Part shown: positions 1-64,000 of the stretch, in pieces
How the letters are laid out: every line of letters starts with the position of its first letter
Numbering within the stretch: the first letter of the stretch is position 1
From: Nitrososphaerota archaeon
GTDB taxonomy: Archaea; Thermoproteota; Nitrososphaeria; Nitrososphaerales; Nitrosopumilaceae
DNA length: 64,000 nucleotides
Direction of reading: 5' to 3'
NCBI GenBank assembly: GCA_028867755.1
Contig: JAGWFT010000001.1
Location: 1,172,149-1,236,148 of the forward strand
The notes under the pieces: model-generated
The model's database searches: none
Told to the model about the DNA's origin: nothing
Seen by the model: only the letters and a program-made list of their open reading frames with translations
Translations under genes and position numbers: made by a program

Positions 1-1
1 C

Positions 2-1432
2 CAAAAGAGCAAACTTGAAGAAGAAAAGGCAATTCAGGAACGAGAATTTACTACACTACAGAGCAAGATAGAGAGCGAGGCACCAAAAGAGCTAAAGATA
101 AAAGAGATAGAAAGTAGAAAAGATGAACTTGCTCTATATCTAAGAAATGCTGTAACATCCATCAAAAGAGAGATTGCCGAGAAGGAGCGAAAATTTGCAG
201 ATTGCTCTAATAGCTTACCAATTTTATCCCTCAAGCCACAGATAGAATCCGAGTCAAGACAAATACAACATGACATTGAACAAATACGAATAGAATCAAC
301 AGACATAGGCGAAAAGATAGCCAAGATAAAAGGACAGCAAGAGATTGCTGGCAAGTTGCATATGATAGATGGCAAATGTCCTGTATGTGATTCCAAAGTA
401 GACCACATCAATCCCTTGTTTGAAGAAGAACACTTACGTGCAGAACTTGATATTCTTGGAAAAAAGATGGTAGTTCTCTCTCAAGAAGAAGTTGTTATTC
501 AAAACAAGAAAAAAGAGATAGATGCAAAGACTCAACAGATCATAAAGGCAGAAAGCGTCCTGTCCTCAAACAACATAAAAAACCAAAATGACTTGGTAAG
601 ATTAAAAGAAGAAATTTCAAGTTTACAAACTAATATCAAACAAGTACCCCTCGAGGTCAGCACAACAGGAAATCTAATGCAATTTGCAATAGATGAATAT
701 TCAACTGATGCAATCAGAACTATATCATCACTAATAGAAGAGACAAAAGACTTTGATGTTGCAAATTTTAGAAATCTCAAATCAAAACTAGAACCACAGC
801 GAAAACTTCTCAATACAATATATCAAGAACTTGGTGCAATGACCAATAGGCTAAAGTCACATAAAGAAGAATCAGAAAAAATTTCACAGATACTAGGAGA
901 GTTGCATTATGTAAGACAATACGTCTCAAGTCTTGAGACCATCAGAGGCCAGATTTACAATAGAGATGGCCCTGTTGCTACAAGTCTTCGCTCGTGGGCA
1001 CTTGGAATGATATCGCAGAAAGCCTCAGAGTACTTGGCTACATTTAACGTAAAGATTCAGAGAATCAACCTAGAGGACAAGGCAAGAGATATTGGAATTA
1101 CGTGTTACTCTGGTAACACAACACTGGATTTAGAATCATTGAGCGGTGGAGAAAAGGTCAGTGTAGCACTTGCATTGCGCCTTGGCATGGCTCACCTCAT
1201 GGGTTCGTCTCACCTGAATTTTATCATTCTTGACGAGCCGACAACACATTTGGACCAAGAGAGAAGAAAGTCTCTTGTAAGTGTGCTCTCACAGGCTTTT
1301 GAATCAAATGTGGATGCAATATCGCAGTTTATCATAATTACACATGACTCTGAAATCTTTGAAAACTCTAACATTAATGCAATATATGATTTCAAATCAA
1401 CACAAGAAGGAACACTGGTTACTCCAATTTAG
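2..1432 (+). CDS. rad50: Rad50/SbcC SMC-like ATPase, C-terminal half (5' truncated by window edge)
   Basis: Frame open from position 2. Zinc hook CPVC, coiled coil, ABC signature LSGGEK, Walker B FIILDEPT, H-loop IITHD. Confidence 0.9.
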   Translation, partial: QKSKLEEEKAIQEREFTTLQSKIESEAPKELKIKEIESRKDELALYLRNAVTSIKREIAEKERKFADCSNSLPILSLKPQIESESRQIQHDIEQIRIESTDIGEKIAKIKGQQEIAGKLHMIDGKCPVCDSKVDHINPLFEEEHLRAELDILGKKMVVLSQEEVVIQNKKKEIDAKTQQIIKAESVLSSNNIKNQNDLVRLKEEISSLQTNIKQVPLEVSTTGNLMQFAIDEYSTDAIRTISSLIEETKDFDVANFRNLKSKLEPQRKLLNTIYQELGAMTNRLKSHKEESEKISQILGELHYVRQYVSSLETIRGQIYNRDGPVATSLRSWALGMISQKASEYLATFNVKIQRINLEDKARDIGITCYSGNTTLDLESLSGGEKVSVALALRLGMAHLMGSSHLNFIILDEPTTHLDQERRKSLVSVLSQAFESNVDAISQFIIITHDSEIFENSNINAIYDFKSTQEGTLVTPI

Positions 1433-1923
1433 CCGCCAGTCATCTTTGCAAATTTTTCGTTCTTGCAAAGACTTTCCATGAATTTTAGGTTAGATAGTGC
1501 AACTACTGCAGAATCACGTACCTGTTCACTTGAATCCAAGAGCGCTTTTTGTAGTGTCTCCTTTGCGTCCTGAGATCCAATAACTCCAAGGGCAACAGCA
1601 GCTTCGTGTCGTACAAACAGACTAGGATCGTTGCGTGTTGCATCTTCTAGTGGACCTATTCCGCTTCTCAGACACATCTGCCCCAGAGAAAACGCCGCCT
1701 CGTGTCTTACCAACTCGTTAGAATCATTCTTTAGTATATTTGCAATATACGGAACAACATCTTCTCCGCCCATATCTACCAGTATGCAAACAGCTCTGCA
1801 TCTAATTACAAAATCTTTGTCACCTAATAGAGTAACAAAGTATTGCTTGTCCTTTTTTTCATATCTTTCTTCCATTTCAGATAGGAGCTCAAGGCGGCCA
1901 TTAGGAATAAGTTCCATGCACAC
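1429..1923 (-). CDS. HEAT-repeat (PBS-lyase type) protein resembling one half of deoxyhypusine hydroxylase
   Basis: HEAT repeats with two His-Glu motifs (VRHEAAFSLGQ, VRHEAAVALG) 32 aa apart. Confidence 0.8.
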   Translation of the reverse strand: MCMELIPNGRLELLSEMEERYEKKDKQYFVTLLGDKDFVIRCRAVCILVDMGGEDVVPYIANILKNDSNELVRHEAAFSLGQMCLRSGIGPLEDATRNDPSLFVRHEAAVALGVIGSQDAKETLQKALLDSSEQVRDSAVVALSNLKFMESLCKNEKFAKMTGG

Positions 1924-1957
1924 AATTTTATAATCGCATATTTATTTCAATGACTAG

Positions 1958-2416
1958 ATGAGTCGATTACGATACTGGAAATTAACAGTGGAGGATCTCA
2001 GAAAGGCGCAGTATGATCCAAAAAAGGTTCTCATCTGGGAAATAAAATGTACCATAGATGAGCAAGGTACACATTTTGGAGTATTTTGTTACAGAAACGG
2101 TACTCCGTGGGATTATGCATCTATCCACGGAATTGTCTTTTATCACAATCAAATAAGCAAAGAAGAGATAGACAAAATAACAAATTTCCTAAAGGGCAAG
2201 TTTGGTGGCGAACCAGCAGAAAAGGGTAGCAGGATATTTTTGAAGGACTCAAAGGAGATCTATCAACCAAAGGAGATAGCAGACTTGGCAGTTCAGCTGG
2301 GAGATACTTTTGAGGCAAGCACAGAACTAACGGTAGAACTTGAGAACTTTACAATTCCTGAGCAGGAACAAAGCAACTTGCCTTCAAGCAAAATTCTCCC
2401 CATACCTGGCAAGTAG
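1958..2416 (+). CDS. Hypothetical protein
   Basis: 152-aa ORF with protein-like composition, divergent from the HEAT gene and upstream of tatC. Confidence 0.75.
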   Translation: MSRLRYWKLTVEDLRKAQYDPKKVLIWEIKCTIDEQGTHFGVFCYRNGTPWDYASIHGIVFYHNQISKEEIDKITNFLKGKFGGEPAEKGSRIFLKDSKEIYQPKEIADLAVQLGDTFEASTELTVELENFTIPEQEQSNLPSSKILPIPGK

Positions 2417-2450
2417 ATAAATAGGGTTTTGACAAATTCAAAGATCTCTG

Positions 2451-3248
2451 ATGGATAAGTCAATGACAATCATGGAGCATCTAGATGAGCTAAGAAAGCG
2501 AGTCTTCAGGATGGTCATTGCAGTTGGAATTATTACTTTCTTTATTCTAGGATTTCATTTGACGCCATATACCTACAATGGAATACATCTTTACTATCCA
2601 ACTTTTAGTCCCTTTGACAACATAGCAGCACAGGCTACTGTATCCATGAAACATCATCTGCTTCCTCCTACGGTACAATTAATTCAAACAGCCCCAGGGC
2701 AAGCATTTTTTGCTCAATTTTATGTTGCAGTTTTGCTTGGCATCGCAATAGGAATGCCAGTAATAGTAAAGGAATTCATTGGATTTCTAACGCCAGCACT
2801 TGGCAAAAAAGAGATCCACATAATAAAATCAATCACTGCACCTGCAATTGGTCTTTTTGCAGCAGGTTGCATATTTTCATATTTTGTTGTCACGCCATAC
2901 ACGCTAGCATTTCTCTACAAGTATGGAGAATCTGCAGGTCTTCTTACTTTTCTTAACATAGTAGATTTTATCACATTTGTATTGCAGTTTGCACTTGCAT
3001 TTGGCGTATCATTTCAGCTACCGCTAATAATGTATGCAGTGACTGCTTCAGGAATGGTTGGTGAGAAATTCTGGAGAAACAACATAAAGTGGGCCGTAAT
3101 TGCAATGGTAATTTTAGGAGCTGCAATAACACCTGACGGCAGTGGTGTGACCATGTGGTTTGTTGCAGGACCTCTCATAGTTCTATACCTAGTAGGCATG
3201 TTCCTCTCAGAGAGACATGCAAATCAGATTGCAACACTTAAATCTTAA
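2451..3248 (+). CDS. tatC: Twin-arginine translocase subunit TatC
   Basis: EHLDELRKR N-terminal motif, about 6 TM helices, FQLPL and ITPD motifs. Confidence 0.95.
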   Translation: MDKSMTIMEHLDELRKRVFRMVIAVGIITFFILGFHLTPYTYNGIHLYYPTFSPFDNIAAQATVSMKHHLLPPTVQLIQTAPGQAFFAQFYVAVLLGIAIGMPVIVKEFIGFLTPALGKKEIHIIKSITAPAIGLFAAGCIFSYFVVTPYTLAFLYKYGESAGLLTFLNIVDFITFVLQFALAFGVSFQLPLIMYAVTASGMVGEKFWRNNIKWAVIAMVILGAAITPDGSGVTMWFVAGPLIVLYLVGMFLSERHANQIATLKS

Positions 3249-3269
3249 TCTGCCGCATTAAGAGCACTC

Positions 3270-3446
3270 ATGGCATATGAGAATCTAATAATTGCAGTAG
3301 TGATTATCGGTGTATTGATTTTTGGAGCAAAGAAGATCCCTGAACTAGCTCGAACATTTGGAAAAGCCAAAGGCGAATATGAGAAAGGAAGAATTGAAGC
3401 AGACAAAGAGCTAAAAGAGTTCAAGGACAAAGAAGAACTCAAGTAA
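3270..3446 (+). CDS. tatA: Twin-arginine translocase subunit TatA/E (58 aa, missed by ORF track)
   Basis: Manual translation MAYENLIIAVVIIGVLIFGAKKIPELARTFGKAKGEYEKG... gives a TM helix, FG hinge and amphipathic helix; directly after tatC. Confidence 0.92.
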   Translation: MAYENLIIAVVIIGVLIFGAKKIPELARTFGKAKGEYEKGRIEADKELKEFKDKEELK

Positions 3447-3482
3447 AGAACGCTTTTTACCCATACAAAAATAGATATCCAC

Positions 3483-4574
3483 ATGATCAAAAGATCAGAG
3501 ATTCAAAAAATAGTAAGAGAGTACTCTGATCTTTCCATAGGTGTTCTTGGCAGCCATTCTGCTCTTGAGATAATGGATGGCGCCAAAGACGAAAATTTCA
3601 AGACTAGAGTAGTATGCCAAAAAGGCAGAGAGGTTCCGTATAAGAGATTTTCAAGAATCGCAGACGAAATTATCATGGTAAACAAGTTCAAAGACATGCT
3701 TTCTGCCAAGATGCAATCAAAATTTAGGGCATCGAGTACCATAATAGTACCACACCGAGCTCTTACTGCATATCTTGGATATAATGCAGTAGAGAACAAA
3801 TTCAACGTACCATTGTTTGGAAATCGTGCACTATTTCAGGCAGAAGAACGCTCATACAAGAAAAACCAATATTATTTGCTACAAAAGGCCAAGATTAGGT
3901 TACCGCGAATCTTCAAAAACCCAAAGGACATAGATAGGCCTGTCATAGTTAAGGTTCAAGAAAAAACACGTAAGCTGGAAAGGGCCTTTTTTATCGCAAC
4001 ATCTTATGCAGATTACAAAGATAAGACAGAGAAGAAGATAAGGCAGGGGCTAATCTCAAAAGAAGCATTAAAGATTGCAAGCATAGAGGAATTTGTAGTT
4101 GGAACCTACTTTAATTTCAATTATTTCCATACACCGATATCAGACGAGGTAGATTTTCTTGGAATTGAAAGAAGATTGCAGACAAATGTTCATGATTTTG
4201 TTTCATTGCCTGCAAAGCAGCAACTTGAGATAGGCATGGAATTACAAAATATAGAAGTAGGCCATACACCTGCCAGCATACGAGAATCGCTGCTAGAAAA
4301 AGTCATAGAAGCAGGAGACAGGTTTGTTGCAGCAGTAAGAAGAGAATACGCCCCAGGCATCATAGGTCCGTTTTCACTTCAGAGTGTCATTACACGAGAT
4401 CTTGAGATATTGGTGTATGATGTATCCCTTAGAGTTCCAGGCAATCCAATTCTTGCAACTACCAGTCCCTATACAAAGTACAAATACGGAACAACTTTTG
4501 GCGTTGGCAGAAGGATAGCTATGGAGATAAGAAAAGCTCAGCAAGAAGGCAAGATCGAACAAATAGTAACCTAG
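3483..4574 (+). CDS. purP: Formate-phosphoribosylaminoimidazolecarboxamide ligase (PurP family, ATP-grasp)
   Basis: IGVLGSHSALEIMDGAKDE N-terminus, GHTPASIRESLL, GIIGPFSLQ, GRRIAMEI motifs. Confidence 0.88.
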   Translation: MIKRSEIQKIVREYSDLSIGVLGSHSALEIMDGAKDENFKTRVVCQKGREVPYKRFSRIADEIIMVNKFKDMLSAKMQSKFRASSTIIVPHRALTAYLGYNAVENKFNVPLFGNRALFQAEERSYKKNQYYLLQKAKIRLPRIFKNPKDIDRPVIVKVQEKTRKLERAFFIATSYADYKDKTEKKIRQGLISKEALKIASIEEFVVGTYFNFNYFHTPISDEVDFLGIERRLQTNVHDFVSLPAKQQLEIGMELQNIEVGHTPASIRESLLEKVIEAGDRFVAAVRREYAPGIIGPFSLQSVITRDLEILVYDVSLRVPGNPILATTSPYTKYKYGTTFGVGRRIAMEIRKAQQEGKIEQIVT

Positions 4575-4996
4575 GCTTCCATTTTTTCTTTTAAGAGATT
4601 TTTTCTGACAAGTATTGGTATGTTATAAAATGATGCTAGTGCGATGGCATCAGAAGCTCTGTAATTTCGCATGACAAGATCATTTTTTCCTGTAAAGTAG
4701 AGATTGGCACGCAATACGCTTCCGCTTTCGTACACCTTTATCCTAACAAGAACAAGCTCATTGATTTCAGCAATCTCTTCAATCATGTTGTATATTGTAG
4801 GAATTGCACCTCTTTCTCCTTCAATAAAATTTGTGATGTGTCGTGCAACTTCTCCTGAAAAAGCTCTCATATGGAATTCTTTACCGTTATCAGCATGCAA
4901 TACAACTAGCCCTTCTACTCCATATGGATCAACAAAACCAACGTAAGTTATCTTAGTCTCTGCATAATCAGAATCCTGAGGCTCGTCTATCTTCAC
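4571..4996 (-). CDS. Bifunctional nuclease family (DUF151/BFN)
   Basis: RASDAIALA motif with IPILV; size about 140 aa. Confidence 0.8.
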   Translation of the reverse strand: MKIDEPQDSDYAETKITYVGFVDPYGVEGLVVLHADNGKEFHMRAFSGEVARHITNFIEGERGAIPTIYNMIEEIAEINELVLVRIKVYESGSVLRANLYFTGKNDLVMRNYRASDAIALASFYNIPILVRKNLLKEKMEA

Positions 4997-5083
4997 GGCT
5001 GGTTTCTATCAAGCGTCATTGCAGATAAATACTTTGAAAAAAACAGATAGAATTTAATGTCACCATACATCGTTTTTTACTAG

Positions 5084-5926
5084 TTGGAAAAACAGAGTAC
5101 AGTGCATCGTTCACATCGAGTACTTATCATTATTGGATTTTTAGCAATTGCAGTATCTTTTCTTGCATACTCAAGAAACAATGAGATCACTGTAACTCCG
5201 GCTGCCATGCCTGCACTACGAAATCTAGCACTAGCAACCTATGTAGTCTTGTTCACTTCATTTGGTGCAATAGGCTGGGGACTGTACAAATTTTACAAAG
5301 CCAAAACAGAATTTCCTGACGCATCAACTGCCTCGATAATTTCCAACGCGATAAACAACAAGAGAGCAAAACAGATCTTTATCATAAGTGCTATAGGATA
5401 TGGAATATTTTTTGGGTTAACGTCTGGAATAATCCTTTACAAACCAGAGATCAATGCTACGGATTATGGCTTTCCAACTCCCCCACATATTGAGCTCTCA
5501 CCTTGTTGTGATCTGCCAGGCTATATGCCAATGATATTTGCCTTTTTCACAGAACATGTAGGATTACAGATTGCTCCACTAAACTTGGTTCTTCTTGTTG
5601 CAGTATCTTTTCTTGTGGGACTGAATTTTTCCCTCTCGGCTACTGCATTTACAGTTGCAAGAAGTGCAGGAAAATTGGGCGCATTTGGTGCGATAACAGG
5701 GCTCTTTGTGGGTTGTCCGACTTGTGCAGGTACAGCCTTTACAATGCTTTTTGGCCTCGGAGCTAGTGCGACCAGTGTTACATTGTTCTTGACAAGCTAT
5801 GAAGCCCAGTTACAAACAATATTCATAGCTGCTTCAATTCCTATCTTGCTTGCTACACCTTTCATAATGGCAAGAAAGATAAGAAAAACACAGAATGGAA
5901 GTTGTGCGTTAGAACCTAAGCAGTAG
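5084..5926 (+). CDS. Multi-pass membrane protein with CC and CxxC motifs
   Basis: About 6 hydrophobic segments; SPCCD loop and GCPTCAG motif. Confidence 0.75.
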   Translation: MEKQSTVHRSHRVLIIIGFLAIAVSFLAYSRNNEITVTPAAMPALRNLALATYVVLFTSFGAIGWGLYKFYKAKTEFPDASTASIISNAINNKRAKQIFIISAIGYGIFFGLTSGIILYKPEINATDYGFPTPPHIELSPCCDLPGYMPMIFAFFTEHVGLQIAPLNLVLLVAVSFLVGLNFSLSATAFTVARSAGKLGAFGAITGLFVGCPTCAGTAFTMLFGLGASATSVTLFLTSYEAQLQTIFIAASIPILLATPFIMARKIRKTQNGSCALEPKQ

Positions 5927-6206
5927 ATTTTGTGACCTGCGGGGTTTTCCAGTCACCTATATTGTAACCATCTTGCCTGAGATATTTGAGAGTGAGTTTG
6001 TAGACTAGTTCATCATGATCAGATGTCTCAAGAATTTCTGTCCATGAAACCACCCCAGTTTGTTCGATCTTTTTTGCAAGTTGAGAGGATACCGATTGTG
6101 CTATTTCCTTGCATTGGTCAAACGTTTTGCCATTTTTGTAGGCTCTAGTGCGAGTATCACAGGCATCCATGGCGTAAAGAGTACAAGACCCAAATAAAAA
6201 GTTCAA
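5916..6206 (-). CDS. Hypothetical protein
   Basis: 96-aa ORF with protein-like composition. Confidence 0.65.
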   Translation of the reverse strand: MNFLFGSCTLYAMDACDTRTRAYKNGKTFDQCKEIAQSVSSQLAKKIEQTGVVSWTEILETSDHDELVYKLTLKYLRQDGYNIGDWKTPQVTKSTA

Positions 6207-6261
6207 TTTTTCATCTAATCAATAGAAGAGTTTTAAACCAAATGAGATTTTATTTTATCAA

Positions 6262-7170
6262 GTGCCATCAGAGAATAACCAGAAATTTATCAACATAAAT
6301 CCCTTCAATGCGTTTTTGTGGACATTTCGTCGAAATGAAAATGATGTCATAAATCTATATGATGCTCTTTCTTCCCTAATGCAAATTTCTACTGGAAGCA
6401 ATATGCTCAACTTTGGATACTGGAATGAAAATACGACTAACCCCTATGAAGCACAAACTGCACTTTGTAAAACTATTGCAAATATGTCTGAACTAGAATC
6501 TGCAAGAAATGTATTGGATGTCGGAAGTGGATTTTCTGAACCTGCAGTCATATGGAAATCAGAGTTTCCTCATATCAAAATTTCTTGCTTAAACGTAAAT
6601 CCAAAACAACTCAGTTTTGCCTCAAAAGTTCTCAAAAATAATACATCAGGTAAGATAAGTTCGAACTCATCAGAAATCAATCTTGTCAACTCTACGGCTA
6701 CAAAATTACCATTTGCAAACAAGTCCATGGACAGAATAATTGCATTAGAGTCTGCCCAACATTTCAAGCCATTTTCTGAATTTGTGTCAGAATGCAAGAG
6801 AGTTTTAAAGGACAAAGGTATTCTGTCATTAGCCATACCGACACTATCAGGATCAACAAAGTCTTTAGAAATTTTCAAGCTTGGGATACTTTCCTTTACA
6901 TGGTCATCAGAACATTACAATCTTGAAAATGTCCAAAAGATGGTTTTGGATGTGGGTTTTGATGTTGTTTCTACAAAATTAGTAGGCACAGATGTATACG
7001 AGCCACTTGCTGATTATTACATAAAAAACAGAGAGATGCTAAGATCAAAGATACTGCTTCAATATTCGCCCTATGTTGAGAAGATCCTCTTCAATTCATT
7101 GTTAAAAATGAGAAAAGTGTGTGAAAACAAGACCATAGATTATGTTCTTTTAAAGTGTGTCTTACAATAA
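6262..7170 (+). CDS. Class I SAM-dependent methyltransferase (sterol/tocopherol/small-molecule MTase-like)
   Basis: LNFGYW, motif I VLDVGSGFS, post-II LPFANKSMD, LESAQH. Confidence 0.85.
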   Translation: MPSENNQKFININPFNAFLWTFRRNENDVINLYDALSSLMQISTGSNMLNFGYWNENTTNPYEAQTALCKTIANMSELESARNVLDVGSGFSEPAVIWKSEFPHIKISCLNVNPKQLSFASKVLKNNTSGKISSNSSEINLVNSTATKLPFANKSMDRIIALESAQHFKPFSEFVSECKRVLKDKGILSLAIPTLSGSTKSLEIFKLGILSFTWSSEHYNLENVQKMVLDVGFDVVSTKLVGTDVYEPLADYYIKNREMLRSKILLQYSPYVEKILFNSLLKMRKVCENKTIDYVLLKCVLQ

Positions 7171-7334
7171 AGAACAAACCCTTATTTTCTGGTATGATGT
7201 GGTGATATCATAATACCAGTTTGTCTGGTACCCACTGCGTAGAGTAATTTCTACGCAGGTGCCATTTTATTATTAACCAATGCATCCCAGATCGGAGAAA
7301 AAGAATTATTAGCACATTTTAGCTAGTTTGAGGT

Positions 7335-7499
7335 ATGGGCCTGTTTAAAAAAAAGGAAACCCCCGAAACAAAATGTAAAGAGTGTGGTCTTGAATTCAAT
7401 GACCCAGTACGTTTAGACAGACATATGAAAAAAGCCCACCGTCACGCGCCACAAAGGAAAACCGATGAGCAAGGTTTCACCACTGGCGGCATGTGGTAA
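7335..7499 (+). CDS. C2H2 zinc-finger microprotein (54 aa, missed by ORF track)
   Basis: Manual translation MGLFKKKETPETKCKECGLEFNDPVRLDRHMKKAH...: C-x2-C-x3-F-x8-H-x4-H. Confidence 0.85.
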   Translation: MGLFKKKETPETKCKECGLEFNDPVRLDRHMKKAHRHAPQRKTDEQGFTTGGMW

Positions 7500-7543
7500 G
7501 ACTACGATAGGTATAATTCACGTTTCAAACGGCTATAGTAAAG

Positions 7544-8170
7544 TTGGTTACTGCAGAGATACTTGGTAATTTGACGAATTTTATAATTCAGACTATATCA
7601 AACTCTGGTTACATGGGAATTTTCCTCCTCATGGTTGCCGAAAGTGCGCTTATTCCAATACCAAGTGAGGTCATCATGCCGTTTTCAGGATATCTTGTCT
7701 CAACGGGAAAGTTCAATGTTGTATTTGTCATCATTGCAGGGTCCATAGGAAATCTGGTGGGTGGGCTTATTGCATATTTTGTAGGATCATACCTTGGAAG
7801 GGGGTTTATCTTAAAATATGGCAAGTATGTTTTGCTCAAAAAATCACACTTGGAATTTGCTGAATCTTACTTTAAAAAATACGGAGATAGATCAACTTTC
7901 ATCAGTAGGCTTTTGCCAGCGATAAGGACATACGTTTCTTTACCTGCTGGAGTTGCCAAAATGAACCTAAAGAAATTCGCAGTTTTTACTCTTGTAGGCT
8001 CCATAATATGGAGTACTGCTTTAACATATGTTGGCATAGCATTAGGCGAGGAATGGAACAGCATCAGAAAGTATTCTAATTATTTTGATGCAATAGTCGT
8101 AATAGTCATAATAATTGCCATTATTGTATACTGGAAGAAAAAAAAGACTACACCAGCCGATGATTCTTAA
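7544..8170 (+). CDS. DedA family membrane protein
   Basis: ESALIPIPSEVIMPFSG and SRLLPAIRTYVSLPAG motifs. Confidence 0.92.
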   Translation: MVTAEILGNLTNFIIQTISNSGYMGIFLLMVAESALIPIPSEVIMPFSGYLVSTGKFNVVFVIIAGSIGNLVGGLIAYFVGSYLGRGFILKYGKYVLLKKSHLEFAESYFKKYGDRSTFISRLLPAIRTYVSLPAGVAKMNLKKFAVFTLVGSIIWSTALTYVGIALGEEWNSIRKYSNYFDAIVVIVIIIAIIVYWKKKKTTPADDS

Positions 8171-8438
8171 AGTGAGTTAGCTCTTCAAGTATGATTTTGA
8201 ACATTGTTTCCTTGTCAAGTAAAACGCATGGAATGTCGTTCTCCTTGCATGCCTTGCCAACCTCAGTATCTTCAGTTACCATTATCATGCCATTTTCTTC
8301 AGCATATCTTATCACCGAATAGTCACTAGTAAGCTTCTTTCCTTCTGTAATCAGTTTTTTTACGCTAAATGCATTATACCCAAATTCCTTGAGCTTTATG
8401 TCCATTCCGTCATACATCTCATCAACTAGCACTTTCAT
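8148..8438 (-). CDS. PIN-like (DUF5615/Mut7-C type) domain protein
   Basis: MKVLVDEM, SDYSVIRYA and MVTED motifs of minimal PIN-like domains. Confidence 0.75.
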   Translation of the reverse strand: MKVLVDEMYDGMDIKLKEFGYNAFSVKKLITEGKKLTSDYSVIRYAEENGMIMVTEDTEVGKACKENDIPCVLLDKETMFKIILEELTHFKNHRLV

Positions 8439-8712
8439 ATTGTAACCTCAAAAGAGCGTGTTATTTTTACCATATGAATATAAAATAGCCTTTGATGATT
8501 TAGTTAATATAAAAATGAAAATGGCGTAATCTTACTATTGCATATACGACGTTATTACCTAGATAATAATTATTTGGAATTTAATTAGAATAATACTCTT
8601 CCAATATTTCTATCATATTAGAAATTTTTTCAGTACTGATTTTTGATATAATTTGTAGATCTATATTGAAAAGGCGTATATACTTGCCATTCTGCTCCCT
8701 AGGTAGATCATC

Positions 8713-9507
8713 ATGAACACGCAAGTCTTTAATGGTTCAAGTGAAACCCTTGGTGAAGTTCAATTAGAATGCAAAGATCTAGCCTATTCATATTCAAGCT
8801 CTCACGTTATTTTCAAGGATATCAACATCAAGACATATACTGATGAGCTAGTAGCAATAGTGGGCCCTTCAGGTACGGGAAAATCAACTTTAATTAGAGT
8901 ACTTGCAAACCTGATTCCGCCTACTGCAGGCCATGTGTTTCTAAATGGTATTGAAGTAAAAGCCCCGTCTTCTCAGATCTCACTTGTTCACCAATCTATC
9001 GCTACTTTTCCGTGGATGACAGCTCTTGATAACGTCAAGATAGTTTTACGAAACAAGGTCAAAGATGATGAAGCCACCGAGATAGCAAAAAAAATGATTA
9101 CCTTGGTGGGATTACAGGGACATGAAGACAATTACCCCAAAGAAATGAGCGGTGGAATGAGACAAAGAATAGCTATTGCAAGGGCACTAGCAGCTTCTCC
9201 AACTATAATGTTGATGGACGAGCCCTTTGTGCATCTTGATGAACTTACAGCAAACTCACTTAGAAGTGAGATCTATTCGATTGTCTTCAACCCTGAAAAC
9301 GATCTAAAATCAGTAATTCTTGTATCACATAATTTACATGAAGTGGTCCAATTGGCTGATAGAGTTTACGTGATGGGCGGTACACCTGCACAAATTATAA
9401 ATGAAATCAAAATTGATTTGCCCCGACCAAGATCGGAGGAAGAACCCATATTTTATGAATATGTCAAAATGTTGTACAATGATCTAATACCAAAAGAATC
9501 ACGGTGA
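8713..9507 (+). CDS. ABC transporter ATP-binding protein, NitT/TauT family
   Basis: Walker [36 protein letters not shown]. Confidence 0.92.
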
Positions 9508-9514
9508 TTGATGA

Positions 9515-11143
9515 TTGGAATTAGACACTATAGCTCTTGCTACCCTCGCAAGTTTGGGCAGAGTTATGGCTTTGATTCTAGTTTCCATAGTTAGCGGCTG
9601 GTTTCTTTCCTATGTCGCAATAAAGAGTCGAAAATTCGAAAACATCTACATTTCATTTGTAAACATATTTGAGTCAATTCCAGTGATAGGTTTTCTCCCA
9701 ATCGTTTTGGTAGTCTTCATTTCAGGACTTGGAGGAACGCTGGGAGTAGAGGTTGCCGCAGACTTTCTTGTCTTTGATGCAATAGTCTGGAACATCTGGA
9801 TTGGACAATATCAAGCATTCAAGACAATTCCACAACCTCTCATAGAAGTTTCTGAAAACTATGGTTTTGGATGGTGGGGTAAGATGAAAAGCCTTTACAT
9901 ACCGTTTTCATATCCAAGGGTTTCATCTGATATATTTCCAAGTTTTGCTGATGCATTGTTCTACATCATGATAAGCGAGGTATTTTCAGTTGGAATAACT
10001 GCATACAAGGTCTTTGGTATTGGCACCTTGATAGTTCAAGCTACGTCCGCAGGAGATCTAAATAGTGTGTATGAGTGCTTGGGTGTTCTGGCAATAGGAG
10101 TTGTTTTGATTACTCTGGCATTTAGCAATTTCAGCAAGTATGCGGTTGCAAAATATGGCCTCAATACATCAACAGAGATTAAACGACACGTACGTTACTG
10201 GAGACCTCACATCATAAGATGGCGTCCTACCGCCAGTCCAACATTTCAGTTTGCACGATACACCACTAAAATGAGAGCCGGAAGAGAAAACATACAATCA
10301 GCAATGACCAAAGTGCGGGCAAGCCACTCATTTGAAAGAACAGGAAAATACATCGGTACGGCAATAGCGTGGCTCTTTCTCATCTTCATCGGATATTCGT
10401 CAATTCAAGTTATGTTATCTGTCCCTCACTCACAGTGGATTAACTACTTTGCACAGACACCAAATCTTTTGTATCAGATGGGAATTGACTACATAAGGGT
10501 ACTTGTTGTTACAGTAGTCTCGTTTGTCTTTGCAATATCACTTGGATACTACCTTACAGTTCATAAGAGAATAAGCATAGCGTCGCTGCCAATAATACAA
10601 ACAATCTCAGCTTTTCCAGCACCTGCTTATTTTCCACTAGTCTTTGCTGCAACAGCATCATTTTTAGCACATACTATACCATTTGCAGAAACTGAGATCT
10701 TTGTCATGATCTTGTGTTTTCTTGGTACGTTTTACTATGTATTTTTTGGATTCTGGGTTGGAGTAAGAGCTATACCAGTAGAGTTTCTAGAATTGACACA
10801 AAATTACAAGATAGGCTTTTTCACCAAGATGAGGAGGATAATTATTCCAGCAACTTTTCCGTATCTAGTTACTGGCCTTTCAAGTACGATTAACAGTGCA
10901 TGGGGTGGATTGGCAGTAGCCGAGTACTGGCCTAACATCTTCGGGAACCAAACTCTACAGGTACATACAGGCATGATGAAAATAATCTCTGCAGGTCTTG
11001 TCAATGGGAATATAGGACTTGCAGCTTGGGCCTCATTACTATTTGCCATCGTAGTTGGCGTTTACAGCATAGTATTTACAAGAAATCTAATGGATCTTGC
11101 GCGCAAAAAGTACGTAATAGAAGAGGGGATCTACGCCGCATAA
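9515..11143 (+). CDS. ABC transporter permease with two fused TM domains, NitT/TauT family
   Basis: Two similar halves each with an EAA-like loop (EVSENYG, ELTQNYK); follows the ATPase. Confidence 0.88.
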   Translation: MELDTIALATLASLGRVMALILVSIVSGWFLSYVAIKSRKFENIYISFVNIFESIPVIGFLPIVLVVFISGLGGTLGVEVAADFLVFDAIVWNIWIGQYQAFKTIPQPLIEVSENYGFGWWGKMKSLYIPFSYPRVSSDIFPSFADALFYIMISEVFSVGITAYKVFGIGTLIVQATSAGDLNSVYECLGVLAIGVVLITLAFSNFSKYAVAKYGLNTSTEIKRHVRYWRPHIIRWRPTASPTFQFARYTTKMRAGRENIQSAMTKVRASHSFERTGKYIGTAIAWLFLIFIGYSSIQVMLSVPHSQWINYFAQTPNLLYQMGIDYIRVLVVTVVSFVFAISLGYYLTVHKRISIASLPIIQTISAFPAPAYFPLVFAATASFLAHTIPFAETEIFVMILCFLGTFYYVFFGFWVGVRAIPVEFLELTQNYKIGFFTKMRRIIIPATFPYLVTGLSSTINSAWGGLAVAEYWPNIFGNQTLQVHTGMMKIISAGLVNGNIGLAAWASLLFAIVVGVYSIVFTRNLMDLARKKYVIEEGIYAA

Positions 11144-11286
11144 ACCAAAAGCAGATGAGTAATCCACGATTAATAAGATTCAATGTTTTAAACTAATCTC
11201 TTATTTTGTTTCCATTTATTTTATGAAATTCGATCAACTTCAATAAAACTGACTCTAATTAGGCATAAATTCAAAATATCTCTATT

Positions 11287-13059
11287 TTGTATAGAAAATC
11301 AAAGGTTCATAAATCGAATTCACTAACTCTCGGAGAATTGCAGACCGTGAAAGAATTTGGAACCCTAGAGTATGTTTTAGACACATATTCAAAAAACTGG
11401 ACTTGGAAACTAACTGGCTCAAGAGCTGTTAGCATGGTTGCTCGAGTTATACCCCAGGCGTGGTATGGAGATGGTCCTGATGAAGCAATAGTACCTGATA
11501 CAGAACACAATGTTCAGAAAATTAAATGGATAATGGAGACCTATCCTCTTGAGATAAGATCTAGAAACATTTGGCAGAGAAAGACAAGGCACATGAAAGT
11601 ACCAAAAAGAAAATGGACGAGAATAGAAAAATTACGAAAAGCAAATCCAGATGAACAATTTAGGGGGACTCTGCTTAATTTCCAAAGAGAGGGATTAGAC
11701 TTTTTGCTAAAATCTTCCGGTAATGCACTATTAGCTGACGAGATGGGATTGGGCAAAACTGTGCAAACCTTAGCATATCTTGCAACAGAAAGACAAACAT
11801 TTCCAGCTCTTATTGTTGCCCCTCTTGTGACTTTGAGCAACTGGCAAAGAGAGATTCAAAAGTTTCTCAAAAGAAGAAGCAGAAACGGAAGAATAATTGA
11901 TTTAGAGTATCCGACATCAGTTTTAATTCGTACTGGAAAATCACAGGAGATAGGCAAGCATGACATTTACATCATAAACTATGATCTACTGTACAAGAGA
12001 CTAGATGATCTTTCCAAGTTGAACATAAAGACTCTTGTGTGCGACGAGGTCCAACATCTCCGTTCAAAATCAACCAAGAAATATTCTGCCGTAAAAAAAC
12101 TTGCTACAATGGAATCTGTAAAATATAGAATTGGATTGTCTGGTACTCCAATCTATAACAGAGGTTCAGAGATTTGGCCCATAGTAGACATACTTAGACC
12201 TGGTCTACTTGGAAGCTTTGAGGAGTTTTGCGAATATTTTTGCTATGTTAACGAAAAAGGCAAGGCGATAGTTCTTGAAAACAAGCGCGCTAGCCTAGGA
12301 GAAGAATTAAGAAAGCATGTAATGTTAAGGCGCAAAAAATCAGATGTACTAAAAGAGTTGAAAGAAAAGGTACGATACAAGGAATTCATAGAATCTGATA
12401 TCAACTATTATCATGCCGAGCTTGATAAGATATGGAAGAGATTAGAGGAAGAGCAAAAGGCCGCAACTTCAGCATTTGATAAGTTTTCATCATACAAAAG
12501 GGCAATCCAGAGTGAGAGACAGGCAGCAGGAGCTGCTAAAGTTCCCCATGTTATCGAGTTTGTCAAAAACATTATGGAGATAGAAGAGAGTGTTGTAGTA
12601 TTTTGTCATCACAAGGCAATTCATGGATTGTTGCACAAGAGCCTTCATGAGTATTCACCATCTTCAATCATAGGAGGACAAACAGACAAGGACAGACAAA
12701 ATAACATAGACAGGTTCCAAAATGGAGAGACAAAGCTAATGATAGCAGGACTCAGAGCAGGTAATGTTGGAATCAACCTTAGCAGAGCAAGATATGTCAT
12801 ATTTGCAGAACTTGATTGGAGCCCGGCAATTCACAGACAGGCCGAAGATAGACTACATAGAATAGGCCAGAAAAACACGGTATTTGCATATTACCTGATA
12901 GGCAATGGGACGCTAGATGATCACGTGGCAAATGTACTAGTTGACAAGAGTTATGAGATTGATGCCATCATGGATGAGAAAGAAGAGCCTTTTGAGAACA
13001 AAGACAAGGCAGAGCTTATCTTGGCTCAAATTCATGACAAGCTTTCAGCCAAACGCTAG
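11287..13059 (+). CDS. SNF2/SWI2-family helicase-like ATPase (stand-alone)
   Basis: LADEMGLGKT, DEVQ, LSGTPIYN, GINL, QAEDRLHRIGQ motifs. Confidence 0.92.
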   Translation: MYRKSKVHKSNSLTLGELQTVKEFGTLEYVLDTYSKNWTWKLTGSRAVSMVARVIPQAWYGDGPDEAIVPDTEHNVQKIKWIMETYPLEIRSRNIWQRKTRHMKVPKRKWTRIEKLRKANPDEQFRGTLLNFQREGLDFLLKSSGNALLADEMGLGKTVQTLAYLATERQTFPALIVAPLVTLSNWQREIQKFLKRRSRNGRIIDLEYPTSVLIRTGKSQEIGKHDIYIINYDLLYKRLDDLSKLNIKTLVCDEVQHLRSKSTKKYSAVKKLATMESVKYRIGLSGTPIYNRGSEIWPIVDILRPGLLGSFEEFCEYFCYVNEKGKAIVLENKRASLGEELRKHVMLRRKKSDVLKELKEKVRYKEFIESDINYYHAELDKIWKRLEEEQKAATSAFDKFSSYKRAIQSERQAAGAAKVPHVIEFVKNIMEIEESVVVFCHHKAIHGLLHKSLHEYSPSSIIGGQTDKDRQNNIDRFQNGETKLMIAGLRAGNVGINLSRARYVIFAELDWSPAIHRQAEDRLHRIGQKNTVFAYYLIGNGTLDDHVANVLVDKSYEIDAIMDEKEEPFENKDKAELILAQIHDKLSAKR

Positions 13060-13276
13060 ATTCTTTATTCTTCGCGTATCTCGTATTTGTCAAAAAAGTC
13101 TTGTCCTTCTCCCAGTCCTTGTTTGAGAAATGACTCTAGTTTTTTTATTACATCTGCACGATTCATTCTTCCTTCTGTAGATACATAATATTCTGCATGT
13201 GACTCGCGAAATTTCTTGTAGTTTATCCCTTTTGTCATCACATATCATACTACGGAATAATATATAATAAGAGATC

Positions 13277-14014
13277 TTATCGTCGCAGTTTTTTTGCTTT
13301 TTCAATACACTTGGTGCCTTCGCTTTTTCTTTCTAGTTTGAGTAAAAGATTTCCCTTGTTATACCAAGCATTGGCAAAATCTGGATCAAACTTTGTTGCC
13401 TTGTCAAACGATTCCAGTGCTTCATCGTATCTTTTTAGATTGTAAAGACAGACACCATTTAGGTTCCATATTGCTGCATGTCTTGGGTTAATTACCAGTG
13501 CTTTGTCAAAGGACTCCAATGCTTCATCATACCTTTTCATGTCAGAAAGGCAAATACCCTTGAGGTTCCACGCACTCATAGAGTTAGGTTCGATCTCAAG
13601 CACTTTATCATAGCATACCAATGCTTCCTCGTGTCTTTTCAGATTGGAGAGGCAGTCTCCTTTCCTAAGCCATGCATTTGTGTATCTGGGTAATTGCATA
13701 GTCACTTTGTCATAGTATGCAACAGCCTCATCATACTTGCGGCTGGCAAAAAGCGCTTCAGCTTGATCATACAATGATACAGCATCCTCAGGATACAAAT
13801 CAGCAAATTTTTTGCTTGATTTTGCCTCTACTTTGTGTTGATTTCGTAATGTGTGGTATGCATCTGCAATTAGTTTGAATTGAACATCATCTTTTTTTGA
13901 AGAATTCTTATCAGGATGGTATTGAAGTACAAGTTTTCGATATGCTGCCTGTATCTCTTTCATAGACGAGTCTGACTTTATACCCAGAATCTCATAACAT
14001 TTTGAGATATTCAA
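13277..14014 (-). CDS. J-domain (DnaJ) plus TPR repeat protein
   Basis: N-terminal J-domain with HPD motif followed by about 4-5 TPR repeats. Confidence 0.92.
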   Translation of the reverse strand: MNISKCYEILGIKSDSSMKEIQAAYRKLVLQYHPDKNSSKKDDVQFKLIADAYHTLRNQHKVEAKSSKKFADLYPEDAVSLYDQAEALFASRKYDEAVAYYDKVTMQLPRYTNAWLRKGDCLSNLKRHEEALVCYDKVLEIEPNSMSAWNLKGICLSDMKRYDEALESFDKALVINPRHAAIWNLNGVCLYNLKRYDEALESFDKATKFDPDFANAWYNKGNLLLKLERKSEGTKCIEKAKKLRR

Positions 14015-14261
14015 TGCGTATCACCTTTCAGAGCATTCAGCTCTAAATCTAGTTTGCAAAAACTTCCATTAAATTGGGCTTCCACGACATAACATTACTA
14101 ATTTTAGCATGTATAAATGTAAAAACTTCTACTTTATGTAACATTTAACAATAATCCAAACTATATGGATGAAATTTTACTTGTGTTGAATTTTCTTTAA
14201 TTCAAAGTATCAAAAAAATTATTCCTAAGAAATAAATTTAAAAATATTTTAGCGAAGTGAA

Positions 14262-14426
14262 ATGGTAAATCAAACAATAAGTGAACTTGTCAAAATGGCT
14301 GATAGGATAGTAATTGACCAAGTAAAGGGAAAGAAAGTGACTTTGAAGATAAGCTGGTTTGATCTCAAAGGAGCAAGAAAATCAAAAAAGTTTTTGCTAG
14401 AAGAAAAGGAAAAGATCGAGTTTTAG
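14262..14426 (+). CDS. Small basic hypothetical protein (54 aa, missed by ORF track)
   Basis: Manual translation MVNQTISELVKMADRIVIDQVKGKKVTLKISWFDLKGARKSKKFLLEEKEKIEF; AT-rich promoter upstream, T-run downstream. Confidence 0.65.
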   Translation: MVNQTISELVKMADRIVIDQVKGKKVTLKISWFDLKGARKSKKFLLEEKEKIEF

Positions 14427-14544
14427 ATCTTACCTAATCACCTTTTTTGTTTTATTTGCGATCTGATTTTTATTAAAAAATTCCTCTTGTTTCATAGAAT
14501 AAAAATTTTGTTCATAAATCAGTCCTAGTACTAATATAAACAAA

Positions 14545-14695
14545 AAAGATATTTCCAAGCACGGCGAACTTTCTTGTTTGTGAAGACAAGAACTCAGACT
14601 CACCACCATGGTCTGAACGATCTACCCCCCACAGACAAGGAACGCCTACATTTGATGAGCCAGGCATTGTACGAACAGACGCCATGAGACAGAAG
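14545..14695 (-). ncRNA. Candidate structured non-coding RNA (about 150 nt)
   Basis: Closing stem 14560-66/14680-86 plus three internal hairpins. Three G.U wobbles favour the minus strand. TTATAAAA upstream and a U6 tract downstream. Confidence 0.45.
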
Positions 14696-14847
14696 GGCAA
14701 GTCTTGTTACATATTTTTTATAACATCTAGCGAAATGCCCAAAACTTGTGATGACGTAATATCATTTGATGAGCTTTGTGCTCTATAACAGAAAAAAAGG
14801 CATGTATAGAAAGTTGTTTGTACTGTATTCTAGTGATTATGAAATAG

Positions 14848-15156
14848 ATGACGATGAAGACTAATACAATAATAAAACCATCAATAAACGTCATAAATAA
14901 GATATGTTTCATTTTATCCATGAATAAACACGAAACCAACAAAAAACTTCTTGATAAATTTACTCTAAGCCAGTTACATGATTTTTGCAAGACACATAAA
15001 AGAGAGATGAGCGCAATTGACTATAATGACAGAGTAATTCTTGGCGAATCAGATCCTGAAATAATAAAGAAACGATTCATCCCATACATGGTTGGCTTTT
15101 TTGATCAATCTGAAATCGTAGAATACGCTAGAAAATTCCAAATAAAGATAGACTAG
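14848..15156 (+). CDS. Small helical hypothetical protein (probable true start 14920); paralogue of 32485-32829
   Basis: LLDKFTLSQLHDFC...SEIVEYARK pattern shared with the 32485 ORF. Confidence 0.7.
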   Translation: MTMKTNTIIKPSINVINKICFILSMNKHETNKKLLDKFTLSQLHDFCKTHKREMSAIDYNDRVILGESDPEIIKKRFIPYMVGFFDQSEIVEYARKFQIKID

Positions 15157-15174
15157 TTCTGAGAAATTAAATCC

Positions 15175-15831
15175 CTACTGCCCTAACGAAGACTGGTTAT
15201 TTCCTGTAGAATTTGTTGCATTAATAGACTTGGTAGAATTGTCTCCCATTCCAATATTACCTGAATATAACAGTCCTGCTACAGACATTCGTGCTTGAAC
15301 CAGCATCAGTTGTTGCTTGACATCTCCATAATTTTGTGTCAACTGACAATCCCACTTGCCTTTTCCAAATACAAGATTTGAAAATTCTTCAAGGTTGTAA
15401 TTTTTCTCATAAGAATATGGTATTAACCCCAACACCTTGGTTTTTATCAAAAGCGTTGAATTAAAATCAGTGCCAGTTTCATTTGATATGGTCCAATCGA
15501 CAAATGTCTTCATGGCATCAAAGTCTACAAAACTTAATGTTCCCTGTAACTTTTCTTGGGAATAAGGTTGGATGGTTTTTCCTGTCATCTCAAGTGAACC
15601 ATAATCATTTGAGATACCATGCATGTCAGATTCTATGCTCTCAACAGTTACAGGCACAAAAGACGGGTTACACACAGCCAAATTAACATCTATTTCAGAT
15701 GCACTAACTTGACCTAGTCCGCCTCCAGCAAACTCGAGGCCTCTTGCTGACTGGGACACTTCAATGTATAGTCCTGTTATTACCACTGCCATTATCACAC
15801 CAAATATTGCCAGAGATCTTTTCAAAACCAC
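15175..15831 (-). CDS. Membrane-anchored LEA_2/WHy-like domain protein
   Basis: N-terminal TM anchor and VCNPSFVPVTVESI resembling the NPN motif of LEA_2 domains. Confidence 0.6.
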   Translation of the reverse strand: MVLKRSLAIFGVIMAVVITGLYIEVSQSARGLEFAGGGLGQVSASEIDVNLAVCNPSFVPVTVESIESDMHGISNDYGSLEMTGKTIQPYSQEKLQGTLSFVDFDAMKTFVDWTISNETGTDFNSTLLIKTKVLGLIPYSYEKNYNLEEFSNLVFGKGKWDCQLTQNYGDVKQQLMLVQARMSVAGLLYSGNIGMGDNSTKSINATNSTGNNQSSLGQ

Positions 15832-16081
15832 ACTAGATTATCCAAATGTCAATAAATTTCTTGATGGAGTCTGAGAGAAAAAACACTAAAAAAACAAATT
15901 GCAACTCTAAATGCCGCAATCAAAAAACTAGAAACAAAATAGAAATTCTTCAGATTCACGTATTTACCTCAAGTGAGATAAAAGACCAAAGCAATGACGG
16001 AAACCTTGAATTGTCAGTCTATTCCCGGTTGTTCATGGATACGTTGTTTGTGTCGATGATCTGTATGAGGAATACCATACC

Positions 16082-16336
16082 ATGAAACGTGGATACGGTA
16101 TCCTGATAACTGGCGCAGGAATGCTAGTTATTGGTCGTTTTCTTTCACAATGGATAGTAAACAGCATACCCACCATCAATCCCTCACACTCATCCATGAT
16201 GGCAGACGCCCAATATCACATGTTGTCATGGAGTAACCAACTAGATACAATCAGCCAGTGGGGGATAATTGTTCTTGTCATAGGCGGATTTGTGACTGTA
16301 CTTGATAGAATAAAAAAACCAAAGACATCTCTCTAA
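16082..16336 (+). CDS. Small two-TM membrane protein
   Basis: Two hydrophobic helices and a basic C-terminal tail. Confidence 0.7.
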   Translation: MKRGYGILITGAGMLVIGRFLSQWIVNSIPTINPSHSSMMADAQYHMLSWSNQLDTISQWGIIVLVIGGFVTVLDRIKKPKTSL

Positions 16337-16358
16337 ATCCTTAAATCAAATTACGGAT

Positions 16359-16628
16359 ATGTTACATAACATGTCTGCAAAAACAATCGGAATTATACTG
16401 GCCGGTTTTGTCGGCGGTGTGATCGCAATAGGAATTGCAATGTCAGCTGGATCCGGATGGGAGCAGCCAGGTACGTATACAGGAGTAAGCAATGCAGCAC
16501 ACACTGTAAACGACTCTGCACATTGTTATGCATTTCAGACTGGATGTAGTGTTTCAAACTATGGTACAACCACATCTGCTTCAGACAATAGTGGAGCAGC
16601 TTTAAGTGGCAGTTATGGCGGCCCATAG
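16359..16628 (+). CDS. Small membrane-anchored/secreted protein
   Basis: N-terminal hydrophobic segment; Ser/Gly/Thr-rich region with a Cys pair. Confidence 0.65.
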   Translation: MLHNMSAKTIGIILAGFVGGVIAIGIAMSAGSGWEQPGTYTGVSNAAHTVNDSAHCYAFQTGCSVSNYGTTTSASDNSGAALSGSYGGP

Positions 16629-16703
16629 ATAAAATCCTAATTATTTTTTAGTTTGAACTGTTAGTTGGCACAGTTTTTCAAGCAGTTTTCTTAATTACGT
16701 AGA

Positions 16704-16865
16704 TTAGTGTTTTATCGAAAGAATCTTGTCGCATTCTTTGCATATGATAAGATTTTCTTTTTTATCAATGCTATCAGAACCGCATCTTATACAGATAAGA
16801 ATGTGCTTTCTTGAGTTTTTCATGCCAAAAAAGTTCAAAAGATCATGCTTACGACTTGATGCCAT
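16704..16865 (-). CDS. Zinc-ribbon microprotein (start uncertain: 16865 or 16823)
   Basis: CIRCGS...CKECDK, i.e. two CxxC motifs. Confidence 0.6.
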   Translation of the reverse strand: MASSRKHDLLNFFGMKNSRKHILICIRCGSDSIDKKENLIICKECDKILSIKH

Positions 16866-17156
16866 TTGTACCAAGATCGAATAGTCACGATATAATTTAA
16901 TCACTAGGTATGCATTGAATTGCACTGCAAACATTTTAGAGATTTCTGACTACAGGCAAAAGATTTGGTGCTGGGATCTAAAAAATATGTCTCCATGCCT
17001 ATTTTAAATAATAAACATGGAGGTAGCGAATGATTGTTTAGCCGATTAAGTTGGGCTAGAGTCTGTAATCGCTCGGAGGTAAGCTCTGACACTTGGTTTT
17101 TGCATCGTATAATTAGTTTTAAAGATTCAATTCAAATTGTTACAGCTATAAATCAA

Positions 17157-17375
17157 TTATAGTTTAACGCCTTTTTTGGAATTTTTTAACTTTTTCTTGT
17201 CAAGTTGTCTGATTCCAAAACCTGCAAAAAAGAGCAGCCATCCAAAAATTGTTACAGTTCCCAAGGTACCTTTTATAGACTGGAAGTTTGCTGCGTTTGA
17301 AAAAGCTGAAGAGAGTATCCAGTTTACAACCTGCATAGCAAGACCAATTGCCATGATGATTGTACCACGTTGCAT
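17157..17375 (-). CDS. Small two-TM membrane protein, paralogue-like to 16082-16336
   Basis: MQRG start, two TM helices, LDKKK tail. Confidence 0.7.
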   Translation of the reverse strand: MQRGTIIMAIGLAMQVVNWILSSAFSNAANFQSIKGTLGTVTIFGWLLFFAGFGIRQLDKKKLKNSKKGVKL

Positions 17376-17488
17376 ACAGTCATAGATTTCATACAGATCT
17401 TAAAGGTTCCTCAATAAATTACGAAGCAATTTAGAATATGGACTCCATCTAGCCCCACCTTAAAATACGATTTCTGTGTAATTATATC

Positions 17489-17842
17489 ATGCAAGGTTCA
17501 AGTGCGCTAGATAATTATGATTTAAGAAAAGCACATCAAGCTTTGAAAATGCTTCTTATCGATAGAAGTAATGAGTTTCGCATACTTGCTCTAGGCATAG
17601 GGTATCCAATCAATACCAAAGACTGGGAATTAATAGTCCTGAATTTTTGCCTTGACTTTATAGAGTGTTTTCATACATGGTCAGATGATAATCCGCCTGA
17701 TCATTATCATATTCACAAGTGTATGACACAGATGAGGCAGATGGCTAGAGGAAAATCAACCATGACTGAAGTCACACATCTTCAAAATACCGCATACCTA
17801 ATTGCAGAGGATTTTAAAGCAATTTACAAGAGAATGGAATAG
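17489..17842 (+). CDS. Hypothetical protein
   Basis: 117-aa ORF with a helical, protein-like sequence. Confidence 0.75.
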   Translation: MQGSSALDNYDLRKAHQALKMLLIDRSNEFRILALGIGYPINTKDWELIVLNFCLDFIECFHTWSDDNPPDHYHIHKCMTQMRQMARGKSTMTEVTHLQNTAYLIAEDFKAIYKRME

Positions 17843-17904
17843 GGCCTTTTTAGAAATTTAACATAGTGATTCTTTTTACATTTTAGACTCAAGTTTACTC
17901 TTTT

Positions 17905-18087
17905 TTATCGAATAAGATAGAAACAATTCCATTTCATATGAGGAATTGATTGCATACTAGGCTGTACACAGTGTAGGATGTAATGTTCTGGCATATGTGG
18001 CGTTACAAGGAAATGCACTGTAGCAATTGCAGTTCCTATTCCAATTAATACTGAAATTATTGATATCGCAATAACCGATTTATTCAC
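17905..18087 (-). CDS. Small single-TM protein
   Basis: N-terminal TM helix; His/Met/Cys-rich tail. Confidence 0.5.
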   Translation of the reverse strand: MNKSVIAISIISVLIGIGTAIATVHFLVTPHMPEHYILHCVQPSMQSIPHMKWNCFYLIR

Positions 18088-18188
18088 AATATAATTACGT
18101 CAGCATTAACTTTAAGGATTCTTCAACAAATCATAACGCATTCTATAACGTAGTGTTGATGTGTTTTCGCAGAGCAGGCAGACTAATG

Positions 18189-18848
18189 TCAGCTGACACT
18201 TTCTTGATACGAGCTTGAAACCTGACCATCGTATAGCGCTTCAAGTGCACCTTCATCGCATTCTGAAATTTGCGAGATAGTTGGATCAACCTCTGGGTAC
18301 ATGATATCACCATACAAGGTAGAGTGCCCAAGACCCAATGCATGACCAAACTCGTGTCTTACTACCGCACCAAATTCTTCATCGGTAAGATGATCTACTT
18401 GAAATATAACGATACGTGCGTTTGTTACCATTTCACCCGTTCGAGTAAACGTAGTCAGACCAGAATATCCTAGTTCATTCTTGTCTGTTGTCAATATGAT
18501 AGTTATCTGAGATATATCATTAGACGAGTTTGTTATCTTGATGTTCTCTGGAACAAAAAATAAATGATGATTAGCAGAGGCCTTGAGCAGTACTCCTTCC
18601 CAACCTATGAAGACCAACTTTCCATCGTGCTCATAAGAACCTGTTGAGAATATGGCTTCTTTTAGCATGTTAATTTTATCAGTAGATACTGGCTGGTTTG
18701 CAACAATCTTGATTAGTAATGGGTTATTGTTTGGTACCACAAGAGGAAAATGTGTGGTTATTTTGTCGTATTCTTGTTGAGACCAGACATTTGTAGGAAT
18801 GATGCACAAGAATGCAAAAACTGGAACAAGAAAGACTGATTTCCACAT
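18189..18848 (-). CDS. Secreted matrixin-family (metzincin) zinc metalloprotease
   Basis: Signal peptide, HEFGHALGLGH (HExxHxxGxxH), Met-turn DIMYP. Confidence 0.9.
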   Translation of the reverse strand: MWKSVFLVPVFAFLCIIPTNVWSQQEYDKITTHFPLVVPNNNPLLIKIVANQPVSTDKINMLKEAIFSTGSYEHDGKLVFIGWEGVLLKASANHHLFFVPENIKITNSSNDISQITIILTTDKNELGYSGLTTFTRTGEMVTNARIVIFQVDHLTDEEFGAVVRHEFGHALGLGHSTLYGDIMYPEVDPTISQISECDEGALEALYDGQVSSSYQESVS

Positions 18849-18982
18849 TTGGAAAATAGATCGTGATAAACAAGATAGGATCCATTGTGTAATAGTAAGT
18901 TACATACTGCAAATGATGTCTTTGTTTTACAGAATGAGACAAAGTTTGACGTTGTAATGGTTTTTCTTACCTTTGAGAGTCA

Positions 18983-19249
18983 TTAGTAATCTGAAAATTT
19001 CTTATTCCATTCGTTTGACCATTTCCTAATGAAAGGGACTGGAAGTATAATGAAAATCACCAAACCACCAATTAGACCATAAGGCCATGGAAAAATTATT
19101 TGAAGAACTATGCTAGATGCCAATGTTATGGGTATGAAAATCAGTCCAAACACAAGCTTTTCAATTCTATAAAATGCATAAATCCAAACATACGGTAGCA
19201 AACAAAGAATGGTTTGTACATTTACATTCACAGGTTCTTGTTTTACCAT
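18983..19249 (-). CDS. Small membrane protein, translationally coupled to the upstream nuclease-like gene
   Basis: 2-3 TM helices; start codon overlaps the 3' end of 19243-19764. Confidence 0.7.
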   Translation of the reverse strand: MVKQEPVNVNVQTILCLLPYVWIYAFYRIEKLVFGLIFIPITLASSIVLQIIFPWPYGLIGGLVIFIILPVPFIRKWSNEWNKKFSDY

Positions 19250-19764
19250 TGAGAGTCATCCATTTCGTCCAACATCTCGTAATCCTGCCGTACTGTATTC
19301 CAAAATATCTCTACATCTTCAGGAGAATCAGTGACATTTGGAATTCTACATATTAAAAGCGGAATCGTTACATTTTTTGAATTTCCATACTGGTTTTGAG
19401 TTAGTCTACTTTTTCCAGTCTTGACCTCTACCCATTTGAAATCCTCTGCTTTTACATCATCAAGAATTCTCGGATTATCACTCTCATATGCCTTGCAAGC
19501 AAGAAAATCATAAACAAATGAGGGATTTGCTTCACTGTTGTTTGATGGTACTGCCAAACTTTGGATTTCATTTCTTAGTTCCGAAGGAATTTTTACCATT
19601 ATTCTTTCAAATCCAAACTTGAATTCCAATCTGTCATTTTGAATCTTATTTTTGTAAATTTGTTCTAAAGATGTGTATGCCCATCCACGTTGTGCACAAT
19701 ATTCTTTGTAATAGCATTCGCCAAGAGATCCTTTCAATTCATTTGTGATCTCAACTTTACCCAT
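19243..19764 (-). CDS. PD-(D/E)XK nuclease-fold protein
   Basis: GSLGE helix, YDFL, WVEVKTG, SRLTQNQ pattern of restriction-endonuclease-like domains. Confidence 0.7.
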   Translation of the reverse strand: MGKVEITNELKGSLGECYYKEYCAQRGWAYTSLEQIYKNKIQNDRLEFKFGFERIMVKIPSELRNEIQSLAVPSNNSEANPSFVYDFLACKAYESDNPRILDDVKAEDFKWVEVKTGKSRLTQNQYGNSKNVTIPLLICRIPNVTDSPEDVEIFWNTVRQDYEMLDEMDDSQW

Positions 19765-19843
19765 TGTAAAGTAGCAGAACTTCTAAACCATAACCTTTAC
19801 GACAACAGCATGTTTCTACGAGTAAAAAGGGGGTAAACCATTT

Positions 19844-22036
19844 TTACTCTTTATCCACAAACTCGTCTGCTGTCGGAGGCTCTGGGCTCAGACCCTTTCT
19901 CTTGCGAAGATCACCTATTATAGTAGGCAAGATAGAGTTTGGAACTGGCGTCCAAGCTTTAAAGTGCGTGTTCCACATTGCTTTTCCGGCAGTCTGTCCA
20001 CGCATTATCTCTGACAAGTCAAATGTCTCAGATGCAGGAATCTCTCCTGTTATAATATTTACAACACCTTTTTGCTCCATGTTTAACACTTTTCCTCTCT
20101 TTCCTGATATCACACCTGCAACGTTGCCGATTAGTTCCTGTGGTATTCTAACCTCGATTCCAAGTGTTGGCTCTAGCAGTACAGGCTGGGCAAGCAACAT
20201 GGACCCCATGCATGCACGTCTTGATGCAGGACCTAGTTGTGAAAGACCCCTGTGTGCCGGGTCCTCGTGAGGAACAAAATGGTGGAATGTAAACTTGCAT
20301 CCTCTTACCTGTTCTCTTGTCAAAGGTCCTTCCTTCATGGTATCATCAAATCCTGACAGTATGGAATCAGTTGATTCCTGAACAAACTGGACACCTTTTG
20401 TGCCATCAACCATAACATTTCCTCTAGTATCAAATCTCATTACACGCTTGGCATCATCTCCATCCCAGCCAGCATCTTTCAATATTTTCTGTACTTCCTT
20501 TTTGTCCTTGTACTCGTTTAGTGTTCCGTTTCGTATCATCTCGGCAACTTTCTCGTCGAGCGGTTCGACTTTCATGAATATCTTGTTGTGTCTGTTTGGT
20601 GACTTGGCCATGATGGGTCCTGCAGATCCTCGAATTGTCTCTCTGTAATTGATCAAGGGCTGCGAAGTAACGATATCCACCTTGGCATCAGCAATCAGTG
20701 CAGTTGCAATCTCAAGGTGAAGCACACCCATGCCAGCAATCACAGTCTCTCCGCTTTCCTCGTTTATCTTTACTACCAAGTTGGGGTCTTCAATTGTAAT
20801 TCTGTTTAATGCCTCGACTAGTTTTGGCAAGTCTTTTGGATGCTTTGGCTCTACTGCAATTTGCACAACTGGTTCTGACACATACTGGATTCCCTCAAAT
20901 GTATGAACACCTGGCACTGTAGATATTGTCTGGCCTGCTCTTGCATGTTCCAGTCCGAGAAGCGCTGGAATGTTTCCCGCTGCAAGCTCGCCCACCATCT
21001 CTCTTTGGTTGCCCATGAAAAAGTTGACAGACTGGATTCTTCCTTCTCGCTTTGTATCAATGATATGAATTCTATCACCGTCTTTTATTCTTCCAGAAAA
21101 TAATCTTCCTATTGCAACAGGACCTGCAGCTGGGTCAACTGTCATGTTTACAATCATCATTATAGCAGGACCATTATCGTCACAGTTTAGCAATGCCTTT
21201 CCGATATCAGATTCAAGGTCGCCTTTCCATATTTTTGGAATTCTGTACTTTTGTGCAACATCAGGCGGAGGATGGTGCTTTACTACCATTCCAAGAACTG
21301 CGTCATATAGTGGAGCCTTTTCTGCAAGGGCCTTGATATCGCCCCCTTCAGAATATGCAGTATAGATGTCTTTGAATGATATTCCTTTCTTTTTCATTAC
21401 ATCTGCATTAAATCCCCACTTGTCCTTTGCAGAACCAAATGAGACACTGCCATCCTGAATGCTTACCTTCCACTTGTCCTTGTATTCGGGCTCTGCATAA
21501 ATCTCAATTAATCTATTAAAGTTGGTAATAATCTCAAGTAGCCATTCTTGCATCTTTTCTGGAGGCAGTCTTAGCTCCTTTATGAGACGGTCAATCTTGT
21601 TGATATAAAGTACTGGTCTGACCCTCTCCTCTAGTGCTTGACGAGTTACTGTTTCTGTCTGTGTCATGATGCCTTCTACGGAATCTGATACCACAACTGC
21701 ACCATCGATTGCCCTAAGGCTTCTAGTTACACGACCTGTAAAGTCAATGTGTCCTGGAGTATCAATCATGTTAATGACATATTCTTGATTATCTTTTTCA
21801 TAAAGTAAAGTAACATTTGCCTGAACAATTGTCATCTGTCTGTCTTGCTCTAGTTTCATAGAATCAAGTGCAAGGGCTTGGCCTGCCACAGATGGGCTGA
21901 TGATACCGCTTGATGCAAGAAGACTGTCACTCATGGTGGTCTTGCCGTGATCTACGTGAGCTATCACACCAAAATTTCTGATAAGTTTCTTATCTCCAAT
22001 AATTTTGAGAATCTGGTCAGTCGCCTTGAATTTCAT
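19844..22036 (-). CDS. fusA: Translation elongation factor EF-2
   Basis: AHVDHGKTT, DTPGH, NKID GTPase motifs; diphthamide loop HEDPAHRG; 730 aa. Confidence 0.98.
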   Translation of the reverse strand: MKFKATDQILKIIGDKKLIRNFGVIAHVDHGKTTMSDSLLASSGIISPSVAGQALALDSMKLEQDRQMTIVQANVTLLYEKDNQEYVINMIDTPGHIDFTGRVTRSLRAIDGAVVVSDSVEGIMTQTETVTRQALEERVRPVLYINKIDRLIKELRLPPEKMQEWLLEIITNFNRLIEIYAEPEYKDKWKVSIQDGSVSFGSAKDKWGFNADVMKKKGISFKDIYTAYSEGGDIKALAEKAPLYDAVLGMVVKHHPPPDVAQKYRIPKIWKGDLESDIGKALLNCDDNGPAIMMIVNMTVDPAAGPVAIGRLFSGRIKDGDRIHIIDTKREGRIQSVNFFMGNQREMVGELAAGNIPALLGLEHARAGQTISTVPGVHTFEGIQYVSEPVVQIAVEPKHPKDLPKLVEALNRITIEDPNLVVKINEESGETVIAGMGVLHLEIATALIADAKVDIVTSQPLINYRETIRGSAGPIMAKSPNRHNKIFMKVEPLDEKVAEMIRNGTLNEYKDKKEVQKILKDAGWDGDDAKRVMRFDTRGNVMVDGTKGVQFVQESTDSILSGFDDTMKEGPLTREQVRGCKFTFHHFVPHEDPAHRGLSQLGPASRRACMGSMLLAQPVLLEPTLGIEVRIPQELIGNVAGVISGKRGKVLNMEQKGVVNIITGEIPASETFDLSEIMRGQTAGKAMWNTHFKAWTPVPNSILPTIIGDLRKRKGLSPEPPTADEFVDKE

Positions 22037-22312
22037 GTTTTAGCTAAATCCTTTTCTAGCCGCTATTAAACGTTAAGAATTACACAATTCATCAATAGAT
22101 CATAGAAGAACTGATGTTTCAGTCTTTTTTCTTCAATAAAGAAACAATCTTTCTTGCATTTCTTCTTTGTATGTAATGATGTCAACCCAAAACAAAAAAC
22201 AAAACTTGTTACTGAGGATTTTTTAGTTTTAGGGCTTGCATTGTTTCTTTTTCAAATGCAGAGACAGAACACATGACTTGGATATTTATAATAGGGCCAA
22301 AAATCCTACCTT

Positions 22313-23134
22313 ATGGAAATAACAATTGGCCATACTCCAGATTCTGATGATGCATTCATGTTTTATGCAATGCTTACTGACAAGGTCACATCTCCACACT
22401 TTACAGTCAAACATGTCGTAGAAGATATCGAGACTTTGAACAAGCGAGCCCTAAACCACGAGCTTGATGTCACAGCAGTTTCCGCACATGCTTGCGCATA
22501 CCTCAAAGAATACACCATATTACGAAGTGGGGGAAGTTTTGGCAAGGGTTATGGCCCAATAGTAATTTCAAAGCAAGACATTTCACCTGATAAGTTACGT
22601 CACTCCAAGATAGCAATTCCTGGAAAGATGACATCTGCATTTCTTTTGTTACAGTTGATGATTGGCAAGTTTGATTACGTTGAGATGAAATTCAGTGACA
22701 TACCAGACGCTGTTTTAAGAGGCGATGTAGATGCAGGGCTTGTCATACATGAGACCCAGATAACGTATGAGCAAAACAAGCTTGTAAAAATAATGGATGC
22801 AGGCGAGTGGTGGCGAAATAGCACAGGAGGTCTTCCAGTTCCGCTTGGGGTAAATGTAATGAGCAATCATTTTGGTCCTGACATGATAAAAAAATTTGAT
22901 GCATTTTTCAAAGAGTCAATTGTTTATGGAATGGCGCGCGTTAGTGATGCACTAGATTATGCAATGCAGTACAGCCGAGGACAGCCAAGAGACCTTATTG
23001 AAAGATTTGTCCGCATGTATGTCAATGATATCACAATTGAGATGGGAATACTAGGCGAGCATGCAACACGAAGTCTATTTCAACTCGGAATAGAAAAAGG
23101 GCTCATTCCGGAATTTGATCTAAGATTTGCATAA
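22313..23134 (+). CDS. mqnD: 1,4-dihydroxy-6-naphthoate synthase (futalosine pathway)
   Basis: GHTPDSDDAFMFYA, GGSFGKGYGP, GLVIHE, LPVPLG motifs. Confidence 0.88.
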   Translation: MEITIGHTPDSDDAFMFYAMLTDKVTSPHFTVKHVVEDIETLNKRALNHELDVTAVSAHACAYLKEYTILRSGGSFGKGYGPIVISKQDISPDKLRHSKIAIPGKMTSAFLLLQLMIGKFDYVEMKFSDIPDAVLRGDVDAGLVIHETQITYEQNKLVKIMDAGEWWRNSTGGLPVPLGVNVMSNHFGPDMIKKFDAFFKESIVYGMARVSDALDYAMQYSRGQPRDLIERFVRMYVNDITIEMGILGEHATRSLFQLGIEKGLIPEFDLRFA

Positions 23135-23191
23135 GACAAAATTGATCATTAATGGTTAATTAGGAGATACACACTAGTTACAAATACAGCG

Positions 23192-23470
23192 ATGGACAAG
23201 CGAATACTTCTTCTTGGCATTGCAATGCTTGCAGCAGGTGGATTGTCATGGTTTTACTTTAACAGCGTCATACCTATGAGTACACCTAACATGACAGAAG
23301 AGGAGACGAATGCTTTCTATCAAGCCCAAGCAGTAAACATTGGACTGACAAACATTTCTGAGATGGTAGCAGGGCTTGGATTTTTCATAACACTTATCAG
23401 CTTTGGCTTGAGGCGCAGGAAAAAGGGCGGGGTTGGAAAACCAGTTACACAAAAACCTGCAGAGGTCTAG
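23192..23470 (+). CDS. Small two-TM membrane protein
   Basis: Two TM helices and an RRRKK tail. Confidence 0.75.
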   Translation: MDKRILLLGIAMLAAGGLSWFYFNSVIPMSTPNMTEEETNAFYQAQAVNIGLTNISEMVAGLGFFITLISFGLRRRKKGGVGKPVTQKPAEV

Positions 23471-24609
23471 AATTTTTTCAATATATTGAAGAGTGTGTCT
23501 CGTTGTGCCGCGTCTCTTCCAATTTCCTTTATCATGTTTGCAAGCTCTAAGATAGAAGAGTTGGTTCCCTTGCCAGCTGCACGGTATATCTCTTCAGAAA
23601 ATGCAGTGCCTACCAAGTCACTTCCACCATAAGTTAGTGCCACCTGAGCCAGTTTCTTTCCCAGTGCAACCCAGTAGACAGATATGTTGTCTAGTTGCTG
23701 CGCCAACATTAGCCTTGAGACAGCAATGACTCTAAGATCATATGTTGACGGGCTCTCAGATTTTACAAGACCTTCTTTTTCAAGTTCCGTGTTTTCTAGA
23801 CTAAATTTGAGAGGAATTAGAGTTATGAAGCCGCTCGTTCTTTTTTGGACCTCTCTTAATTTTACCAAATGATCTATAATATGTTCTGGTTTTTCAATGT
23901 GGCCAAAAAGCATGGTAGCGTTGCTCTTTATCCCTAAATTGTGCGCCTGCTCAATTGTATCAAGCCACTCTTGTCCAGAACATTTTCCTCTTACTATCTT
24001 ATTTCGAATTTCTGGATGAAACAGCTCTGCACCACCACCAGGCATAGTATCAAGCCCAGATGCCTTGAATCTTTCAAGTATTTCTTTTACAGAATTTTTT
24101 GTCAGTTTTGATAAAAAGAATATCTCTGCAGCAGTTAGAGCCTTTATGTTCATTTCAGGATGACTCTTTTTTATTGTCCTGAACATTTCTTCATAATATT
24201 CTAAAGGCAGTTCAGGATGAAAACCACCAACAATGTGCACCTCTGTTGCGCCCATCTCTTTTGCCTTGCCAACTCTAGCCTCGATGTCTTGCGGCGTTAG
24301 CGTATAAGCATCGCTTTCATTTCCTTTTCTATAAAATGCGCACATCTGACAGCTTGCAGCACAAACATTTGTGTAATTCAGATAATAAGATGCAGTAAAA
24401 GTTACAGTCTTTCCTTTTTGCTTCTGTCGTACCAAGTCGGCTGCAGCACCCAACATGTAAAGATTATCGTAAGACATTAGCTCAAGGCCATCATCATACG
24501 AGAGTTCCTCTCCAGAGATGGCTTTTTCAAGCGCTTTTGAATCCCTGACTAGTTTTTCTAACACGTCTTTTGTTGATTTTGATATCAATATAAAAGTAAA
24601 CAGAGCCAT
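23467..24609 (-). CDS. mqnE: CofH/MqnE-family radical SAM enzyme, most likely aminofutalosine synthase
   Basis: NYTNVCAASCQMCAF (CxxxCxxC), HIVGGFHP, MPGGGAELF, FIPLKF-like, VYWVALGKKLAQVAL; close to mqnD. Confidence 0.78.
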   Translation of the reverse strand: MALFTFILISKSTKDVLEKLVRDSKALEKAISGEELSYDDGLELMSYDNLYMLGAAADLVRQKQKGKTVTFTASYYLNYTNVCAASCQMCAFYRKGNESDAYTLTPQDIEARVGKAKEMGATEVHIVGGFHPELPLEYYEEMFRTIKKSHPEMNIKALTAAEIFFLSKLTKNSVKEILERFKASGLDTMPGGGAELFHPEIRNKIVRGKCSGQEWLDTIEQAHNLGIKSNATMLFGHIEKPEHIIDHLVKLREVQKRTSGFITLIPLKFSLENTELEKEGLVKSESPSTYDLRVIAVSRLMLAQQLDNISVYWVALGKKLAQVALTYGGSDLVGTAFSEEIYRAAGKGTNSSILELANMIKEIGRDAAQRDTLFNILKKF

Positions 24610-24631
24610 ACCCTTTCGCTAGCTTATTCTA

Positions 24632-25051
24632 TTGCTCGTACTTGAGAAGATCATGAAATTGCACCACATTGGTGTTGTAGTACCAAGCATACAAGCCTCC
24701 CTTGGAGAACTAAAAAGATACATGAACTTTCAAAGCATCAGTTTGCCTACACCTGTAGGAAGTAGAAAGGTAAACGTGTGTTTTTTAAAAATTGGAGAGC
24801 CATTTTTAGAACTAATAGAGCCTTCGTCACCTGATTCTTCCATAATGGACTTTGCCTCAAAGGGTGGAGGAATACATCACCTATGTTTTGAAGTAGATGA
24901 CATAGAAAAGGAACTAGACGACATGACAAGAAAAGGAGCGACCGTACTTGTAAAACCTGTAGAAGGTTTTGACAAGAGACGGATTGCCTTTGTTGACCTT
25001 AATATGAAAAACACAAAGTGTGGACTAGTCGAATTCTTAGAATCCAAATAG
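24632..25051 (+). CDS. mce: Methylmalonyl-CoA epimerase (VOC superfamily)
   Basis: HHIGVVV, LELIEP, GGGIHHLCFEVDDI, LVEFLE metal-ligand motifs. Confidence 0.8.
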   Translation: MLVLEKIMKLHHIGVVVPSIQASLGELKRYMNFQSISLPTPVGSRKVNVCFLKIGEPFLELIEPSSPDSSIMDFASKGGGIHHLCFEVDDIEKELDDMTRKGATVLVKPVEGFDKRRIAFVDLNMKNTKCGLVEFLESK

Positions 25052-25126
25052 AGTATGATACTAATCACACCAGTACTATAGAATTGCCATACCATTAAGT
25101 TAGACCCGTTTAAAAAATAGATTATC

Positions 25127-25543
25127 TTGGTAGATGCAGAAATACGCCAAAGTAAGTTTCACGACATATCTCATTTTGGACTAAGATTGGCAATAGGTGT
25201 GATCTTTATTGCAGCTGGCTTTGCTAAATTTGATCCTAGCTTTAATTCCTATCTACCACAGATGAGCCTTCCTACACAGCTGCAGTATCTTTTTGCCTTG
25301 GAGGAATTTATTCCCGGTATTTTGATAATCGTTGGGGTATTGACAAGAATTTCTGCATCAGTTCTCTCACTTGTGATGCTTGGCGTAATATTTTACATCG
25401 ACAAGGCATCACAATTCATAGGTCCAAATGGTGCCGAGCTTCCAGTAATACTTCTTGCAGCTTCGCTAGTAATAATAACAATTGGTCCTGGAAGAATCTC
25501 CATATCACATCTAGTCAAAAAAATTCCACGGTTTCTACAGTAA
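25127..25543 (+). CDS. DoxX family membrane protein
   Basis: LRLAIGVIFIAAGFAKF, EFIPGILIIVG, GAELP, GPGRIS motifs. Confidence 0.88.
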   Translation: MVDAEIRQSKFHDISHFGLRLAIGVIFIAAGFAKFDPSFNSYLPQMSLPTQLQYLFALEEFIPGILIIVGVLTRISASVLSLVMLGVIFYIDKASQFIGPNGAELPVILLAASLVIITIGPGRISISHLVKKIPRFLQ

Positions 25544-25611
25544 GCTACAAAAAATCTGGTTGTTCATCTTTCATGGGTGAAAAATACAGGATAGTATAAT
25601 TTTAGTTCGAT

Positions 25612-27024
25612 TTAGAATCGTGGCGTAAATCTTAGCTTGTTCTTTGCCGATATTGCAATTATCGATATGATAGAGATTACAAGAATGATTGGTGCAATAG
25701 AGCCAAACTCTGGAACAAACGTAGTGCTTTTTACAAACATGATATCGTTACTTCCGGGATTGGCCTGCTGCCATGCTAAGTATACTGTATTTGACGATGT
25801 GGCCATTATGTTATACCACGAGCCAGATGTGCCACTGTTCACATCAATGGGAGCTTCAAAGGTATTTCCATCGTCTGCACTTTTAGATATGTAAATATCA
25901 TAATGACCTGCAGTGTTGTCTACCCAGCTTGTGTACACATTATTGCCATCCACAGATATTTGTGGCCAGCCAGACGCGCCGGGATTGCTACTTATGTTAA
26001 TTGGAGTTCCAAACGTTTGTCCTCCATCAGTGCTTTTTGCAAAAAGAATATCATAGTTTTTGTCTGATATAGCACTAGTCCATGCTACGTAAATCTTGTC
26101 TCCTACAACAACAAATTGTTGATATCCTGAATCTTGCTGGTTTCCGCTCACATTAACTGGTTTTGTAAATGTTACCCCTCCGTCAGTACTCTTTGAAAAT
26201 AAGATGTCAAAGTTTCCAAAAGTATTATCCATCCAAACTACGTTGACGTTATTTCCATTTATCGTCATTTGTGGAGCCCCAGAATCTCCTTTATCATTAC
26301 TAACATTTGTCATAGTACCAAAGGTAGTTCCAGAATCGTTACTACTACTTAGAAACACATCAAAATTCTTTTCACTGTTATCTTCCCATATCAAGTAGAC
26401 ATGGTTTTCAGTAGCAAAGATTTTTGGAATTCCAGAATTACCGCCATGACTAGTTATGGTAGTTGGCATTCCAAACGTAGCACCGTCATCATCACTTTTT
26501 GCAAAAATTACGTTAGTAACGTCGCCTGTGGTTCTTTCTATCCATGTAACATAAACATGGTTATTAGATATTGCAAGTTGTGGAAAAGCCGAGTCTTTAG
26601 AAATGTCGCTGATTCCAATTGCACGGTTAAAAGTTGCTCCATCATCATCGCTTTTTGCAAATACAACACTTGATTTGTTTGCTAGAAAAGATTGCCAGAC
26701 TGCATATACTTTGCCTTGAGACTCTGCAATTCTTAGATTATCCATAGCCCCAGAGTTTATGTTTTCTAGGTTGATGTTGTTTCCAAAGGAAGCACCGCCG
26801 TCATTGCTTTTTGCAAGCATCACACCGTATTTTCCGGCCGCATCATACACCCATCCAACATACACGTTGTTTCCTGAAGCTACCAGTTGAGGCAACGTGG
26901 AATTGCTGTTAGGAGAGCTGATACTTGCAGGGTTTGTAAATCCAGTAGGATTAGAATCTGCAAAAGCATGAGATACTGATACAGCAAAAACTGAGATCAA
27001 AAGAACATAGAGAAGTTTTTTCAT
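25612..27024 (-). CDS. Surface sialidase-like (Asp-box/BNR repeat) beta-propeller with PEFG-CTERM anchor
   Basis: Signal peptide, six SxDxGxTF repeats, C-terminal VPEFG plus TM plus basic tail. Confidence 0.9.
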   Translation of the reverse strand: MKKLLYVLLISVFAVSVSHAFADSNPTGFTNPASISSPNSNSTLPQLVASGNNVYVGWVYDAAGKYGVMLAKSNDGGASFGNNINLENINSGAMDNLRIAESQGKVYAVWQSFLANKSSVVFAKSDDDGATFNRAIGISDISKDSAFPQLAISNNHVYVTWIERTTGDVTNVIFAKSDDDGATFGMPTTITSHGGNSGIPKIFATENHVYLIWEDNSEKNFDVFLSSSNDSGTTFGTMTNVSNDKGDSGAPQMTINGNNVNVVWMDNTFGNFDILFSKSTDGGVTFTKPVNVSGNQQDSGYQQFVVVGDKIYVAWTSAISDKNYDILFAKSTDGGQTFGTPINISSNPGASGWPQISVDGNNVYTSWVDNTAGHYDIYISKSADDGNTFEAPIDVNSGTSGSWYNIMATSSNTVYLAWQQANPGSNDIMFVKSTTFVPEFGSIAPIILVISIISIIAISAKNKLRFTPRF

Positions 27025-27072
27025 GCATAGAATCTTTGTTGTACATTATAAGATAGTTTGGCCTAGTGACAG

Positions 27073-27465
27073 TTACAGAATTGTTCCATCCACTATTAGG
27101 TTTAGTTCTATGCTAGTCTTTGTGTTTACAGTGTTTGCGATATGAGATACAAGGATGATATCCTTGTGTTCGCTGCCAAGTAACACACTTGTCTTAACTT
27201 TGACAGGTTTGAACTCGGTGCTTGGTCCCAACATGAGACTTGGTAGAAGAGATATTATGGATAGATCGTTAGTTGCAGCCCGTATCTTGTAAGCAGTGGT
27301 ATCAGTAAAGTATACTCCCCCTCTAGTGGTTGGTTTTCGTACAGGAATTTTTGACTTTACGATAGAAACATTCTGAAGATTGAAAATCTTTTCATCAATG
27401 TGTAAAGCACATTTTAGGTTAGGAATTTGCACTATCTGCTCCATTATTTCCTCGTTGACTTCCAC
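27073..27465 (-). CDS. Hypothetical protein
   Basis: 130-aa ORF; contains PTTRGGVYF. Confidence 0.65.
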   Translation of the reverse strand: MEVNEEIMEQIVQIPNLKCALHIDEKIFNLQNVSIVKSKIPVRKPTTRGGVYFTDTTAYKIRAATNDLSIISLLPSLMLGPSTEFKPVKVKTSVLLGSEHKDIILVSHIANTVNTKTSIELNLIVDGTIL

Positions 27466-27556
27466 AAAGCGTACATGCGTTATAACATGTAATAATCTTG
27501 CTTTTTGTGGGAATGTTAAGATAGTTTCAGGATTGCATTCTCATAGGTCATGACAC

Positions 27557-29065
27557 TTGAAAAATTATGAGATTGATGCAGCATGGCAATATCACGATGG
27601 AACAAAACATCCAAACGGAATACTTCTTAATAGAGCCCACTTGTACCATCCAACAAATAGACCTACACCATTCAAGTTTTACAGAGATGCTGTTCAGATC
27701 AAGATTGTACTTGATAAACAACAAAGCACAGTTTCTGCCCTTGATGCAATCTCAGACAAAATCAAAAAAGAAAAAACAAATTTTATTCCTGATATACATG
27801 TGCTCTCAAAGATACTTTTCTTCTCAGGAGGAATTACAAAAACTCTCAAATTTCCCACTCTAGGCGAGATAGAATTTCGAGCAGCATCATGTACAGGTGC
27901 ACTTTACCATATCGAGATCTACATCATATGCTCTGATATTCCAGGACTTGAGGCAGGAGTATACCATTTTGACCCACAAAATCTCACCCTTACAGTATTA
28001 AGAAAAGGTGATTATCGCAGAACTATCATAAATGCAACAGCAGGCGAGTCCTTTACGTCTAGCACACCTTTGATGTTGGTCTTCACTGACATATTTTCAA
28101 GAAACTCTGTCAAATATCAAGCAAGAGAATATCGTCATGCATTTTGGGATTGTGGGACAATTCTTTCAAATGCTCTTGCAATCTCAAATACACAGAAAAT
28201 TCCATACAAGTTGATACTTGGTTTTGTTGATTCAGAGATAAATTCATTTCTTGGTCTTGATACAAAAAAGGAAGCAGCGTTGGCTATTTTATCACTTGGT
28301 CATGCTGATAATGAAATTCCACAGCCGCCACCACTAGGCAAGATTGCAGAGCAAGTGTCATCAGAGTATGACAGAGAGTTTTCTGCCATCAATGACATGC
28401 AAGAATCATCGTCTCTGGAAAACTATCAAGAAGTTAGATCTTGGAGAAAAGAGATGGCCCTAGAAACACATCAAAAAAATCCAACATCGACTACTCTGGA
28501 AGAAGAAATTACAGTAGATGACAGCCTAGAATCTATCATTTTCAGGCGTGGATCCACACGTAAATTTTCCTGTGATTCAATATCGCTTGAACAATTATCA
28601 ACCATACTGAAAAGGTCCACAAATGGAATCATTGCAGACTTTGAAGAGAGTAAAAACATCAATGACATTTACTTGATTGCAAATGCCGTAGACGGACTAG
28701 AGCAGGGTTCATACTTTTACAACAAAGAGCACAGATCGTTAGAACTTTTAAAGAAAGGAGATTTCAGAGACGTGTCAGGACATTTGGGTCTTGACCAAAA
28801 TTTACCATATGATGCAGCTGTTGTGATATTTTTTATGACAAATCTTCAGAAAGTTTTAGAGTGTTTTGGTAATCGAGGGTACAGAGTGGCACAGATGGAT
28901 GCAAGCATAATGGGCGGAAAAATGTATCTTGCCGCTTATGCTCTTCACATCGGAGCTACTGGGCTTACGTTTTATGACGATGAGGTGACAGAGTTTTTCT
29001 TGCCTCACGCTAACAACAAAAACACCATGTTCATGATTGCCATAGGCAAAAAGATCAAGATATAG
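27557..29065 (+). CDS. SagB/ThcOx-family FMN-dependent dehydrogenase (tandem nitroreductase domains)
   Basis: RAASCTGALYHIEIY, GVYHFDP, YRHAFWDCG, RRGSTRKF, GYRVAQMDA; two domains. Confidence 0.85.
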   Translation: MKNYEIDAAWQYHDGTKHPNGILLNRAHLYHPTNRPTPFKFYRDAVQIKIVLDKQQSTVSALDAISDKIKKEKTNFIPDIHVLSKILFFSGGITKTLKFPTLGEIEFRAASCTGALYHIEIYIICSDIPGLEAGVYHFDPQNLTLTVLRKGDYRRTIINATAGESFTSSTPLMLVFTDIFSRNSVKYQAREYRHAFWDCGTILSNALAISNTQKIPYKLILGFVDSEINSFLGLDTKKEAALAILSLGHADNEIPQPPPLGKIAEQVSSEYDREFSAINDMQESSSLENYQEVRSWRKEMALETHQKNPTSTTLEEEITVDDSLESIIFRRGSTRKFSCDSISLEQLSTILKRSTNGIIADFEESKNINDIYLIANAVDGLEQGSYFYNKEHRSLELLKKGDFRDVSGHLGLDQNLPYDAAVVIFFMTNLQKVLECFGNRGYRVAQMDASIMGGKMYLAAYALHIGATGLTFYDDEVTEFFLPHANNKNTMFMIAIGKKIKI

Positions 29066-29135
29066 TCAAACATCGCAAGAGACCTCAAACCAATTCTCAA
29101 TCCTTATATCTCTACCATCAAATTCAACATGGGGT

Positions 29136-29339
29136 ATGCTAGTCAAGACAAGGTACGTGATACTTGCATTGCTTATTCTAATTCCATCATTTGTCAATCT
29201 TGGAGTTCCAATCTATAACAGAGAGTCACCAGAGTTTTTAGGAATGCCGTTTTTTTACTGGTTCCAAACTTTTTGGTTATTTGCATCAGCAGGTTTCTAC
29301 ATTGCTTTTGCACGCATAAGAGGAAAGCAAAATGATTAG
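29136..29339 (+). CDS. DUF3311 small membrane protein (symporter accessory subunit)
   Basis: YNRESPEFLGMPFFYWFQ motif; overlaps the symporter start. Confidence 0.85.
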   Translation: MLVKTRYVILALLILIPSFVNLGVPIYNRESPEFLGMPFFYWFQTFWLFASAGFYIAFARIRGKQND

Positions 29340-30840
29340 CTCAGAACTAATCATCACATTTGTTTCTCTTTTTATTTTGTTTATTGCACTAGGATTTTAC
29401 GGAAAATATTGGAGAAGAGGAGATCTCAATCACGTACACGAGTGGTCCCTTGCCGGAAGAAAGCTTGGTACTACGTTGGTTTTCTTTCTCATAGGAGCTG
29501 ACCTTTACACAGCATATAGTTTTGTTGCCATTCCATCTGGAGTTTTTGCCAAGGGATCACTCTATTTTTTTGCAATACCATATGTCATGCTGACTTTTGC
29601 AGTGGCACTTGTAACCATGCCAAGATTGTGGACTCTGGCAAGAGAGAAAGGATACATTACAGCTTCAGATTTTGTCAAGGACAGGTTTGGCAGCACCACA
29701 CTTGCAATAATGATAGCCATCACTGGCATTGTTGCAGAATTGCCATACATAGCACTTCAGATAATAGGTATGAGGGCAGTCTTGACCGTTATGCTTGCAG
29801 GCTACGCCAATGCCCAAATTGTAGAGGAAATTTCGCTTTTGATCTCTTTTATCATCTTGGCTGCTTTCACATATACAAGCGGCCTACGCGGAGCCACACT
29901 TACAGCCGTGTTCAAGGATATCCTGATCTGGGTTACAGTTATTGCAGTAATCATAATAGTTCCAATTAGTATCGGTGGATTCCAACATGCTTTCAGTCAA
30001 GTAAAGGCAAACTATGTTACTCTTCCTTCGTCTTTGATGCCTGCCTATGCAACACTAATTCTTGGCAGTGCATTGGCACTCTATCTTTATCCTCATGCAA
30101 TAAATGGTGTGCTAAGTGCTCAGAGTGCTCAAAAGCTTCGTACGAGTACAGCCCTGCTTCCTCTCTATGGGGTCGGACTTGCAGTACTTGCATTGATGGG
30201 CATACTAGTATTTGCAGTTCCTAATGCAATGAATTTCCTTTCAGGATTTCCAGAAAGTTCACGTGGAGTATTAGTTGTGCCATCTCTGATAATGTTTACA
30301 ATGCCAGGATGGTTTGCAGGTATTGCATTACTTGGAATTTTTGTTGGCGGCCTTGTACCTGCAGCGATAATGGCAATGGCTCAAGCAAACTTGCTTACAA
30401 GAAATATAATAAAAGAATTAAAGCCAAACATGAAAGCTAGTTCAGAGATTCGAATTACCAAAATATCATCAACAGCTTTTAAATTCCTAGCGCTTGGGTT
30501 TGTTTTTGTAGTCCCTGCAACATATGCCATATCTTTGCAACTACTTGGCGGAATATTGATTGCACAGATATTGCCAGCAGTTCTTTGCGGTTTATACGTC
30601 AAGTCTCTGAAAAAAATTCCGCTCATCATAGGCTTGCTTGTTGGAATAAGTTCTGGAATTTACATGGTAGAAGATGTAAATAATTTTGGGGCTCTAACAG
30701 TATCACTTTTCAATACAACTTTTGGTACAATTTACATTGCTGTGATATCACTTGCCATCAATCTTGCAATATCATTTGGTGGAAGTTACATATCAAATAA
30801 AAGACAAGCGTCAAAAACAGAAAATCAAGATACAGTTTGA
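29332..30840 (+). CDS. Sodium/proton:solute symporter (MctP/ActP-like monocarboxylate permease)
   Basis: EWSLAGRKLG, GADLYTAYSF, ASDFVKDRFGS, PYIALQ, YPHA; about 13 TM helices. Confidence 0.88.
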   Translation: MISSELIITFVSLFILFIALGFYGKYWRRGDLNHVHEWSLAGRKLGTTLVFFLIGADLYTAYSFVAIPSGVFAKGSLYFFAIPYVMLTFAVALVTMPRLWTLAREKGYITASDFVKDRFGSTTLAIMIAITGIVAELPYIALQIIGMRAVLTVMLAGYANAQIVEEISLLISFIILAAFTYTSGLRGATLTAVFKDILIWVTVIAVIIIVPISIGGFQHAFSQVKANYVTLPSSLMPAYATLILGSALALYLYPHAINGVLSAQSAQKLRTSTALLPLYGVGLAVLALMGILVFAVPNAMNFLSGFPESSRGVLVVPSLIMFTMPGWFAGIALLGIFVGGLVPAAIMAMAQANLLTRNIIKELKPNMKASSEIRITKISSTAFKFLALGFVFVVPATYAISLQLLGGILIAQILPAVLCGLYVKSLKKIPLIIGLLVGISSGIYMVEDVNNFGALTVSLFNTTFGTIYIAVISLAINLAISFGGSYISNKRQASKTENQDTV

Positions 30841-30880
30841 TTGCAATATAAAGAATGAAAAGACTTGAGAAATTTCTAAT

Positions 30881-31441
30881 CTACTCGTATTCCATTAGTT
30901 TTTTCTCTTCTAGAAGAGTATGCAAATTATGAACTGCCCTATATACTTCAGATTCTTTCTTTGTGCCAGTACAGACTAGTTTACCAGACGCGAAGATTAG
31001 AACGACTGATCTTGGGTCAAGCATTCTATGTATCAATCCTGGAAATTGCTCTGGCTCATACATGCTTCTTGGAAGACTGCGTGCAGCTCTTTCAAGATGT
31101 ACTTTGCCACCAAGGCTTACAGATGCCACAATGTTTTGAATGGTTATCTCAGGATCATTTTTGATTTTTATCTTGCCTTTTCGAAGTTTTTGAACTACAG
31201 TTCTTACTGCATTGATAGCTGCATCTTCAGATTTAGAACCAGTACAGACCATCTTGCCTGAACTGAAGATTAGTGTTGCAGTCTTTGGAGATTTTAATCT
31301 AAAGACCAATCCTGGAAATTGCTCTGGGTGGTACTCCACATCCGGAAATGTTTTTGTGATTTCAACAAGATCGATTTTTTGATCGACGGAAGCAGAGGCA
31401 ACAACATTTACGATATCTACGATCGGTTTTGTTTGCGGCAC
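30881..31441 (-). CDS. tbp: TATA-box binding protein
   Basis: Two repeats: NVVAS...YHPEQFPGL...LIFSSGKMVCTG and NIVAS...YEPEQFPGL...LIFASGKLVCTG. Confidence 0.98.
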   Translation of the reverse strand: MPQTKPIVDIVNVVASASVDQKIDLVEITKTFPDVEYHPEQFPGLVFRLKSPKTATLIFSSGKMVCTGSKSEDAAINAVRTVVQKLRKGKIKIKNDPEITIQNIVASVSLGGKVHLERAARSLPRSMYEPEQFPGLIHRMLDPRSVVLIFASGKLVCTGTKKESEVYRAVHNLHTLLEEKKLMEYE

Positions 31442-31553
31442 TGGTATGGGTACAATTTAGTACCATATATACCAATTACATCCTCTACGCAGGAAAAATT
31501 GAAAAAATGCCACCCATGCCATACAGTAGAGATCAAATTACTAGATCCATTTC

Positions 31554-31892
31554 CTAGTATGAGGCGCACGAGACTGTTCCACTGATCTTTTCTGTGTCTT
31601 TATCTCGGGATATTTCATAAATTGTGTCAAGTGTCATCAGTCCGACAACTCTTAACTTGTGATTGTTTTCTTTTGCCATCTCAAAGCCATATTTTTGGCC
31701 AAGTGTAAATTGCTTTTTGTCCAAATCCACCCCATGTTTGTATTCAACAACAATTTCTGCATGAGGCTCAACATCAGTGAATTTTCTTTCGTAGTACATG
31801 GCTTGCATGGCAAGTTCAGGCTCAATTTTTTGTAGTCTATTTTTTATATCTTCTAAGAACTCATCGTATTCTGCCTCAATTAGTTGAGACAT
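31554..31892 (-). CDS. Hypothetical protein
   Basis: 112-aa ORF with mixed alpha/beta character. Confidence 0.7.
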   Translation of the reverse strand: MSQLIEAEYDEFLEDIKNRLQKIEPELAMQAMYYERKFTDVEPHAEIVVEYKHGVDLDKKQFTLGQKYGFEMAKENNHKLRVVGLMTLDTIYEISRDKDTEKISGTVSCASY

Positions 31893-32127
31893 ACTATCAA
31901 TACGGTAGAATCTTATTTAAATTTGTCAACCTATAACGTCGGTTCAGATAATGTAAAGATAAAAGTTACTCAGAAATTAGCAGACATGGTTATCAATCAT
32001 TTACAATAATGATATCGTATGACAGTCCTGTACCTACCGAAAACAAGTGAGTTTGATGCCGAAGGTTCAGATATTCCCCAGTATATAATACACAATATCC
32101 TCAAAGCCAATGAAATGGAATTGAAAA

Positions 32128-32373
32128 ATGATAGGAATTCAAAAAAGAAGTATAGCTAACTGGTGTAATCACAATACAGACTTTCTTATAGCAATAGGTG
32201 GATTATTGATTCTAGCATATACCAAAGTCTCAGAAATATATCCAAATCACATCATGATTTGGCAAGATATAGAATTTTGGACGCTTTTAATAGGAGTGAT
32301 TATGTTATCAATAGGAATGTCTGCTCTTGCCTGCCATAGAATTTTGTTGAGACGCCAAGGCTTTTTTAGCTAA
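32128..32373 (+). CDS. Small two-TM membrane protein
   Basis: Two hydrophobic helices and a basic tail. Confidence 0.55.
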   Translation: MIGIQKRSIANWCNHNTDFLIAIGGLLILAYTKVSEIYPNHIMIWQDIEFWTLLIGVIMLSIGMSALACHRILLRRQGFFS

Positions 32374-32484
32374 ATAAAGCAAACATTCTTCTCATCATAG
32401 CAAAAGCACACAAAAACCCAAAATAATACAAGTTAGAATGATCTTAATGAGTTATATTCTGCAAGAAAAGAGTTCTCAAAATAA

Positions 32485-32829
32485 ATGAATTTTGGAAAAA
32501 TATTTGGCGATAAAAAATCTGATAACCCTAGTAAAAATCTAGAAGAGATTTACAAGATAAAAGAAGAAATCGAGAAAGAAGACAAGATATTTGAAAAAGA
32601 ATTGCCTGCAAAATATGCTTTATTGCAAAAATTTGACATGGTTCACTTGAAGACATTATGCGATGAGTTGCTTGGAAGAGGGCCTCCAGATGACGAATAC
32701 GATGATCCTAAGAGTGGAGAAAAGAAAATGCTACCACAATACAAAGAAGACTATATACATTTCATTGTGGACGAATTAAGACTGTCCGAGATAAAGGACT
32801 ATGCAATAAAGAAGAAGATTTTTGTCTGA
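32485..32829 (+). CDS. Small helical hypothetical protein; paralogue of 14848-15156
   Basis: LLQKFDMVHLKTLC...SEIKDYAIK pattern. Confidence 0.75.
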   Translation: MNFGKIFGDKKSDNPSKNLEEIYKIKEEIEKEDKIFEKELPAKYALLQKFDMVHLKTLCDELLGRGPPDDEYDDPKSGEKKMLPQYKEDYIHFIVDELRLSEIKDYAIKKKIFV

Positions 32830-32862
32830 AGAATTTTAAGAACATCAAGAACTAGACTAAGA

Positions 32863-34326
32863 CTAGCTCTTTGGAATGACAAGATCAAGAAAGATCGTTT
32901 TTGTTACAATCCCATCAGATGCACTAATCCCTAGTGTATAGTTACCAGGAGGGGCAGAATAGTTTCTCAAAACAAGTTGCGCACCATGGCTAGAAGAAAG
33001 ATCAATGGTATCAGGGGATAGTTTTACATCAATATTCTCAAACCCGGCATTAGAAACCATAGAGCTTGATGCATTTAGAAATACATGGTTTGTGCTGTAG
33101 GGACTCTGGCCTGTAATCTTTAGATTTACAGATACTTCTTTTGAGGCATCTGGGCTTAGGACAACTTTGTTTGTATCTGCAGATATGGAGAAAGGCACCT
33201 GCACATGTCCATCAATCTTTCCCATTTTATCAGTATTCCATTCAGAAAACCACAGTATCATGTTGTCACGAGGATCTGTGGCTATGTTAAGAGGATATGT
33301 CAGATAACCATCTTTGGGCCTAGATGGAATCTCATATTCTATCATGGTTTTGTTTACTGTATCAAAATATGCAACCTTGTTTCCTTCGTGTTCATTGAAC
33401 CACAAACCTGTACCATTGTCAACACCTCTTATCCAAAATGGCAAAGTTGTCGCATGATACACATTTTGTGAGGTTGGATATCGTATGACCTGGTTAGTCG
33501 CAAGGTCGTATTCTGTAAGGAAACTTGTGCCATGCTCTGTTAACCACATCGAATCACCGTTAACAATAACATCTGTCGGCGATGAAAGTTGTGTCTGGTT
33601 ATCTATTGGAATTTCTTTTATTTTTGCAATTCTAGTCACAGTGCCATTTTCATGTTCTATATTATACTCAATAATCTTTTGAGTTGTTATCTCTGTTACC
33701 CATAACAAATCATTTTGTAAGAACAGTCCTGCCGGTGCAGTTTCATTTCCAGTGTCAAAGGCAGATGTTTGGTATCCAGTTTGTGCATTAGCATTTTTTT
33801 CTATGACATTTAAGGTATTTCCACTCAGTGTGGTATACCACACATTACCACTGCCTGAATCTACCTTCATTTGAAATGCAGACCCTGTTGCCGAAGAAAT
33901 AGAGCGAAAACTGCCAGTAGTAGAGTCAAACCTCCAAACTGATTTAGTTCCTAGCGGTGAAAACCATATGATTCCATCTTTGTCTGAAACTACAGTCCAC
34001 ACCATAGTAGTATTCTGGCCAGGATTCTGGTACAAAGTATTACCATCTTTTATCTCATAACTTTTTAGCTGTTCTGAATTTTGATCAAAGCTGTAAAGCA
34101 AATCAGATTTGGAAGATGTGACCCATACTGTTCCTTGTTTGTCTACAATCAGTCCGTTAGGCGCAGTATTATCAGGCAATGAATATTCCTTCAGATATGG
34201 ATTCTCACTTGGTGTTGTGTTTAGGACAGACTCAGTTTGTTGAATGTTTATTTTTTGTGATACAGCACATACCGCAACAATACCAATTATTATTACCATT
34301 ATTGCGACTCTTTTTTTAGATATCAA
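32863..34326 (-). CDS. Membrane-anchored Vgb-lyase-like beta-propeller protein
   Basis: N-terminal TM; repeats such as VWVT, IWFS, VWYT, MWLTEH, LWFNEH, LWFSEW; C-terminal Ig-like domain. Confidence 0.85.
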   Translation of the reverse strand: MISKKRVAIMVIIIGIVAVCAVSQKINIQQTESVLNTTPSENPYLKEYSLPDNTAPNGLIVDKQGTVWVTSSKSDLLYSFDQNSEQLKSYEIKDGNTLYQNPGQNTTMVWTVVSDKDGIIWFSPLGTKSVWRFDSTTGSFRSISSATGSAFQMKVDSGSGNVWYTTLSGNTLNVIEKNANAQTGYQTSAFDTGNETAPAGLFLQNDLLWVTEITTQKIIEYNIEHENGTVTRIAKIKEIPIDNQTQLSSPTDVIVNGDSMWLTEHGTSFLTEYDLATNQVIRYPTSQNVYHATTLPFWIRGVDNGTGLWFNEHEGNKVAYFDTVNKTMIEYEIPSRPKDGYLTYPLNIATDPRDNMILWFSEWNTDKMGKIDGHVQVPFSISADTNKVVLSPDASKEVSVNLKITGQSPYSTNHVFLNASSSMVSNAGFENIDVKLSPDTIDLSSSHGAQLVLRNYSAPPGNYTLGISASDGIVTKTIFLDLVIPKS

Positions 34327-34452
34327 ATTGACATTCCTTGAAAATTCATATCATACTTTCTTTATTAGTGTCTCGAAGGTTCTGTTCTTGGTTCAAAGAC
34401 AGGTACGAAAACATAGCCAAATATAATATACTAAAACTGCCTAACCCACACA

Positions 34453-34968
34453 GTGCAAAAAAAATATCTGCTTTTAGTAGTCTATTTTAGTTTCTTTGTA
34501 GGCCTTGTTACTTATGAGATAATGCATCCGCCGTTTAGTACAGATGCTGCAAAAGTTGGCAACTATCAAGTTGAGGTATCCACAACTCCTTCGGTACCTG
34601 ACATAGGAAAGGATACAAAGATTCACTTTCTAGTGTTAGACCAAAATGGTGCCCAAGTTGACAAAATTAGAATGGGTTTGCAGATCTATCATGATGATGA
34701 ATTGACAAAAGAATTTCCGCCAGATAATTATCCGGGAATATGGGATGTGGATTATGTATTTCAAGAGCCTGGAAATCACGTGTTTAGAATTACCCTTTTT
34801 GATATGCATACTGGTGATGTAAACTCGTATGCGTTTAACATAACAACACTTAGCTTGTACACATCAATTTTTGTAGTTTTAGTAATTGCCGGAGTTGGTG
34901 GAGCTTCTGGCATAGTCATAGCAATATGGATATTTGCCAAACGAACAAGACCAAGTTTTAGGTATTAA
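34453..34968 (+). CDS. Membrane-anchored Ig-like (YtkA-like) protein
   Basis: N- and C-terminal TM segments flanking a beta-rich domain (VDYVFQEPGNHVF). Confidence 0.7.
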   Translation: MQKKYLLLVVYFSFFVGLVTYEIMHPPFSTDAAKVGNYQVEVSTTPSVPDIGKDTKIHFLVLDQNGAQVDKIRMGLQIYHDDELTKEFPPDNYPGIWDVDYVFQEPGNHVFRITLFDMHTGDVNSYAFNITTLSLYTSIFVVLVIAGVGGASGIVIAIWIFAKRTRPSFRY

Positions 34969-34974
34969 TTAAAA

Positions 34975-35095
34975 GGCGTGGCCCCCTAATGTAGGACACT
35001 TGGAGATTACCTCCATTTGAACAACGCCTTTGCGTTTGGTTCGCACAATAGCTCCTACAGGGCCACGCTGCGTTAAGCCATTCTTAGTGGCTTTA
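34975..35095. ncRNA. Candidate structured RNA element (about 120 nt, GC-rich)
   Basis: 9-bp stem 34976-84/35060-68, 7-bp stem 34990-96/35053-59, two inner hairpins, flanking 6-bp hairpin 35075-93. Confidence 0.5.
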
Positions 35096-35289
35096 CGAAC
35101 ATGTAGCATAATAAATTTCATCATATTTAAGAATTCATTTAAAAAAATATAAATTAAATTTTAATTGACTAATTTATTATTAATATACTCTTAATTTTAT
35201 CAAAATTTTATCGATTAACCTTACTTTTAGCCATAAGAGTTTGGCTCGGAGACAGATATGAGATACAACAAACTTTAGGCATCAGGATA

Positions 35290-35484
35290 CTACTCTAACA
35301 TTGTCCAAAACCTAGAGTACCTAAAAAGACCGACCCATCCAGATATGAAAAATATTAACGATATCGCAAATAGGGTATAGAGATCTCTTTTACGATGTGC
35401 AAGATCCATGTTGAGAAAAATAAACGCACCCATTCCAATTAATCCAAAAAATAGGAGCAATCTTCCAAACCTTTTCCAATTCAA
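35290..35484 (-). CDS. Small two-TM membrane protein
   Basis: 64 aa, two TM helices. Confidence 0.6.
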   Translation of the reverse strand: MNWKRFGRLLLFFGLIGMGAFIFLNMDLAHRKRDLYTLFAISLIFFISGWVGLFRYSRFWTMLE

Positions 35485-35578
35485 TTACAGAACGAATAGT
35501 AACTCAGATATAAAATGGATCTGGCACCAAGCCAGAGACTAAACTATGAAATTAATTTAGAAAGTAAATTCAGTAAAG

Positions 35579-36034
35579 TTACACAATACCGCATTTTGTA
35601 TAGTATTGCTGGTGGTATTCCTCTGCCTTGTAGAACTCGTGGGCTGGCAGTATCTGGGTTACAATCTTCTTTTTAATATTTCCCGAATTTTGGAGTTGTT
35701 CTTTTGATTGTATTGCCTCTTTTTCTTGTCCCTGATCGTGGCAGAATATCACTGACCTGTACTGAGTGCCTACATCAGGGCCTTGTCTGTTCATCGAGGT
35801 AGGGTCATGAGAATTCCAGAAGACACCCAATAGATTAGCATATGATATAACAGAGGGATCAAACTCAACCTGTACCACTTCGGCATGCCCGGTTTGGTCG
35901 GTGCAAACATCATCATAGGTGGGATTCTTCATGCTACCTCCCATGTATCCCACAGCTGTTGATGTCACGCCCTTGATCTTTTGGAATTCATGCTCAACGC
36001 ACCAAAAACATCCAGCACCAAAAGTGGCTTTCAT
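35579..36034 (-). CDS. msrA: Peptide-methionine (S)-S-oxide reductase
   Basis: GAGCFWC, GHAEVVQV, RQGPDVGTQYRS, AEEYHQQY motifs. Confidence 0.97.
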   Translation of the reverse strand: MKATFGAGCFWCVEHEFQKIKGVTSTAVGYMGGSMKNPTYDDVCTDQTGHAEVVQVEFDPSVISYANLLGVFWNSHDPTSMNRQGPDVGTQYRSVIFCHDQGQEKEAIQSKEQLQNSGNIKKKIVTQILPAHEFYKAEEYHQQYYTKCGIV

Positions 36035-36064
36035 AGATAGACTTTGCGACTACAGAATTAAATC

Positions 36065-37384
36065 CTATCGGAGAAGCGGATAAAACAATTGTGCAATATC
36101 ACTGCCAGTAGTGTTTCCTTCAGACCATGCACAGATGCCAGATTTATCAACAGACAAGCTTTGACCCTGCGATTCAGGTATAGAGATTATTTTATTTGAA
36201 TCAAGGAACTGAAGTGCTGCCTTAAAATCACTATCTTGGATATTTCCACTACACCAAAAACCTGTCAGATTTTTCACCCAAGAAGGAATTAGGATGTTTT
36301 CTTGGTGTAACGTTACAGAAAATGACCTTAAAACAGAATTTCCATCTTGGTTTGTTGCAGAACAAGTAACTGTTGTTGTACCAATAGGAAAGAGTGAGCC
36401 AGATGACGGAAAACAGTCTGGGCCTACTAGTCCTTGAAGTACAGTGAAATTAAGAAAATCTACACGAGTTCCAGTAGTACTTGTAGTTTGAATAACAACA
36501 TTACGAACATCAGGAGCATTTGACGGTGGTGCTACTGTCGGTGCAGCACTTTGGTAGTGTGTTCCAATTCTTACAAATATGCTTGATTCTGACGGTACTG
36601 GTTGTGAGTTATCTCCAAATGTAAATTCCAAAGTAGAGCCAATCTCAACTGGGAATCCGTCGATTGACCTTGGTATCTTAAAAGTTGCTGCAAATGTATC
36701 AGTATTTGCACCAGTCTCTCGCAGAGAGCCAGTGCCAATATCAAATGCAGGATCTGCAAGCGTGGTACTCACACCTTGCATATTGACTTGAACAAGGCTT
36801 AGTGGAATATCGTCTGGCACTTGAGAATCCAAATTATAATTTGGTGCATAAACTTGTAACGTGAAATACTGTCCTATGTTTGCACTCTGATCTGATGATT
36901 GTGCACCTGAATTTGATTGCTGGTACCCAGGGATGGAATTAGGTACGGAGCTAGGTATAGAATTGAGAACAACTGATTGTGTTATTGTTTGTGGATGCCC
37001 AGAATAATCCGCGCGTTGGTGATATGTCAAAAGCACTACATCCCCATCTTGTAGCGGGTTACCATTGACAGAAGAAGGCAGAGTGAGCTCAAGTTGAAAC
37101 ACACCAGTGTCAATGCCAGTCTCCACCATGTCAGAGGGGCCAGATATTGGAGTCCCATTAATAGTAAAATCAACTAAACCATCTGTTGAGACAGTCATGA
37201 CTCCCCTATGATCAGTAACCAGATTTTCATCTGTAATGTAAAATGTCAAAACAGAACCAGGAGTAGTTGGCTCTGCATAACAAAGAGAGAGCGGTACAAA
37301 AAGCAGAGCGAGTGCAAGATATCTCATGACATGAAATACATCTGCAGAAGTATAACTATGTCTCATAATGGTGTCTATTGTCAT
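36065..37384 (-). CDS. Secreted surface protein with S-layer-like ETG repeats, HYR-like domain and IPSWVKN tail domain
   Basis: Signal peptide; ETGIDTGVF and ETGANTDTF; SGSLFPIGTTTVTCSA (HYR-like); IPSWVKN..GFW. Confidence 0.78.
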   Translation of the reverse strand: MTIDTIMRHSYTSADVFHVMRYLALALLFVPLSLCYAEPTTPGSVLTFYITDENLVTDHRGVMTVSTDGLVDFTINGTPISGPSDMVETGIDTGVFQLELTLPSSVNGNPLQDGDVVLLTYHQRADYSGHPQTITQSVVLNSIPSSVPNSIPGYQQSNSGAQSSDQSANIGQYFTLQVYAPNYNLDSQVPDDIPLSLVQVNMQGVSTTLADPAFDIGTGSLRETGANTDTFAATFKIPRSIDGFPVEIGSTLEFTFGDNSQPVPSESSIFVRIGTHYQSAAPTVAPPSNAPDVRNVVIQTTSTTGTRVDFLNFTVLQGLVGPDCFPSSGSLFPIGTTTVTCSATNQDGNSVLRSFSVTLHQENILIPSWVKNLTGFWCSGNIQDSDFKAALQFLDSNKIISIPESQGQSLSVDKSGICAWSEGNTTGSDIAQLFYPLLR

Positions 37385-37891
37385 TTAACTATCACGGTTT
37401 GTGAGTTTTGTGATAAGCTTGGTTTTTGACTTGTTTGCAGGTTTTGGTTCATCCAAGAATCTTTTGGCGTTGATAATTATCTTATTCAAAATAGGCCTTA
37501 TCAATTTCATATCGTTTGGTGATAAACCCTTGTACAGTACTTTTCGTAATTGAAGAATTATTTCTATAATTGAATCAACTATGGATTCAGATTTTTTTGT
37601 AAGGTACAGCCTGTTATGCCTTCTGTCATGTGGATCCGGCTTTCGTTCAAGTAGACCATTTTCTTCCATTTTGTCTATTACAGGCACCAGAGTACTGCTA
37701 TCAACATAGATTTTGTCTGCAAGTTCTCTTTGGCTTAGCCCATCAAAGAGGTTTAGCGCCAAAATAACCTTCCATTGGCTTGGCGTGAGCCCTAGTTTGG
37801 CCTTGATCTCATACTCTGCAACACCTTCCAATGATTTTGATGTAAGTAATATCAATGTGCCAATACTGTCTTTTAGATCTAGTTTACGCAT
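37385..37891 (-). CDS. MarR-family transcriptional regulator
   Basis: LTPSQWKVI, LSQRELA, STLVPVIDKME, DPHDRR motifs. Confidence 0.92.
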   Translation of the reverse strand: MRKLDLKDSIGTLILLTSKSLEGVAEYEIKAKLGLTPSQWKVILALNLFDGLSQRELADKIYVDSSTLVPVIDKMEENGLLERKPDPHDRRHNRLYLTKKSESIVDSIIEIILQLRKVLYKGLSPNDMKLIRPILNKIIINAKRFLDEPKPANKSKTKLITKLTNRDS

Positions 37892-37921
37892 GCTTTATGT
37901 TATATCAAGTGTTATATTAAG

Positions 37922-37946
37922 TGGTATACAAACGATTTGTATACCA
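37922..37946. promoter_or_regulatory. Perfect palindrome, probable MarR operator
   Basis: TGGTATACAAA-cga-TTTGTATACCA (11-bp arms) between the minus-strand TATA (37952-58) and the MarR start. Confidence 0.7.
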
Positions 37947-38064
37947 ACAAGTTATATACTCTCAAGTGGAACATAATTCATGAGAAACCCTCTGAGTCAT
38001 GTCATCATTTCTGAAATGGTTGCAGCAGTAATTTTGCAGGATATCAATATACCAGCATTTCAGC

Positions 38065-38646
38065 ATGAAAACCCAACAACGTCTGCATATGAGCCATATC
38101 ATGCCAAAACATAATCCCACATTTAGATCAAGAAACATTATTTTCTTTTTGATAGCATTTGTTATACTGATTCCAAGTATCCCACTATCTTATGCAGACC
38201 GTGTAATTGATGTCCAAACAGTGGCAAATGTAAAAGAGCAATCTTTGCTTTCAACAATATCAAATCTACAAAATTATCCACAAATCTTTCCTGACAATAT
38301 CAAATCTGTCAAACTGTTGGACAACAAGACAAACCTAGTTGAGATGAATGCCGGTGTAAATGGTATTTTCTTTGATACCCAAGCTGTGTATCAACAGACC
38401 CCAGATGGCAAGTACATAGTTCAGGTTGTATCAGGAGACCTCAAAGGAACCACGATGACAACAGAGCTAAACAAAACATGGGGTTTTGATGGCTCGCCTG
38501 GAATGGGAACCAAGGCCAACATTAGTTTGGATTTGAAGACATCGGGTTTTCTCTCATGGATGCTAGGTTTTGTTCCAGATGATTCACTTAATTACGCACT
38601 CCAAAATGGATTTAGCAAGTTCGTAGACTATGCACAACAGGACTAG
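38065..38646 (+). CDS. SRPBCC/START-like (cyclase) domain protein
   Basis: Hydrophobic N-terminal segment, then LQNYPQIFPDNIKSV and a C-terminal helix typical of SRPBCC. Confidence 0.6.
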   Translation: MKTQQRLHMSHIMPKHNPTFRSRNIIFFLIAFVILIPSIPLSYADRVIDVQTVANVKEQSLLSTISNLQNYPQIFPDNIKSVKLLDNKTNLVEMNAGVNGIFFDTQAVYQQTPDGKYIVQVVSGDLKGTTMTTELNKTWGFDGSPGMGTKANISLDLKTSGFLSWMLGFVPDDSLNYALQNGFSKFVDYAQQD

Positions 38647-38656
38647 AGTCTAGTAA

Positions 38657-39157
38657 TCAGCTAGCTTTGTGTAGTTTTGGCTTTAGTTTGGAATTTTTTT
38701 TCAAAAGTTCTAGGGCAAGCGCTTTGTTGTTTAATGCAATATCGTATTTTTTGTCAATTTTAAGAGCAGAGTTGAAACACTTGATGGCATCTTTTAGCAA
38801 CCCAAGTTCGCCAAGTGACAGTCCCTTGTATGCAATTGCCATTGCATATTTTGGTTGAATTTTGAGTACTTTGTCATAGCAATCAATTGCATCGTAATGC
38901 TTGCCCATAGTATGCAGTGCAGAGCCTTTATTCACAAGTGCATCCACATTTTTAGTGTCTATTTCAAGGGCCAGATCATAGCATTTGACTGACTGTTTTA
39001 CTTTGCCCAGATTTTGGAGTGTGACTCCTTTATTTATCAAGGCAGATATATTGCCAGGTTCCTTGTACAGGACAAGATCATAGTATTCTAATGCAAGCGT
39101 ATACTCGCCTTCTTCACACAATTCATAGGCATCGTTTAGAAGAGAGGAATGGCGCAT
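38657..39157 (-). CDS. TPR repeat protein
   Basis: About four TPR repeats (ALINKG, ALVNKG, AIAYKG, ALNNK). Confidence 0.9.
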   Translation of the reverse strand: MRHSSLLNDAYELCEEGEYTLALEYYDLVLYKEPGNISALINKGVTLQNLGKVKQSVKCYDLALEIDTKNVDALVNKGSALHTMGKHYDAIDCYDKVLKIQPKYAMAIAYKGLSLGELGLLKDAIKCFNSALKIDKKYDIALNNKALALELLKKNSKLKPKLHKAS

Positions 39158-39319
39158 CTTTTCGTACTATAAAATATCAAGATAATTATTCTTTTAGTTG
39201 GATTACATACGTTACCATTGTCTAATCTCTAGAATTATTCGTAAAACAAGTCAATTTGGTAAAACCAATGAAGGAAAATCCCAAATTCACAACAGTCTTT
39301 AAGGGACTTTTAGTGCGAG

Positions 39320-39967
39320 ATGCTAATGCCTACGATAGTCTTTGATTTTGATGGTACCATAGCAGACACCATGTCTGTCGTGATAAAAATAGCCAACAAG
39401 TTTTCTGACCATTATGGATATCGCAAGATACCTCTAAGTGATCTTCCAAAACTTCGAGAAAAAAGACCTAGTGAGGTATTAAAGCACTTGGGAATCTCAA
39501 TTTTTAAACTTCCCATTGTTGTAAGAAAAATAAGATTTGAAATGAATAAAGAAATAGTCCACCTGCAGACTGCCATAGAAATCAAGGACACTCTTTTAAA
39601 TCTCAAAAAAAATGGATGTGTGCTTGGAATATTGACTACAAATTCAAGGGAAAATGTAACAGAATTTTTGAAAAATAACGATCTTCAATTGTTTGATTTT
39701 GTCTATACAGGAAGAGCTGTATATGGCAAGGCAAGACTGCTCAAAAAATTGATGAAAGAAAAAACAATCCCACACAAAGATCCGATTTATGTCGGAGATG
39801 AGATAAGAGATGTAGAGGCAGCAAAAAAGGCCGGAATCAGAGTAATTGGGGTGGCATGGGGATACAACACAAAAGCGGCTCTCCAAAAGGCAAATCCCGA
39901 TTATATTGTAGAAAAACCAGAAGAACTTCAGGAGATTATTTTAAACAATAGCCAGCCTCAGACCTAG
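39320..39967 (+). CDS. HAD-superfamily hydrolase
   Basis: FDFDGTIAD, LTTN, GK, YVGDEIRD motifs. Confidence 0.92.
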   Translation: MLMPTIVFDFDGTIADTMSVVIKIANKFSDHYGYRKIPLSDLPKLREKRPSEVLKHLGISIFKLPIVVRKIRFEMNKEIVHLQTAIEIKDTLLNLKKNGCVLGILTTNSRENVTEFLKNNDLQLFDFVYTGRAVYGKARLLKKLMKEKTIPHKDPIYVGDEIRDVEAAKKAGIRVIGVAWGYNTKAALQKANPDYIVEKPEELQEIILNNSQPQT

Positions 39968-40009
39968 GGCACAGGTTTTTAGAGACACTGGGGGCATCAC
40001 GTAATTAAA

Positions 40010-40213
40010 TTGAGTTTGGATGTAACGAAGGAAGAAAAAAATGCACTTACCCCAGATTCAGGATTTAACCTATGCGGGATTGACTATTTTGAGCCACTTG
40101 GAAGGAGGCTTTACCTCATAGAGCGTTACGAACGATACCAAGACGCACTCAAGGCAAAACAAGAAAGAGAAAATCCTAATGAATATCTCATTCTTTACAA
40201 AGGGGCTCCGTGA
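40010..40213 (+). CDS. Small hypothetical protein
   Basis: 67-aa ORF (FNLCGIDYFE...YLILYK). Confidence 0.65.
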   Translation: MSLDVTKEEKNALTPDSGFNLCGIDYFEPLGRRLYLIERYERYQDALKAKQERENPNEYLILYKGAP

Positions 40214-40260
40214 TTTGAAAATTATCATACTATCAATGAATTGATTTAATACTAAATTAC

Positions 40261-40563
40261 TTGGATTGGGATTTTGTGTCGTTGAGTCCTGAGTTTAAAA
40301 AATATCTGGAAGAAACAATTCATGGCATAATAGTTGGAATCCCTGCACTGAAAAAAGAATATCCAAAGTTCAAAAATGACTGGAAGTTTGATAGCGAGTT
40401 TGATTTCTTGTACGGATGCATAGTTGGACAAATACTTGGAGCAAGCCTAACTGCTTTTAAAATTATTCATAATCGGGAAGCAAAGTCAGATGAAATTTTA
40501 TCGATTGGTGAGCTGGTAGAATCATATTTTCCATTGATTCGCGATGAGATACAAAGTGTTTGA
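40261..40563 (+). CDS. Hypothetical helical protein
   Basis: 100-aa ORF (DFLYGCIVGQI). Confidence 0.65.
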   Translation: MDWDFVSLSPEFKKYLEETIHGIIVGIPALKKEYPKFKNDWKFDSEFDFLYGCIVGQILGASLTAFKIIHNREAKSDEILSIGELVESYFPLIRDEIQSV

Positions 40564-40600
40564 TTTGTTTTATGATTTTAATTATGATTTGATTTAATTT

Positions 40601-40864
40601 CTATTTGCCTTTTTTAGGTTCTGGTTTTTTGTGCATCTCCTTGAAGATTCGTACTGCTTCAAGGTGCGAACAATTTGCCTTTAGTCCCTTACCATGATGA
40701 AATTTGTAAAAATTCTTGAATCCTTCGCATTCACAGGTTTCTGAAGTTACAAAATAAGACTTGGTAGGGTCACTTGATGATTTTATCTGATAGAGATCGT
40801 CTTCTATTTTGACTACGCCGTCCTTAGCTAATGCCTTTGCTTTTTTTATCGTGTTTGCACTCAT
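40601..40864 (-). CDS. SWIM zinc-finger protein
   Basis: CECEGF...CSHLEAV (CxC...CxH). Confidence 0.85.
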   Translation of the reverse strand: MSANTIKKAKALAKDGVVKIEDDLYQIKSSSDPTKSYFVTSETCECEGFKNFYKFHHGKGLKANCSHLEAVRIFKEMHKKPEPKKGK

Positions 40865-40949
40865 GTTTTAGCAGTTATAGTTACTTGTTAAAAAACACTT
40901 GAAAACCGTAGTATAATTGCAGTTCAGATTATTTACGCACTGACTAGTC

Positions 40950-41189
40950 TTAACACTGTGCAAGAAGAATTAGTGTAGAGCGTACCCCATCTATTCTTCT
41001 GATCTTTTCAGAAACTGTACTGTTGATTTCATCTATTGTTTTAGACTCTATTTCTGCCACTATATCATAATGACCTTCAGTGCCTCGCGCTTCCTTTACT
41101 CTGTCTACAGATTTCAACTCTTCAAGTACTTGTTCTTCTTGTCCATAATCACATGCGATCATAACATACGCGGTTGTCATGGCATTCAT
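40950..41189 (-). CDS. Stand-alone Lrp/AsnC ligand-binding (RAM) domain protein
   Basis: AYVMI...GHYDIVAEI...IRRIDGVRSTLIL. Confidence 0.88.
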   Translation of the reverse strand: MNAMTTAYVMIACDYGQEEQVLEELKSVDRVKEARGTEGHYDIVAEIESKTIDEINSTVSEKIRRIDGVRSTLILLAQC

Positions 41190-41312
41190 ACAGCATCATA
41201 ATATTTCAAGGAGTCTGTGCAAACATTATCAGTATAGAAAAACACGATTGAAAGCTATCTTGGTTCACAATACCTAACCTTTTATGGTAATAAGATAATC
41301 ATTAGACTTGCA

Positions 41313-41510
41313 ATGAAGAGCGATGATGATGATGAGTCTGAGATCATGAAAGGCATGTTCGAAGAGATAATGAAGATGATTCGCCAAAAACAGATCAAAG
41401 TTGAATCCATCGTACAAAAGGCCGCAGAGCATGACATGATTTCTCAGGAGTCACTTGGTAGGATTTACAAAACACTTGACGAATACGGCAAGAAAAAACA
41501 ATGGATGTAA
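41313..41510 (+). CDS. Small hypothetical protein
   Basis: 65-aa helical ORF. Confidence 0.55.
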   Translation: MKSDDDDESEIMKGMFEEIMKMIRQKQIKVESIVQKAAEHDMISQESLGRIYKTLDEYGKKKQWM

Positions 41511-41557
41511 TTTAATACAAGGAATTAAGATTCATGTTTTTTGATCGCCTAATACGA

Positions 41558-41920
41558 TCACAGTTTCATGTTAAGACTTTTTATCTTCTTAATTATTGCA
41601 TTATGGTTTGAATTGGGCTCTGTTGACAATATAAGCAGACCATCATCTAAAAAGAGAGTAATCAATTTCACTTTTTCCTTGGATGTTATCATCCAGTTTG
41701 TCTTGCCTAGCGCTTCGTTAAACATGTCTTCCCATGAGGCTTTCATAGAGGCTTGATAATGTGCCATGCTGCTTAGTTCTTCATCAAGTAGTGGTGTAGC
41801 ATTTGCACTTCTAGCAAAAGAGATCAGCTTCCTATCCTTTATCCTACCTACAAAACGAACAGAGTTGTCTAGTCCTAAGATCTGTGTGCACGAATCTATC
41901 TGCTTGAAGCTTTGAGTCAA
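41558..41920 (-). CDS. Roadblock/longin-like small domain protein
   Basis: VRFVGRI...LLILSTEP alpha/beta pattern common in Nitrososphaerota. Confidence 0.6.
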   Translation of the reverse strand: MTQSFKQIDSCTQILGLDNSVRFVGRIKDRKLISFARSANATPLLDEELSSMAHYQASMKASWEDMFNEALGKTNWMITSKEKVKLITLFLDDGLLILSTEPNSNHNAIIKKIKSLNMKL

Positions 41921-42010
41921 TTCTTAACGTGGCATTTTAGAAAAGGAAATTTAATTCTATTGCATGATTGTAGTTATATAGGCCTTGATCGCAATCAGTT
42001 AAAAATTATG

Positions 42011-42217
42011 TTATGTCCATAGTTTTGGATCTTTTTTCCAGATGCGAACGCCATCAACAAAAACCTGTTTTTCCTCTTCAAATACAGTATGCCACTTGCC
42101 ATCATGGGGAAACATGGTGTTCATTTCCTTGACTTTTTTGTTGGTTGGAGCAGTATTCATTAGTGCCCCCCATCGCATGTTTGGAATTTTTGGCATTATC
42201 TCATTTATGTCGCGCAT
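42011..42217 (-). CDS. Small hypothetical protein
   Basis: 68-aa Trp-rich ORF. Confidence 0.7.
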   Translation of the reverse strand: MRDINEIMPKIPNMRWGALMNTAPTNKKVKEMNTMFPHDGKWHTVFEEEKQVFVDGVRIWKKDPKLWT

Positions 42218-42365
42218 GTCTTTGCTATTTCCAGGCTTCCTTTAATTGCTATCTGATGCATATACACATTAGTGAAATAAAAAATTGACCAAGATATTGT
42301 CCTATTTTTATAAATTCCAGTTTTTACATGCAGATCTTTATTACTTTGATTGACGAATTATATTT

Positions 42366-42497
42366 ATGAGAAAAGAATTCTGCCACATTTGTAAAGAGGG
42401 AGGCAAGCAGTGCGTCGATGTAGATACCAAAGAAGAAGTCTACATGATGATGTATAAAGTAAGATGTTCAAAATGTGGAGCACCTTTGGTGACCTGA
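42366..42497 (+). CDS. Zinc-ribbon microprotein (43 aa, missed by ORF track)
   Basis: Manual translation MRKEFCHICKEGG...YKVRCSKCGAPLVT with two CxxC motifs; TTTATT-type box upstream. Confidence 0.65.
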   Translation: MRKEFCHICKEGGKQCVDVDTKEEVYMMMYKVRCSKCGAPLVT

Positions 42498-42568
42498 CTC
42501 CCTCGTTATTTTGTGACTAGTTTAGAAGATTACCAGTCAATTAATCCTCTACTGTTGTAATAGATATC

Positions 42569-43144
42569 ATGACAACAATAGTAGGAATCAAGACAAGAGA
42601 TGGAGTAGTCCTAGGCTCAGATAAAAGAGCAAGCAAAGGATTTTTCATCGGATCAAAAATAGTCCAAAAGATTGCCAAGATGGATGAAACACTGGCAGTG
42701 GCAATAGCAGGCCAACTCTCTGATGCAGAATACATAATCAAAGTTGCAAAAGCAGAGAGAAGATTGATGGAGCTCAGAAGGGGATTTTCTCTAACTGTCA
42801 AAGAATCAACTAGGTTGATTGCAAATCTAGCATATTCTGGCTTGAGAAACTATCAACCATACTATGTAGAGTTGCTAGTGGCAGGAGTAGACCAGCATGG
42901 CTCTCATGTATATGCAGCCGACATGAGTGGTGCAATCACAGAAGAAGATTTTGCCTCGTCAGGTTCTGGATCTCCTATCGCATATGGAGTACTAGAAAGT
43001 CTATACAACAAGGAGATCAAAAACGAACAAGCAAAAGAAATTGCTTCGCGAGCTGTTGCTGCTGCAATGGAAAGAGATCCAGGCTCAGGTAACGGCATAG
43101 ATGTACTGGCAATACCTGCCATACCAAGGGAGGTTACAGCATAA
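42569..43144 (+). CDS. psmB: Proteasome beta subunit without propeptide
   Basis: M-TTIVGIK Ntn N-terminus, SDKRAS...KI, SGSGS, RDPGSG motifs. Confidence 0.92.
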   Translation: MTTIVGIKTRDGVVLGSDKRASKGFFIGSKIVQKIAKMDETLAVAIAGQLSDAEYIIKVAKAERRLMELRRGFSLTVKESTRLIANLAYSGLRNYQPYYVELLVAGVDQHGSHVYAADMSGAITEEDFASSGSGSPIAYGVLESLYNKEIKNEQAKEIASRAVAAAMERDPGSGNGIDVLAIPAIPREVTA

Positions 43145-43812
43145 TGTCAGACTCTGGTCCAAATTCTGGAAGGTTTCCTTTCTATGGACCTCAAGGCAGA
43201 CTTGTTCTAGTAGACAGTGCACTAGAAGCAGTAAGCCGGGGATCAACTACCATAGGAATCAAGACTCCAAAGTTTGCCATAATTTCAAGCCAGATAAAAC
43301 CAACGCATCCATTGATAGAACCATCTGAGAAGATATTCTCAATTGATTATCATGTTGGAGCTACAGGTGCTGGATACATTGGAGACATCTTGCAGCTAAT
43401 TGATGCACTAAGACTTGAAGCTCAAAAGCACAAGTTGACATATGAAAGTCCGATAGATACAGACTCGCTGGCAAAACATCTTAGCACATATCTACACAAC
43501 TACACAACATATGCCGTAAGACCACAGGCTGCCTCAATAATACTAGCTGGGGCAGACGAAACAGGCATACAGCTATACCAGATTGACCCAAGTGGCACTT
43601 TCTTTAGGGGTGCAGGCTTTGCTATAGGCCAGTCATCTGAGACAGCACTTGACGTCATAACAAGAGAATACAGTGCGGATCTTACCCAGAAACAAGCAAT
43701 TGGGCTTGCAGAAAAGGCAATAGAAAAAGCATTAGGAGAAAAACCAGTTGTTGAGACAGGAGTTGTTCTTGCAGACGAGAAGACGTTTCACAAGATTCCG
43801 TTTGGCAAGTAA
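43144..43812 (+). CDS. psmA: Divergent proteasome alpha subunit
   Basis: PQGRL, EAVSRGSTTIGIK, EKIFSID, LYQIDPSG, AIG motifs; start shares a base with the beta stop (TAATG). Confidence 0.88.
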   Translation: MSDSGPNSGRFPFYGPQGRLVLVDSALEAVSRGSTTIGIKTPKFAIISSQIKPTHPLIEPSEKIFSIDYHVGATGAGYIGDILQLIDALRLEAQKHKLTYESPIDTDSLAKHLSTYLHNYTTYAVRPQAASIILAGADETGIQLYQIDPSGTFFRGAGFAIGQSSETALDVITREYSADLTQKQAIGLAEKAIEKALGEKPVVETGVVLADEKTFHKIPFGK

Positions 43813-43947
43813 AACCTACCCACCATTTTTTATTTTTTTTAAATAGTATAATAAAAAATAACTTTTATCCCATTAACAGTAAATTAGGTTATTTAATCAT
43901 CAGAAATAGAGTTTGAAGAAACTTTGGTAATTTTCGAAAAACTCTAG

Positions 43948-44667
43948 TTAATTGTACTGGCTAAAAGAATCCGTGCCGCTTTTTCCACCAGATATGGTTT
44001 TCTGGAACACTTTGGTTATCTGCTCAAATATCCTATAGGCACTTATCATGGCCTCTGCTTTGTTTTTGTCTCCTGTCGCGTTACTTTCCACTATTGCGTA
44101 CCTTGACATTATTTTGAGGTTGACCTGAAACATGTCACCGTTAGACCATTGTAATACATAGTCTCCATCTCCATCTATCAACCCTATCCAGCGTAGATTG
44201 CCAAACCATTTTCCAACCAACTTGTTTACAATTTCTTCAACCTCAATTGTAGTAGGAATATACAATTGGAGCACTTGGGAAAACTGTAAGTGTTGTTTTG
44301 ATATTTTTCGAGACAAATTCTCAAGATCTAGCCTAGACCTCTTGACTAGAATTGATCTAAGATTCTTGCTTAATCGATAACCCGTTTGAGTTTTCTCCAC
44401 AAGATTGGAATTTTCTAATCTATGCAACGATCTAGATAGGCTTTGCTGGTGCATCCCAAGTTTTCTTGCAAGACCATTGAAGGTATATTGATTATCAGCC
44501 AAATCATTGTCTTGGTTTAGTATCGATAAAACTTTCTTGTCGTTTTCTTGAAAATCGTCAAGAGACATTCCAGAATCATCATCAATTACAATTTGTACAG
44601 TCTTGTAATCTAGCGTTATCTCTTTTTCCTTTTTATCTTCAATTTCAGGTTCAATTTTATTTTCCAT
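43948..44667 (-). CDS. Winged-helix DNA-binding domain protein
   Basis: FNGLARKLGMHQQSLSRSLHRLE HTH followed by an alpha/beta C-terminal domain. Confidence 0.8.
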   Translation of the reverse strand: MENKIEPEIEDKKEKEITLDYKTVQIVIDDDSGMSLDDFQENDKKVLSILNQDNDLADNQYTFNGLARKLGMHQQSLSRSLHRLENSNLVEKTQTGYRLSKNLRSILVKRSRLDLENLSRKISKQHLQFSQVLQLYIPTTIEVEEIVNKLVGKWFGNLRWIGLIDGDGDYVLQWSNGDMFQVNLKIMSRYAIVESNATGDKNKAEAMISAYRIFEQITKVFQKTISGGKSGTDSFSQYN

Positions 44668-44889
44668 CTTTCTTACCTCATAATGATCTCTTTACTTATT
44701 TAAGGGTAAACAGTATTACATCTCAAAAATTGTCATGCTCCCTTGTGTACATATCCAAGAACATTTCATAATCTGTTATTGTGCAATTCATTGATAAAAT
44801 GACTAGGAGTGATTAAACCTAGTCACATGTCAATTTGGCCAAAATCTATTTACAATATAACATACAGAAATGTCAGCTAACCCGCACTA

Positions 44890-44911
44890 TGCATGACATA
44901 CATGTCATGCA
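44890..44911. promoter_or_regulatory. Perfect inverted repeat, candidate operator
   Basis: TGCATGACAT-ac-ATGTCATGCA (10-bp arms) in the intergenic region upstream of the wHTH gene. Confidence 0.4.
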
Positions 44912-45052
44912 ACAGAGCGGATCAGGGATGAACTGCCAGAAAACTACTAAATATAATCATCATTAGAAATACAGTATGCACTTTTTTCATAACATGTTTT
45001 TTCCCAGTAACATTTTAAGATATTTTGGCATAGTAATCAAACAAGATTAAGA

Positions 45053-45814
45053 TTAGTTTTTGCGTGTTATGGCTACAACAGCTATGACCACACCAGCAAC
45101 TCCTACGCCTATACCTACTATGCTTATCATAAACAACATGTCAGTTGTGTTCTTTACTTCCTCAAACGACTTTGCTACATTAGCATATCCTTGTGCCGCA
45201 ACATTGGCATCGTTTGCAGCCTTACTTATCTCAGACGATAGCTGATTTATGACTTGAGAATTAGCATAGGTTTGGTCAGATGTTGTTGGCGTAGATTGAG
45301 AAGATGAGGCTCCATTTGAAGGCGGGAAAGATCCTGCAGGCTGATAGTATGTACTTTTATCCTCTACTTCATCCAGTGGAAAACCTGCGTTTATTGTCTG
45401 ACCATTTATAGTTCCGTTCATGATGATTTGATACGATCCAATCTTTGTTGGGATTATTGTTGTATCATACTCATCTGGTGTGTCATCATTTGGAGTGAAT
45501 TTCAAGGTATTTTGCAGGCCACCGTACGTTATTACAACAGTCATGTTGTCAAGTCCTGTCTGACTTATTGGTGTTGTAGTATTTCCAGATACTGTATCAA
45601 TAAAGATTTGGACTGTGTTAGTGTCTCCAACAAGCGGGGGCTCGTTTGTCAAGCCAACTTTGATGTATATGTTGCCAAAATTTTTTTCTACATGGGCACT
45701 AGCATAATGGGTCATCATAGGAATCGCAAGAAGAGATATGAGTAATGGTATGACTAGAATCTGTTTCATTTGCAGATCACTTTTTTTCTTCATATAAAAT
45801 GTCTTTTGGTACAA
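45053..45814 (-). CDS. Secreted, C-terminally anchored protein with predicted N-terminal His after signal cleavage
   Basis: Signal peptide ending ASA|H, Ig-like domain, Ser/Thr linker, coiled segment, C-terminal TM. Confidence 0.75.
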   Translation of the reverse strand: MYQKTFYMKKKSDLQMKQILVIPLLISLLAIPMMTHYASAHVEKNFGNIYIKVGLTNEPPLVGDTNTVQIFIDTVSGNTTTPISQTGLDNMTVVITYGGLQNTLKFTPNDDTPDEYDTTIIPTKIGSYQIIMNGTINGQTINAGFPLDEVEDKSTYYQPAGSFPPSNGASSSQSTPTTSDQTYANSQVINQLSSEISKAANDANVAAQGYANVAKSFEEVKNTTDMLFMISIVGIGVGVAGVVIAVVAITRKN

Positions 45815-48746
45815 CTACAGAATGTATAGATACATTGTTCGAATCAAATTTTTGTACATTTTTGATACTATTATCAAGATCTATCTTTGCTCTCGTATAG
45901 AAAAATGAAGAAACTACTACAAAACCTGCTATCATGGGTGTTACAAATCCAGCATAACTTAGACTATTGTTTGAGATGATACTGTTTGCAAGGACAGTAG
46001 ATCCTCCCGCAGTTACATTTTCAGTTATTAAACCAAGCGAATGAGATCTTTGTTCTGCAATCACCACTCCTTTATCAGTGAAGACTAGCCATTGAGTAAA
46101 CGAGTTTTTTGATGGTATATCGATTTGTACATATTGCCCGTTGTTTGGATCAAGTGTAGTTATTTTATCATATGTGTGCTGTGCTATCCATAGATAGTCA
46201 TTATTATCAATGGTCATGCCAAATGGCAAATTTGATGGATTTTGGTCCAATGTATATTGTTTGAATAGGTGGATGAGAGAATAAAACACAAGCAGGCCAT
46301 GACCTTCGTGTTCTGTAACATACACCACTCCATCACGTGGGGCTTCAATAATTCCAGTTAGATCTGCCTGAGTTGCATTTATTTTTGGATCATGTTGTGT
46401 TATACTACTATTTGTTGGATTTATTTCAGCTATCTGACCAGACCCGCTTTCTACAATCCATATCACTCCAGAATCTTGTGCCGTTGTGATTCCAAGTGGT
46501 TCAGAACCATTAGGCAGGCTTAAGACAGTAAAAGTTTCTGCCTGAGAATCGAATTTTAATACCTTATCTTCATTTGCGGCAATTAGCCATGGATTATTCA
46601 TCTTGTCTATTGTCAAACCAGATATGATTCCACTTGTTGGAATTTTATATTGTTTGTTAGAGTCATCGTTTGGGCTATAATTTCCCAAGATCTTCGTAAT
46701 CGGGTCAACGTACCAGATATTATTTTTCCCATCCAAAGCCATCCATGTTATTATGTTTGTGCCGCTTATCTTTTGCTCAGAAAACCGTTTAGACTCAAGA
46801 TCAAATCCAAATATTCTCCCACTTGATATTTTAGAATCTCCCACCCATACCATATCTCGGCTCTTGTCATATACAGGATACAGCGGCAACGACGTGTTAT
46901 CTAAAATTGTATATTCTTTTACATTAAATGAGAGTTGGTTAATGGTTGGCTTTAGGTAGAAAACAAATGAGGTTGCAATCTCTGTTGAGTTGGCCTCATT
47001 TTGAAAGCCGTTTATTGCAACTTTCCAGTTGCCTCCTATACCAAAAGGAACGGTTGTGGAAAAAGAACCCATCCCTGTCTTTTGCATAACTATTTTTGGC
47101 ATGGAGATTCCATTATCAATCTGAGTTAGTGCCAATTCAGCAGATTCCATATCCAATTGCTGCATAGAAGGATCAAGAAATGTTATTGTAAAGTTGTTGT
47201 TTCCAAGACCAAATGGAGTAATGACCATGGTTATCTTATTTCCATCTACATTCTTGGCATCGGTGTAAAGGCTGTTTTGTGTGCCTACAAGTGGAGATAT
47301 TGCAAATACATTTGGTATTGCATTGTGTTGGCTTGGAAATTCATTGCCAGGAGTTCCTGAATTGGTAAGAACCGCAACAGATGCAAGCAACGCTATTCCA
47401 AGTATTGCCTCAATCTTTACAACCAGAGACGACGCTGATTCCAATGACGAGATCTGAGAATGTGAATTACCATCAGTTGTGATAGTTGTGGCAAGCAACC
47501 TAGATGTGCGTTTATGAATAACCAGCTGAGTGTATGCGCCAGACGATATCATAGCAGCGGCAAGCAAAAGCTTTACCATCAATATCTTTCCGTATGTAGA
47601 TGCAAGCGTAAGTGTCAAGTTATTTTCAAGTAAATACAACAAGAACGGCCCTGTTATAGCTACAACTCCGAGTAAGGACACGGTCAGAATTGAAAACCTT
47701 GGAATCAGAATCGATATTGCAGAAAGAAATGTACAGTTATTTTTCAATTGTTTTAGTATTGGAAATACTAGAAATGCAAGATAGAAGACTCCACCAATCC
47801 ACAAGGAAGCAACTACGTTGTGCACAAAATCAAGTAGTATGGCATACCATCCACCAACAGCAGCTCCATGTCCAACAAGGCTTGTTGTGAGTAACTCCCC
47901 AATACCGATTATAAAAAGTGTCCAGACAAACGAAGTTGGTATTTTCCCATCTCGTGTTCTAAGATAAACTATAGCCGATATACCAAGAAGTGCAGCCGAG
48001 ATGACAAAACGGATCATCATCGTATTACCAAATTTTGTTGCAAACGCATTATCTAACCCACTACCTATGGCGTTTGCCTCAGCCAATACCATCCCAAAAT
48101 CTGATAATATAAGAATGATAGAGCCTATCAATGCCCATTTGGCCATTTTTTTATCAAGTAATTTTCTACTTTCTGAAAGAGAATCATATAACCATCGCAT
48201 ATTTTTTATTGGCCCCCACAACCATAGCGTTGCCGCAGTTACACCTACCACAATTACTTGGCCAACAAGTGTAGGAAATCTAGCAATAGCATCAGGTATT
48301 GATATTTCGGTTGCAATGTTTGACGATATCTGTGCAGAATTTTGTGAGACTTTAGCATTGACTCCAAATGCAAAACCTGGTGTGGTTACGTGTCCATCTG
48401 TCTCATCTAAAACTTTGGTAGTTACTGTATAAACGCCATTTGGAAGACCATCTTTTAGAGATGTTGCCAAACCCGTATGGTCCGAATTTGTATAGTGTAA
48501 ATCATTATTTTGGACTTGATTTCCATTAGGACCAAGAACCTCGATATGGCTGTATTTGATATCTACCGGATCACTGAAACCTATATCGATCTCAGAAGGA
48601 GGAGATGATAGAGATTCGATGACAGAAGGTACACTGCTTGAAATGTAAGCATGTTCATAGGAATTTGGAATGGACGAAATAACTAAAACTGATGAAACGG
48701 CAACCGTGACAAGAAAGATCATTTTTAAGCTAATGCTAAAATTCAT
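45777..48746 (-). CDS. CopC-CopD-Ig-like-Vgb propeller fusion (copper resistance/uptake)
   Basis: HAYISSSVP and DGHVT (CopC); GHGAA, HNVVASLWIGG, YGKILMVK (CopD); propeller repeats; C-terminal TM. Confidence 0.88.
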   Translation of the reverse strand: MNFSISLKMIFLVTVAVSSVLVISSIPNSYEHAYISSSVPSVIESLSSPPSEIDIGFSDPVDIKYSHIEVLGPNGNQVQNNDLHYTNSDHTGLATSLKDGLPNGVYTVTTKVLDETDGHVTTPGFAFGVNAKVSQNSAQISSNIATEISIPDAIARFPTLVGQVIVVGVTAATLWLWGPIKNMRWLYDSLSESRKLLDKKMAKWALIGSIILILSDFGMVLAEANAIGSGLDNAFATKFGNTMMIRFVISAALLGISAIVYLRTRDGKIPTSFVWTLFIIGIGELLTTSLVGHGAAVGGWYAILLDFVHNVVASLWIGGVFYLAFLVFPILKQLKNNCTFLSAISILIPRFSILTVSLLGVVAITGPFLLYLLENNLTLTLASTYGKILMVKLLLAAAMISSGAYTQLVIHKRTSRLLATTITTDGNSHSQISSLESASSLVVKIEAILGIALLASVAVLTNSGTPGNEFPSQHNAIPNVFAISPLVGTQNSLYTDAKNVDGNKITMVITPFGLGNNNFTITFLDPSMQQLDMESAELALTQIDNGISMPKIVMQKTGMGSFSTTVPFGIGGNWKVAINGFQNEANSTEIATSFVFYLKPTINQLSFNVKEYTILDNTSLPLYPVYDKSRDMVWVGDSKISSGRIFGFDLESKRFSEQKISGTNIITWMALDGKNNIWYVDPITKILGNYSPNDDSNKQYKIPTSGIISGLTIDKMNNPWLIAANEDKVLKFDSQAETFTVLSLPNGSEPLGITTAQDSGVIWIVESGSGQIAEINPTNSSITQHDPKINATQADLTGIIEAPRDGVVYVTEHEGHGLLVFYSLIHLFKQYTLDQNPSNLPFGMTIDNNDYLWIAQHTYDKITTLDPNNGQYVQIDIPSKNSFTQWLVFTDKGVVIAEQRSHSLGLITENVTAGGSTVLANSIISNNSLSYAGFVTPMIAGFVVVSSFFYTRAKIDLDNSIKNVQKFDSNNVSIHSVVVPKDILYEEKK

Positions 48747-48862
48747 CTAGTATTACAAAGAAGATCTGTCTTGTATTTGTTTTAATGTTTTCTGGTACAA
48801 AAATAGGAATAATTTGATTGTTGTACCACTTGATTTAAATTTCATCTTGGCTAATTTTTATT

Positions 48863-49255
48863 GTGTTTAGGCCCCAGGCACTAATTGAGACCAAATCCAC
48901 ATTACTAAGCGTAATAATATTTTCACTTATCGCAGCACTATCTATTCCTGTTATATTACCACACATATTCCAGCAATTCACACTTTTTCATGTTCTTTTA
49001 CACATTAGTGGAATAGGTTTTGCTTCTTTTCTTACAATAGTATCAACAGTAGCATATCGCAAAGTTAAGACACGCAGGCTGCTCTTCACAACAATTGCTT
49101 TTGGTAGTTTCATTCTCTCAGAGATATTTTCTTTTATCGATGCAGCATGGCAATCAAAATACTATTTTTGGACTTTTTCATCATCTGAGATCGCCCATCT
49201 TGTTATGTTCTTCACATTATTGATGTTTGCATTAAGTGTGTTTAGGAGAGATTGA
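48863..49255 (+). CDS. Four-TM membrane protein with intramembrane histidines
   Basis: Hydrophobic helices carrying PH, FHVLLH and AH; overlaps the downstream wHTH gene. Confidence 0.7.
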   Translation: MFRPQALIETKSTLLSVIIFSLIAALSIPVILPHIFQQFTLFHVLLHISGIGFASFLTIVSTVAYRKVKTRRLLFTTIAFGSFILSEIFSFIDAAWQSKYYFWTFSSSEIAHLVMFFTLLMFALSVFRRD

Positions 49256-49757
49256 AAAGATGGACAGACATACACAGATAATTGAAGTTGTTGAAAAAAA
49301 TCCAGGCATAAAGTTTCGTGAGATAATGCGAGAGACAGGAATGAAAAATGGTGTTCTTGGATACTATGCAAGTAAGCTAGAAAAAGATGGTTCTGTAAAA
49401 GTGGAGCGAAGTCCTGGTCAGACTAGGTTTTATCCCCCAGGAGTACCAGGCAATGAAATTCTCCTGATAAAGAACCTTAGACAAGAGACACCTAGGCAGA
49501 TCCTATCATCTTTATTGCAACATGAAATGTTGTCATTTAGCGAGTTAGTTGAGAAGACGCAAAAATCACCTGCTACAGTTTCCCTTTACTTGTCTCAGAT
49601 AACAAAGGACGGTATAGTTGAGTGTAAACTTGTCGACACCAAGAAAAAATATTTTGTCAAGTATATAGAAACACTACGAAAGATTATCGATAAATATCAC
49701 CCAAGTTTGATTGAGAGCTCAGCGGATCGTTTTGCAGATACTTTCTCATCACTTTGA
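49236..49757 (+). CDS. Tandem winged-helix transcriptional regulator (ArsR-like)
   Basis: NPGIKFREIMRETG...LGYYASKLE and SFSELVEKTQKSPATVSLYLSQI. Confidence 0.85.
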   Translation: MCLGEIEKMDRHTQIIEVVEKNPGIKFREIMRETGMKNGVLGYYASKLEKDGSVKVERSPGQTRFYPPGVPGNEILLIKNLRQETPRQILSSLLQHEMLSFSELVEKTQKSPATVSLYLSQITKDGIVECKLVDTKKKYFVKYIETLRKIIDKYHPSLIESSADRFADTFSSL

Positions 49758-49870
49758 AAATATCACAAATATTATTTTTACAACACCCAAGTTAAAAGAC
49801 AGCCATGCAAGAATTAAGATGAGAGTTTATTTAGAGTTAGATAAATGCATACGATAAGGTAGGATATGTT

Positions 49871-51289
49871 ATGAAAGCAATATATTTTCTAGTTATTTTC
49901 ATTTTTGCTATTTCATTTTTTCTTGTTTCAAAAGCACATGGGGATGGGTTAGCTAGTGAGATTCTTCCGCCTTCCCTGATAGGAAAGATAAATGTCACGT
50001 TATCTATTGGCTCTACACCATTTTTAATTGATAACAACCATGCTGGTACTCAGTTAAATCTAGTCTTGATGGACGCATCAACCCAGCAACCAATACCCGA
50101 TGCCACACTTGCGGTTTCTGCATTCAAGGGTCAAGATGCAGTCTTTGGACATATATTCAAAAGCGATAGTGGAAATTTTGTTTTAAGTTTCTATCCACAG
50201 CAGTCTGGAAATACAACATTTGATGAACAAGGCGGAGTTATCTCAGGATTATTTGGTCAAGATAGCGGAAATTATGATGTAAAAGGCCCAGTCTTCAACT
50301 CTGGCGGATTGTATAGATTCAAAATTGAGGTCATCACAATGGGAGCATATGATAACCAAGTCAGTAAATCATACAATGCTGGCATATCCATACCTGAATA
50401 TGACAACCTTACAATTAACGATCCTACCTACGGCACTCAGCGAATGCAAATAATAGCATACTATGATCAGCTGCACAACATCACATATGATCCGGTTAAG
50501 AAATTTGTTAACTTTACAATGCCGTTTGATTGGTCAGTGCAGAACATAAGTCAGCTAACAGTAGTACACCAAGAGATTAGAATTCCAAGAACATTAGGAG
50601 ATTTTGTAGTAACAAAATATGATGCCTATGCCAACAACATCAAGATACCTGACAAGTTGATATCAATAGATGATTACTCGATGGATGCATATAGGATCGT
50701 ACACATTATTTTGTACAAACCAGACGTAGAAAATCTCTTTTCGGAACAAAAAGATCCTAGCCAAGAAATGACTTTTGCAATGAAACCAAGCAATGAAGAT
50801 AATTTTCCAATAGTTCAGTTTACTAGAAATGCACAGTATAAGATAGCATTAAGCTGGGACCCGCCGAAGATCGCATCAGGGTCTACTACGCAGTTCAATT
50901 TTAAGATCCTTGATCCATACACCATGAATAAGACAGTTAGCCCAATTTCTTATGACTTTTCAGTCCTTGAAGGAAAAAATGGGGTGATATATCACCAAGT
51001 AGGAAGGACTAGCGGTTCAGATAGTGGAGATAACATCAATGTCGCATTTCCATCCAATTATACAGGTGCAATTACAGTAGCATTTGAAAATCTAAATGGA
51101 AGTAGCTTTTCAGCCACAGAATTTCCATCAACAGTCAATAGCCCATCTATGATTATCAATCAAACTGCTGCCATTAATCAGACAACAGTGCCAGAATTCC
51201 CACTTGCCGCAATTGTTACGCTTGCTGCGGTATTTGGATTATCAATATCGCTTTCAAAGATGAATTTATTCAGATTAAAGCAGGCTTGA
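49871..51289 (+). CDS. Surface protein with PEF(G)-CTERM anchor
   Basis: Signal peptide (AHG|DG), beta-rich domains, VPEFP plus TM plus basic tail. Confidence 0.85.
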   Translation: MKAIYFLVIFIFAISFFLVSKAHGDGLASEILPPSLIGKINVTLSIGSTPFLIDNNHAGTQLNLVLMDASTQQPIPDATLAVSAFKGQDAVFGHIFKSDSGNFVLSFYPQQSGNTTFDEQGGVISGLFGQDSGNYDVKGPVFNSGGLYRFKIEVITMGAYDNQVSKSYNAGISIPEYDNLTINDPTYGTQRMQIIAYYDQLHNITYDPVKKFVNFTMPFDWSVQNISQLTVVHQEIRIPRTLGDFVVTKYDAYANNIKIPDKLISIDDYSMDAYRIVHIILYKPDVENLFSEQKDPSQEMTFAMKPSNEDNFPIVQFTRNAQYKIALSWDPPKIASGSTTQFNFKILDPYTMNKTVSPISYDFSVLEGKNGVIYHQVGRTSGSDSGDNINVAFPSNYTGAITVAFENLNGSSFSATEFPSTVNSPSMIINQTAAINQTTVPEFPLAAIVTLAAVFGLSISLSKMNLFRLKQA

Positions 51290-52237
51290 TTATCCTTTCA
51301 TGCCATATCCAACCAAGACAGAATAGCACCCAAGACCGCAGTCTTCGCAGATAGGTTTCATAGATTTATCCTCAGCACTACCAATACAGCAAGGTTTCTT
51401 TTCGCGTCCCATATGATCTACTGAGAGTATTGCCCATGTAGGACAGTCTACTGGAGTTGTGCCTTTTCCTCCCCAGTTTTTTTTCATCAGCTCAAGCTGG
51501 CTGTCCGGATTTATGATATAATCAGGATACTTGGCCCTCATTGCAATTATCTCGTCTACAACACGAGTTCTTTCTTCGCCAAATGGGAACCATAAAGGAT
51601 CATTTTTCATAAAAGGAGTATGAAATTGAAATCCAATTTTATTTGAATAGTCTTTCCATTCTTCAATGACATTTTTTACAGTCTTGTAGTTTAACGAATT
51701 TATGGTCATGGTGATCCAAATGTCCTTATAGGCTAATTTGCCATTTTTTTCTACATAATCAATGGCATTTTTTCTTGTTTTATCCCATGCCCCGTTGCCA
51801 CGAATCTTGTCATGAATATCTTTTGTTCCGTCTATTGATATCCAGTAGAAATAGAGATTCTCATATCGCTTGAGAGGAAATGTTCCGTTGGTTACTATAC
51901 ATATTCGCTTTGGAAATTCTTTTACGAATAATTCAATTACGTCTGGTCTCATAGTTGGCTCTCCGCCAACAAGTGTTATTATGAAAACATGGTTTTTCTT
52001 AAATTTCTCGTCAATTACTTTCTTCCATTGTTCTACGGTTAGCTCTTCGTTTTCTTTTCTGTTAAGCCACCAATAACAATGCTCACAGTGAAGATTACAC
52101 ACATTGATTATATCTGCAGAACCGTACACCGGGCTGCGTTTGTTGAACAATCGATATGCCGCAAATTTACTGAATATGTGTACATAACTTGGAATCTCTT
52201 GAATTATTTGCTTGGCTCCTCTTCCCATTATCTCCAT
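51290..52237 (-). CDS. Radical SAM/SPASM-twitch protein (PTO1314-like family)
   Basis: CNLHCEHC, GGEP, TNGT, ISIDG; C-terminal CP..., CC, CEDC cysteines. Confidence 0.85.
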   Translation of the reverse strand: MEIMGRGAKQIIQEIPSYVHIFSKFAAYRLFNKRSPVYGSADIINVCNLHCEHCYWWLNRKENEELTVEQWKKVIDEKFKKNHVFIITLVGGEPTMRPDVIELFVKEFPKRICIVTNGTFPLKRYENLYFYWISIDGTKDIHDKIRGNGAWDKTRKNAIDYVEKNGKLAYKDIWITMTINSLNYKTVKNVIEEWKDYSNKIGFQFHTPFMKNDPLWFPFGEERTRVVDEIIAMRAKYPDYIINPDSQLELMKKNWGGKGTTPVDCPTWAILSVDHMGREKKPCCIGSAEDKSMKPICEDCGLGCYSVLVGYGMKG

Positions 52238-52342
52238 TATATTCTAGGTATGCCATCGCACCTTATAAGATGTTTTTATTCTTTAATTGCTCATAGTGGA
52301 AATCTTGTGATGGCAGTATTTACCGGGTCTGCACATACAAAT

Positions 52343-52573
52343 TTAGTTAGAACATATCAAGGTAGTAGTACATTTGATTTTGTCAATATTACGAATCTTT
52401 GTCGTTATAGTTTGTTTAATCTCATCTACTTTTGTAGATTGGATTTTTACAAGTACATCATAGTTACCAAACACACCCATGATTTCCTTGACACATTCTA
52501 TTGGCTTGAGATTTTCTATAACTGCCCCCTCTGACCCCATCTCACAGTTGATCATCACATAGGCCGTTTCCAA
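52343..52573 (-). CDS. Stand-alone Lrp/AsnC ligand-binding domain protein
   Basis: AYVMINC...GNYDVLVKI...IRNIDKI. Confidence 0.88.
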   Translation of the reverse strand: METAYVMINCEMGSEGAVIENLKPIECVKEIMGVFGNYDVLVKIQSTKVDEIKQTITTKIRNIDKIKCTTTLICSN

Positions 52574-52653
52574 CCTGTAATATTACGTGATTATAGTATA
52601 TGAGATTTACATCAAAGAGTCTTAAGATCTGTAAAATAAAAAAAAGTTAGGAG

Positions 52654-53448
52654 TTACTGTACTCCAATTAAGAAAACGACATTGACCGTTGTTGTTACAT
52701 CTTGGTTTGATGCAAATACTGGTGTCTTTACCATAGGTTCTGCCATTGCCATTCCACTATAAACTGGAAGAGGTGGTGGCATGGTAAATTCAGATAGATC
52801 TACTGATTTTACACCAATTATTTTCTGGCCAAGAGGATCTAGTGCTTTTTCTGCCCTTGACTGTGAATTCAAAATAGCATTATTTAGCAGATTGTCCTGT
52901 ATGCTTTTTTGTTTAGCAGGGGAAAGTGAGAACGATACGCTATCCACTCGGTTTGCTCCTGCTCCAACTGCAGTATCAAGTATGCTTCCAGCAAGGTCTA
53001 GTTTGGTTGTTTTAATTAGCAATGTGTTAGAAACTTTGTATCCAACAAGCTCATTCTTGTAGCTATTATATGGTGGGTACGGTCCAGTTTGATTATAAAC
53101 AGGATCTATCGTAAATCCCGCCGTACTGATTTCATTTTGTGTGATGCCAAGGCTTTGAATTGCGGTAGCTGTGGCGTTCATAGCTTGAGCGTTTTGAGTC
53201 ATTGCATCATGAGCAGTTGTTGCTTGTGTGTCAACACCTAGCTGCAGACTAACAAGATCTGGGGAAATTGATGCCGTGGCAGATCCAGTGACAGATATAG
53301 TATTTTCTTGTGGCGGGGAATAATACATAACTTGTTGTGCATATGCTTGATTGCTAGAATTTTGCATGCTAACAATAACAGTTGCCGATACAATCACAAT
53401 TGCTGCAATTGTTGCTAGAATTATTTTGGTTCTAGTTGTCATTAACAT
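52654..53448 (-). CDS. SIMPL (DUF541) domain protein
   Basis: TISVTGSATASISPD, GYKVSN, GANRVDSVSF, VTTTVNVVF motifs. Confidence 0.92.
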   Translation of the reverse strand: MLMTTRTKIILATIAAIVIVSATVIVSMQNSSNQAYAQQVMYYSPPQENTISVTGSATASISPDLVSLQLGVDTQATTAHDAMTQNAQAMNATATAIQSLGITQNEISTAGFTIDPVYNQTGPYPPYNSYKNELVGYKVSNTLLIKTTKLDLAGSILDTAVGAGANRVDSVSFSLSPAKQKSIQDNLLNNAILNSQSRAEKALDPLGQKIIGVKSVDLSEFTMPPPLPVYSGMAMAEPMVKTPVFASNQDVTTTVNVVFLIGVQ

Positions 53449-53577
53449 TGTAATAACTAGTATAGCTTATAGGCTTTGATTAAATTTCATTTTAACTCAA
53501 TTTTTTATAAAAAATCTATCAAACTATCGTACATTTGAAATTTTTGTTTTATATTTGATACAGAAAAAATTAAACAT

Positions 53578-54360
53578 TTATTGTTTTAATTTTTTATTTT
53601 TTGATTTTCTAGCTAATCTCATTCCAAAAAATACTGCACAGAATATAATAGCACCTCCTAAGAGTGCAAACATTATCATCAATTGATCACCAGAAAGGAT
53701 AAGTGATTCAGATGGTTGCGATGTTGTTGTAATTGATGGTGCAGCTTTGAGTGCAGCATGCATGGGTGCAGCTGCTTGCATAGTAGTATTTGCAGTTTCA
53801 GGAACATATGATGATTCTAGGGTAGCGGCCTGGTTTTTTTCTATCAGGTAGATTCCTGATGCCCCTACAACAAAGGCAGATATGCTTGCCATATAGTGTC
53901 GCAGTTTCATCAGTACACTTTCCTTCTTTGAAATAGACACTCCATTGTTAGAGGAACTCTCCGGTGGTATAATCACAAGTGCAGTCTTAACCGGCCCATA
54001 GTATTTCATCTGTTTATTTTTTTGGCTCATCTCGATTTTTTCTACTTTGATGAGGCTCACGCTCAAAAGCCGATTTATGTGCCAGTTGATAAGAGGTAGT
54101 GAAACATCCAATGCTTTTGCCAGTTCATTTGAGCTTGTGATGCCTTGAGATATTTTACTAAAGATTGCTCTGCCTGTGTCATTTGCTAGTTCTTCTCCGA
54201 TTATCTTGATTCGTTCATCTTCAGTACTAATTACTTCAATATACTCTTCAGGTTGTACCGATGGATCTGGCTCTTTATCAGTATCGCTAGGCATCGTTTC
54301 TTCTTCTTTGATCCCTTTAAAATTTCTTGATGATTGAGGCTGATTAATTATGCCAAACAT
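53578..54360 (-). CDS. Membrane-anchored ArsR-type winged-helix regulator
   Basis: N-terminal wHTH (ELAKALDVSLPLINWHINRL) and two C-terminal TM segments. Confidence 0.8.
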   Translation of the reverse strand: MFGIINQPQSSRNFKGIKEEETMPSDTDKEPDPSVQPEEYIEVISTEDERIKIIGEELANDTGRAIFSKISQGITSSNELAKALDVSLPLINWHINRLLSVSLIKVEKIEMSQKNKQMKYYGPVKTALVIIPPESSSNNGVSISKKESVLMKLRHYMASISAFVVGASGIYLIEKNQAATLESSYVPETANTTMQAAAPMHAALKAAPSITTTSQPSESLILSGDQLMIMFALLGGAIIFCAVFFGMRLARKSKNKKLKQ

Positions 54361-54486
54361 CTATTGATGCGATCATCATGGAATGGTGGCAGATGCAGTC
54401 ATGATCTCAGATTGTTTCCAACTTGGAATCAAAAAACAAGGCAATTTTCCATGTTTTTTTAGTATCAGATAAGATAAGAACAGAGT

Positions 54487-54777
54487 GTGGCCAGTAATTA
54501 TGAGCAAACTGAAAAGATACTAGTTGGACTGGCCATTGAACATACCCTTCTGCAGATAGGCAAACCAATGTTCGATAGAGTTGAAAGCCAGTTTCGTGAA
54601 AAATACCAGTGTTCCATAATAGACTGTTATGACTATCCACAATATCTAAATGAGATCTTGAGGAATGTTTTTGGTAAAGCATATCCAGAGGTAATCAAGT
54701 CTATTGAAGAGTTTCTAAAAGAATTCAGATATGAGCAAGCTATAGATGCGTTCTTAAAAAAGATAAACCCGCAATAA
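54487..54777 (+). CDS. Small helical hypothetical protein (thaumarchaeal output-domain-like)
   Basis: 96-aa ORF; CYDYPQYLNEILRNVFG. Confidence 0.7.
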   Translation: MASNYEQTEKILVGLAIEHTLLQIGKPMFDRVESQFREKYQCSIIDCYDYPQYLNEILRNVFGKAYPEVIKSIEEFLKEFRYEQAIDAFLKKINPQ

Positions 54778-54823
54778 CATTCCAAAAATCTAACATCTTC
54801 AAACAAAAAGTTTCAGAATAATT

Positions 54824-54979
54824 TTACCCATCAGAAATGCTCAGTTTTTCTTCTTTATCCACTTTTAGTATTTTCTCAGTCGGGATATCTTTATGATCCT
54901 TGCCTAGATGCACAGTATATTCAAGAAGACTAGTAAACTTTTGTTTGCAGATTGGACAGTCCTTCTCAAATCCAGCCAT
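54824..54979 (-). CDS. C2H2 zinc-finger microprotein (51 aa, missed by ORF track)
   Basis: Manual translation MAGFEKDCPICKQKFTSLLEYTVHLGKDHKD...: C-x2-C-x3-F-x8-H-x4-H. Confidence 0.85.
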   Translation of the reverse strand: MAGFEKDCPICKQKFTSLLEYTVHLGKDHKDIPTEKILKVDKEEKLSISDG

Positions 54980-55033
54980 TTGCAACTTGAAATTAGAAAA
55001 TTTTCTATTTTAATGTATGCCAGATTATCACGC

Positions 55034-55648
55034 TTAGGATTTTCTAAACTTTCCTTCCATAACAATTTCATCAAGCGGTTTTCGACCACTTGGGATCTCG
55101 CGTTGTTGGAGTTCGGCTGAAAGTTTTTCTTTTGGGGCCTTTTTTCCAATCGCTATCATGGCTGCCACTTCATATTCATCTGGCACTTCAAGGTCTTTTT
55201 TGGCCTTGTCATAATCAAATCCCTGCATTGCATGCGTGGAAAACCCTTGCGATGTAGCTTGTATTGCAAGATTTTCCCAGGCAGAACCTGTATCGAATTG
55301 GTGTGTAATCGATGGTTTGTTATTATATTCAAAGGTCGTCCTTGATACAACTACCACCAGTACAGATGCATTAGAACACCATTGCTTGTTAGCATCCACA
55401 AGCAAATTAAACAGTAGATTCCAATTCTTTGAGTTACGTTTTGCATAGATAAATCGCCATGGTTGATTGTTAAATGATGAGGGAGCCCATCGAGCTGCTT
55501 CAAAGAGTGAAAAAAGATCTGTATCACTCATCTCTTCACCGCTAAATGAACGAGGAGACCATCTGTTTAGTATGTTATGATCAACTTTGTATGATATCTT
55601 TCTTATCTTTTGAATATCTGGATCTATCATATCATTAATTATTTCCAT
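55034..55648 (-). CDS. Nitroreductase family protein
   Basis: RWSPRSF, ARWAPSSFNNQPWRF, HAMQGFD motifs. Confidence 0.92.
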   Translation of the reverse strand: MEIINDMIDPDIQKIRKISYKVDHNILNRWSPRSFSGEEMSDTDLFSLFEAARWAPSSFNNQPWRFIYAKRNSKNWNLLFNLLVDANKQWCSNASVLVVVVSRTTFEYNNKPSITHQFDTGSAWENLAIQATSQGFSTHAMQGFDYDKAKKDLEVPDEYEVAAMIAIGKKAPKEKLSAELQQREIPSGRKPLDEIVMEGKFRKS

Positions 55649-55685
55649 TCATACTTAAAGATAATAAAAAAATGTCGTGAAAACA

Positions 55686-56864
55686 TCATTTCAGACGTAG
55701 TTTTGAAACTGCTTTGATTATGTTTTTCTGTATTCTCTTATCGTATGTGTCAGGTATGATGTTATCATAATGAAGTTCTTTATCTGATACAGTTTTTGCT
55801 ATTGCCTTTGCTGTAGCAAGAAGTAACTTTAGTGTGATCTTGTTGATTTTTTTATCCAATATGGCTCTCATAAGATGCGGAAATACCAATGCGTTATTGA
55901 CCTTATTTGGATACAGATAACTTCCAGTTGCTATAATTTTTGCACCAGATGCTTTTGCAATCTCAGGTTTTATTTCAGGATCAGGATTTGTAAGTGCAAA
56001 AATTATTGGATCACGATTCATCTCTTTTATCATTGTAGAAGTTATCAAGTTTTTCTTTCCTGATACTCCAATGAAGACATCGGCATTTTTCAGTGCGTCA
56101 TATAGCAGGCCTTTTTCTCGTTTTGGGTTTGTCATACTTCCGAGTTCTTTTTTGTATTTGTTCATGTTTTCAGGTCTTCCCTTGTAAATCATACCATCAG
56201 AATCTGTGACAAGTATATTTTTACAGCCAGCCGCGACAAGTAATTTACATATGCCATAGCCAGCAGATCCAGCTCCTGCAACTACGATTCTTACTGTAGG
56301 TAGTTGTTTTTTTGTAAGTTTTAATGAATTAAGCAATGCCGATAATACTACCACCGAGGTACCATGCCTGTCATCATGAAAGATTGGGATTGGTAGTGAT
56401 TTTTCTAGCTCGTCTGATATTTCCATTACTTTTGGAGATTCAATATCTTCCAAATTTATGGCGCCAAACATTGGCTCTATTGCCTTAATTGTAGCAATGA
56501 TTTCTTCTTTCTTTGTAGTGTTAACGCAAACTGGAAATGCGCTTATGCCTCCAAATTCTCGGTACAATACAGCCTTTCCTTCCATGACTGGTATTGCCGC
56601 ATATGGTCCTATGTTTCCAAGTCCGAGTATTCTTGTGCCGTCAGTCACTATAGCTACATTATTTCCTTTAGATGTTAACTCATATTTTTTTTCTTGGTTA
56701 CGATAGATTTCTTCGCATACTGCTGCAACCCCTGGAGTATAGATCAATTTTATTTCGTTAGATCTTAGATTCTTAATCTTTCCTGTGACAATTATCTTGC
56801 CTTTTAATTTCTTGTGTAATAATAATGCCTTCCTTGAGTTTTTATCAAAAGCCATATTGATCAT
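55686..56864 (-). CDS. NAD(P)-dependent malic enzyme
   Basis: YTPGVA, VTDGTRILGLG, MEGKA, INLEDI, FHDDRHGT, GAGSAG, NPDPEI motifs. Confidence 0.93.
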   Translation of the reverse strand: MINMAFDKNSRKALLLHKKLKGKIIVTGKIKNLRSNEIKLIYTPGVAAVCEEIYRNQEKKYELTSKGNNVAIVTDGTRILGLGNIGPYAAIPVMEGKAVLYREFGGISAFPVCVNTTKKEEIIATIKAIEPMFGAINLEDIESPKVMEISDELEKSLPIPIFHDDRHGTSVVVLSALLNSLKLTKKQLPTVRIVVAGAGSAGYGICKLLVAAGCKNILVTDSDGMIYKGRPENMNKYKKELGSMTNPKREKGLLYDALKNADVFIGVSGKKNLITSTMIKEMNRDPIIFALTNPDPEIKPEIAKASGAKIIATGSYLYPNKVNNALVFPHLMRAILDKKINKITLKLLLATAKAIAKTVSDKELHYDNIIPDTYDKRIQKNIIKAVSKLRLK

Positions 56865-56911
56865 CCTAAAAGAGTATTATCCTTTTAATCATTTTCAAAC
56901 AATAGTTACAA

Positions 56912-57472
56912 TTATACTCTGTCGTCAGTATGTGCATATTTTTTATCAAGCCTGTAGATTATCGTGTTCTCAGTTAAATCAAATCTTATGTTACAGCCAA
57001 GTTCTTTGAATGCAGACTGGTAAAAATCCCTAAAGTGTTTTGACCATTTAATTCCCATATCATGTCTCATTATGAATTTGACTTCATTTTTATCTTCGAG
57101 CTGAGTAAAACTAAAACCTGCAGCTTTTGCCCTTCCACGCAAAACAGATATCCATTCCCAGACATCATACTTGCCTTTCATTGCAAATAGCATGTCTTTT
57201 GAAACAACTCTTCCTTTTTCCTCTGCAATACTTTGTATTGTTTTTTCGTCGAGTTTATCAAACCACGCCATGAGAAGCACTTTTGACACTGGTACCCATC
57301 CAGATTTTGACGCTACAATATCCCAGTCCACTGCGTGTGCAAGAAGTTGGTTTACCAATGCATTAAGAGTGATTCTCTCAAACGCAGCATGAGATTTGAT
57401 CTTGTCTAGAACTGTCTTATCTATCCTAAATGTTACTGTCTTGTTTTTCTCTGCGGTTGATTCATCGTCCAT
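56912..57472 (-). CDS. Ribbon-helix-helix DNA-binding protein with C-terminal ligand-binding-like domain
   Basis: TVTFRIDKTVLDKIK...LNALVNQLL RHH pattern. Confidence 0.7.
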   Translation of the reverse strand: MDDESTAEKNKTVTFRIDKTVLDKIKSHAAFERITLNALVNQLLAHAVDWDIVASKSGWVPVSKVLLMAWFDKLDEKTIQSIAEEKGRVVSKDMLFAMKGKYDVWEWISVLRGRAKAAGFSFTQLEDKNEVKFIMRHDMGIKWSKHFRDFYQSAFKELGCNIRFDLTENTIIYRLDKKYAHTDDRV

Positions 57473-57607
57473 TACACAGTTTTTAGCTACGCACTGATTA
57501 ATATTGCTTAAGAGAGTTCATTTGCACTCATTTGCAACATATCAAAATATACGACTATGCAGATTACACTGTAAGAAATACCTCATAGTGAAACAAAATC
57601 TTACAGA

Positions 57608-58993
57608 TCATTCAACGTAATGTTTCACTATCAACTGATCATAAAATCTAACTGACTTTATGTTAACAAACTCTAGCATGCCATACCTTGATAGTTCTCT
57701 TCCAAAACCACTTTGTTTTACTCCGCCAAAAGGAACCCGAGGATCAGATACAACAACGTTGTTTACCGTGACAATTCCAGACTCTACGAGTCTGGATAGT
57801 TTGTCAGCCTTGTCCAGATTCTGGGTCCAAATACTTCCCCCAAGACCATATTGTGATTCATTAGCAAGATGTATTGCTTCCACCTCATCTTCCACAATTG
57901 TTACTGGTGCAACAGGTCCAAATGCCTCTTCTTGGGCTATGCGCATCTTTGGTGTGATGCTACCAAGTATTGTCGGACTGTAAAAGTACCCCTTACCGTT
58001 GAGCCTCTTGCCTCCAGTTAGCACTTCGGCTCCCTTTTCTACGGCATCCTTTACAAGATCCTCTATTTTTTCAAGACCTGCCAAATTTACTAGAGGCCCC
58101 ATGTCAGTGTCTTCAGAAGTTGGATCACCCACACGAAGCTTTTCGGTTTTTTGGACAAATTTTTCAATAAATTCTTTGGCAAGGTTTCTTGTAACAAAGA
58201 ATCTTTTAGATGCAATACAGCTTTGTCCACAGTTGATAAAGCGACCTTTAACCGCACCTGCCGATGCTTTTTCAGCATCTGCATCTGAACACACTATAAA
58301 AGGATCGCTACCACCAAGCTCTAGGACGCATTTTTTTATTTTAGAAGTTGCACGTTGTGCAACTTTTGAGCCTGCCATATTGCTACCGGTAAATGTTACA
58401 GCATTAACAGAGTCTACAAGTTGTTCAGCCATGGTAGAGTCAGCAATTGCAGTTTGGAAAACTCCGTCAGGCAGACCTGCTTTTTTGAACATGTTTTCAA
58501 TCTCTATTCCACACTGCATTGTTGCGCTTGCTGGCTTTAGAACAATAGTGTTTCCTGCCATCAACGATGGAGCTGCAAATCTCAGAGCCTGCCAATATGG
58601 AAAGTTCCATGGCATTATGCTTCCAATTACTCCAATTGGCTCAAACGCTATGAAGCTCTTTCTGGCATCGGTGTTTATGGATTCATCATGAAGAAAGGTT
58701 CCTCCATTATCTGCATAAAACTCCATAACCCAAGCGCATTTTTCAACTTCAGACAACGCTTCCTTGATAGTCTTTCCCATCTCTTTAGTGGCAATAGATG
58801 CCAGTTGTTGCTTGTTCTTTCGCAAAACATCAGCAAGGATATTGATAAAATCAGATCTTCTTTTAATATCGACTTTCCAATCAGAGAAAGCCTTTTTTGA
58901 CTTTACTATTTTTTTATCCAGTTCTTCTTTTGTAATCACTTCATATTGTGCCAGAACTTCCTCTGTTGCAGGATTAACTGTCTTAATTATCAT
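57608..58993 (-). CDS. NAD(P)-dependent aldehyde dehydrogenase (succinate-semialdehyde dehydrogenase-like)
   Basis: PWNFP, FTGS, LELGGSDPF, catalytic Cys in GQSCIA, EEAFGP, GGVKQSGFGRE. Confidence 0.9.
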   Translation of the reverse strand: MIIKTVNPATEEVLAQYEVITKEELDKKIVKSKKAFSDWKVDIKRRSDFINILADVLRKNKQQLASIATKEMGKTIKEALSEVEKCAWVMEFYADNGGTFLHDESINTDARKSFIAFEPIGVIGSIMPWNFPYWQALRFAAPSLMAGNTIVLKPASATMQCGIEIENMFKKAGLPDGVFQTAIADSTMAEQLVDSVNAVTFTGSNMAGSKVAQRATSKIKKCVLELGGSDPFIVCSDADAEKASAGAVKGRFINCGQSCIASKRFFVTRNLAKEFIEKFVQKTEKLRVGDPTSEDTDMGPLVNLAGLEKIEDLVKDAVEKGAEVLTGGKRLNGKGYFYSPTILGSITPKMRIAQEEAFGPVAPVTIVEDEVEAIHLANESQYGLGGSIWTQNLDKADKLSRLVESGIVTVNNVVVSDPRVPFGGVKQSGFGRELSRYGMLEFVNIKSVRFYDQLIVKHYVE

Positions 58994-59104
58994 ATATCTG
59001 GGTAAGATGAGACGTTGTATATAATCTTCCGACTATTTAGGGTTGCAAATGATTAATTTGCAATTTCAAAGCTTTTAATATTTTAAACAAGAAAGAGCAT
59101 ACAG

Positions 59105-60205
59105 ATGCAATCCCTTTCTTCTCGCGAGAAACAAGACTTGCAACAACAAGAGACAGTTCTTGTCTTGCAAGGAGGTGGTTCTCTTGGAGCTTATGAATGC
59201 GGTGTTTACAAGGCCTTGCATAGACATGGCATAAAGTTTGACATTGTAGCAGGAACATCAATTGGGGCAGTAAATGCAGCAATCATTACTGGCAGTAGAA
59301 GTGATGAGCCGGCAAAGGCGCTAGAAGATTTTTGGCTGGATTTGTCAGAAGGTGTAACCCCCAGCAGCTTACCTGATGGGATACGACCATACTTTGCTGC
59401 AACGTATTCTGCAATTTTTGGAAACGCCAAAATGTTCTTTCCAAAATGGTTTGCACCAAGCCCAGATTACTTTATGCCATATTTTTGGCAGTATCTTTAC
59501 GACATAACTCCTCTTAAAAATACACTAAACCAATATGTTGATTTTCAAAAAATTCGAAACTCTAATGGACCAAGGCTTATAATAACATCTACCGATGTTC
59601 AAAATGCAAAGCCTTCTGTTTTTGATAGCAAATATGATAACATTGAAGCAGACCACATCTTGGCTAGTGCAGGATATCCATTCTACGGAATATCTTGGAC
59701 CCAAAAGAGCGGAAAATATCTCTGGGACGGTACTCTTCTGAGCAACACACCTCTTCGTGAAGTAATTAACGCTTCACCAAAACACGACAAGAAAGTCTAC
59801 GTCGTGGATCTCTTTCCAAAAAATCACCCAGAACTTCCAAGTAACATGTTTGAGGTCTGGCACAGGGCAAGGGATATCATGTATACTGACAAGACAGAGC
59901 ATAACGTACACATGTCAAAGATAATCACGCGTTACTTGAAGTTAATACGAGAGATGCATGATATACTTGGCTCTTCCACACTTGATGAAAAGGCCAAGGC
60001 CAAATTTGCACTGTTGGAAACAGAATATCATAAACTTGCCTCAGATCGTGGAGGCATCATAGATAAAATAATAAGAATACAGCGAGAGGAGCATTTTCAT
60101 TTTCTCTTAGAGGATGCAGACTTTTCTCTTGCCACAATAAGAGAATTGATAGAAAGAGGCGAAAGAGATACCAAGCAGGCATTAGCTACAAGCAGTGCAG
60201 AGTAG
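59105..60205 (+). CDS. Patatin-like phospholipase/esterase, candidate PHA depolymerase
   Basis: GGGSLG oxyanion loop, GTSIG nucleophile, DGT catalytic Asp. Confidence 0.9.
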   Translation: MQSLSSREKQDLQQQETVLVLQGGGSLGAYECGVYKALHRHGIKFDIVAGTSIGAVNAAIITGSRSDEPAKALEDFWLDLSEGVTPSSLPDGIRPYFAATYSAIFGNAKMFFPKWFAPSPDYFMPYFWQYLYDITPLKNTLNQYVDFQKIRNSNGPRLIITSTDVQNAKPSVFDSKYDNIEADHILASAGYPFYGISWTQKSGKYLWDGTLLSNTPLREVINASPKHDKKVYVVDLFPKNHPELPSNMFEVWHRARDIMYTDKTEHNVHMSKIITRYLKLIREMHDILGSSTLDEKAKAKFALLETEYHKLASDRGGIIDKIIRIQREEHFHFLLEDADFSLATIRELIERGERDTKQALATSSAE

Positions 60206-60305
60206 ATCTAGTACATAGACAAAAAATTGACTAAAGACAATTTACACAGTGTCAAATGATTATAACGAAAAAGACTTATCATACATGTTTTTACTGTACA
60301 CATAG

Positions 60306-61103
60306 TTGCAAACCAAGTTTGCAGATGTCTGGGGGCACAAAGTAAGGTACTTTGAGGATGGTAGGTCAGATAAAACGATCATTTTACTACATGGATTAGG
60401 CGGCTCGGCAGAGAGATGGTTAAAGGTCATACCCATCCTAAGTCCAAGATACAGGGTTATCGCTCCAGATATGATCGGGTTTGGACATAGCGACAAACCA
60501 TCGGAGGACTATACAATAGAGTTTTTTGGCAAGTTCTTGACTGCTTTTATCAATACACTGGGATTGAAAACAGTGATTCTTGTAGGCACTTCACTTGGAG
60601 GACAAATTGCAGCCAAGTGTGCAAGCAGTAATGATATGATAGAGAAACTTGTGCTTGTTGCCCCCTCTGGAGCTATGAAGCAATCAACTGCAGCAGTTGA
60701 TGCCTACATGATGGCAGCACTGTATCCTAATCATGCAAGTGCCAAGACTGCATTTGAAATGATGTCCAATTCAGGCACCGTAGATGAATTTACTGTATTT
60801 GATTTTGTAAAAAGAATGTCTGCTCCAAATGCAAAACTTGCATTCATCTCTTCAGTACTTGGAATTAAGAACTCAAAGATAGAAGATAGTTTAGAGAAAA
60901 TTATGGTCCCCACCTTATTGGTGTGGGGAAAAGAAGACAGAGTGATACCTATTGAGCATGCCAATCAATTTGTTACCTCGATTAAGAATTGTCAGTTTCT
61001 AGAGTTAAATGACTGCGGCCACTTGCCACATGTAGAAAAACCAGAGCTTTTTTCAGATTCAGTCTTGGAATTTTTAAGCTCAAAGATCATACTGGCCAAA
61101 TAA
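60306..61103 (+). CDS. Alpha/beta-fold hydrolase
   Basis: LHGLGG, PDMIGFGHS, GTSLGG, D(RVIP), GHLPH catalytic triad motifs. Confidence 0.92.
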   Translation: MQTKFADVWGHKVRYFEDGRSDKTIILLHGLGGSAERWLKVIPILSPRYRVIAPDMIGFGHSDKPSEDYTIEFFGKFLTAFINTLGLKTVILVGTSLGGQIAAKCASSNDMIEKLVLVAPSGAMKQSTAAVDAYMMAALYPNHASAKTAFEMMSNSGTVDEFTVFDFVKRMSAPNAKLAFISSVLGIKNSKIEDSLEKIMVPTLLVWGKEDRVIPIEHANQFVTSIKNCQFLELNDCGHLPHVEKPELFSDSVLEFLSSKIILAK

Positions 61104-61114
61104 CAATAGTTAAA

Positions 61115-61169
61115 TACCACTATATGGTAATGATTACCAATGAGTGGTAATGACAACCAATACGAACCA
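61115..61169. promoter_or_regulatory. 10-bp-phased array of TGGT(A/T) boxes, candidate AbrB-type operator
   Basis: TACCA 61115, TGGTA 61125, TACCA 61135, TGGTA 61145, AACCA 61155, AACCA 61165, starting at the TATA box TTAAATA (61110-16). Confidence 0.55.
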
Positions 61170-61559
61170 ACCGAAATGTTCCGCGAATGGATACAGAGAA
61201 GCGGAAAAGCACAGATGGATTTCATGAGGACGTTTGGTGATATAATGAACAGAAACAACCAACTCAACCCCCTGGATACATTAAAGGAGATGACAGACAA
61301 GACAGTCAAAGCCCAATCTGATTTTGTACAAAATCTCACAGATATGCAATCCAAAAACATGAACAACTTGTTTAACCCTTCACAATTCTTACCTTCACTC
61401 CTATCATGGGGGACCTTTAAAACATCAGTCGGAAGTAATGGTCGCATTTCGATACCGGAAGCTGAACGAGACGCTCTTGGAATCAAGGAAGATGACCTTG
61501 TCCAAGTAATCGTCATGCCGGTCGAAAGGAGAAAACAAAAAGAGGAGGTGGAAAAGTGA
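61140..61559 (+). CDS. AbrB/SpoVT-domain regulator with helical N-terminus (PhaR-like)
   Basis: C-terminal GRISIPEAERDALGIKEDDLV AbrB motif; stop overlaps the phasin-like gene start. Confidence 0.85.
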   Translation: MSGNDNQYEPTEMFREWIQRSGKAQMDFMRTFGDIMNRNNQLNPLDTLKEMTDKTVKAQSDFVQNLTDMQSKNMNNLFNPSQFLPSLLSWGTFKTSVGSNGRISIPEAERDALGIKEDDLVQVIVMPVERRKQKEEVEK

Positions 61560-61972
61560 GTAAAACAACAGAGACAAAAGATATCTTTGCAGTACACAAG
61601 CAAAATGTTAACCGATGCTTTGATGAAGCAGAAAAAAACGTTGCACAGTATTTGCAAGCAGTTACTAACCTACAGCAAGAATATGCAACTGCATGCAAAC
61701 ATACAATTGAGAACGCAATTTCAATGCAGCAAGAATATGCTTCAAGAACAGGCCTATCTACAAACGTACCATCAACATACTTCAAGATAGTTAATGATGC
61801 AACAGAAGAGATAGTAAAAACTAGTTCTGTTCAAAACAAAGCCGTGCTTGCAGCAATCGATGCAGTCAGACAAAACGTAAAGACATTCAATGATAACACA
61901 AAAGCGTTTTCAGATATGAATGCAAACATACTGCAATCTTGGTTCTCAGCATGGACACCAGTAAGAAATTAG
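61556..61972 (+). CDS. Phasin-like (PhaP) amphipathic helical protein
   Basis: 138 aa, Ala/Gln/Asn/Thr-rich, predicted all-helical; lies between the AbrB gene and phaC. Confidence 0.6.
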   Translation: MSKTTETKDIFAVHKQNVNRCFDEAEKNVAQYLQAVTNLQQEYATACKHTIENAISMQQEYASRTGLSTNVPSTYFKIVNDATEEIVKTSSVQNKAVLAAIDAVRQNVKTFNDNTKAFSDMNANILQSWFSAWTPVRN

Positions 61973-62000
61973 ATAATAATATCTAAAATTCTTTCTTCTT

Positions 62001-63071
62001 TTATTTTTCAGATCTTTCTTTTAGCCATTGACCAAGTTCTGGCAATACTCTTTTTTGAGAAAATGAGCTGGCTATCATCCCTACATGTCCAGTTGCATAC
62101 ATCCTCAGCGTCTTGTCTTCGCTAGATACAGCATAGTGTATTGGCATGCTACATTCTGGCGATACGAGATGATCTCCTACTGCAACTTGAGTAAAGACAG
62201 GCATCGATATATTTTTGAGATTTATCTGTTTTCCTGCCACATGCATCTGGTTTCTTATCAACAAATTGTCCTGGTAAACATTTTTTATCCATTCTCTGAA
62301 AAGCTCACCTGGGATAGAAGGTGTATCGCTTAGCCACTTTTCCACACGGATAAAGTTTTCAACGTATTCTTTATTGTGTATGTTTTTGAAGAATTGAACA
62401 TATTTTTCAAGGCCCTGTTCGAAGGGCTTTAAGATTGAGAACATATAGTACATGAATTCTGGAGGCATGTTGCCAATTGTATCTACCATCTTGTCAACAT
62501 CCATGTGTTTTGCCAAGTTTGCTACTACTGTACTATCTCTGCTACCATCAATCACAGGAGCCGTGAGAACCAGATTTTTTATCTTCTCAGGATATAATGA
62601 TGCATAGACAGTGGACAGTGTACCTCCGGTACAATACCCCTGCAGGGAAACCTTGTCAACAGATGATTCGTTGAGAATAAAATTAACACAGTTATCCATA
62701 TAGCCATTTACATAATCATCAAACCCGAGATATTTGTCCATGGTAGTTGGAGCACCCCAATCTATCAAGTATACATCCAGGCCTTGATCCAGCATGTTTC
62801 TGACCCAGCTTTTTTGTGGATGGATATCCAGTATGTGATATCTGTTTATTAGAGCATATGCTATCAACAGCGGAGTTTTCACCTGTTTTTGCTGTGAAGA
62901 ATTAAAATGCAGTAGTCTCATCTTACCTTCAGAATATACAACGTCATACGGAGTCATCTCCATGCTGATTTCATCAGGAGCTGCAACCAACTTTGGTGCG
63001 TCAAGAATGTTTTTATTCATCTGCAGAAATTCTGCCAATATTCTTGGGTCTATCCTAAGTTCACTTGCCAT
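62001..63071 (-). CDS. phaC: Class III PHA synthase subunit PhaC (probable start 63071)
   Basis: PLLIAYALIN, lipase box GYCTGG with catalytic Cys, DHLVSP, GHVG; start overlaps the phaE stop. Confidence 0.95.
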   Translation of the reverse strand: MASELRIDPRILAEFLQMNKNILDAPKLVAAPDEISMEMTPYDVVYSEGKMRLLHFNSSQQKQVKTPLLIAYALINRYHILDIHPQKSWVRNMLDQGLDVYLIDWGAPTTMDKYLGFDDYVNGYMDNCVNFILNESSVDKVSLQGYCTGGTLSTVYASLYPEKIKNLVLTAPVIDGSRDSTVVANLAKHMDVDKMVDTIGNMPPEFMYYMFSILKPFEQGLEKYVQFFKNIHNKEYVENFIRVEKWLSDTPSIPGELFREWIKNVYQDNLLIRNQMHVAGKQINLKNISMPVFTQVAVGDHLVSPECSMPIHYAVSSEDKTLRMYATGHVGMIASSFSQKRVLPELGQWLKERSEK

Positions 63072-63639
63072 TTCCGTTTTCTCCTGAATTTGATATTTTT
63101 TCAAGTTTGCCAACTCTTTTTCGCAATAGATGTAATTCTTTGTACAATTCGTCAATCTCCTTCTTTGTAGGCATGTTAACGGTTTCTAGCATAACAGAGA
63201 TAACATTGTTCCAGTGTGTTGCAAGATCAAGCTCACTTGATACCAGTTTTCCAAAGTTTTCTGCAAATTCAGGAGAATCAAATAATCGGGTAAAATAATT
63301 TTCAAATATATCTATCCAGATTCGCTTTGTAGAATCTAGATGTTCTGTATCAGTTGGAATCTCTGGTACTTTTTTGCTAAACTGTTTTTGTGCTTCATTC
63401 CATGTGTCTGTAAGTTGTCTATAGTACTCTGAGAGTCGTTGGTTAAACTTACCCATCTCTTGATTGATTTCTATCATTTCAGCACTAACCTTCTTAGCGT
63501 TAACGCCAAATTTTCGAAATGGTCCTGTAGACATGAGCGATTGCGGTCTGCTTGACATCAGAGATAGCAAATCTGTCCAAAATAAAGAGACGTGTTTGTA
63601 ATATTCTAATGATTTTTGATACTCTTCTGTAGAACTCAT
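63061..63639 (-). CDS. phaE: Class III PHA synthase subunit PhaE
   Basis: IWIDIFENYF...SPEF, MPTKKEIDELYKELHLLRKRV C-terminal motif; upstream of phaC. Confidence 0.9.
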   Translation of the reverse strand: MSSTEEYQKSLEYYKHVSLFWTDLLSLMSSRPQSLMSTGPFRKFGVNAKKVSAEMIEINQEMGKFNQRLSEYYRQLTDTWNEAQKQFSKKVPEIPTDTEHLDSTKRIWIDIFENYFTRLFDSPEFAENFGKLVSSELDLATHWNNVISVMLETVNMPTKKEIDELYKELHLLRKRVGKLEKISNSGENGNGK

Positions 63640-63659
63640 ATCCTAAGTATATTAGGATA
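63639..63659. promoter_or_regulatory. Perfect palindrome abutting the phaE start codon
   Basis: TATCCTAA-gtata-TTAGGATA (8-bp arms). Confidence 0.5.
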
Positions 63660-64000
63660 GAATTAACGACTTATAGAGATTGCGACAATACATGAGACAA
63701 AGATCAACGTCTCATCGACATCAAATAATTATGAACACATGTCAAGCAATGACTATTCAAATATGCTATAAAACTTGTTCAATTCTACTTTTCAAGAAAT
63801 TCTAAACTATCAAGTTTTCTACCCTCAAGAATATACATCGTGCTACACAGCAGTCCAATAAAATATCAGAACTGGTAAAATATCTTGACAGAAACTTATG
63901 TCATAATGTAATTCATCAACTCATGTATGCAAGAAAAATACCATACAGTAAATGGAAGTAAGATAAGATATGTCGAAGAAGGAGACTCGGAAAACACCAT

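Follow-up and report, generated by a model that had tools for sequence, protein, structure and literature searches.

A conserved proteasome beta-alpha gene pair with a rebuilt alpha gate motif and its own putative regulator probably encodes a second 20S-type particle in Nitrosotalea and other Thermoproteota

Introduction

The archaeal proteasome is the textbook minimal model, with one alpha subunit, one or two beta subunits and a gate opening based on Tyr8, Asp9, Pro17 and Tyr26. The question raised by the locus studied here is whether a beta-alpha gene pair whose alpha subunit has a rebuilt gate region encodes a second particle, supplies additional subunits to the canonical one, or has no current function. 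The window, i.e. the whole stretch of DNA that was analysed, covers 64,000 nucleotides of contig JAGWFT010000001.1 (assembly GCA_028867755.1). The initial annotation, made from the letters of this window alone, proposed a second, self-contained 20S particle with different gating or assembly, possibly with a small zinc-ribbon protein as its adaptor.

Results

A canonical proteasome gene set is present besides the beta-alpha pair

The assembly is 99.95% complete, and the names given by its sources place the genome in Ca. Nitrosotalea, a soil ammonia-oxidising archaeon. A profile search of the genome with PF00227, for which the gathering score of 22.4 bits served as cut-off, gave five genes, namely the canonical three and the beta-alpha pair of the window:

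42569..43144, + strand: cassette beta, without propeptide (Met-Thr1); 191 aa; PF00227 E 4.6e-47, 160.5 bits
43144..43812, + strand: cassette alpha, with the gate region rebuilt and the pocket Lys kept; 222 aa; PF00227 E 1.4e-42, 146 bits

The canonical psmA and psmB genes that the idea of a second set presupposes were indeed found, the canonical alpha and the two canonical betas lying elsewhere on the same contig as the pair. The canonical alpha is the sole match of the genome to PF10584 (Proteasome_A_N) in a search at E<=1, which left cassette alpha unmatched. The canonical active beta has a propeptide that ends in HG, directly before TTTVG, and the second canonical beta reads PG-ATAVG, with an Ala at the position of Thr1. 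The 20S proteasome of S. acidocaldarius is made of three subunits, an alpha, an inactive beta and a catalytic beta (10.1101/774273).

Cassette beta has a complete catalytic set and no propeptide

The cassette beta protein starts with MTTIVGIK, and the mature Thr1 of the A. fulgidus beta (1J2Q) aligns with its residue 2. The same alignment showed that the catalytic set is complete, with Asp17, Lys33, Ser129 (GSGS), and Asp166 and Ser169 (RDxGSG), and thus bears out the M-T-T start without propeptide and the intact catalytic motifs first noticed in the sequence. Since removal of the initiator Met would expose Thr1, no autocatalytic processing would be needed, and cassette beta would be matured by this removal alone. 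With the PsmB equivalog profile TIGR03634, cassette beta scored 202.5 bits, below the cut-off of 224, and the canonical active beta 224.7 bits. The scores obtained with the HslV profile (20.9 bits for a cut-off of 157.75) and with the bacterial beta profile TIGR03690 (72.8 bits for a cut-off of 191.9) were also below the respective cut-offs. Identity of the cassette subunits to the canonical subunits is 30-40%, with the canonical fold kept. The beta stop and the alpha start overlap by one base (gcaTAATGtca), as initially described, and translation of beta and alpha would be coupled via this TAATG once the genes are transcribed.

The gate region of cassette alpha is rebuilt and its new motif is conserved

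Cassette alpha scored 157.1 bits with TIGR03633 and 166.8 bits with NF003075, below the cut-offs of 287.35 and 219, and the canonical alpha scored 288.8 and 317.1 bits, respectively. Bacterial alpha profiles gave no match for cassette alpha, and archaeal alphas align with it from residue 12 onward. Its AF2 model (pLDDT 89) contains a helix at residues 21-32 and compares with 1PMA_A and 1J2P_A at TM 0.88-0.89 and 1.4-1.6 A. The model and the alignment together give an alpha-type fold that has an H0 helix and the Lys66 of the pocket and is devoid of Thr1.

The initial annotation had read a remodelled N-terminus in this protein, with the Tyr-Asp pair and the later Tyr lost and the Pro and the pocket Lys kept. 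Alignment to the canonical alpha of the same genome agrees with this reading, as Tyr8, Asp9 and Tyr26 are replaced, and Arg10, Pro17, Gly19 and the EKIF pocket lysine (Lys66) are retained, the latter being invariant across a 29-sequence alignment. The remodelled motif is itself conserved, since RFPFYGPQGRL.LVDSALEAV is invariant in the 120 cluster representatives of Nitrosotalea, with residues 2-9 variable. Caldiarchaeum and Nitrososphaerales cassette alphas share the rebuilt motif RF..FYGP.GR...VD[SAR]A, and in the cassette alphas of Methanomethylicia Pro17 and Tyr26 (VEYA) are kept and the first positions vary between YDR, YER and YGR. These alignments indicate that the gate change is old and that the new motif is constrained.

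In T. acidophilum, four residues (Tyr8, Asp9, Pro17 and Tyr26) are described as stabilising the open form, and the C-termini of activators are anchored by Lys66 (review PMC6696185). Given these published roles, the replacement of the YD..Y cluster and the retention of Lys66 suggest that activator docking may persist in cassette alpha and that the usual mechanism of gate opening could not operate as described.

Cdc48 paralogs are candidate partners of the proteasome in a genome without PAN

PAN was absent from the genome, the best TIGR01242 matches being the AAA domains of four Cdc48 paralogs, in line with published work according to which Thaumarchaeota lack PAN (PMC3493965). The initial framing of the gate in terms of its response to PAN is therefore not supported for this organism, and Cdc48 is the candidate partner for the proteasome. 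The C-termini of the four paralogs read PYYR, SHFR, AFYG and AMTL, and HbYX-type tails thus occur among them. With the Lys pocket for HbYX tails kept in cassette alpha, docking could still be open to the paralogs with a YYR or FYG end.

A Cdc48 paralog dedicated to the cassette was also considered and rejected. When the paralogs were sorted by tree into PYYR, FYG and non-HbYX types, none of these types tracked the presence of the cassette: genome G030 has both HbYX types and no cassette, and genomes G035 and G025 have the cassette and just two Cdc48 genes each.

The pair is inherited as a unit in several archaeal lineages

We surveyed 300 sampled genomes of the class with cassette alpha as the query. 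Orthologues were found at 63-89% identity in 55 of these genomes, with 24 positives out of 25 in this genus and 2 out of 3 in a sister genus; two further families within the order contributed 25 out of 43 and 3 out of 4. Cassette alpha was found neither in two large genera of the same family (0/73 and 0/20 genomes) nor in the other orders sampled within the class. Cassette beta was present in 54 of the 55 alpha-carrying genomes, always adjoining alpha, the sole exception being located at a contig edge. Copies at 53-54% identity are present in two additional families. Beyond the class, Ca. Caldiarchaeum subterraneum carries the cassette (regulator CSUB_C1146, alpha BAJ51000), and the pair is present throughout Methanomethylicia (Methanomethylicus, Methanosuratincola). 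The complete genomes of Methanosuratincola and Caldiarchaeum each contain five PF00227 genes, corresponding to the canonical three and the pair, and each of two Bathyarchaeia genomes contains only three.

Four unpublished genomes, G010 (locus L011), G011 (L016), G017 (L008) and G240, are included in the genome tallies. Loci L008, L011 and L016 are rows in the comparisons of synteny, promoter, operator, zinc-ribbon dN/dS and second operator, and L011 and L016 are rows of the regulator alignment used for domain and homologue searches. All the conclusions hold on the remaining genomes without these four.

In trees of all paralogues, the cassette alphas form one clade (100/99) and the cassette betas another (100/99), and the two topologies match, with Methanomethylicia on one side and Caldiarchaeum and Nitrososphaerales on the other. 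Both clades group with subunits from a metagenome-assembled archaeon, namely the beta and alpha encoded in its beta-alpha-alpha operon (97/78, 97/89), and sit apart from the canonical Thermoproteota subunits, so that a recent duplication of the canonical genes is ruled out as the origin of the pair. Phylogeny and synteny, which had been suggested as a way to examine the idea of a second proteasome gene set, thus speak for it, and the idea is supported by the canonical genes found elsewhere, the strict co-occurrence and the evolution of the pair as a unit. The accompanying statement that archaeal alpha and beta genes are normally unlinked stands as a general rule and has exceptions (locus L094). 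Within the genus, dN/dS is about 0.05 for both genes, a value that is approximate because dS is near saturation, indicating that cassette alphas and betas are under strong purifying selection.

The cassette subunits could instead enter the canonical rings and lead to hybrid proteasomes with altered activity or gating, in the manner of alpha1/alpha2 of Haloferax or of immunoproteasome subunits, without forming a particle of their own. The canonical fold and the degree of identity to the canonical subunits are compatible with such an exchange, and Thermoproteota already mix two betas within one particle (10.1101/774273). However, the strict co-occurrence, the adjacency, the translational coupling and the matching trees fit a mutually dependent pair, and a beta alone would suffice for an exchange, making this explanation unlikely. 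That the pair was recently acquired or is decaying without current function, for instance as a horizontally transferred remnant, would account for its patchy distribution, including the two large genera of the family that lack it, and for its grouping with the operon of an unrelated archaeon and not with canonical Thermoproteota subunits, but can hardly be maintained in view of the low dN/dS, the intact catalytic residues, the conserved operator described below, the ordinary G+C of the locus, the flanking genes conserved in the genus and a cassette phylogeny that follows lineage structure.

A winged-helix regulator gene and a palindromic operator accompany the pair

The elements that surround the pair and could control its expression are the following:

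42513..42539, + strand: operator, inverted repeat GTGACTAG-N11-CCAGTCA (GTGAC-N18-GTC), adjoining the beta promoter and kept in 14/14 aligned Nitrosotalea loci
42539..42545, + strand: TATA-like AATTAAT box, 23 nt before the beta ATG; putative promoter
43826..43840, + strand: T-rich tract (T6-A-T8) at 14 nt from the stop codon of alpha, on its downstream side; probable terminator of archaeal type
43948..44667, - strand: winged-helix regulator gene, with a wHTH and a beta-alpha-beta4-alpha C-terminal domain; homologues linked to the pair
44800..44826, - strand: second operator copy, preceding the regulator gene by 133 nt; TTTTAT and short ORFs come after it

The wHTH of the regulator (residues 55-99) is of the MarR_2/HTH_5 type (MarR/ArsR-type), and its C-terminal half gave no match to a Pfam family. 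In the AF2 model (pLDDT 75), this half was modelled as a beta-alpha-beta4-alpha domain. A Foldseek search of the PDB with this domain gave nothing at E<=0.001, the weak matches above this threshold being of the IclR type or to phosphomannomutase C-domains. No usable match came from protein-atlas features, and the atlas fold search led only to uncharacterised archaeal MarR-like clusters.

A homologue of the regulator is linked to the pair in each of the lineages examined. In four families of Nitrososphaerales, in Caldiarchaeum and at every Methanomethylicia locus, the gene directly precedes the pair in the same orientation; in Nitrosotalea and a further family, it is either convergent with the pair or separated from it by a few kb. 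A place of this gene in the neighbouring copper module was also envisaged and is contradicted by the linkage to the pair across lineages. Regulator, operator, beta and alpha thus occur jointly in some of the Nitrososphaerales as well as in Caldiarchaeum and Methanomethylicia, with the canonical three genes kept in each. We call this association the cassette; it combines a wHTH gene of the same family, a propeptide-less beta, a divergent alpha and an operator at the beta promoter in genomes that have the canonical genes besides.

Of 38 loci drawn from three classes, 34 have the GTGAC-N18-GTC pattern at a distance of 29-43 nt upstream of the beta start, compared to 0.3% of shuffled sequences, and in Nitrosotalea the operator-promoter element is kept in loci with or without the zinc-ribbon gene described below. 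At the TATA-like box, AGTCAATTAAT is invariant in Nitrosotalea, and other lineages have AATAAT or AACAAATA at this position. The distance of 23 nt between the box and the ATG fits a leaderless or near-leaderless beta-alpha mRNA.

The 27-nt form of the operator has only two sites genome-wide, before beta and at 44800-44826. In L011 and L024, the other Nitrosotalea loci with enough sequence, a search before the regulator gene did not find this second copy, and in other lineages, too, the regulator genes had no operator before them. Autoregulation was therefore rejected as a conserved feature, and through the 44800-44826 copy it would be specific to this lineage. A wider regulon was looked for over the whole genome with strict and relaxed operator patterns and was rejected too, the two cassette sites being the only ones at promoters: the relaxed pattern had 13 matches versus 37 for the reversed control, and none of them precedes Cdc48 or chaperone genes.

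The zinc-ribbon gene upstream of beta is not part of the cassette

A further gene lies before the operator:

42366..42497, + strand: 43-aa zinc-ribbon gene, CxxC...C...CxxC; genuine gene, not a conserved part of the cassette

The initial annotation considered a self-contained particle, differing in its gating, possibly with this protein as its own adaptor. The gene is genuine, with its five Cys conserved and a dN/dS of 0.02-0.08, and in this genome as in six close relatives it precedes beta by 71 nt on the same strand, both of which favour the proposal. However, it is limited to the genus, as with this query it was found in 18 of the 22 further Nitrosotalea genomes but in none of 16 genomes from other genera, nor was it found in the other cassette-carrying families. 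Moreover, in other cassette-bearing Nitrosotalea it lies 132 kb (G008), 68 kb (G012) or 92 kb (G013) from the cassette, the conserved beta promoter sits between the zinc-ribbon gene and beta, and there is no PAN for an adapted particle to respond to in this genome. The genus-limited distribution, the distant synteny and the intervening promoter rule the gene out as a cassette member, and an adaptor role of its product is very improbable. From the comparison of loci, the third component of the cassette is the winged-helix gene with its operator, not the zinc-ribbon gene.

The regulator and operator occur without the pair in Bathyarchaeia

In Bathyarchaeia, homologues of the regulator are present without the beta-alpha pair. 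In one family, an operator GTGAC-N18/19-AGTCAACAAATA is followed by a Trypsin_2+PDZ (HtrA-like) protease in 8/11 loci, which come from few related genomes, and a second family has a small proline-rich ORF downstream of the operator. Since these homologues come with the operator and without the pair, the comparison indicates that the regulator-operator unit predates its link to the proteasome pair. As a protease lies downstream of regulator and operator in two of the three contexts, we propose that the unit acts as a protein-quality-control switch.

Discussion

Our analysis suggests that the conserved locus probably encodes a separately regulated and likely stress-switched second 20S-type particle with non-canonical gating, the assembly and the gating being what we infer from the sequences of its genes. 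The winged-helix regulator probably binds the palindromic operator GTGAC-N18-GTC as a dimer. The right half of the operator abuts the TATA-like box and covers the BRE position, and for this reason the regulator is most likely a repressor. Such a repression could be released by a signal sensed via the C-terminal domain of the regulator, for which proteotoxic stress is a plausible guess. The beta and alpha subunits would then most likely assemble with each other into a separate alpha7-beta7-beta7-alpha7 particle, which would have 14 active sites, whereas the canonical particle mixes an active beta with the Ala1 beta. Gating of the second particle would have to differ from the canonical one, since the Tyr8-Asp9...Tyr26 open-gate cluster is replaced.

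A more far-reaching possibility, which we put forward tentatively and regard as doubtful, is that the regulator-operator unit is an ancient archaeal emergency-proteolysis switch spread across Thermoproteota, whose cargo was swapped, and that in the Nitrososphaeria branch the alpha ring of the second particle dropped the otherwise universal cluster of Tyr8, Asp9 and Tyr26, giving either a constitutively accessible, ATPase-independent proteasome or a new type of gating. The swapped cargo would be the second 20S in Nitrososphaerales, Caldiarchaeum and Methanomethylicia, and the HtrA-like protease in Bathyarchaeia. A constitutively accessible particle, if it exists, would serve damaged proteins without the need for an ATPase.

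The preferred reading of a second, separately regulated particle has several implications. A natural and conserved alpha in which the activator pocket is kept and the cluster replaced makes it possible to ask directly how far a gate can do without the cluster. Should a second complete core under separate transcriptional control be confirmed, specialised proteasomes, so far a eukaryotic theme, would also be archaeal, and the lineages concerned include ecologically important soil ammonia oxidisers and methyl-reducing methanogens.

Comparison with known systems

Archaeal protein-quality-control regulons are poorly known outside Phr in Thermococcales, and the short and well-defined regulator-operator pair described here provides an experimental handle on such a regulon. 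Phr of Pyrococcus is a winged-helix heat-shock repressor that controls an AAA+ ATPase, hsp20 and itself. The likeness of the cassette to Phr, an archaeal wHTH protein and a palindromic site at a protein-quality-control promoter, is an analogy only, as domain searches and Foldseek against the PDB detected no relation in sequence or fold between the two regulators. A description of the cassette was not found in the literature on thaumarchaeal proteasomes, on proteasome homologues or on CSUB locus tags, and PMC8665760 is a survey of distant proteasome homologues only.

The closest make-up of the canonical set is that of the Sulfolobus acidocaldarius 20S (Saci_0613 alpha, inactive Saci_0662 beta, catalytic Saci_0909 beta; 6Z46), which is the same as in this genome, whereas the cassette pair represents additional fourth and fifth subunits in separate clades. 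No pair of the cassette type is described in Sulfolobus. With the canonical archaeal 20S subunits PsmA and PsmB (T. acidophilum 1PMA, A. fulgidus 1J2Q/6HE5), the cassette pair has the fold, the family, the catalytic set and the pocket Lys in common. Unlike them, the cassette genes are coupled in the order beta then alpha, have their own regulator and operator, encode no propeptide and come in addition to the canonical set. Furthermore, cassette alpha is devoid of Tyr8, Asp9, Tyr26 and of PF10584, and both cassette proteins score below the NCBIfam equivalog cut-offs.

The prcB-prcA operons of actinobacteria also have the order beta then alpha, and Rhodococcus erythropolis has two complete operons. 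The cassette resembles these systems by its beta-alpha gene order and by the two complete sets per genome, but its sequence affinity is archaeal and its context contains no Pup or Mpa; bacterial proteasome betas carry long propeptides. Finally, Haloferax volcanii alpha1/alpha2, Pyrococcus beta1/beta2 and the vertebrate immunoproteasome are cases in which alternative subunits, some of them inducible, give a second form of the protease. In these paralogous systems, one subunit replaces another in the same particle and the gate motif of the alphas is preserved, whereas the cassette consists of a complete alpha and beta pair that is conserved as a unit together with its regulator.

Genes adjoining the cassette and the second operator copy

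Three features of the window lie beside the proteasome cassette:

41558-41920, minus strand, small gene of 120 aa with no Pfam match
42011-42217, minus strand, small gene of 68 aa with no Pfam match
44716-44826, minus strand, second operator copy with a short ORF

Both small genes are kept beside the cassette in Nitrosotalea genomes, at 75-90% identity. Past the second operator copy, at 31 nt, a spacing equal to that of the beta promoter, an ATG opens a 17-codon ORF. This ORF may serve the regulator transcript as a leader or uORF; the arrangement was not seen in other Nitrosotalea. In Methanomethylicia, a divergent metallo-beta-lactamase-fold gene (L054:2679-3671, with equivalents in L041-L057) is always found upstream of the cassette regulator.

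Regulator homologues in Bathyarchaeia

One Bathyarchaeia family carries a conserved unit composed of a homologue of the cassette regulator, the same operator as in the cassette (GTGAC-N18/19-GTC), and an HtrA-like protease with Trypsin_2 and PDZ domains (L128:3980-5627; also L142-L145 and L147-L149). In another family, the regulator homologue is followed downstream by an ORF of 53-67 aa (L127, L150, L151, and L152), whose C-terminal end is rich in proline and repeats NP/PxP; the operator stands before this ORF in L151.

Candidate partner ATPases and other proteasome subunits

The window's own genome encodes four Cdc48 paralogs at four loci of contig C24 (L031-L034), whose C-termini read PYYR, SHFR, AFYG, and AMTL. 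HbYX-like tails are present in two Cdc48 types and absent from one, and the PYYR and FYG types are common across the order.

Additional weak matches to the proteasome subunit family PF00227 (25-43 bits) were detected in frames of 260-280 aa from other Nitrososphaerales genomes (L089 in G036, L090 in G025, and L085 in G030), which may be distant proteasome-like homologues; none of this kind was found in the window's own genome. In a metagenome-assembled archaeon, a beta with a propeptide, an alpha, and a second alpha share a single operon (L094:1349-3086), indicating that alpha and beta genes are sometimes linked in archaea.

Finally, the second canonical beta of the window's own genome (L003:1456-2073; contig C24 of G000, about 848000) reads PG-ATAVG, with Ala occupying the catalytic Thr1 position. 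G-A-T is found at this site in all orthologues of Nitrososphaerales, Caldiarchaeum, Bathyarchaeia, and Methanosuratincola. The protein probably corresponds to Saci_0662, the structural beta of Sulfolobus that lacks activity.

Follow-up and report, generated by a model that had tools for sequence, protein, structure and literature searches.

A probable PHA-granule gene cluster with a relative of haloarchaeal PhaR in a Nitrosotalea-type ammonia-oxidising archaeon

The genome of a Nitrosotalea-type soil ammonia oxidiser contains, near the end of a 64,000-nucleotide stretch of DNA (the window), all six genes on which the original prediction of a PHA granule locus was built, and their identities are established here. 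On the plus strand, a patatin-like serine esterase with a DUF3734 C-terminus (59105..60205; PF01734, 101 bits; PF12536, 26 bits) is followed by the 265-aa alpha/beta hydrolase ABH1, which has a TTG start (60306..61103; Abhydrolase_1, 116 bits), a promoter with a candidate operator (61110..61149), a 139-aa PhaR-like regulator composed of an N-terminal helical region and a C-terminal AbrB/SpoVT domain (61140..61559), and a 138-aa phasin-like protein with a GTG start (61556..61972). These four genes run towards the 3' end of phaC, from which a gap of 28 nt separates them, while phaC (62001..63074) and phaE (63061..63639) are encoded on the minus strand. The group is flanked by a succinic-semialdehyde-dehydrogenase-like aldehyde dehydrogenase (57608..58993, minus strand; PF00171, 489 bits), divergent from the patatin gene, and by the 5' part of another alpha/beta hydrolase gene, the paralog ABH2 (63927..64000, plus strand), which points away from phaE and is truncated where both contig C24 and the window end. 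Taken as a whole, the locus is probably a PHA-granule gene cluster. As the original prediction had anticipated, no regulator, phasin or depolymerase of ammonia oxidisers is named in public records or the searchable literature.

The predicted capacity for synthesis was borne out. The 357-aa PhaC exceeds the curated cut-off of the class III synthase model (TIGR01836, 429 bits; cut-off 365), and the 192-aa second subunit, PhaE, exceeds the Pfam cut-off (PF09712, 58.9 bits; cut-off 25.7). As in Haloferax mediterranei, the synthase is of class III; PhaC shares 42% identity with its Haloferax counterpart, the GYCTGG motif, the aspartate of DHL and the histidine of GH being aligned, and PhaE matches Haloferax PhaE with an E-value of 3e-8 (BLASTP). 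PhaC differs from the haloarchaeal enzymes by lacking their C-terminal extension of about 130 aa. Its start overlaps phaE by 14 nt and is most likely the ATG at 63074 rather than the TTG at 63155, because alignments with relatives begin at residue 1-2 of the 357-aa form. PhaE and PhaC almost certainly form a bona fide class III PHA synthase, which would polymerise (R)-3-hydroxyacyl-CoA.

That the locus is complete was not demonstrated. The absence of phaB from the window was confirmed, and neither PhaB (above cut-off) nor MaoC/PhaJ (above threshold) was found in the genome, in which no gene supplying (R)-3-hydroxybutyryl-CoA was identified. The window ends inside ABH2, and the ten largest reading frames of the contig which probably continues the locus include no SDR (PhaB-type reductase). 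By comparison, the pha cluster of H. mediterranei, located on pHM300, has the order maoC(phaJ)-phaR-phaP-phaE-phaC (reviewed in PMC7137286, PMC9049629). The Nitrosotalea cluster is without maoC/phaJ, its phaR and phasin-like genes converge on phaC whereas the Haloferax pair lies upstream on the same strand, and it includes an alpha/beta hydrolase as a fixed member.

The arrangement in which phaE-phaC faces the phasin-like gene, phaR and the hydrolase is not due to chance: most of 80 related loci have it, as do 29 of 30 further genomes. Matches to PhaC, PhaR and the phasin-like family occur in the same 57 of 401 genomes, and three Nitrosopumilaceae belonging to three genera are devoid of all three as well as of the alpha/beta hydrolase; the genomes counted are related to one another, and these are not independent observations. 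The original prediction would have failed had the plus-strand genes not co-occurred with phaEC; phaR, the phasin-like gene and the alpha/beta hydrolase do so.

The proposal that the locus supplies mobilisation was supported in part: ABH1, linked to and co-occurring with phaC, is a candidate, and the case for the patatin is weakened. The latter was compared with the presumed PhaZh1, taken to be the patatin encoded downstream of an SDR gene on pHM500, the sister plasmid of pHM300. Both are cytoplasmic patatin-fold proteins, the Nitrosotalea enzyme having no signal peptide and an intact Ser-Asp dyad, and the alignment (E 3e-17) is colinear to the C-terminus, with the oxyanion GGG (GGGS), the GxSxG serine (GTSIG) and the DG aspartate (DGT) in register. 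However, identity is only 22%, while the best relatives on plasmids are proteobacterial DUF3734 patatins (31-41%); Pfam finds no DUF3734 tail in the Haloferax protein, and the upstream neighbour there is bdhA instead of a divergent aldehyde dehydrogenase. In Haloferax, knockout of PhaZh1 leaves mobilisation in vivo unaffected (PMC4823750).

There is an even chance that the patatin, the divergent aldehyde dehydrogenase and a malic enzyme form a separate module which acts on another ester, has no role in PHA metabolism and merely lies beside the pha cluster in Nitrosotalea. A second family of the order indeed keeps the divergent dehydrogenase and patatin genes together with the malic enzyme gene, its patatins being 64-67% identical; there the partners conserved beside the patatin are the dehydrogenase and the malic enzyme, not phaEC. 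In a Nitrosotalea devanaterra-like arrangement the pha genes lie between the patatin and the dehydrogenase. The dehydrogenase itself best matches the NCBIfam model for NADP-dependent SSADH (516 bits, below the cut-off of 730). The patatin is missing from most marine relatives, being found in 5 of 40 Nitrosopumilaceae sampled versus 37 of 40 for phaC, and reaches up to 12 copies in Nitrososphaeraceae, seemingly beyond the need of a single polymer. Against such a module, phaC is present in all 55 genomes with a patatin (of 201 in the order), the 98 phaC-negative genomes are without a patatin, and the distance between the two genes is at most 5 kb in Nitrosotalea loci and 2 kb in one genome of the other family. 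To our knowledge, the ether lipids of ammonia-oxidising archaea also leave few cytoplasmic esters other than PHA as substrates. Action of the patatin on PHA appears rather doubtful; it is a candidate accessory esterase or depolymerase, primarily partnered with the aldehyde dehydrogenase, and is probably a lineage-restricted extra esterase which came with the dehydrogenase module.

ABH1 is the conserved core candidate for mobilisation, as an intracellular PHA depolymerase or an oligomer hydrolase. It adjoins phaR in Nitrosopumilaceae and in a Nitrososphaera-like genome and lies beside phaC in a Nitrosocaldus-like genome, a linkage to phaR or phaC which has outlasted several rearrangements in three families. 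It was not found in the three phaC-less genomes and is present in two phaC-positive controls. The GTSLGG nucleophile elbow, the aspartate and the histidine are all present. ABH1 resembles in size and fold the Bacillus-type intracellular scl-PHA depolymerases, whose NCBIfam model (NF050089) is among the top two matches for 15 of 15 ABH orthologs, although its own score is 110 bits against a cut-off of 300. The partial translation of ABH2 resembles the N-terminus of ABH1, and the end of contig C46 carries a full copy of 262 aa, about 53% identical to ABH1, which over roughly its first 108 nt is similar, not identical, to the end of C24. In a related locus (L009), a hydrolase that reaches 409 bits with the ABH profile occupies the orthologous position.

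An alternative, to which we give roughly one chance in three, is that ABH1 and ABH2 do not depolymerise PHA and instead catalyse another step, as a thioesterase, a lactonase or a hydrolase of a side product of the 3HP/4HB cycle, or that they act on soluble 3HB oligomers only. PcaD, AcoC-type and meta-cleavage hydrolase models score ABH1 as well as or better than the depolymerase model, all below cut-off, and identity with the hydrolase next to a haloarchaeal pha cluster is only 23%. The linkage, the joint absence with phaC, the catalytic residues and the recurrent depolymerase match argue against it. Hydrolases are a feature shared with H. mediterranei, where they are granule-associated; here they are candidates drawn from the genes. 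Whether ABH1 acts on PHA is, in our estimation, evenly balanced, and both ABH1 and ABH2 are conserved candidates for depolymerisation or oligomer hydrolysis.

Granule coating had been attributed to the 138-aa protein, an assignment which is favoured by its position, its amphipathic helices and its co-occurrence with phaC, but which finds no support in homology to PhaP. An AlphaFold2 model is a helical hairpin of two long helices (residues 3-65 and 73-133; pLDDT 72), and the helical hydrophobic moment (z = 5.6 versus shuffles) reflects an amphipathicity similar to that of Haloferax PhaP. The protein has no Pfam match, and hhalign (1.7-3.3%) detects no homology with haloarchaeal PhaP, from which it also differs in not being acidic. 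Its family, 360 representative clusters confined to ammonia oxidisers and close relatives, gives no significant match to Pfam phasins, Phasin_2 appearing below threshold in 3 of 69 members. As leads only, the protein-atlas look-alikes include PhaP_Bmeg, Phasin_2 and PHB_acc families, and the ESM Atlas cluster has been auto-named 'putative Phasin family protein'. As judged from its sequence, the protein is a positional and physicochemical analogue, not a homologue, of haloarchaeal PhaP.

It is unlikely that this protein is instead a coiled-coil partner of PhaR (a co-regulator, scaffold or segregation factor) or a general structural protein of ammonia oxidisers linked to phaC by shared ancestry only. 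Consistent with such functions, the fold search returned generic coiled coils only, and coiled coils also typically have amphipathic helices. Genomes contain 1-9 copies, the extra copies examined being located away from pha genes, and in one genus and one Nitrososphaera-like genome phaR adjoins phaC with no phasin-like gene between. Yet in 29 of 30 genomes the best copy is flanked by phaR and phaC, and the gene is placed and translationally coupled like haloarchaeal phaP downstream of phaR. Moreover, no member of the family, paralog or not, was found in the three Nitrosopumilaceae genomes without phaC. Bacterial PHA producers normally have several phasin paralogs scattered over the genome, and, as for bacterial phasins and their PHA-responsive repressors, a small, amphipathic, all-helical protein lies here next to a synthase and a repressor that would be autoregulated; the repressor is of the AbrB type, unlike bacterial PhaR/PhaQ. 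A phasin role is fairly likely, the two-helix protein being expected to coat granules as a member of its own family.

The prediction that the locus supplies regulation is supported. By sequence comparison, the product of the AbrB gene is specifically related to haloarchaeal PhaR (hhalign 99.3%, E 2.5e-20, 83 columns; BLASTP against H. mediterranei PhaR, 58% identity over 45 aa, E 5e-16). The DNA-binding domains are 58-65% identical, the N-terminus is longer by about 45 residues, and the structure model is poor (pLDDT 52). A MazE-type antitoxin-toxin pair unrelated to PHA, evoked by the overlap with the downstream gene and by the only Pfam match (MazE_antitoxin, 24.5 bits, slightly below cut-off), is close to refuted, as the 138-aa protein has no toxin fold or family, the regulator is present in a single copy per genome strictly with phaC, and 72,556 plasmids (7.3 Gb), rich in toxin-antitoxin pairs, gave six matches, all haloarchaeal phaR. 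A PhaR role for the AbrB gene is highly probable.

This role is also in line with the architecture of the promoter. A TTAAATA box lies at 61110-61116, and four half-sites in 10-bp phase (TACCA at 61115, TGGTA at 61125, TACCA at 61135 and TGGTA at 61145) span the TATA box and the ATG. This phased run is unique in the 64 kb and reached by 0 of 200 shuffles, the inverted-repeat pattern is restricted within the window to the phaR promoter (2 matches versus 0.19 expected), and the operator is kept in related loci. Comparable elements, with (C/T)ACCA / TGGT(A/G) half-sites, occur upstream of Haloferax and Halogeometricum phaR. In Haloferax the run extends from -82 to -52 (0 of 200 shuffles reach it), whereas in Nitrosotalea the operator extends over the TATA box and the start codon. 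Four tandem repeats in the Haloferax phaRP promoter have been taken as the PhaR site (review, PMC9049629).

As in Haloferax, phaR overlaps a small helical downstream gene. The two genes probably form a leaderless bicistron facing the synthase, in which the 4-nt overlap (GTGA) between the phaR stop and the next start would couple translation. PhaR, related to a granule-associated AbrB-type repressor of haloarchaea, most likely binds the four half-sites that cover the TATA box and start codon of its own gene; we infer that it would repress itself and the coat protein until titrated away by the polymer. Nitrosotalea and salt-loving archaea appear to have in common, beside a PHA synthase pair, this regulator and its operator.

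The six genes of the original prediction were all recovered by reading-frame listing and family scans, together with one more. On the plus strand, a patatin gene (59105-60205) is followed by an alpha/beta-hydrolase gene, ABH1 (60306-61103), by an AbrB-domain gene, hereafter phaR (61140-61559), and by a GTG-initiated gene encoding a 138-aa phasin-like protein (61556-61972), which overlaps the stop of phaR by 4 nt. This group faces phaC and phaE (63061-63639), both located on the minus strand. The start of phaC is most likely the ATG at 63074, leading to a 357-aa protein, because the sequences of relatives align from residue 1 or 2 of this form; phaE overlaps this start by 14 nt. The additional gene, a second hydrolase paralog named ABH2 (63927-64000, plus strand), is divergent from phaE and cut by the end of the contig. 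The window forms the terminal 64 kb of contig C24, in a genome of 1.64 Mb whose nearest relatives are Nitrosotalea metagenome-assembled genomes, with PhaC identities of 86-93%. Comparison of synteny, proposed as a check of the prediction, showed that the arrangement recurs: in most of 80 loci retrieved with PhaC, from Nitrosotalea and Nitrosopumilus alike, phaE-phaC faces the phasin-like gene, phaR and the hydrolase gene. Rearranged clusters were observed in several lineages (e.g., loci L133, L132 and L144 from genomes G020, G353 and G377, respectively). In one genome, phaE-phaC is found 4 kb downstream of hydrolase-phaR-phasin and on the same strand, with a second phaC copy elsewhere, and in the Nitrososphaera-like G377, a blastp search with the PhaE of the window found no phaE beside phaC.

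The presence of phaEC in ammonia oxidizers is known from earlier literature, and the synthase encoded here is of class III. PhaC scores 429 bits on TIGR01836 (curated cut-off, 365.3) and is 42% identical to PhaC from Haloferax mediterranei, whose pha cluster on plasmid pHM300 was used as reference. In an alignment with the Haloferax enzyme, the catalytic Cys, Asp and His residues of its GYCTGG, GDHL and TGHVG motifs fall opposite those of GYCMGG, DHL and TGHIG. The partner subunit PhaE is encoded next to it. In contrast to the Haloferax enzyme and other haloarchaeal PhaCs, it is devoid of a C-terminal extension of ~130 residues. PhaE reaches 58.9 bits on PF09712 (cut-off, 25.7) and falls below the cut-off of the longer bacterial model TIGR01834 (46.5 versus 155), which is to be expected of the short archaeal form, Haloferax PhaE being 182 aa long.

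The proposal that the AbrB-domain gene encodes a PhaR-like regulator found support in profile comparison. The protein shares 58% identity with Haloferax PhaR over 45 residues (BLASTP, E 5e-16), and a profile of 16 ammonia-oxidizer sequences matched three haloarchaeal PhaRs over 83 columns (hhalign, 99.3%, E 2.5e-20), a match that spans nearly the whole haloarchaeal protein; the ammonia-oxidizer proteins possess ~45 extra N-terminal residues. As in haloarchaeal PhaR, the C-terminal AbrB-like domain has a family-specific sequence, and its scores on generic AbrB models are just under the cut-offs (24.5 versus 24.7 for Pfam and 26.9 versus 28.3 for TIGR01439). Across 401 genomes of the phylum, the PhaR profile detected a single copy in each genome with a match; apart from one marginal case, no further AbrB paralog reached E <= 1e-5. 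The 4-nt overlap with the downstream gene and the proximity to phaC are kept across loci, and phaR is presumably co-transcribed with the phasin-like gene. A toxin-antitoxin reading of this gene pair was rejected, as a tblastn search with PhaR against 72,556 plasmids returned six matches only, all of them haloarchaeal AbrB genes that correspond to phaR; the five checked by coordinates are at or beside pha clusters. Homology of the N-terminal region of PhaR to PhaE or to the phasin-like family was also rejected (hhalign, <3% in both cases). The predicted structure of PhaR has low confidence (pLDDT 52). In public records, these proteins are designated 'AbrB/MazE/SpoVT family' or hypothetical, never PhaR.

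According to a review, the phaRP promoter of Haloferax contains four tandem repeats, the presumed binding site of PhaR, which represses phaRP (PMC9049629). A comparable architecture is found here. The stop of ABH1 and the ATG of phaR are separated by 36 nt, with a TTAAATA box at 61110-61116; this TATA box lies ~27 nt 5' of the ATG, which suggests a leaderless phaR transcript. Four putative operator half-sites, TACCA (61115), TGGTA (61125), TACCA (61135) and TGGTA (61145), succeed each other with an exact 10-bp spacing. They form the sole such run in the 64-kb window, 0/200 shuffles give one, and the inverted-repeat pattern, matched twice at the phaR promoter (0.19 expected), is present nowhere else in the window. 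The element is kept across related loci: of 66 distinct sequences, at least 80% retain the ACC that directly precedes the ATG and is non-coding. The Haloferax phaR gene has CACCA, TACCA, TACCA and TGGTG at -82, -72, -62 and -52, a run that is unique within the 11-kb locus (0/200 shuffles), and Halogeometricum phaR is preceded by three NACCA and then two TGGTA, also phased. Like haloarchaeal phaR, the window's gene has a repeated cis-element in its own promoter, and we infer that the Haloferax half-sites are the four tandem repeats of the review. The Gly3 and Asn4 residues of PhaR (61140-61151) are invariant in the 16 aligned ammonia-oxidizer sequences; since the fourth half-site is made up of their codons, GGT AAT, selection may act here on the protein and on the DNA-binding site alike.

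The phasin assignment of the adjacent gene stood with regard to its position and helical amphipathy, and failed with regard to homology to haloarchaeal PhaP. Like PhaP, the protein is small, all-helical and amphipathic, and its gene is directly downstream of phaR. Its helical hydrophobic moment far exceeds that of shuffled sequences (z = 5.6, versus 7.6 for Haloferax PhaP), and AlphaFold2 predicts two long helices folded as a hairpin (pLDDT 72). BLASTP against Haloferax PhaP gave an E value of 1.3, and in hhalign comparisons with a profile of ten haloarchaeal PhaPs, the probability was 1.7% for a query of 17 sequences and 3.3% for one of 69. The phasin-like protein contains 10% Asp and Glu, with a pI of 6.7, versus 23% and 4.1 in Haloferax PhaP, and has no counterpart of the Asp/Glu-rich C-terminal region of haloarchaeal PhaP; the acidity of Haloferax PhaP may reflect halophily. 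Homology to PhaE was rejected (hhalign, <3%). The scan of the window's proteins assigned this one to no Pfam or NCBIfam family, the gathering scores of the bacterial phasin Pfam models were not reached (best, Phasin_2, E 0.0016, in 3/69 relatives), and a search of the PDB with the model returned generic coiled coils alone, all with E > 0.8. The protein is hence an analogue of PhaP, by gene position and by physicochemical properties, and no homolog of it. According to a review, PhaP homologs are confined to haloarchaea (PMC9049629).

An exhaustive profile search retrieved 360 representative clusters of this family, and a word-indexed search 3,486 clusters at 90% identity, annotated as 'hypothetical' except for a few stray labels. 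The cluster of the phasin-like protein was automatically named 'putative Phasin family protein' by a protein atlas, in which its look-alikes include PhaP_Bmeg, PHA_synth_III_E, Phasin_2 and PHB_acc clusters at 0.84-0.89, to be taken as leads only. Genomes contain from one to nine copies, and the eight extra paralogs examined stand alone. In a close relative (locus L009), a second, divergent phasin-like gene (152 aa), absent from the window, is located between phaE and ABH2. The sole other member in the window's genome (locus L147, contig C24 of genome G000, 740290-740709), ~430 kb from the pha locus, is 36% identical to this second gene of L009. In a Nitrosocaldus-like genome, a phasin-like reading frame is present upstream of a short phaR.

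The co-occurrence of phaR, the phasin-like gene and the alpha/beta hydrolase with phaC was anticipated and is indeed observed. Among 401 genomes of the phylum, the phasin-like profile matched 57. Exactly these were also matched by the PhaR profile, which had one marginal AbrB-only match besides, and in exactly these PhaC was over the TIGR01836 cut-off, with one further genome below it. These 57 comprise 53 of the 56 sampled relatives in the window's family, the window's genome, and all sampled members of a second (1/1) and a third family (2/2); the genomes are related, and these counts are therefore not independent events. The most telling part of the pattern is three co-losses: three genomes of the window's family, belonging to three genera, contain neither PhaC nor PhaR nor the phasin-like family, nor a hydrolase ortholog, which scored 445 and 412 bits in two phaC-positive controls. 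The best-scoring phasin-like copy is between phaR and phaC in 29/30 genomes, and phaR abuts phaC with no intervening phasin-like gene in one genus and one Nitrososphaera-like genome.

Two types of hydrolase have to be considered for polymer mobilization. ABH1 possesses a GTSLGG elbow and the conserved Asp and His residues, and falls in the broad PcaD / meta-cleavage hydrolase group. It scores 110 bits on NF050089, the Bacillus-type intracellular scl-PHA depolymerase model, far below the cut-off of 300, and this model is in the top two matches of 15/15 orthologs (best E 4.2e-36). Its linkage to phaR or phaC outlasts several rearrangements, including those in Nitrososphaera-like and Nitrosocaldus-like genomes. 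A hydrolase beside a pha cluster of Haladaptatus was evaluated as support for ABH1 and, being only 23% identical, gives none that is specific. ABH1 and ABH2 share ~53% identity, and both paralogs are found in the window's clade. A full ABH2 is encoded at the end of another contig of the same genome, C46 (36294-37113; locus L146, 12292-13080), which probably continues the locus past the end of C24. The first ~108 nt of this gene resemble the end of C24 without being identical, which suggests either an assembly break where strains differ or an origin of C46 in a co-assembled close strain.

The patatin was proposed to be a depolymerase akin to PhaZh1 of Haloferax; the patatin domain and the catalytic residues were confirmed, and a close kinship and an upstream bdhA were not found. 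It scores 101 bits on PF01734, contains GGGS, GTSIG and DGT motifs and has no signal peptide. Its GTSIG and WDG motifs align with GTSGG and WDG of the presumed PhaZh1, the catalytic Ser and Asp being intact, yet it is only 22% identical to this protein, a Haloferax patatin selected solely because its gene follows one for an SDR (PhaB-type reductase family) on pHM500, and is nearer to proteobacterial DUF3734 patatins (31-41% identity). In addition, the gene directly upstream of the window's patatin is a divergent aldehyde dehydrogenase gene (57608-58993, minus strand), in place of the bdhA (3-hydroxybutyrate dehydrogenase) expected at a PhaZh1-type locus. Among 201 genomes of the order, the patatin is present in 5/40 of the window's family (phaC, 37/40), 39/40 of the Nitrososphaera-like family (phaC, 40/40), with up to 12 copies, 5/9 of family f64 (phaC, 8/9) and 5/11 of the Nitrosocaldus-like family (phaC, 11/11). 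All 55 patatin-positive genomes are phaC-positive, and 0/98 phaC-negative genomes contain it. In family f64, the aldehyde dehydrogenase gene, the divergent patatin gene, 64-67% identical in product to the window's, and a malic enzyme gene form a unit, and in one genome, the patatin is 2 kb from phaC. Because of this distribution and this unit, the patatin is regarded as an accessory gene, with the aldehyde dehydrogenase as its primary partner.

The same unit, at 55686-60205 in the window, occurs in loci L138, L139, L141 and L143, with aldehyde dehydrogenases 73-78% identical to the window's, whose best match, below the cut-off, is NADP-dependent succinic semialdehyde dehydrogenase. Between malic enzyme and aldehyde dehydrogenase, the window encodes a 186-aa protein (56912-57472) with weak ribbon-helix-helix / HicB-like matches; a homolog, 32% identical, adjoins phaE at L143, which belongs to another family. 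The aldehyde dehydrogenase gene of a Nitrosocaldus-like genome is divergent from phaE. In the Nitrososphaera-like genomes (family f3; G377, G460, G475, G501 and others), which have up to 12 patatins, many matches fall into two parts (residues 13-85 and 101-360) although the reading frame is uninterrupted, suggesting an insertion that follows the nucleophile region.

The view of the locus as complete found no support with regard to monomer supply. In the window's genome, no PhaB is over the cut-off (generic SDRs, <=179 bits versus 302), no MaoC/PhaJ domain was found and no PHB dehydrogenase is over the cut-off. Searching for phaB past the window was equally negative: the window ends with the contig, and on C46, ABH2 is followed by unknowns and then by HD, Lon_C and ETF genes, and a scan of the ten largest reading frames detected no SDR. 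A common MaoC-PhaC-hypothetical-SHOCT module was observed on four haloarchaeal plasmids (L087, L088, L090 and L091), where phaE, phaR and phaP are not annotated. An integrase gene is found just upstream in three of the four. The module has the appearance of a reduced PHA cluster that is mobile.

The regulator, phasin and depolymerase were said to be undefined in ammonia oxidizers, and this agrees with the searchable literature, which includes few subscription journals and in which no paper names a phasin, a depolymerase or a PhaR of the AbrB type for these organisms. A genome survey published in 2024 queried the KEGG entries for PhaR, PhaZ and related proteins in ammonia oxidizers (PMC11082331) and, for Nitrosopumilus maritimus SCM1, reported only PhaE, PhaC, BdhA, one hydratase and two dehydrogenases (PMC11082331). 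In Nitrososphaera viennensis, the levels of PhaE and PhaC fall when carbon is limiting (PMC12542715). In Haloferax, mobilization in vivo was unaffected by a PhaZh1 knockout (PMC4823750).

In the model proposed here, PhaEC would synthesize the polymer, and PhaR would cover the TATA box and the start site of the leaderless phaR-phasin bicistron, thereby repressing it. By analogy with Haloferax, PhaR would be drawn onto nascent granules, freeing the coat gene for expression. ABH1 and ABH2 would then mobilize the polymer or oligomers, and the patatin may be a second esterase. The data establish the gene identities, the relationship of PhaR, the linkage and the architecture of the operator; binding, repression and substrates are inferred. 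More broadly, it is conceivable, though we hold it to be rather unlikely, that PhaR and its phased (C/T)ACCA operator constitute an ancient archaeal PHA control module, present in Halobacteria and Nitrososphaeria, which in ammonia oxidizers operates with a phasin family peculiar to these organisms and with a dedicated alpha/beta-hydrolase. The latter would be the principal archaeal intracellular PHA depolymerase, an enzyme still missing in haloarchaea.

Ammonia-oxidizing archaea are among the most abundant microbes of oceans and soils, and PHA-like granules have been seen in N. maritimus. The locus provides candidates for the missing parts, namely a regulator with its predicted operator, a candidate coat family that has thousands of members in environmental sequences, designated hypothetical, and a hydrolase that tracks the synthase, all of which could be used as markers of carbon storage in metatranscriptomes and metaproteomes. 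The PhaR-operator pair common to Halobacteria and Nitrososphaeria also offers a handle on the evolution or transfer of archaeal PHA metabolism. Should the broader reading of an ancient control module be true, abundant marine and soil nitrifiers would store and mobilize carbon in a regulated cycle, by means of a defined set of proteins that have not yet been named.
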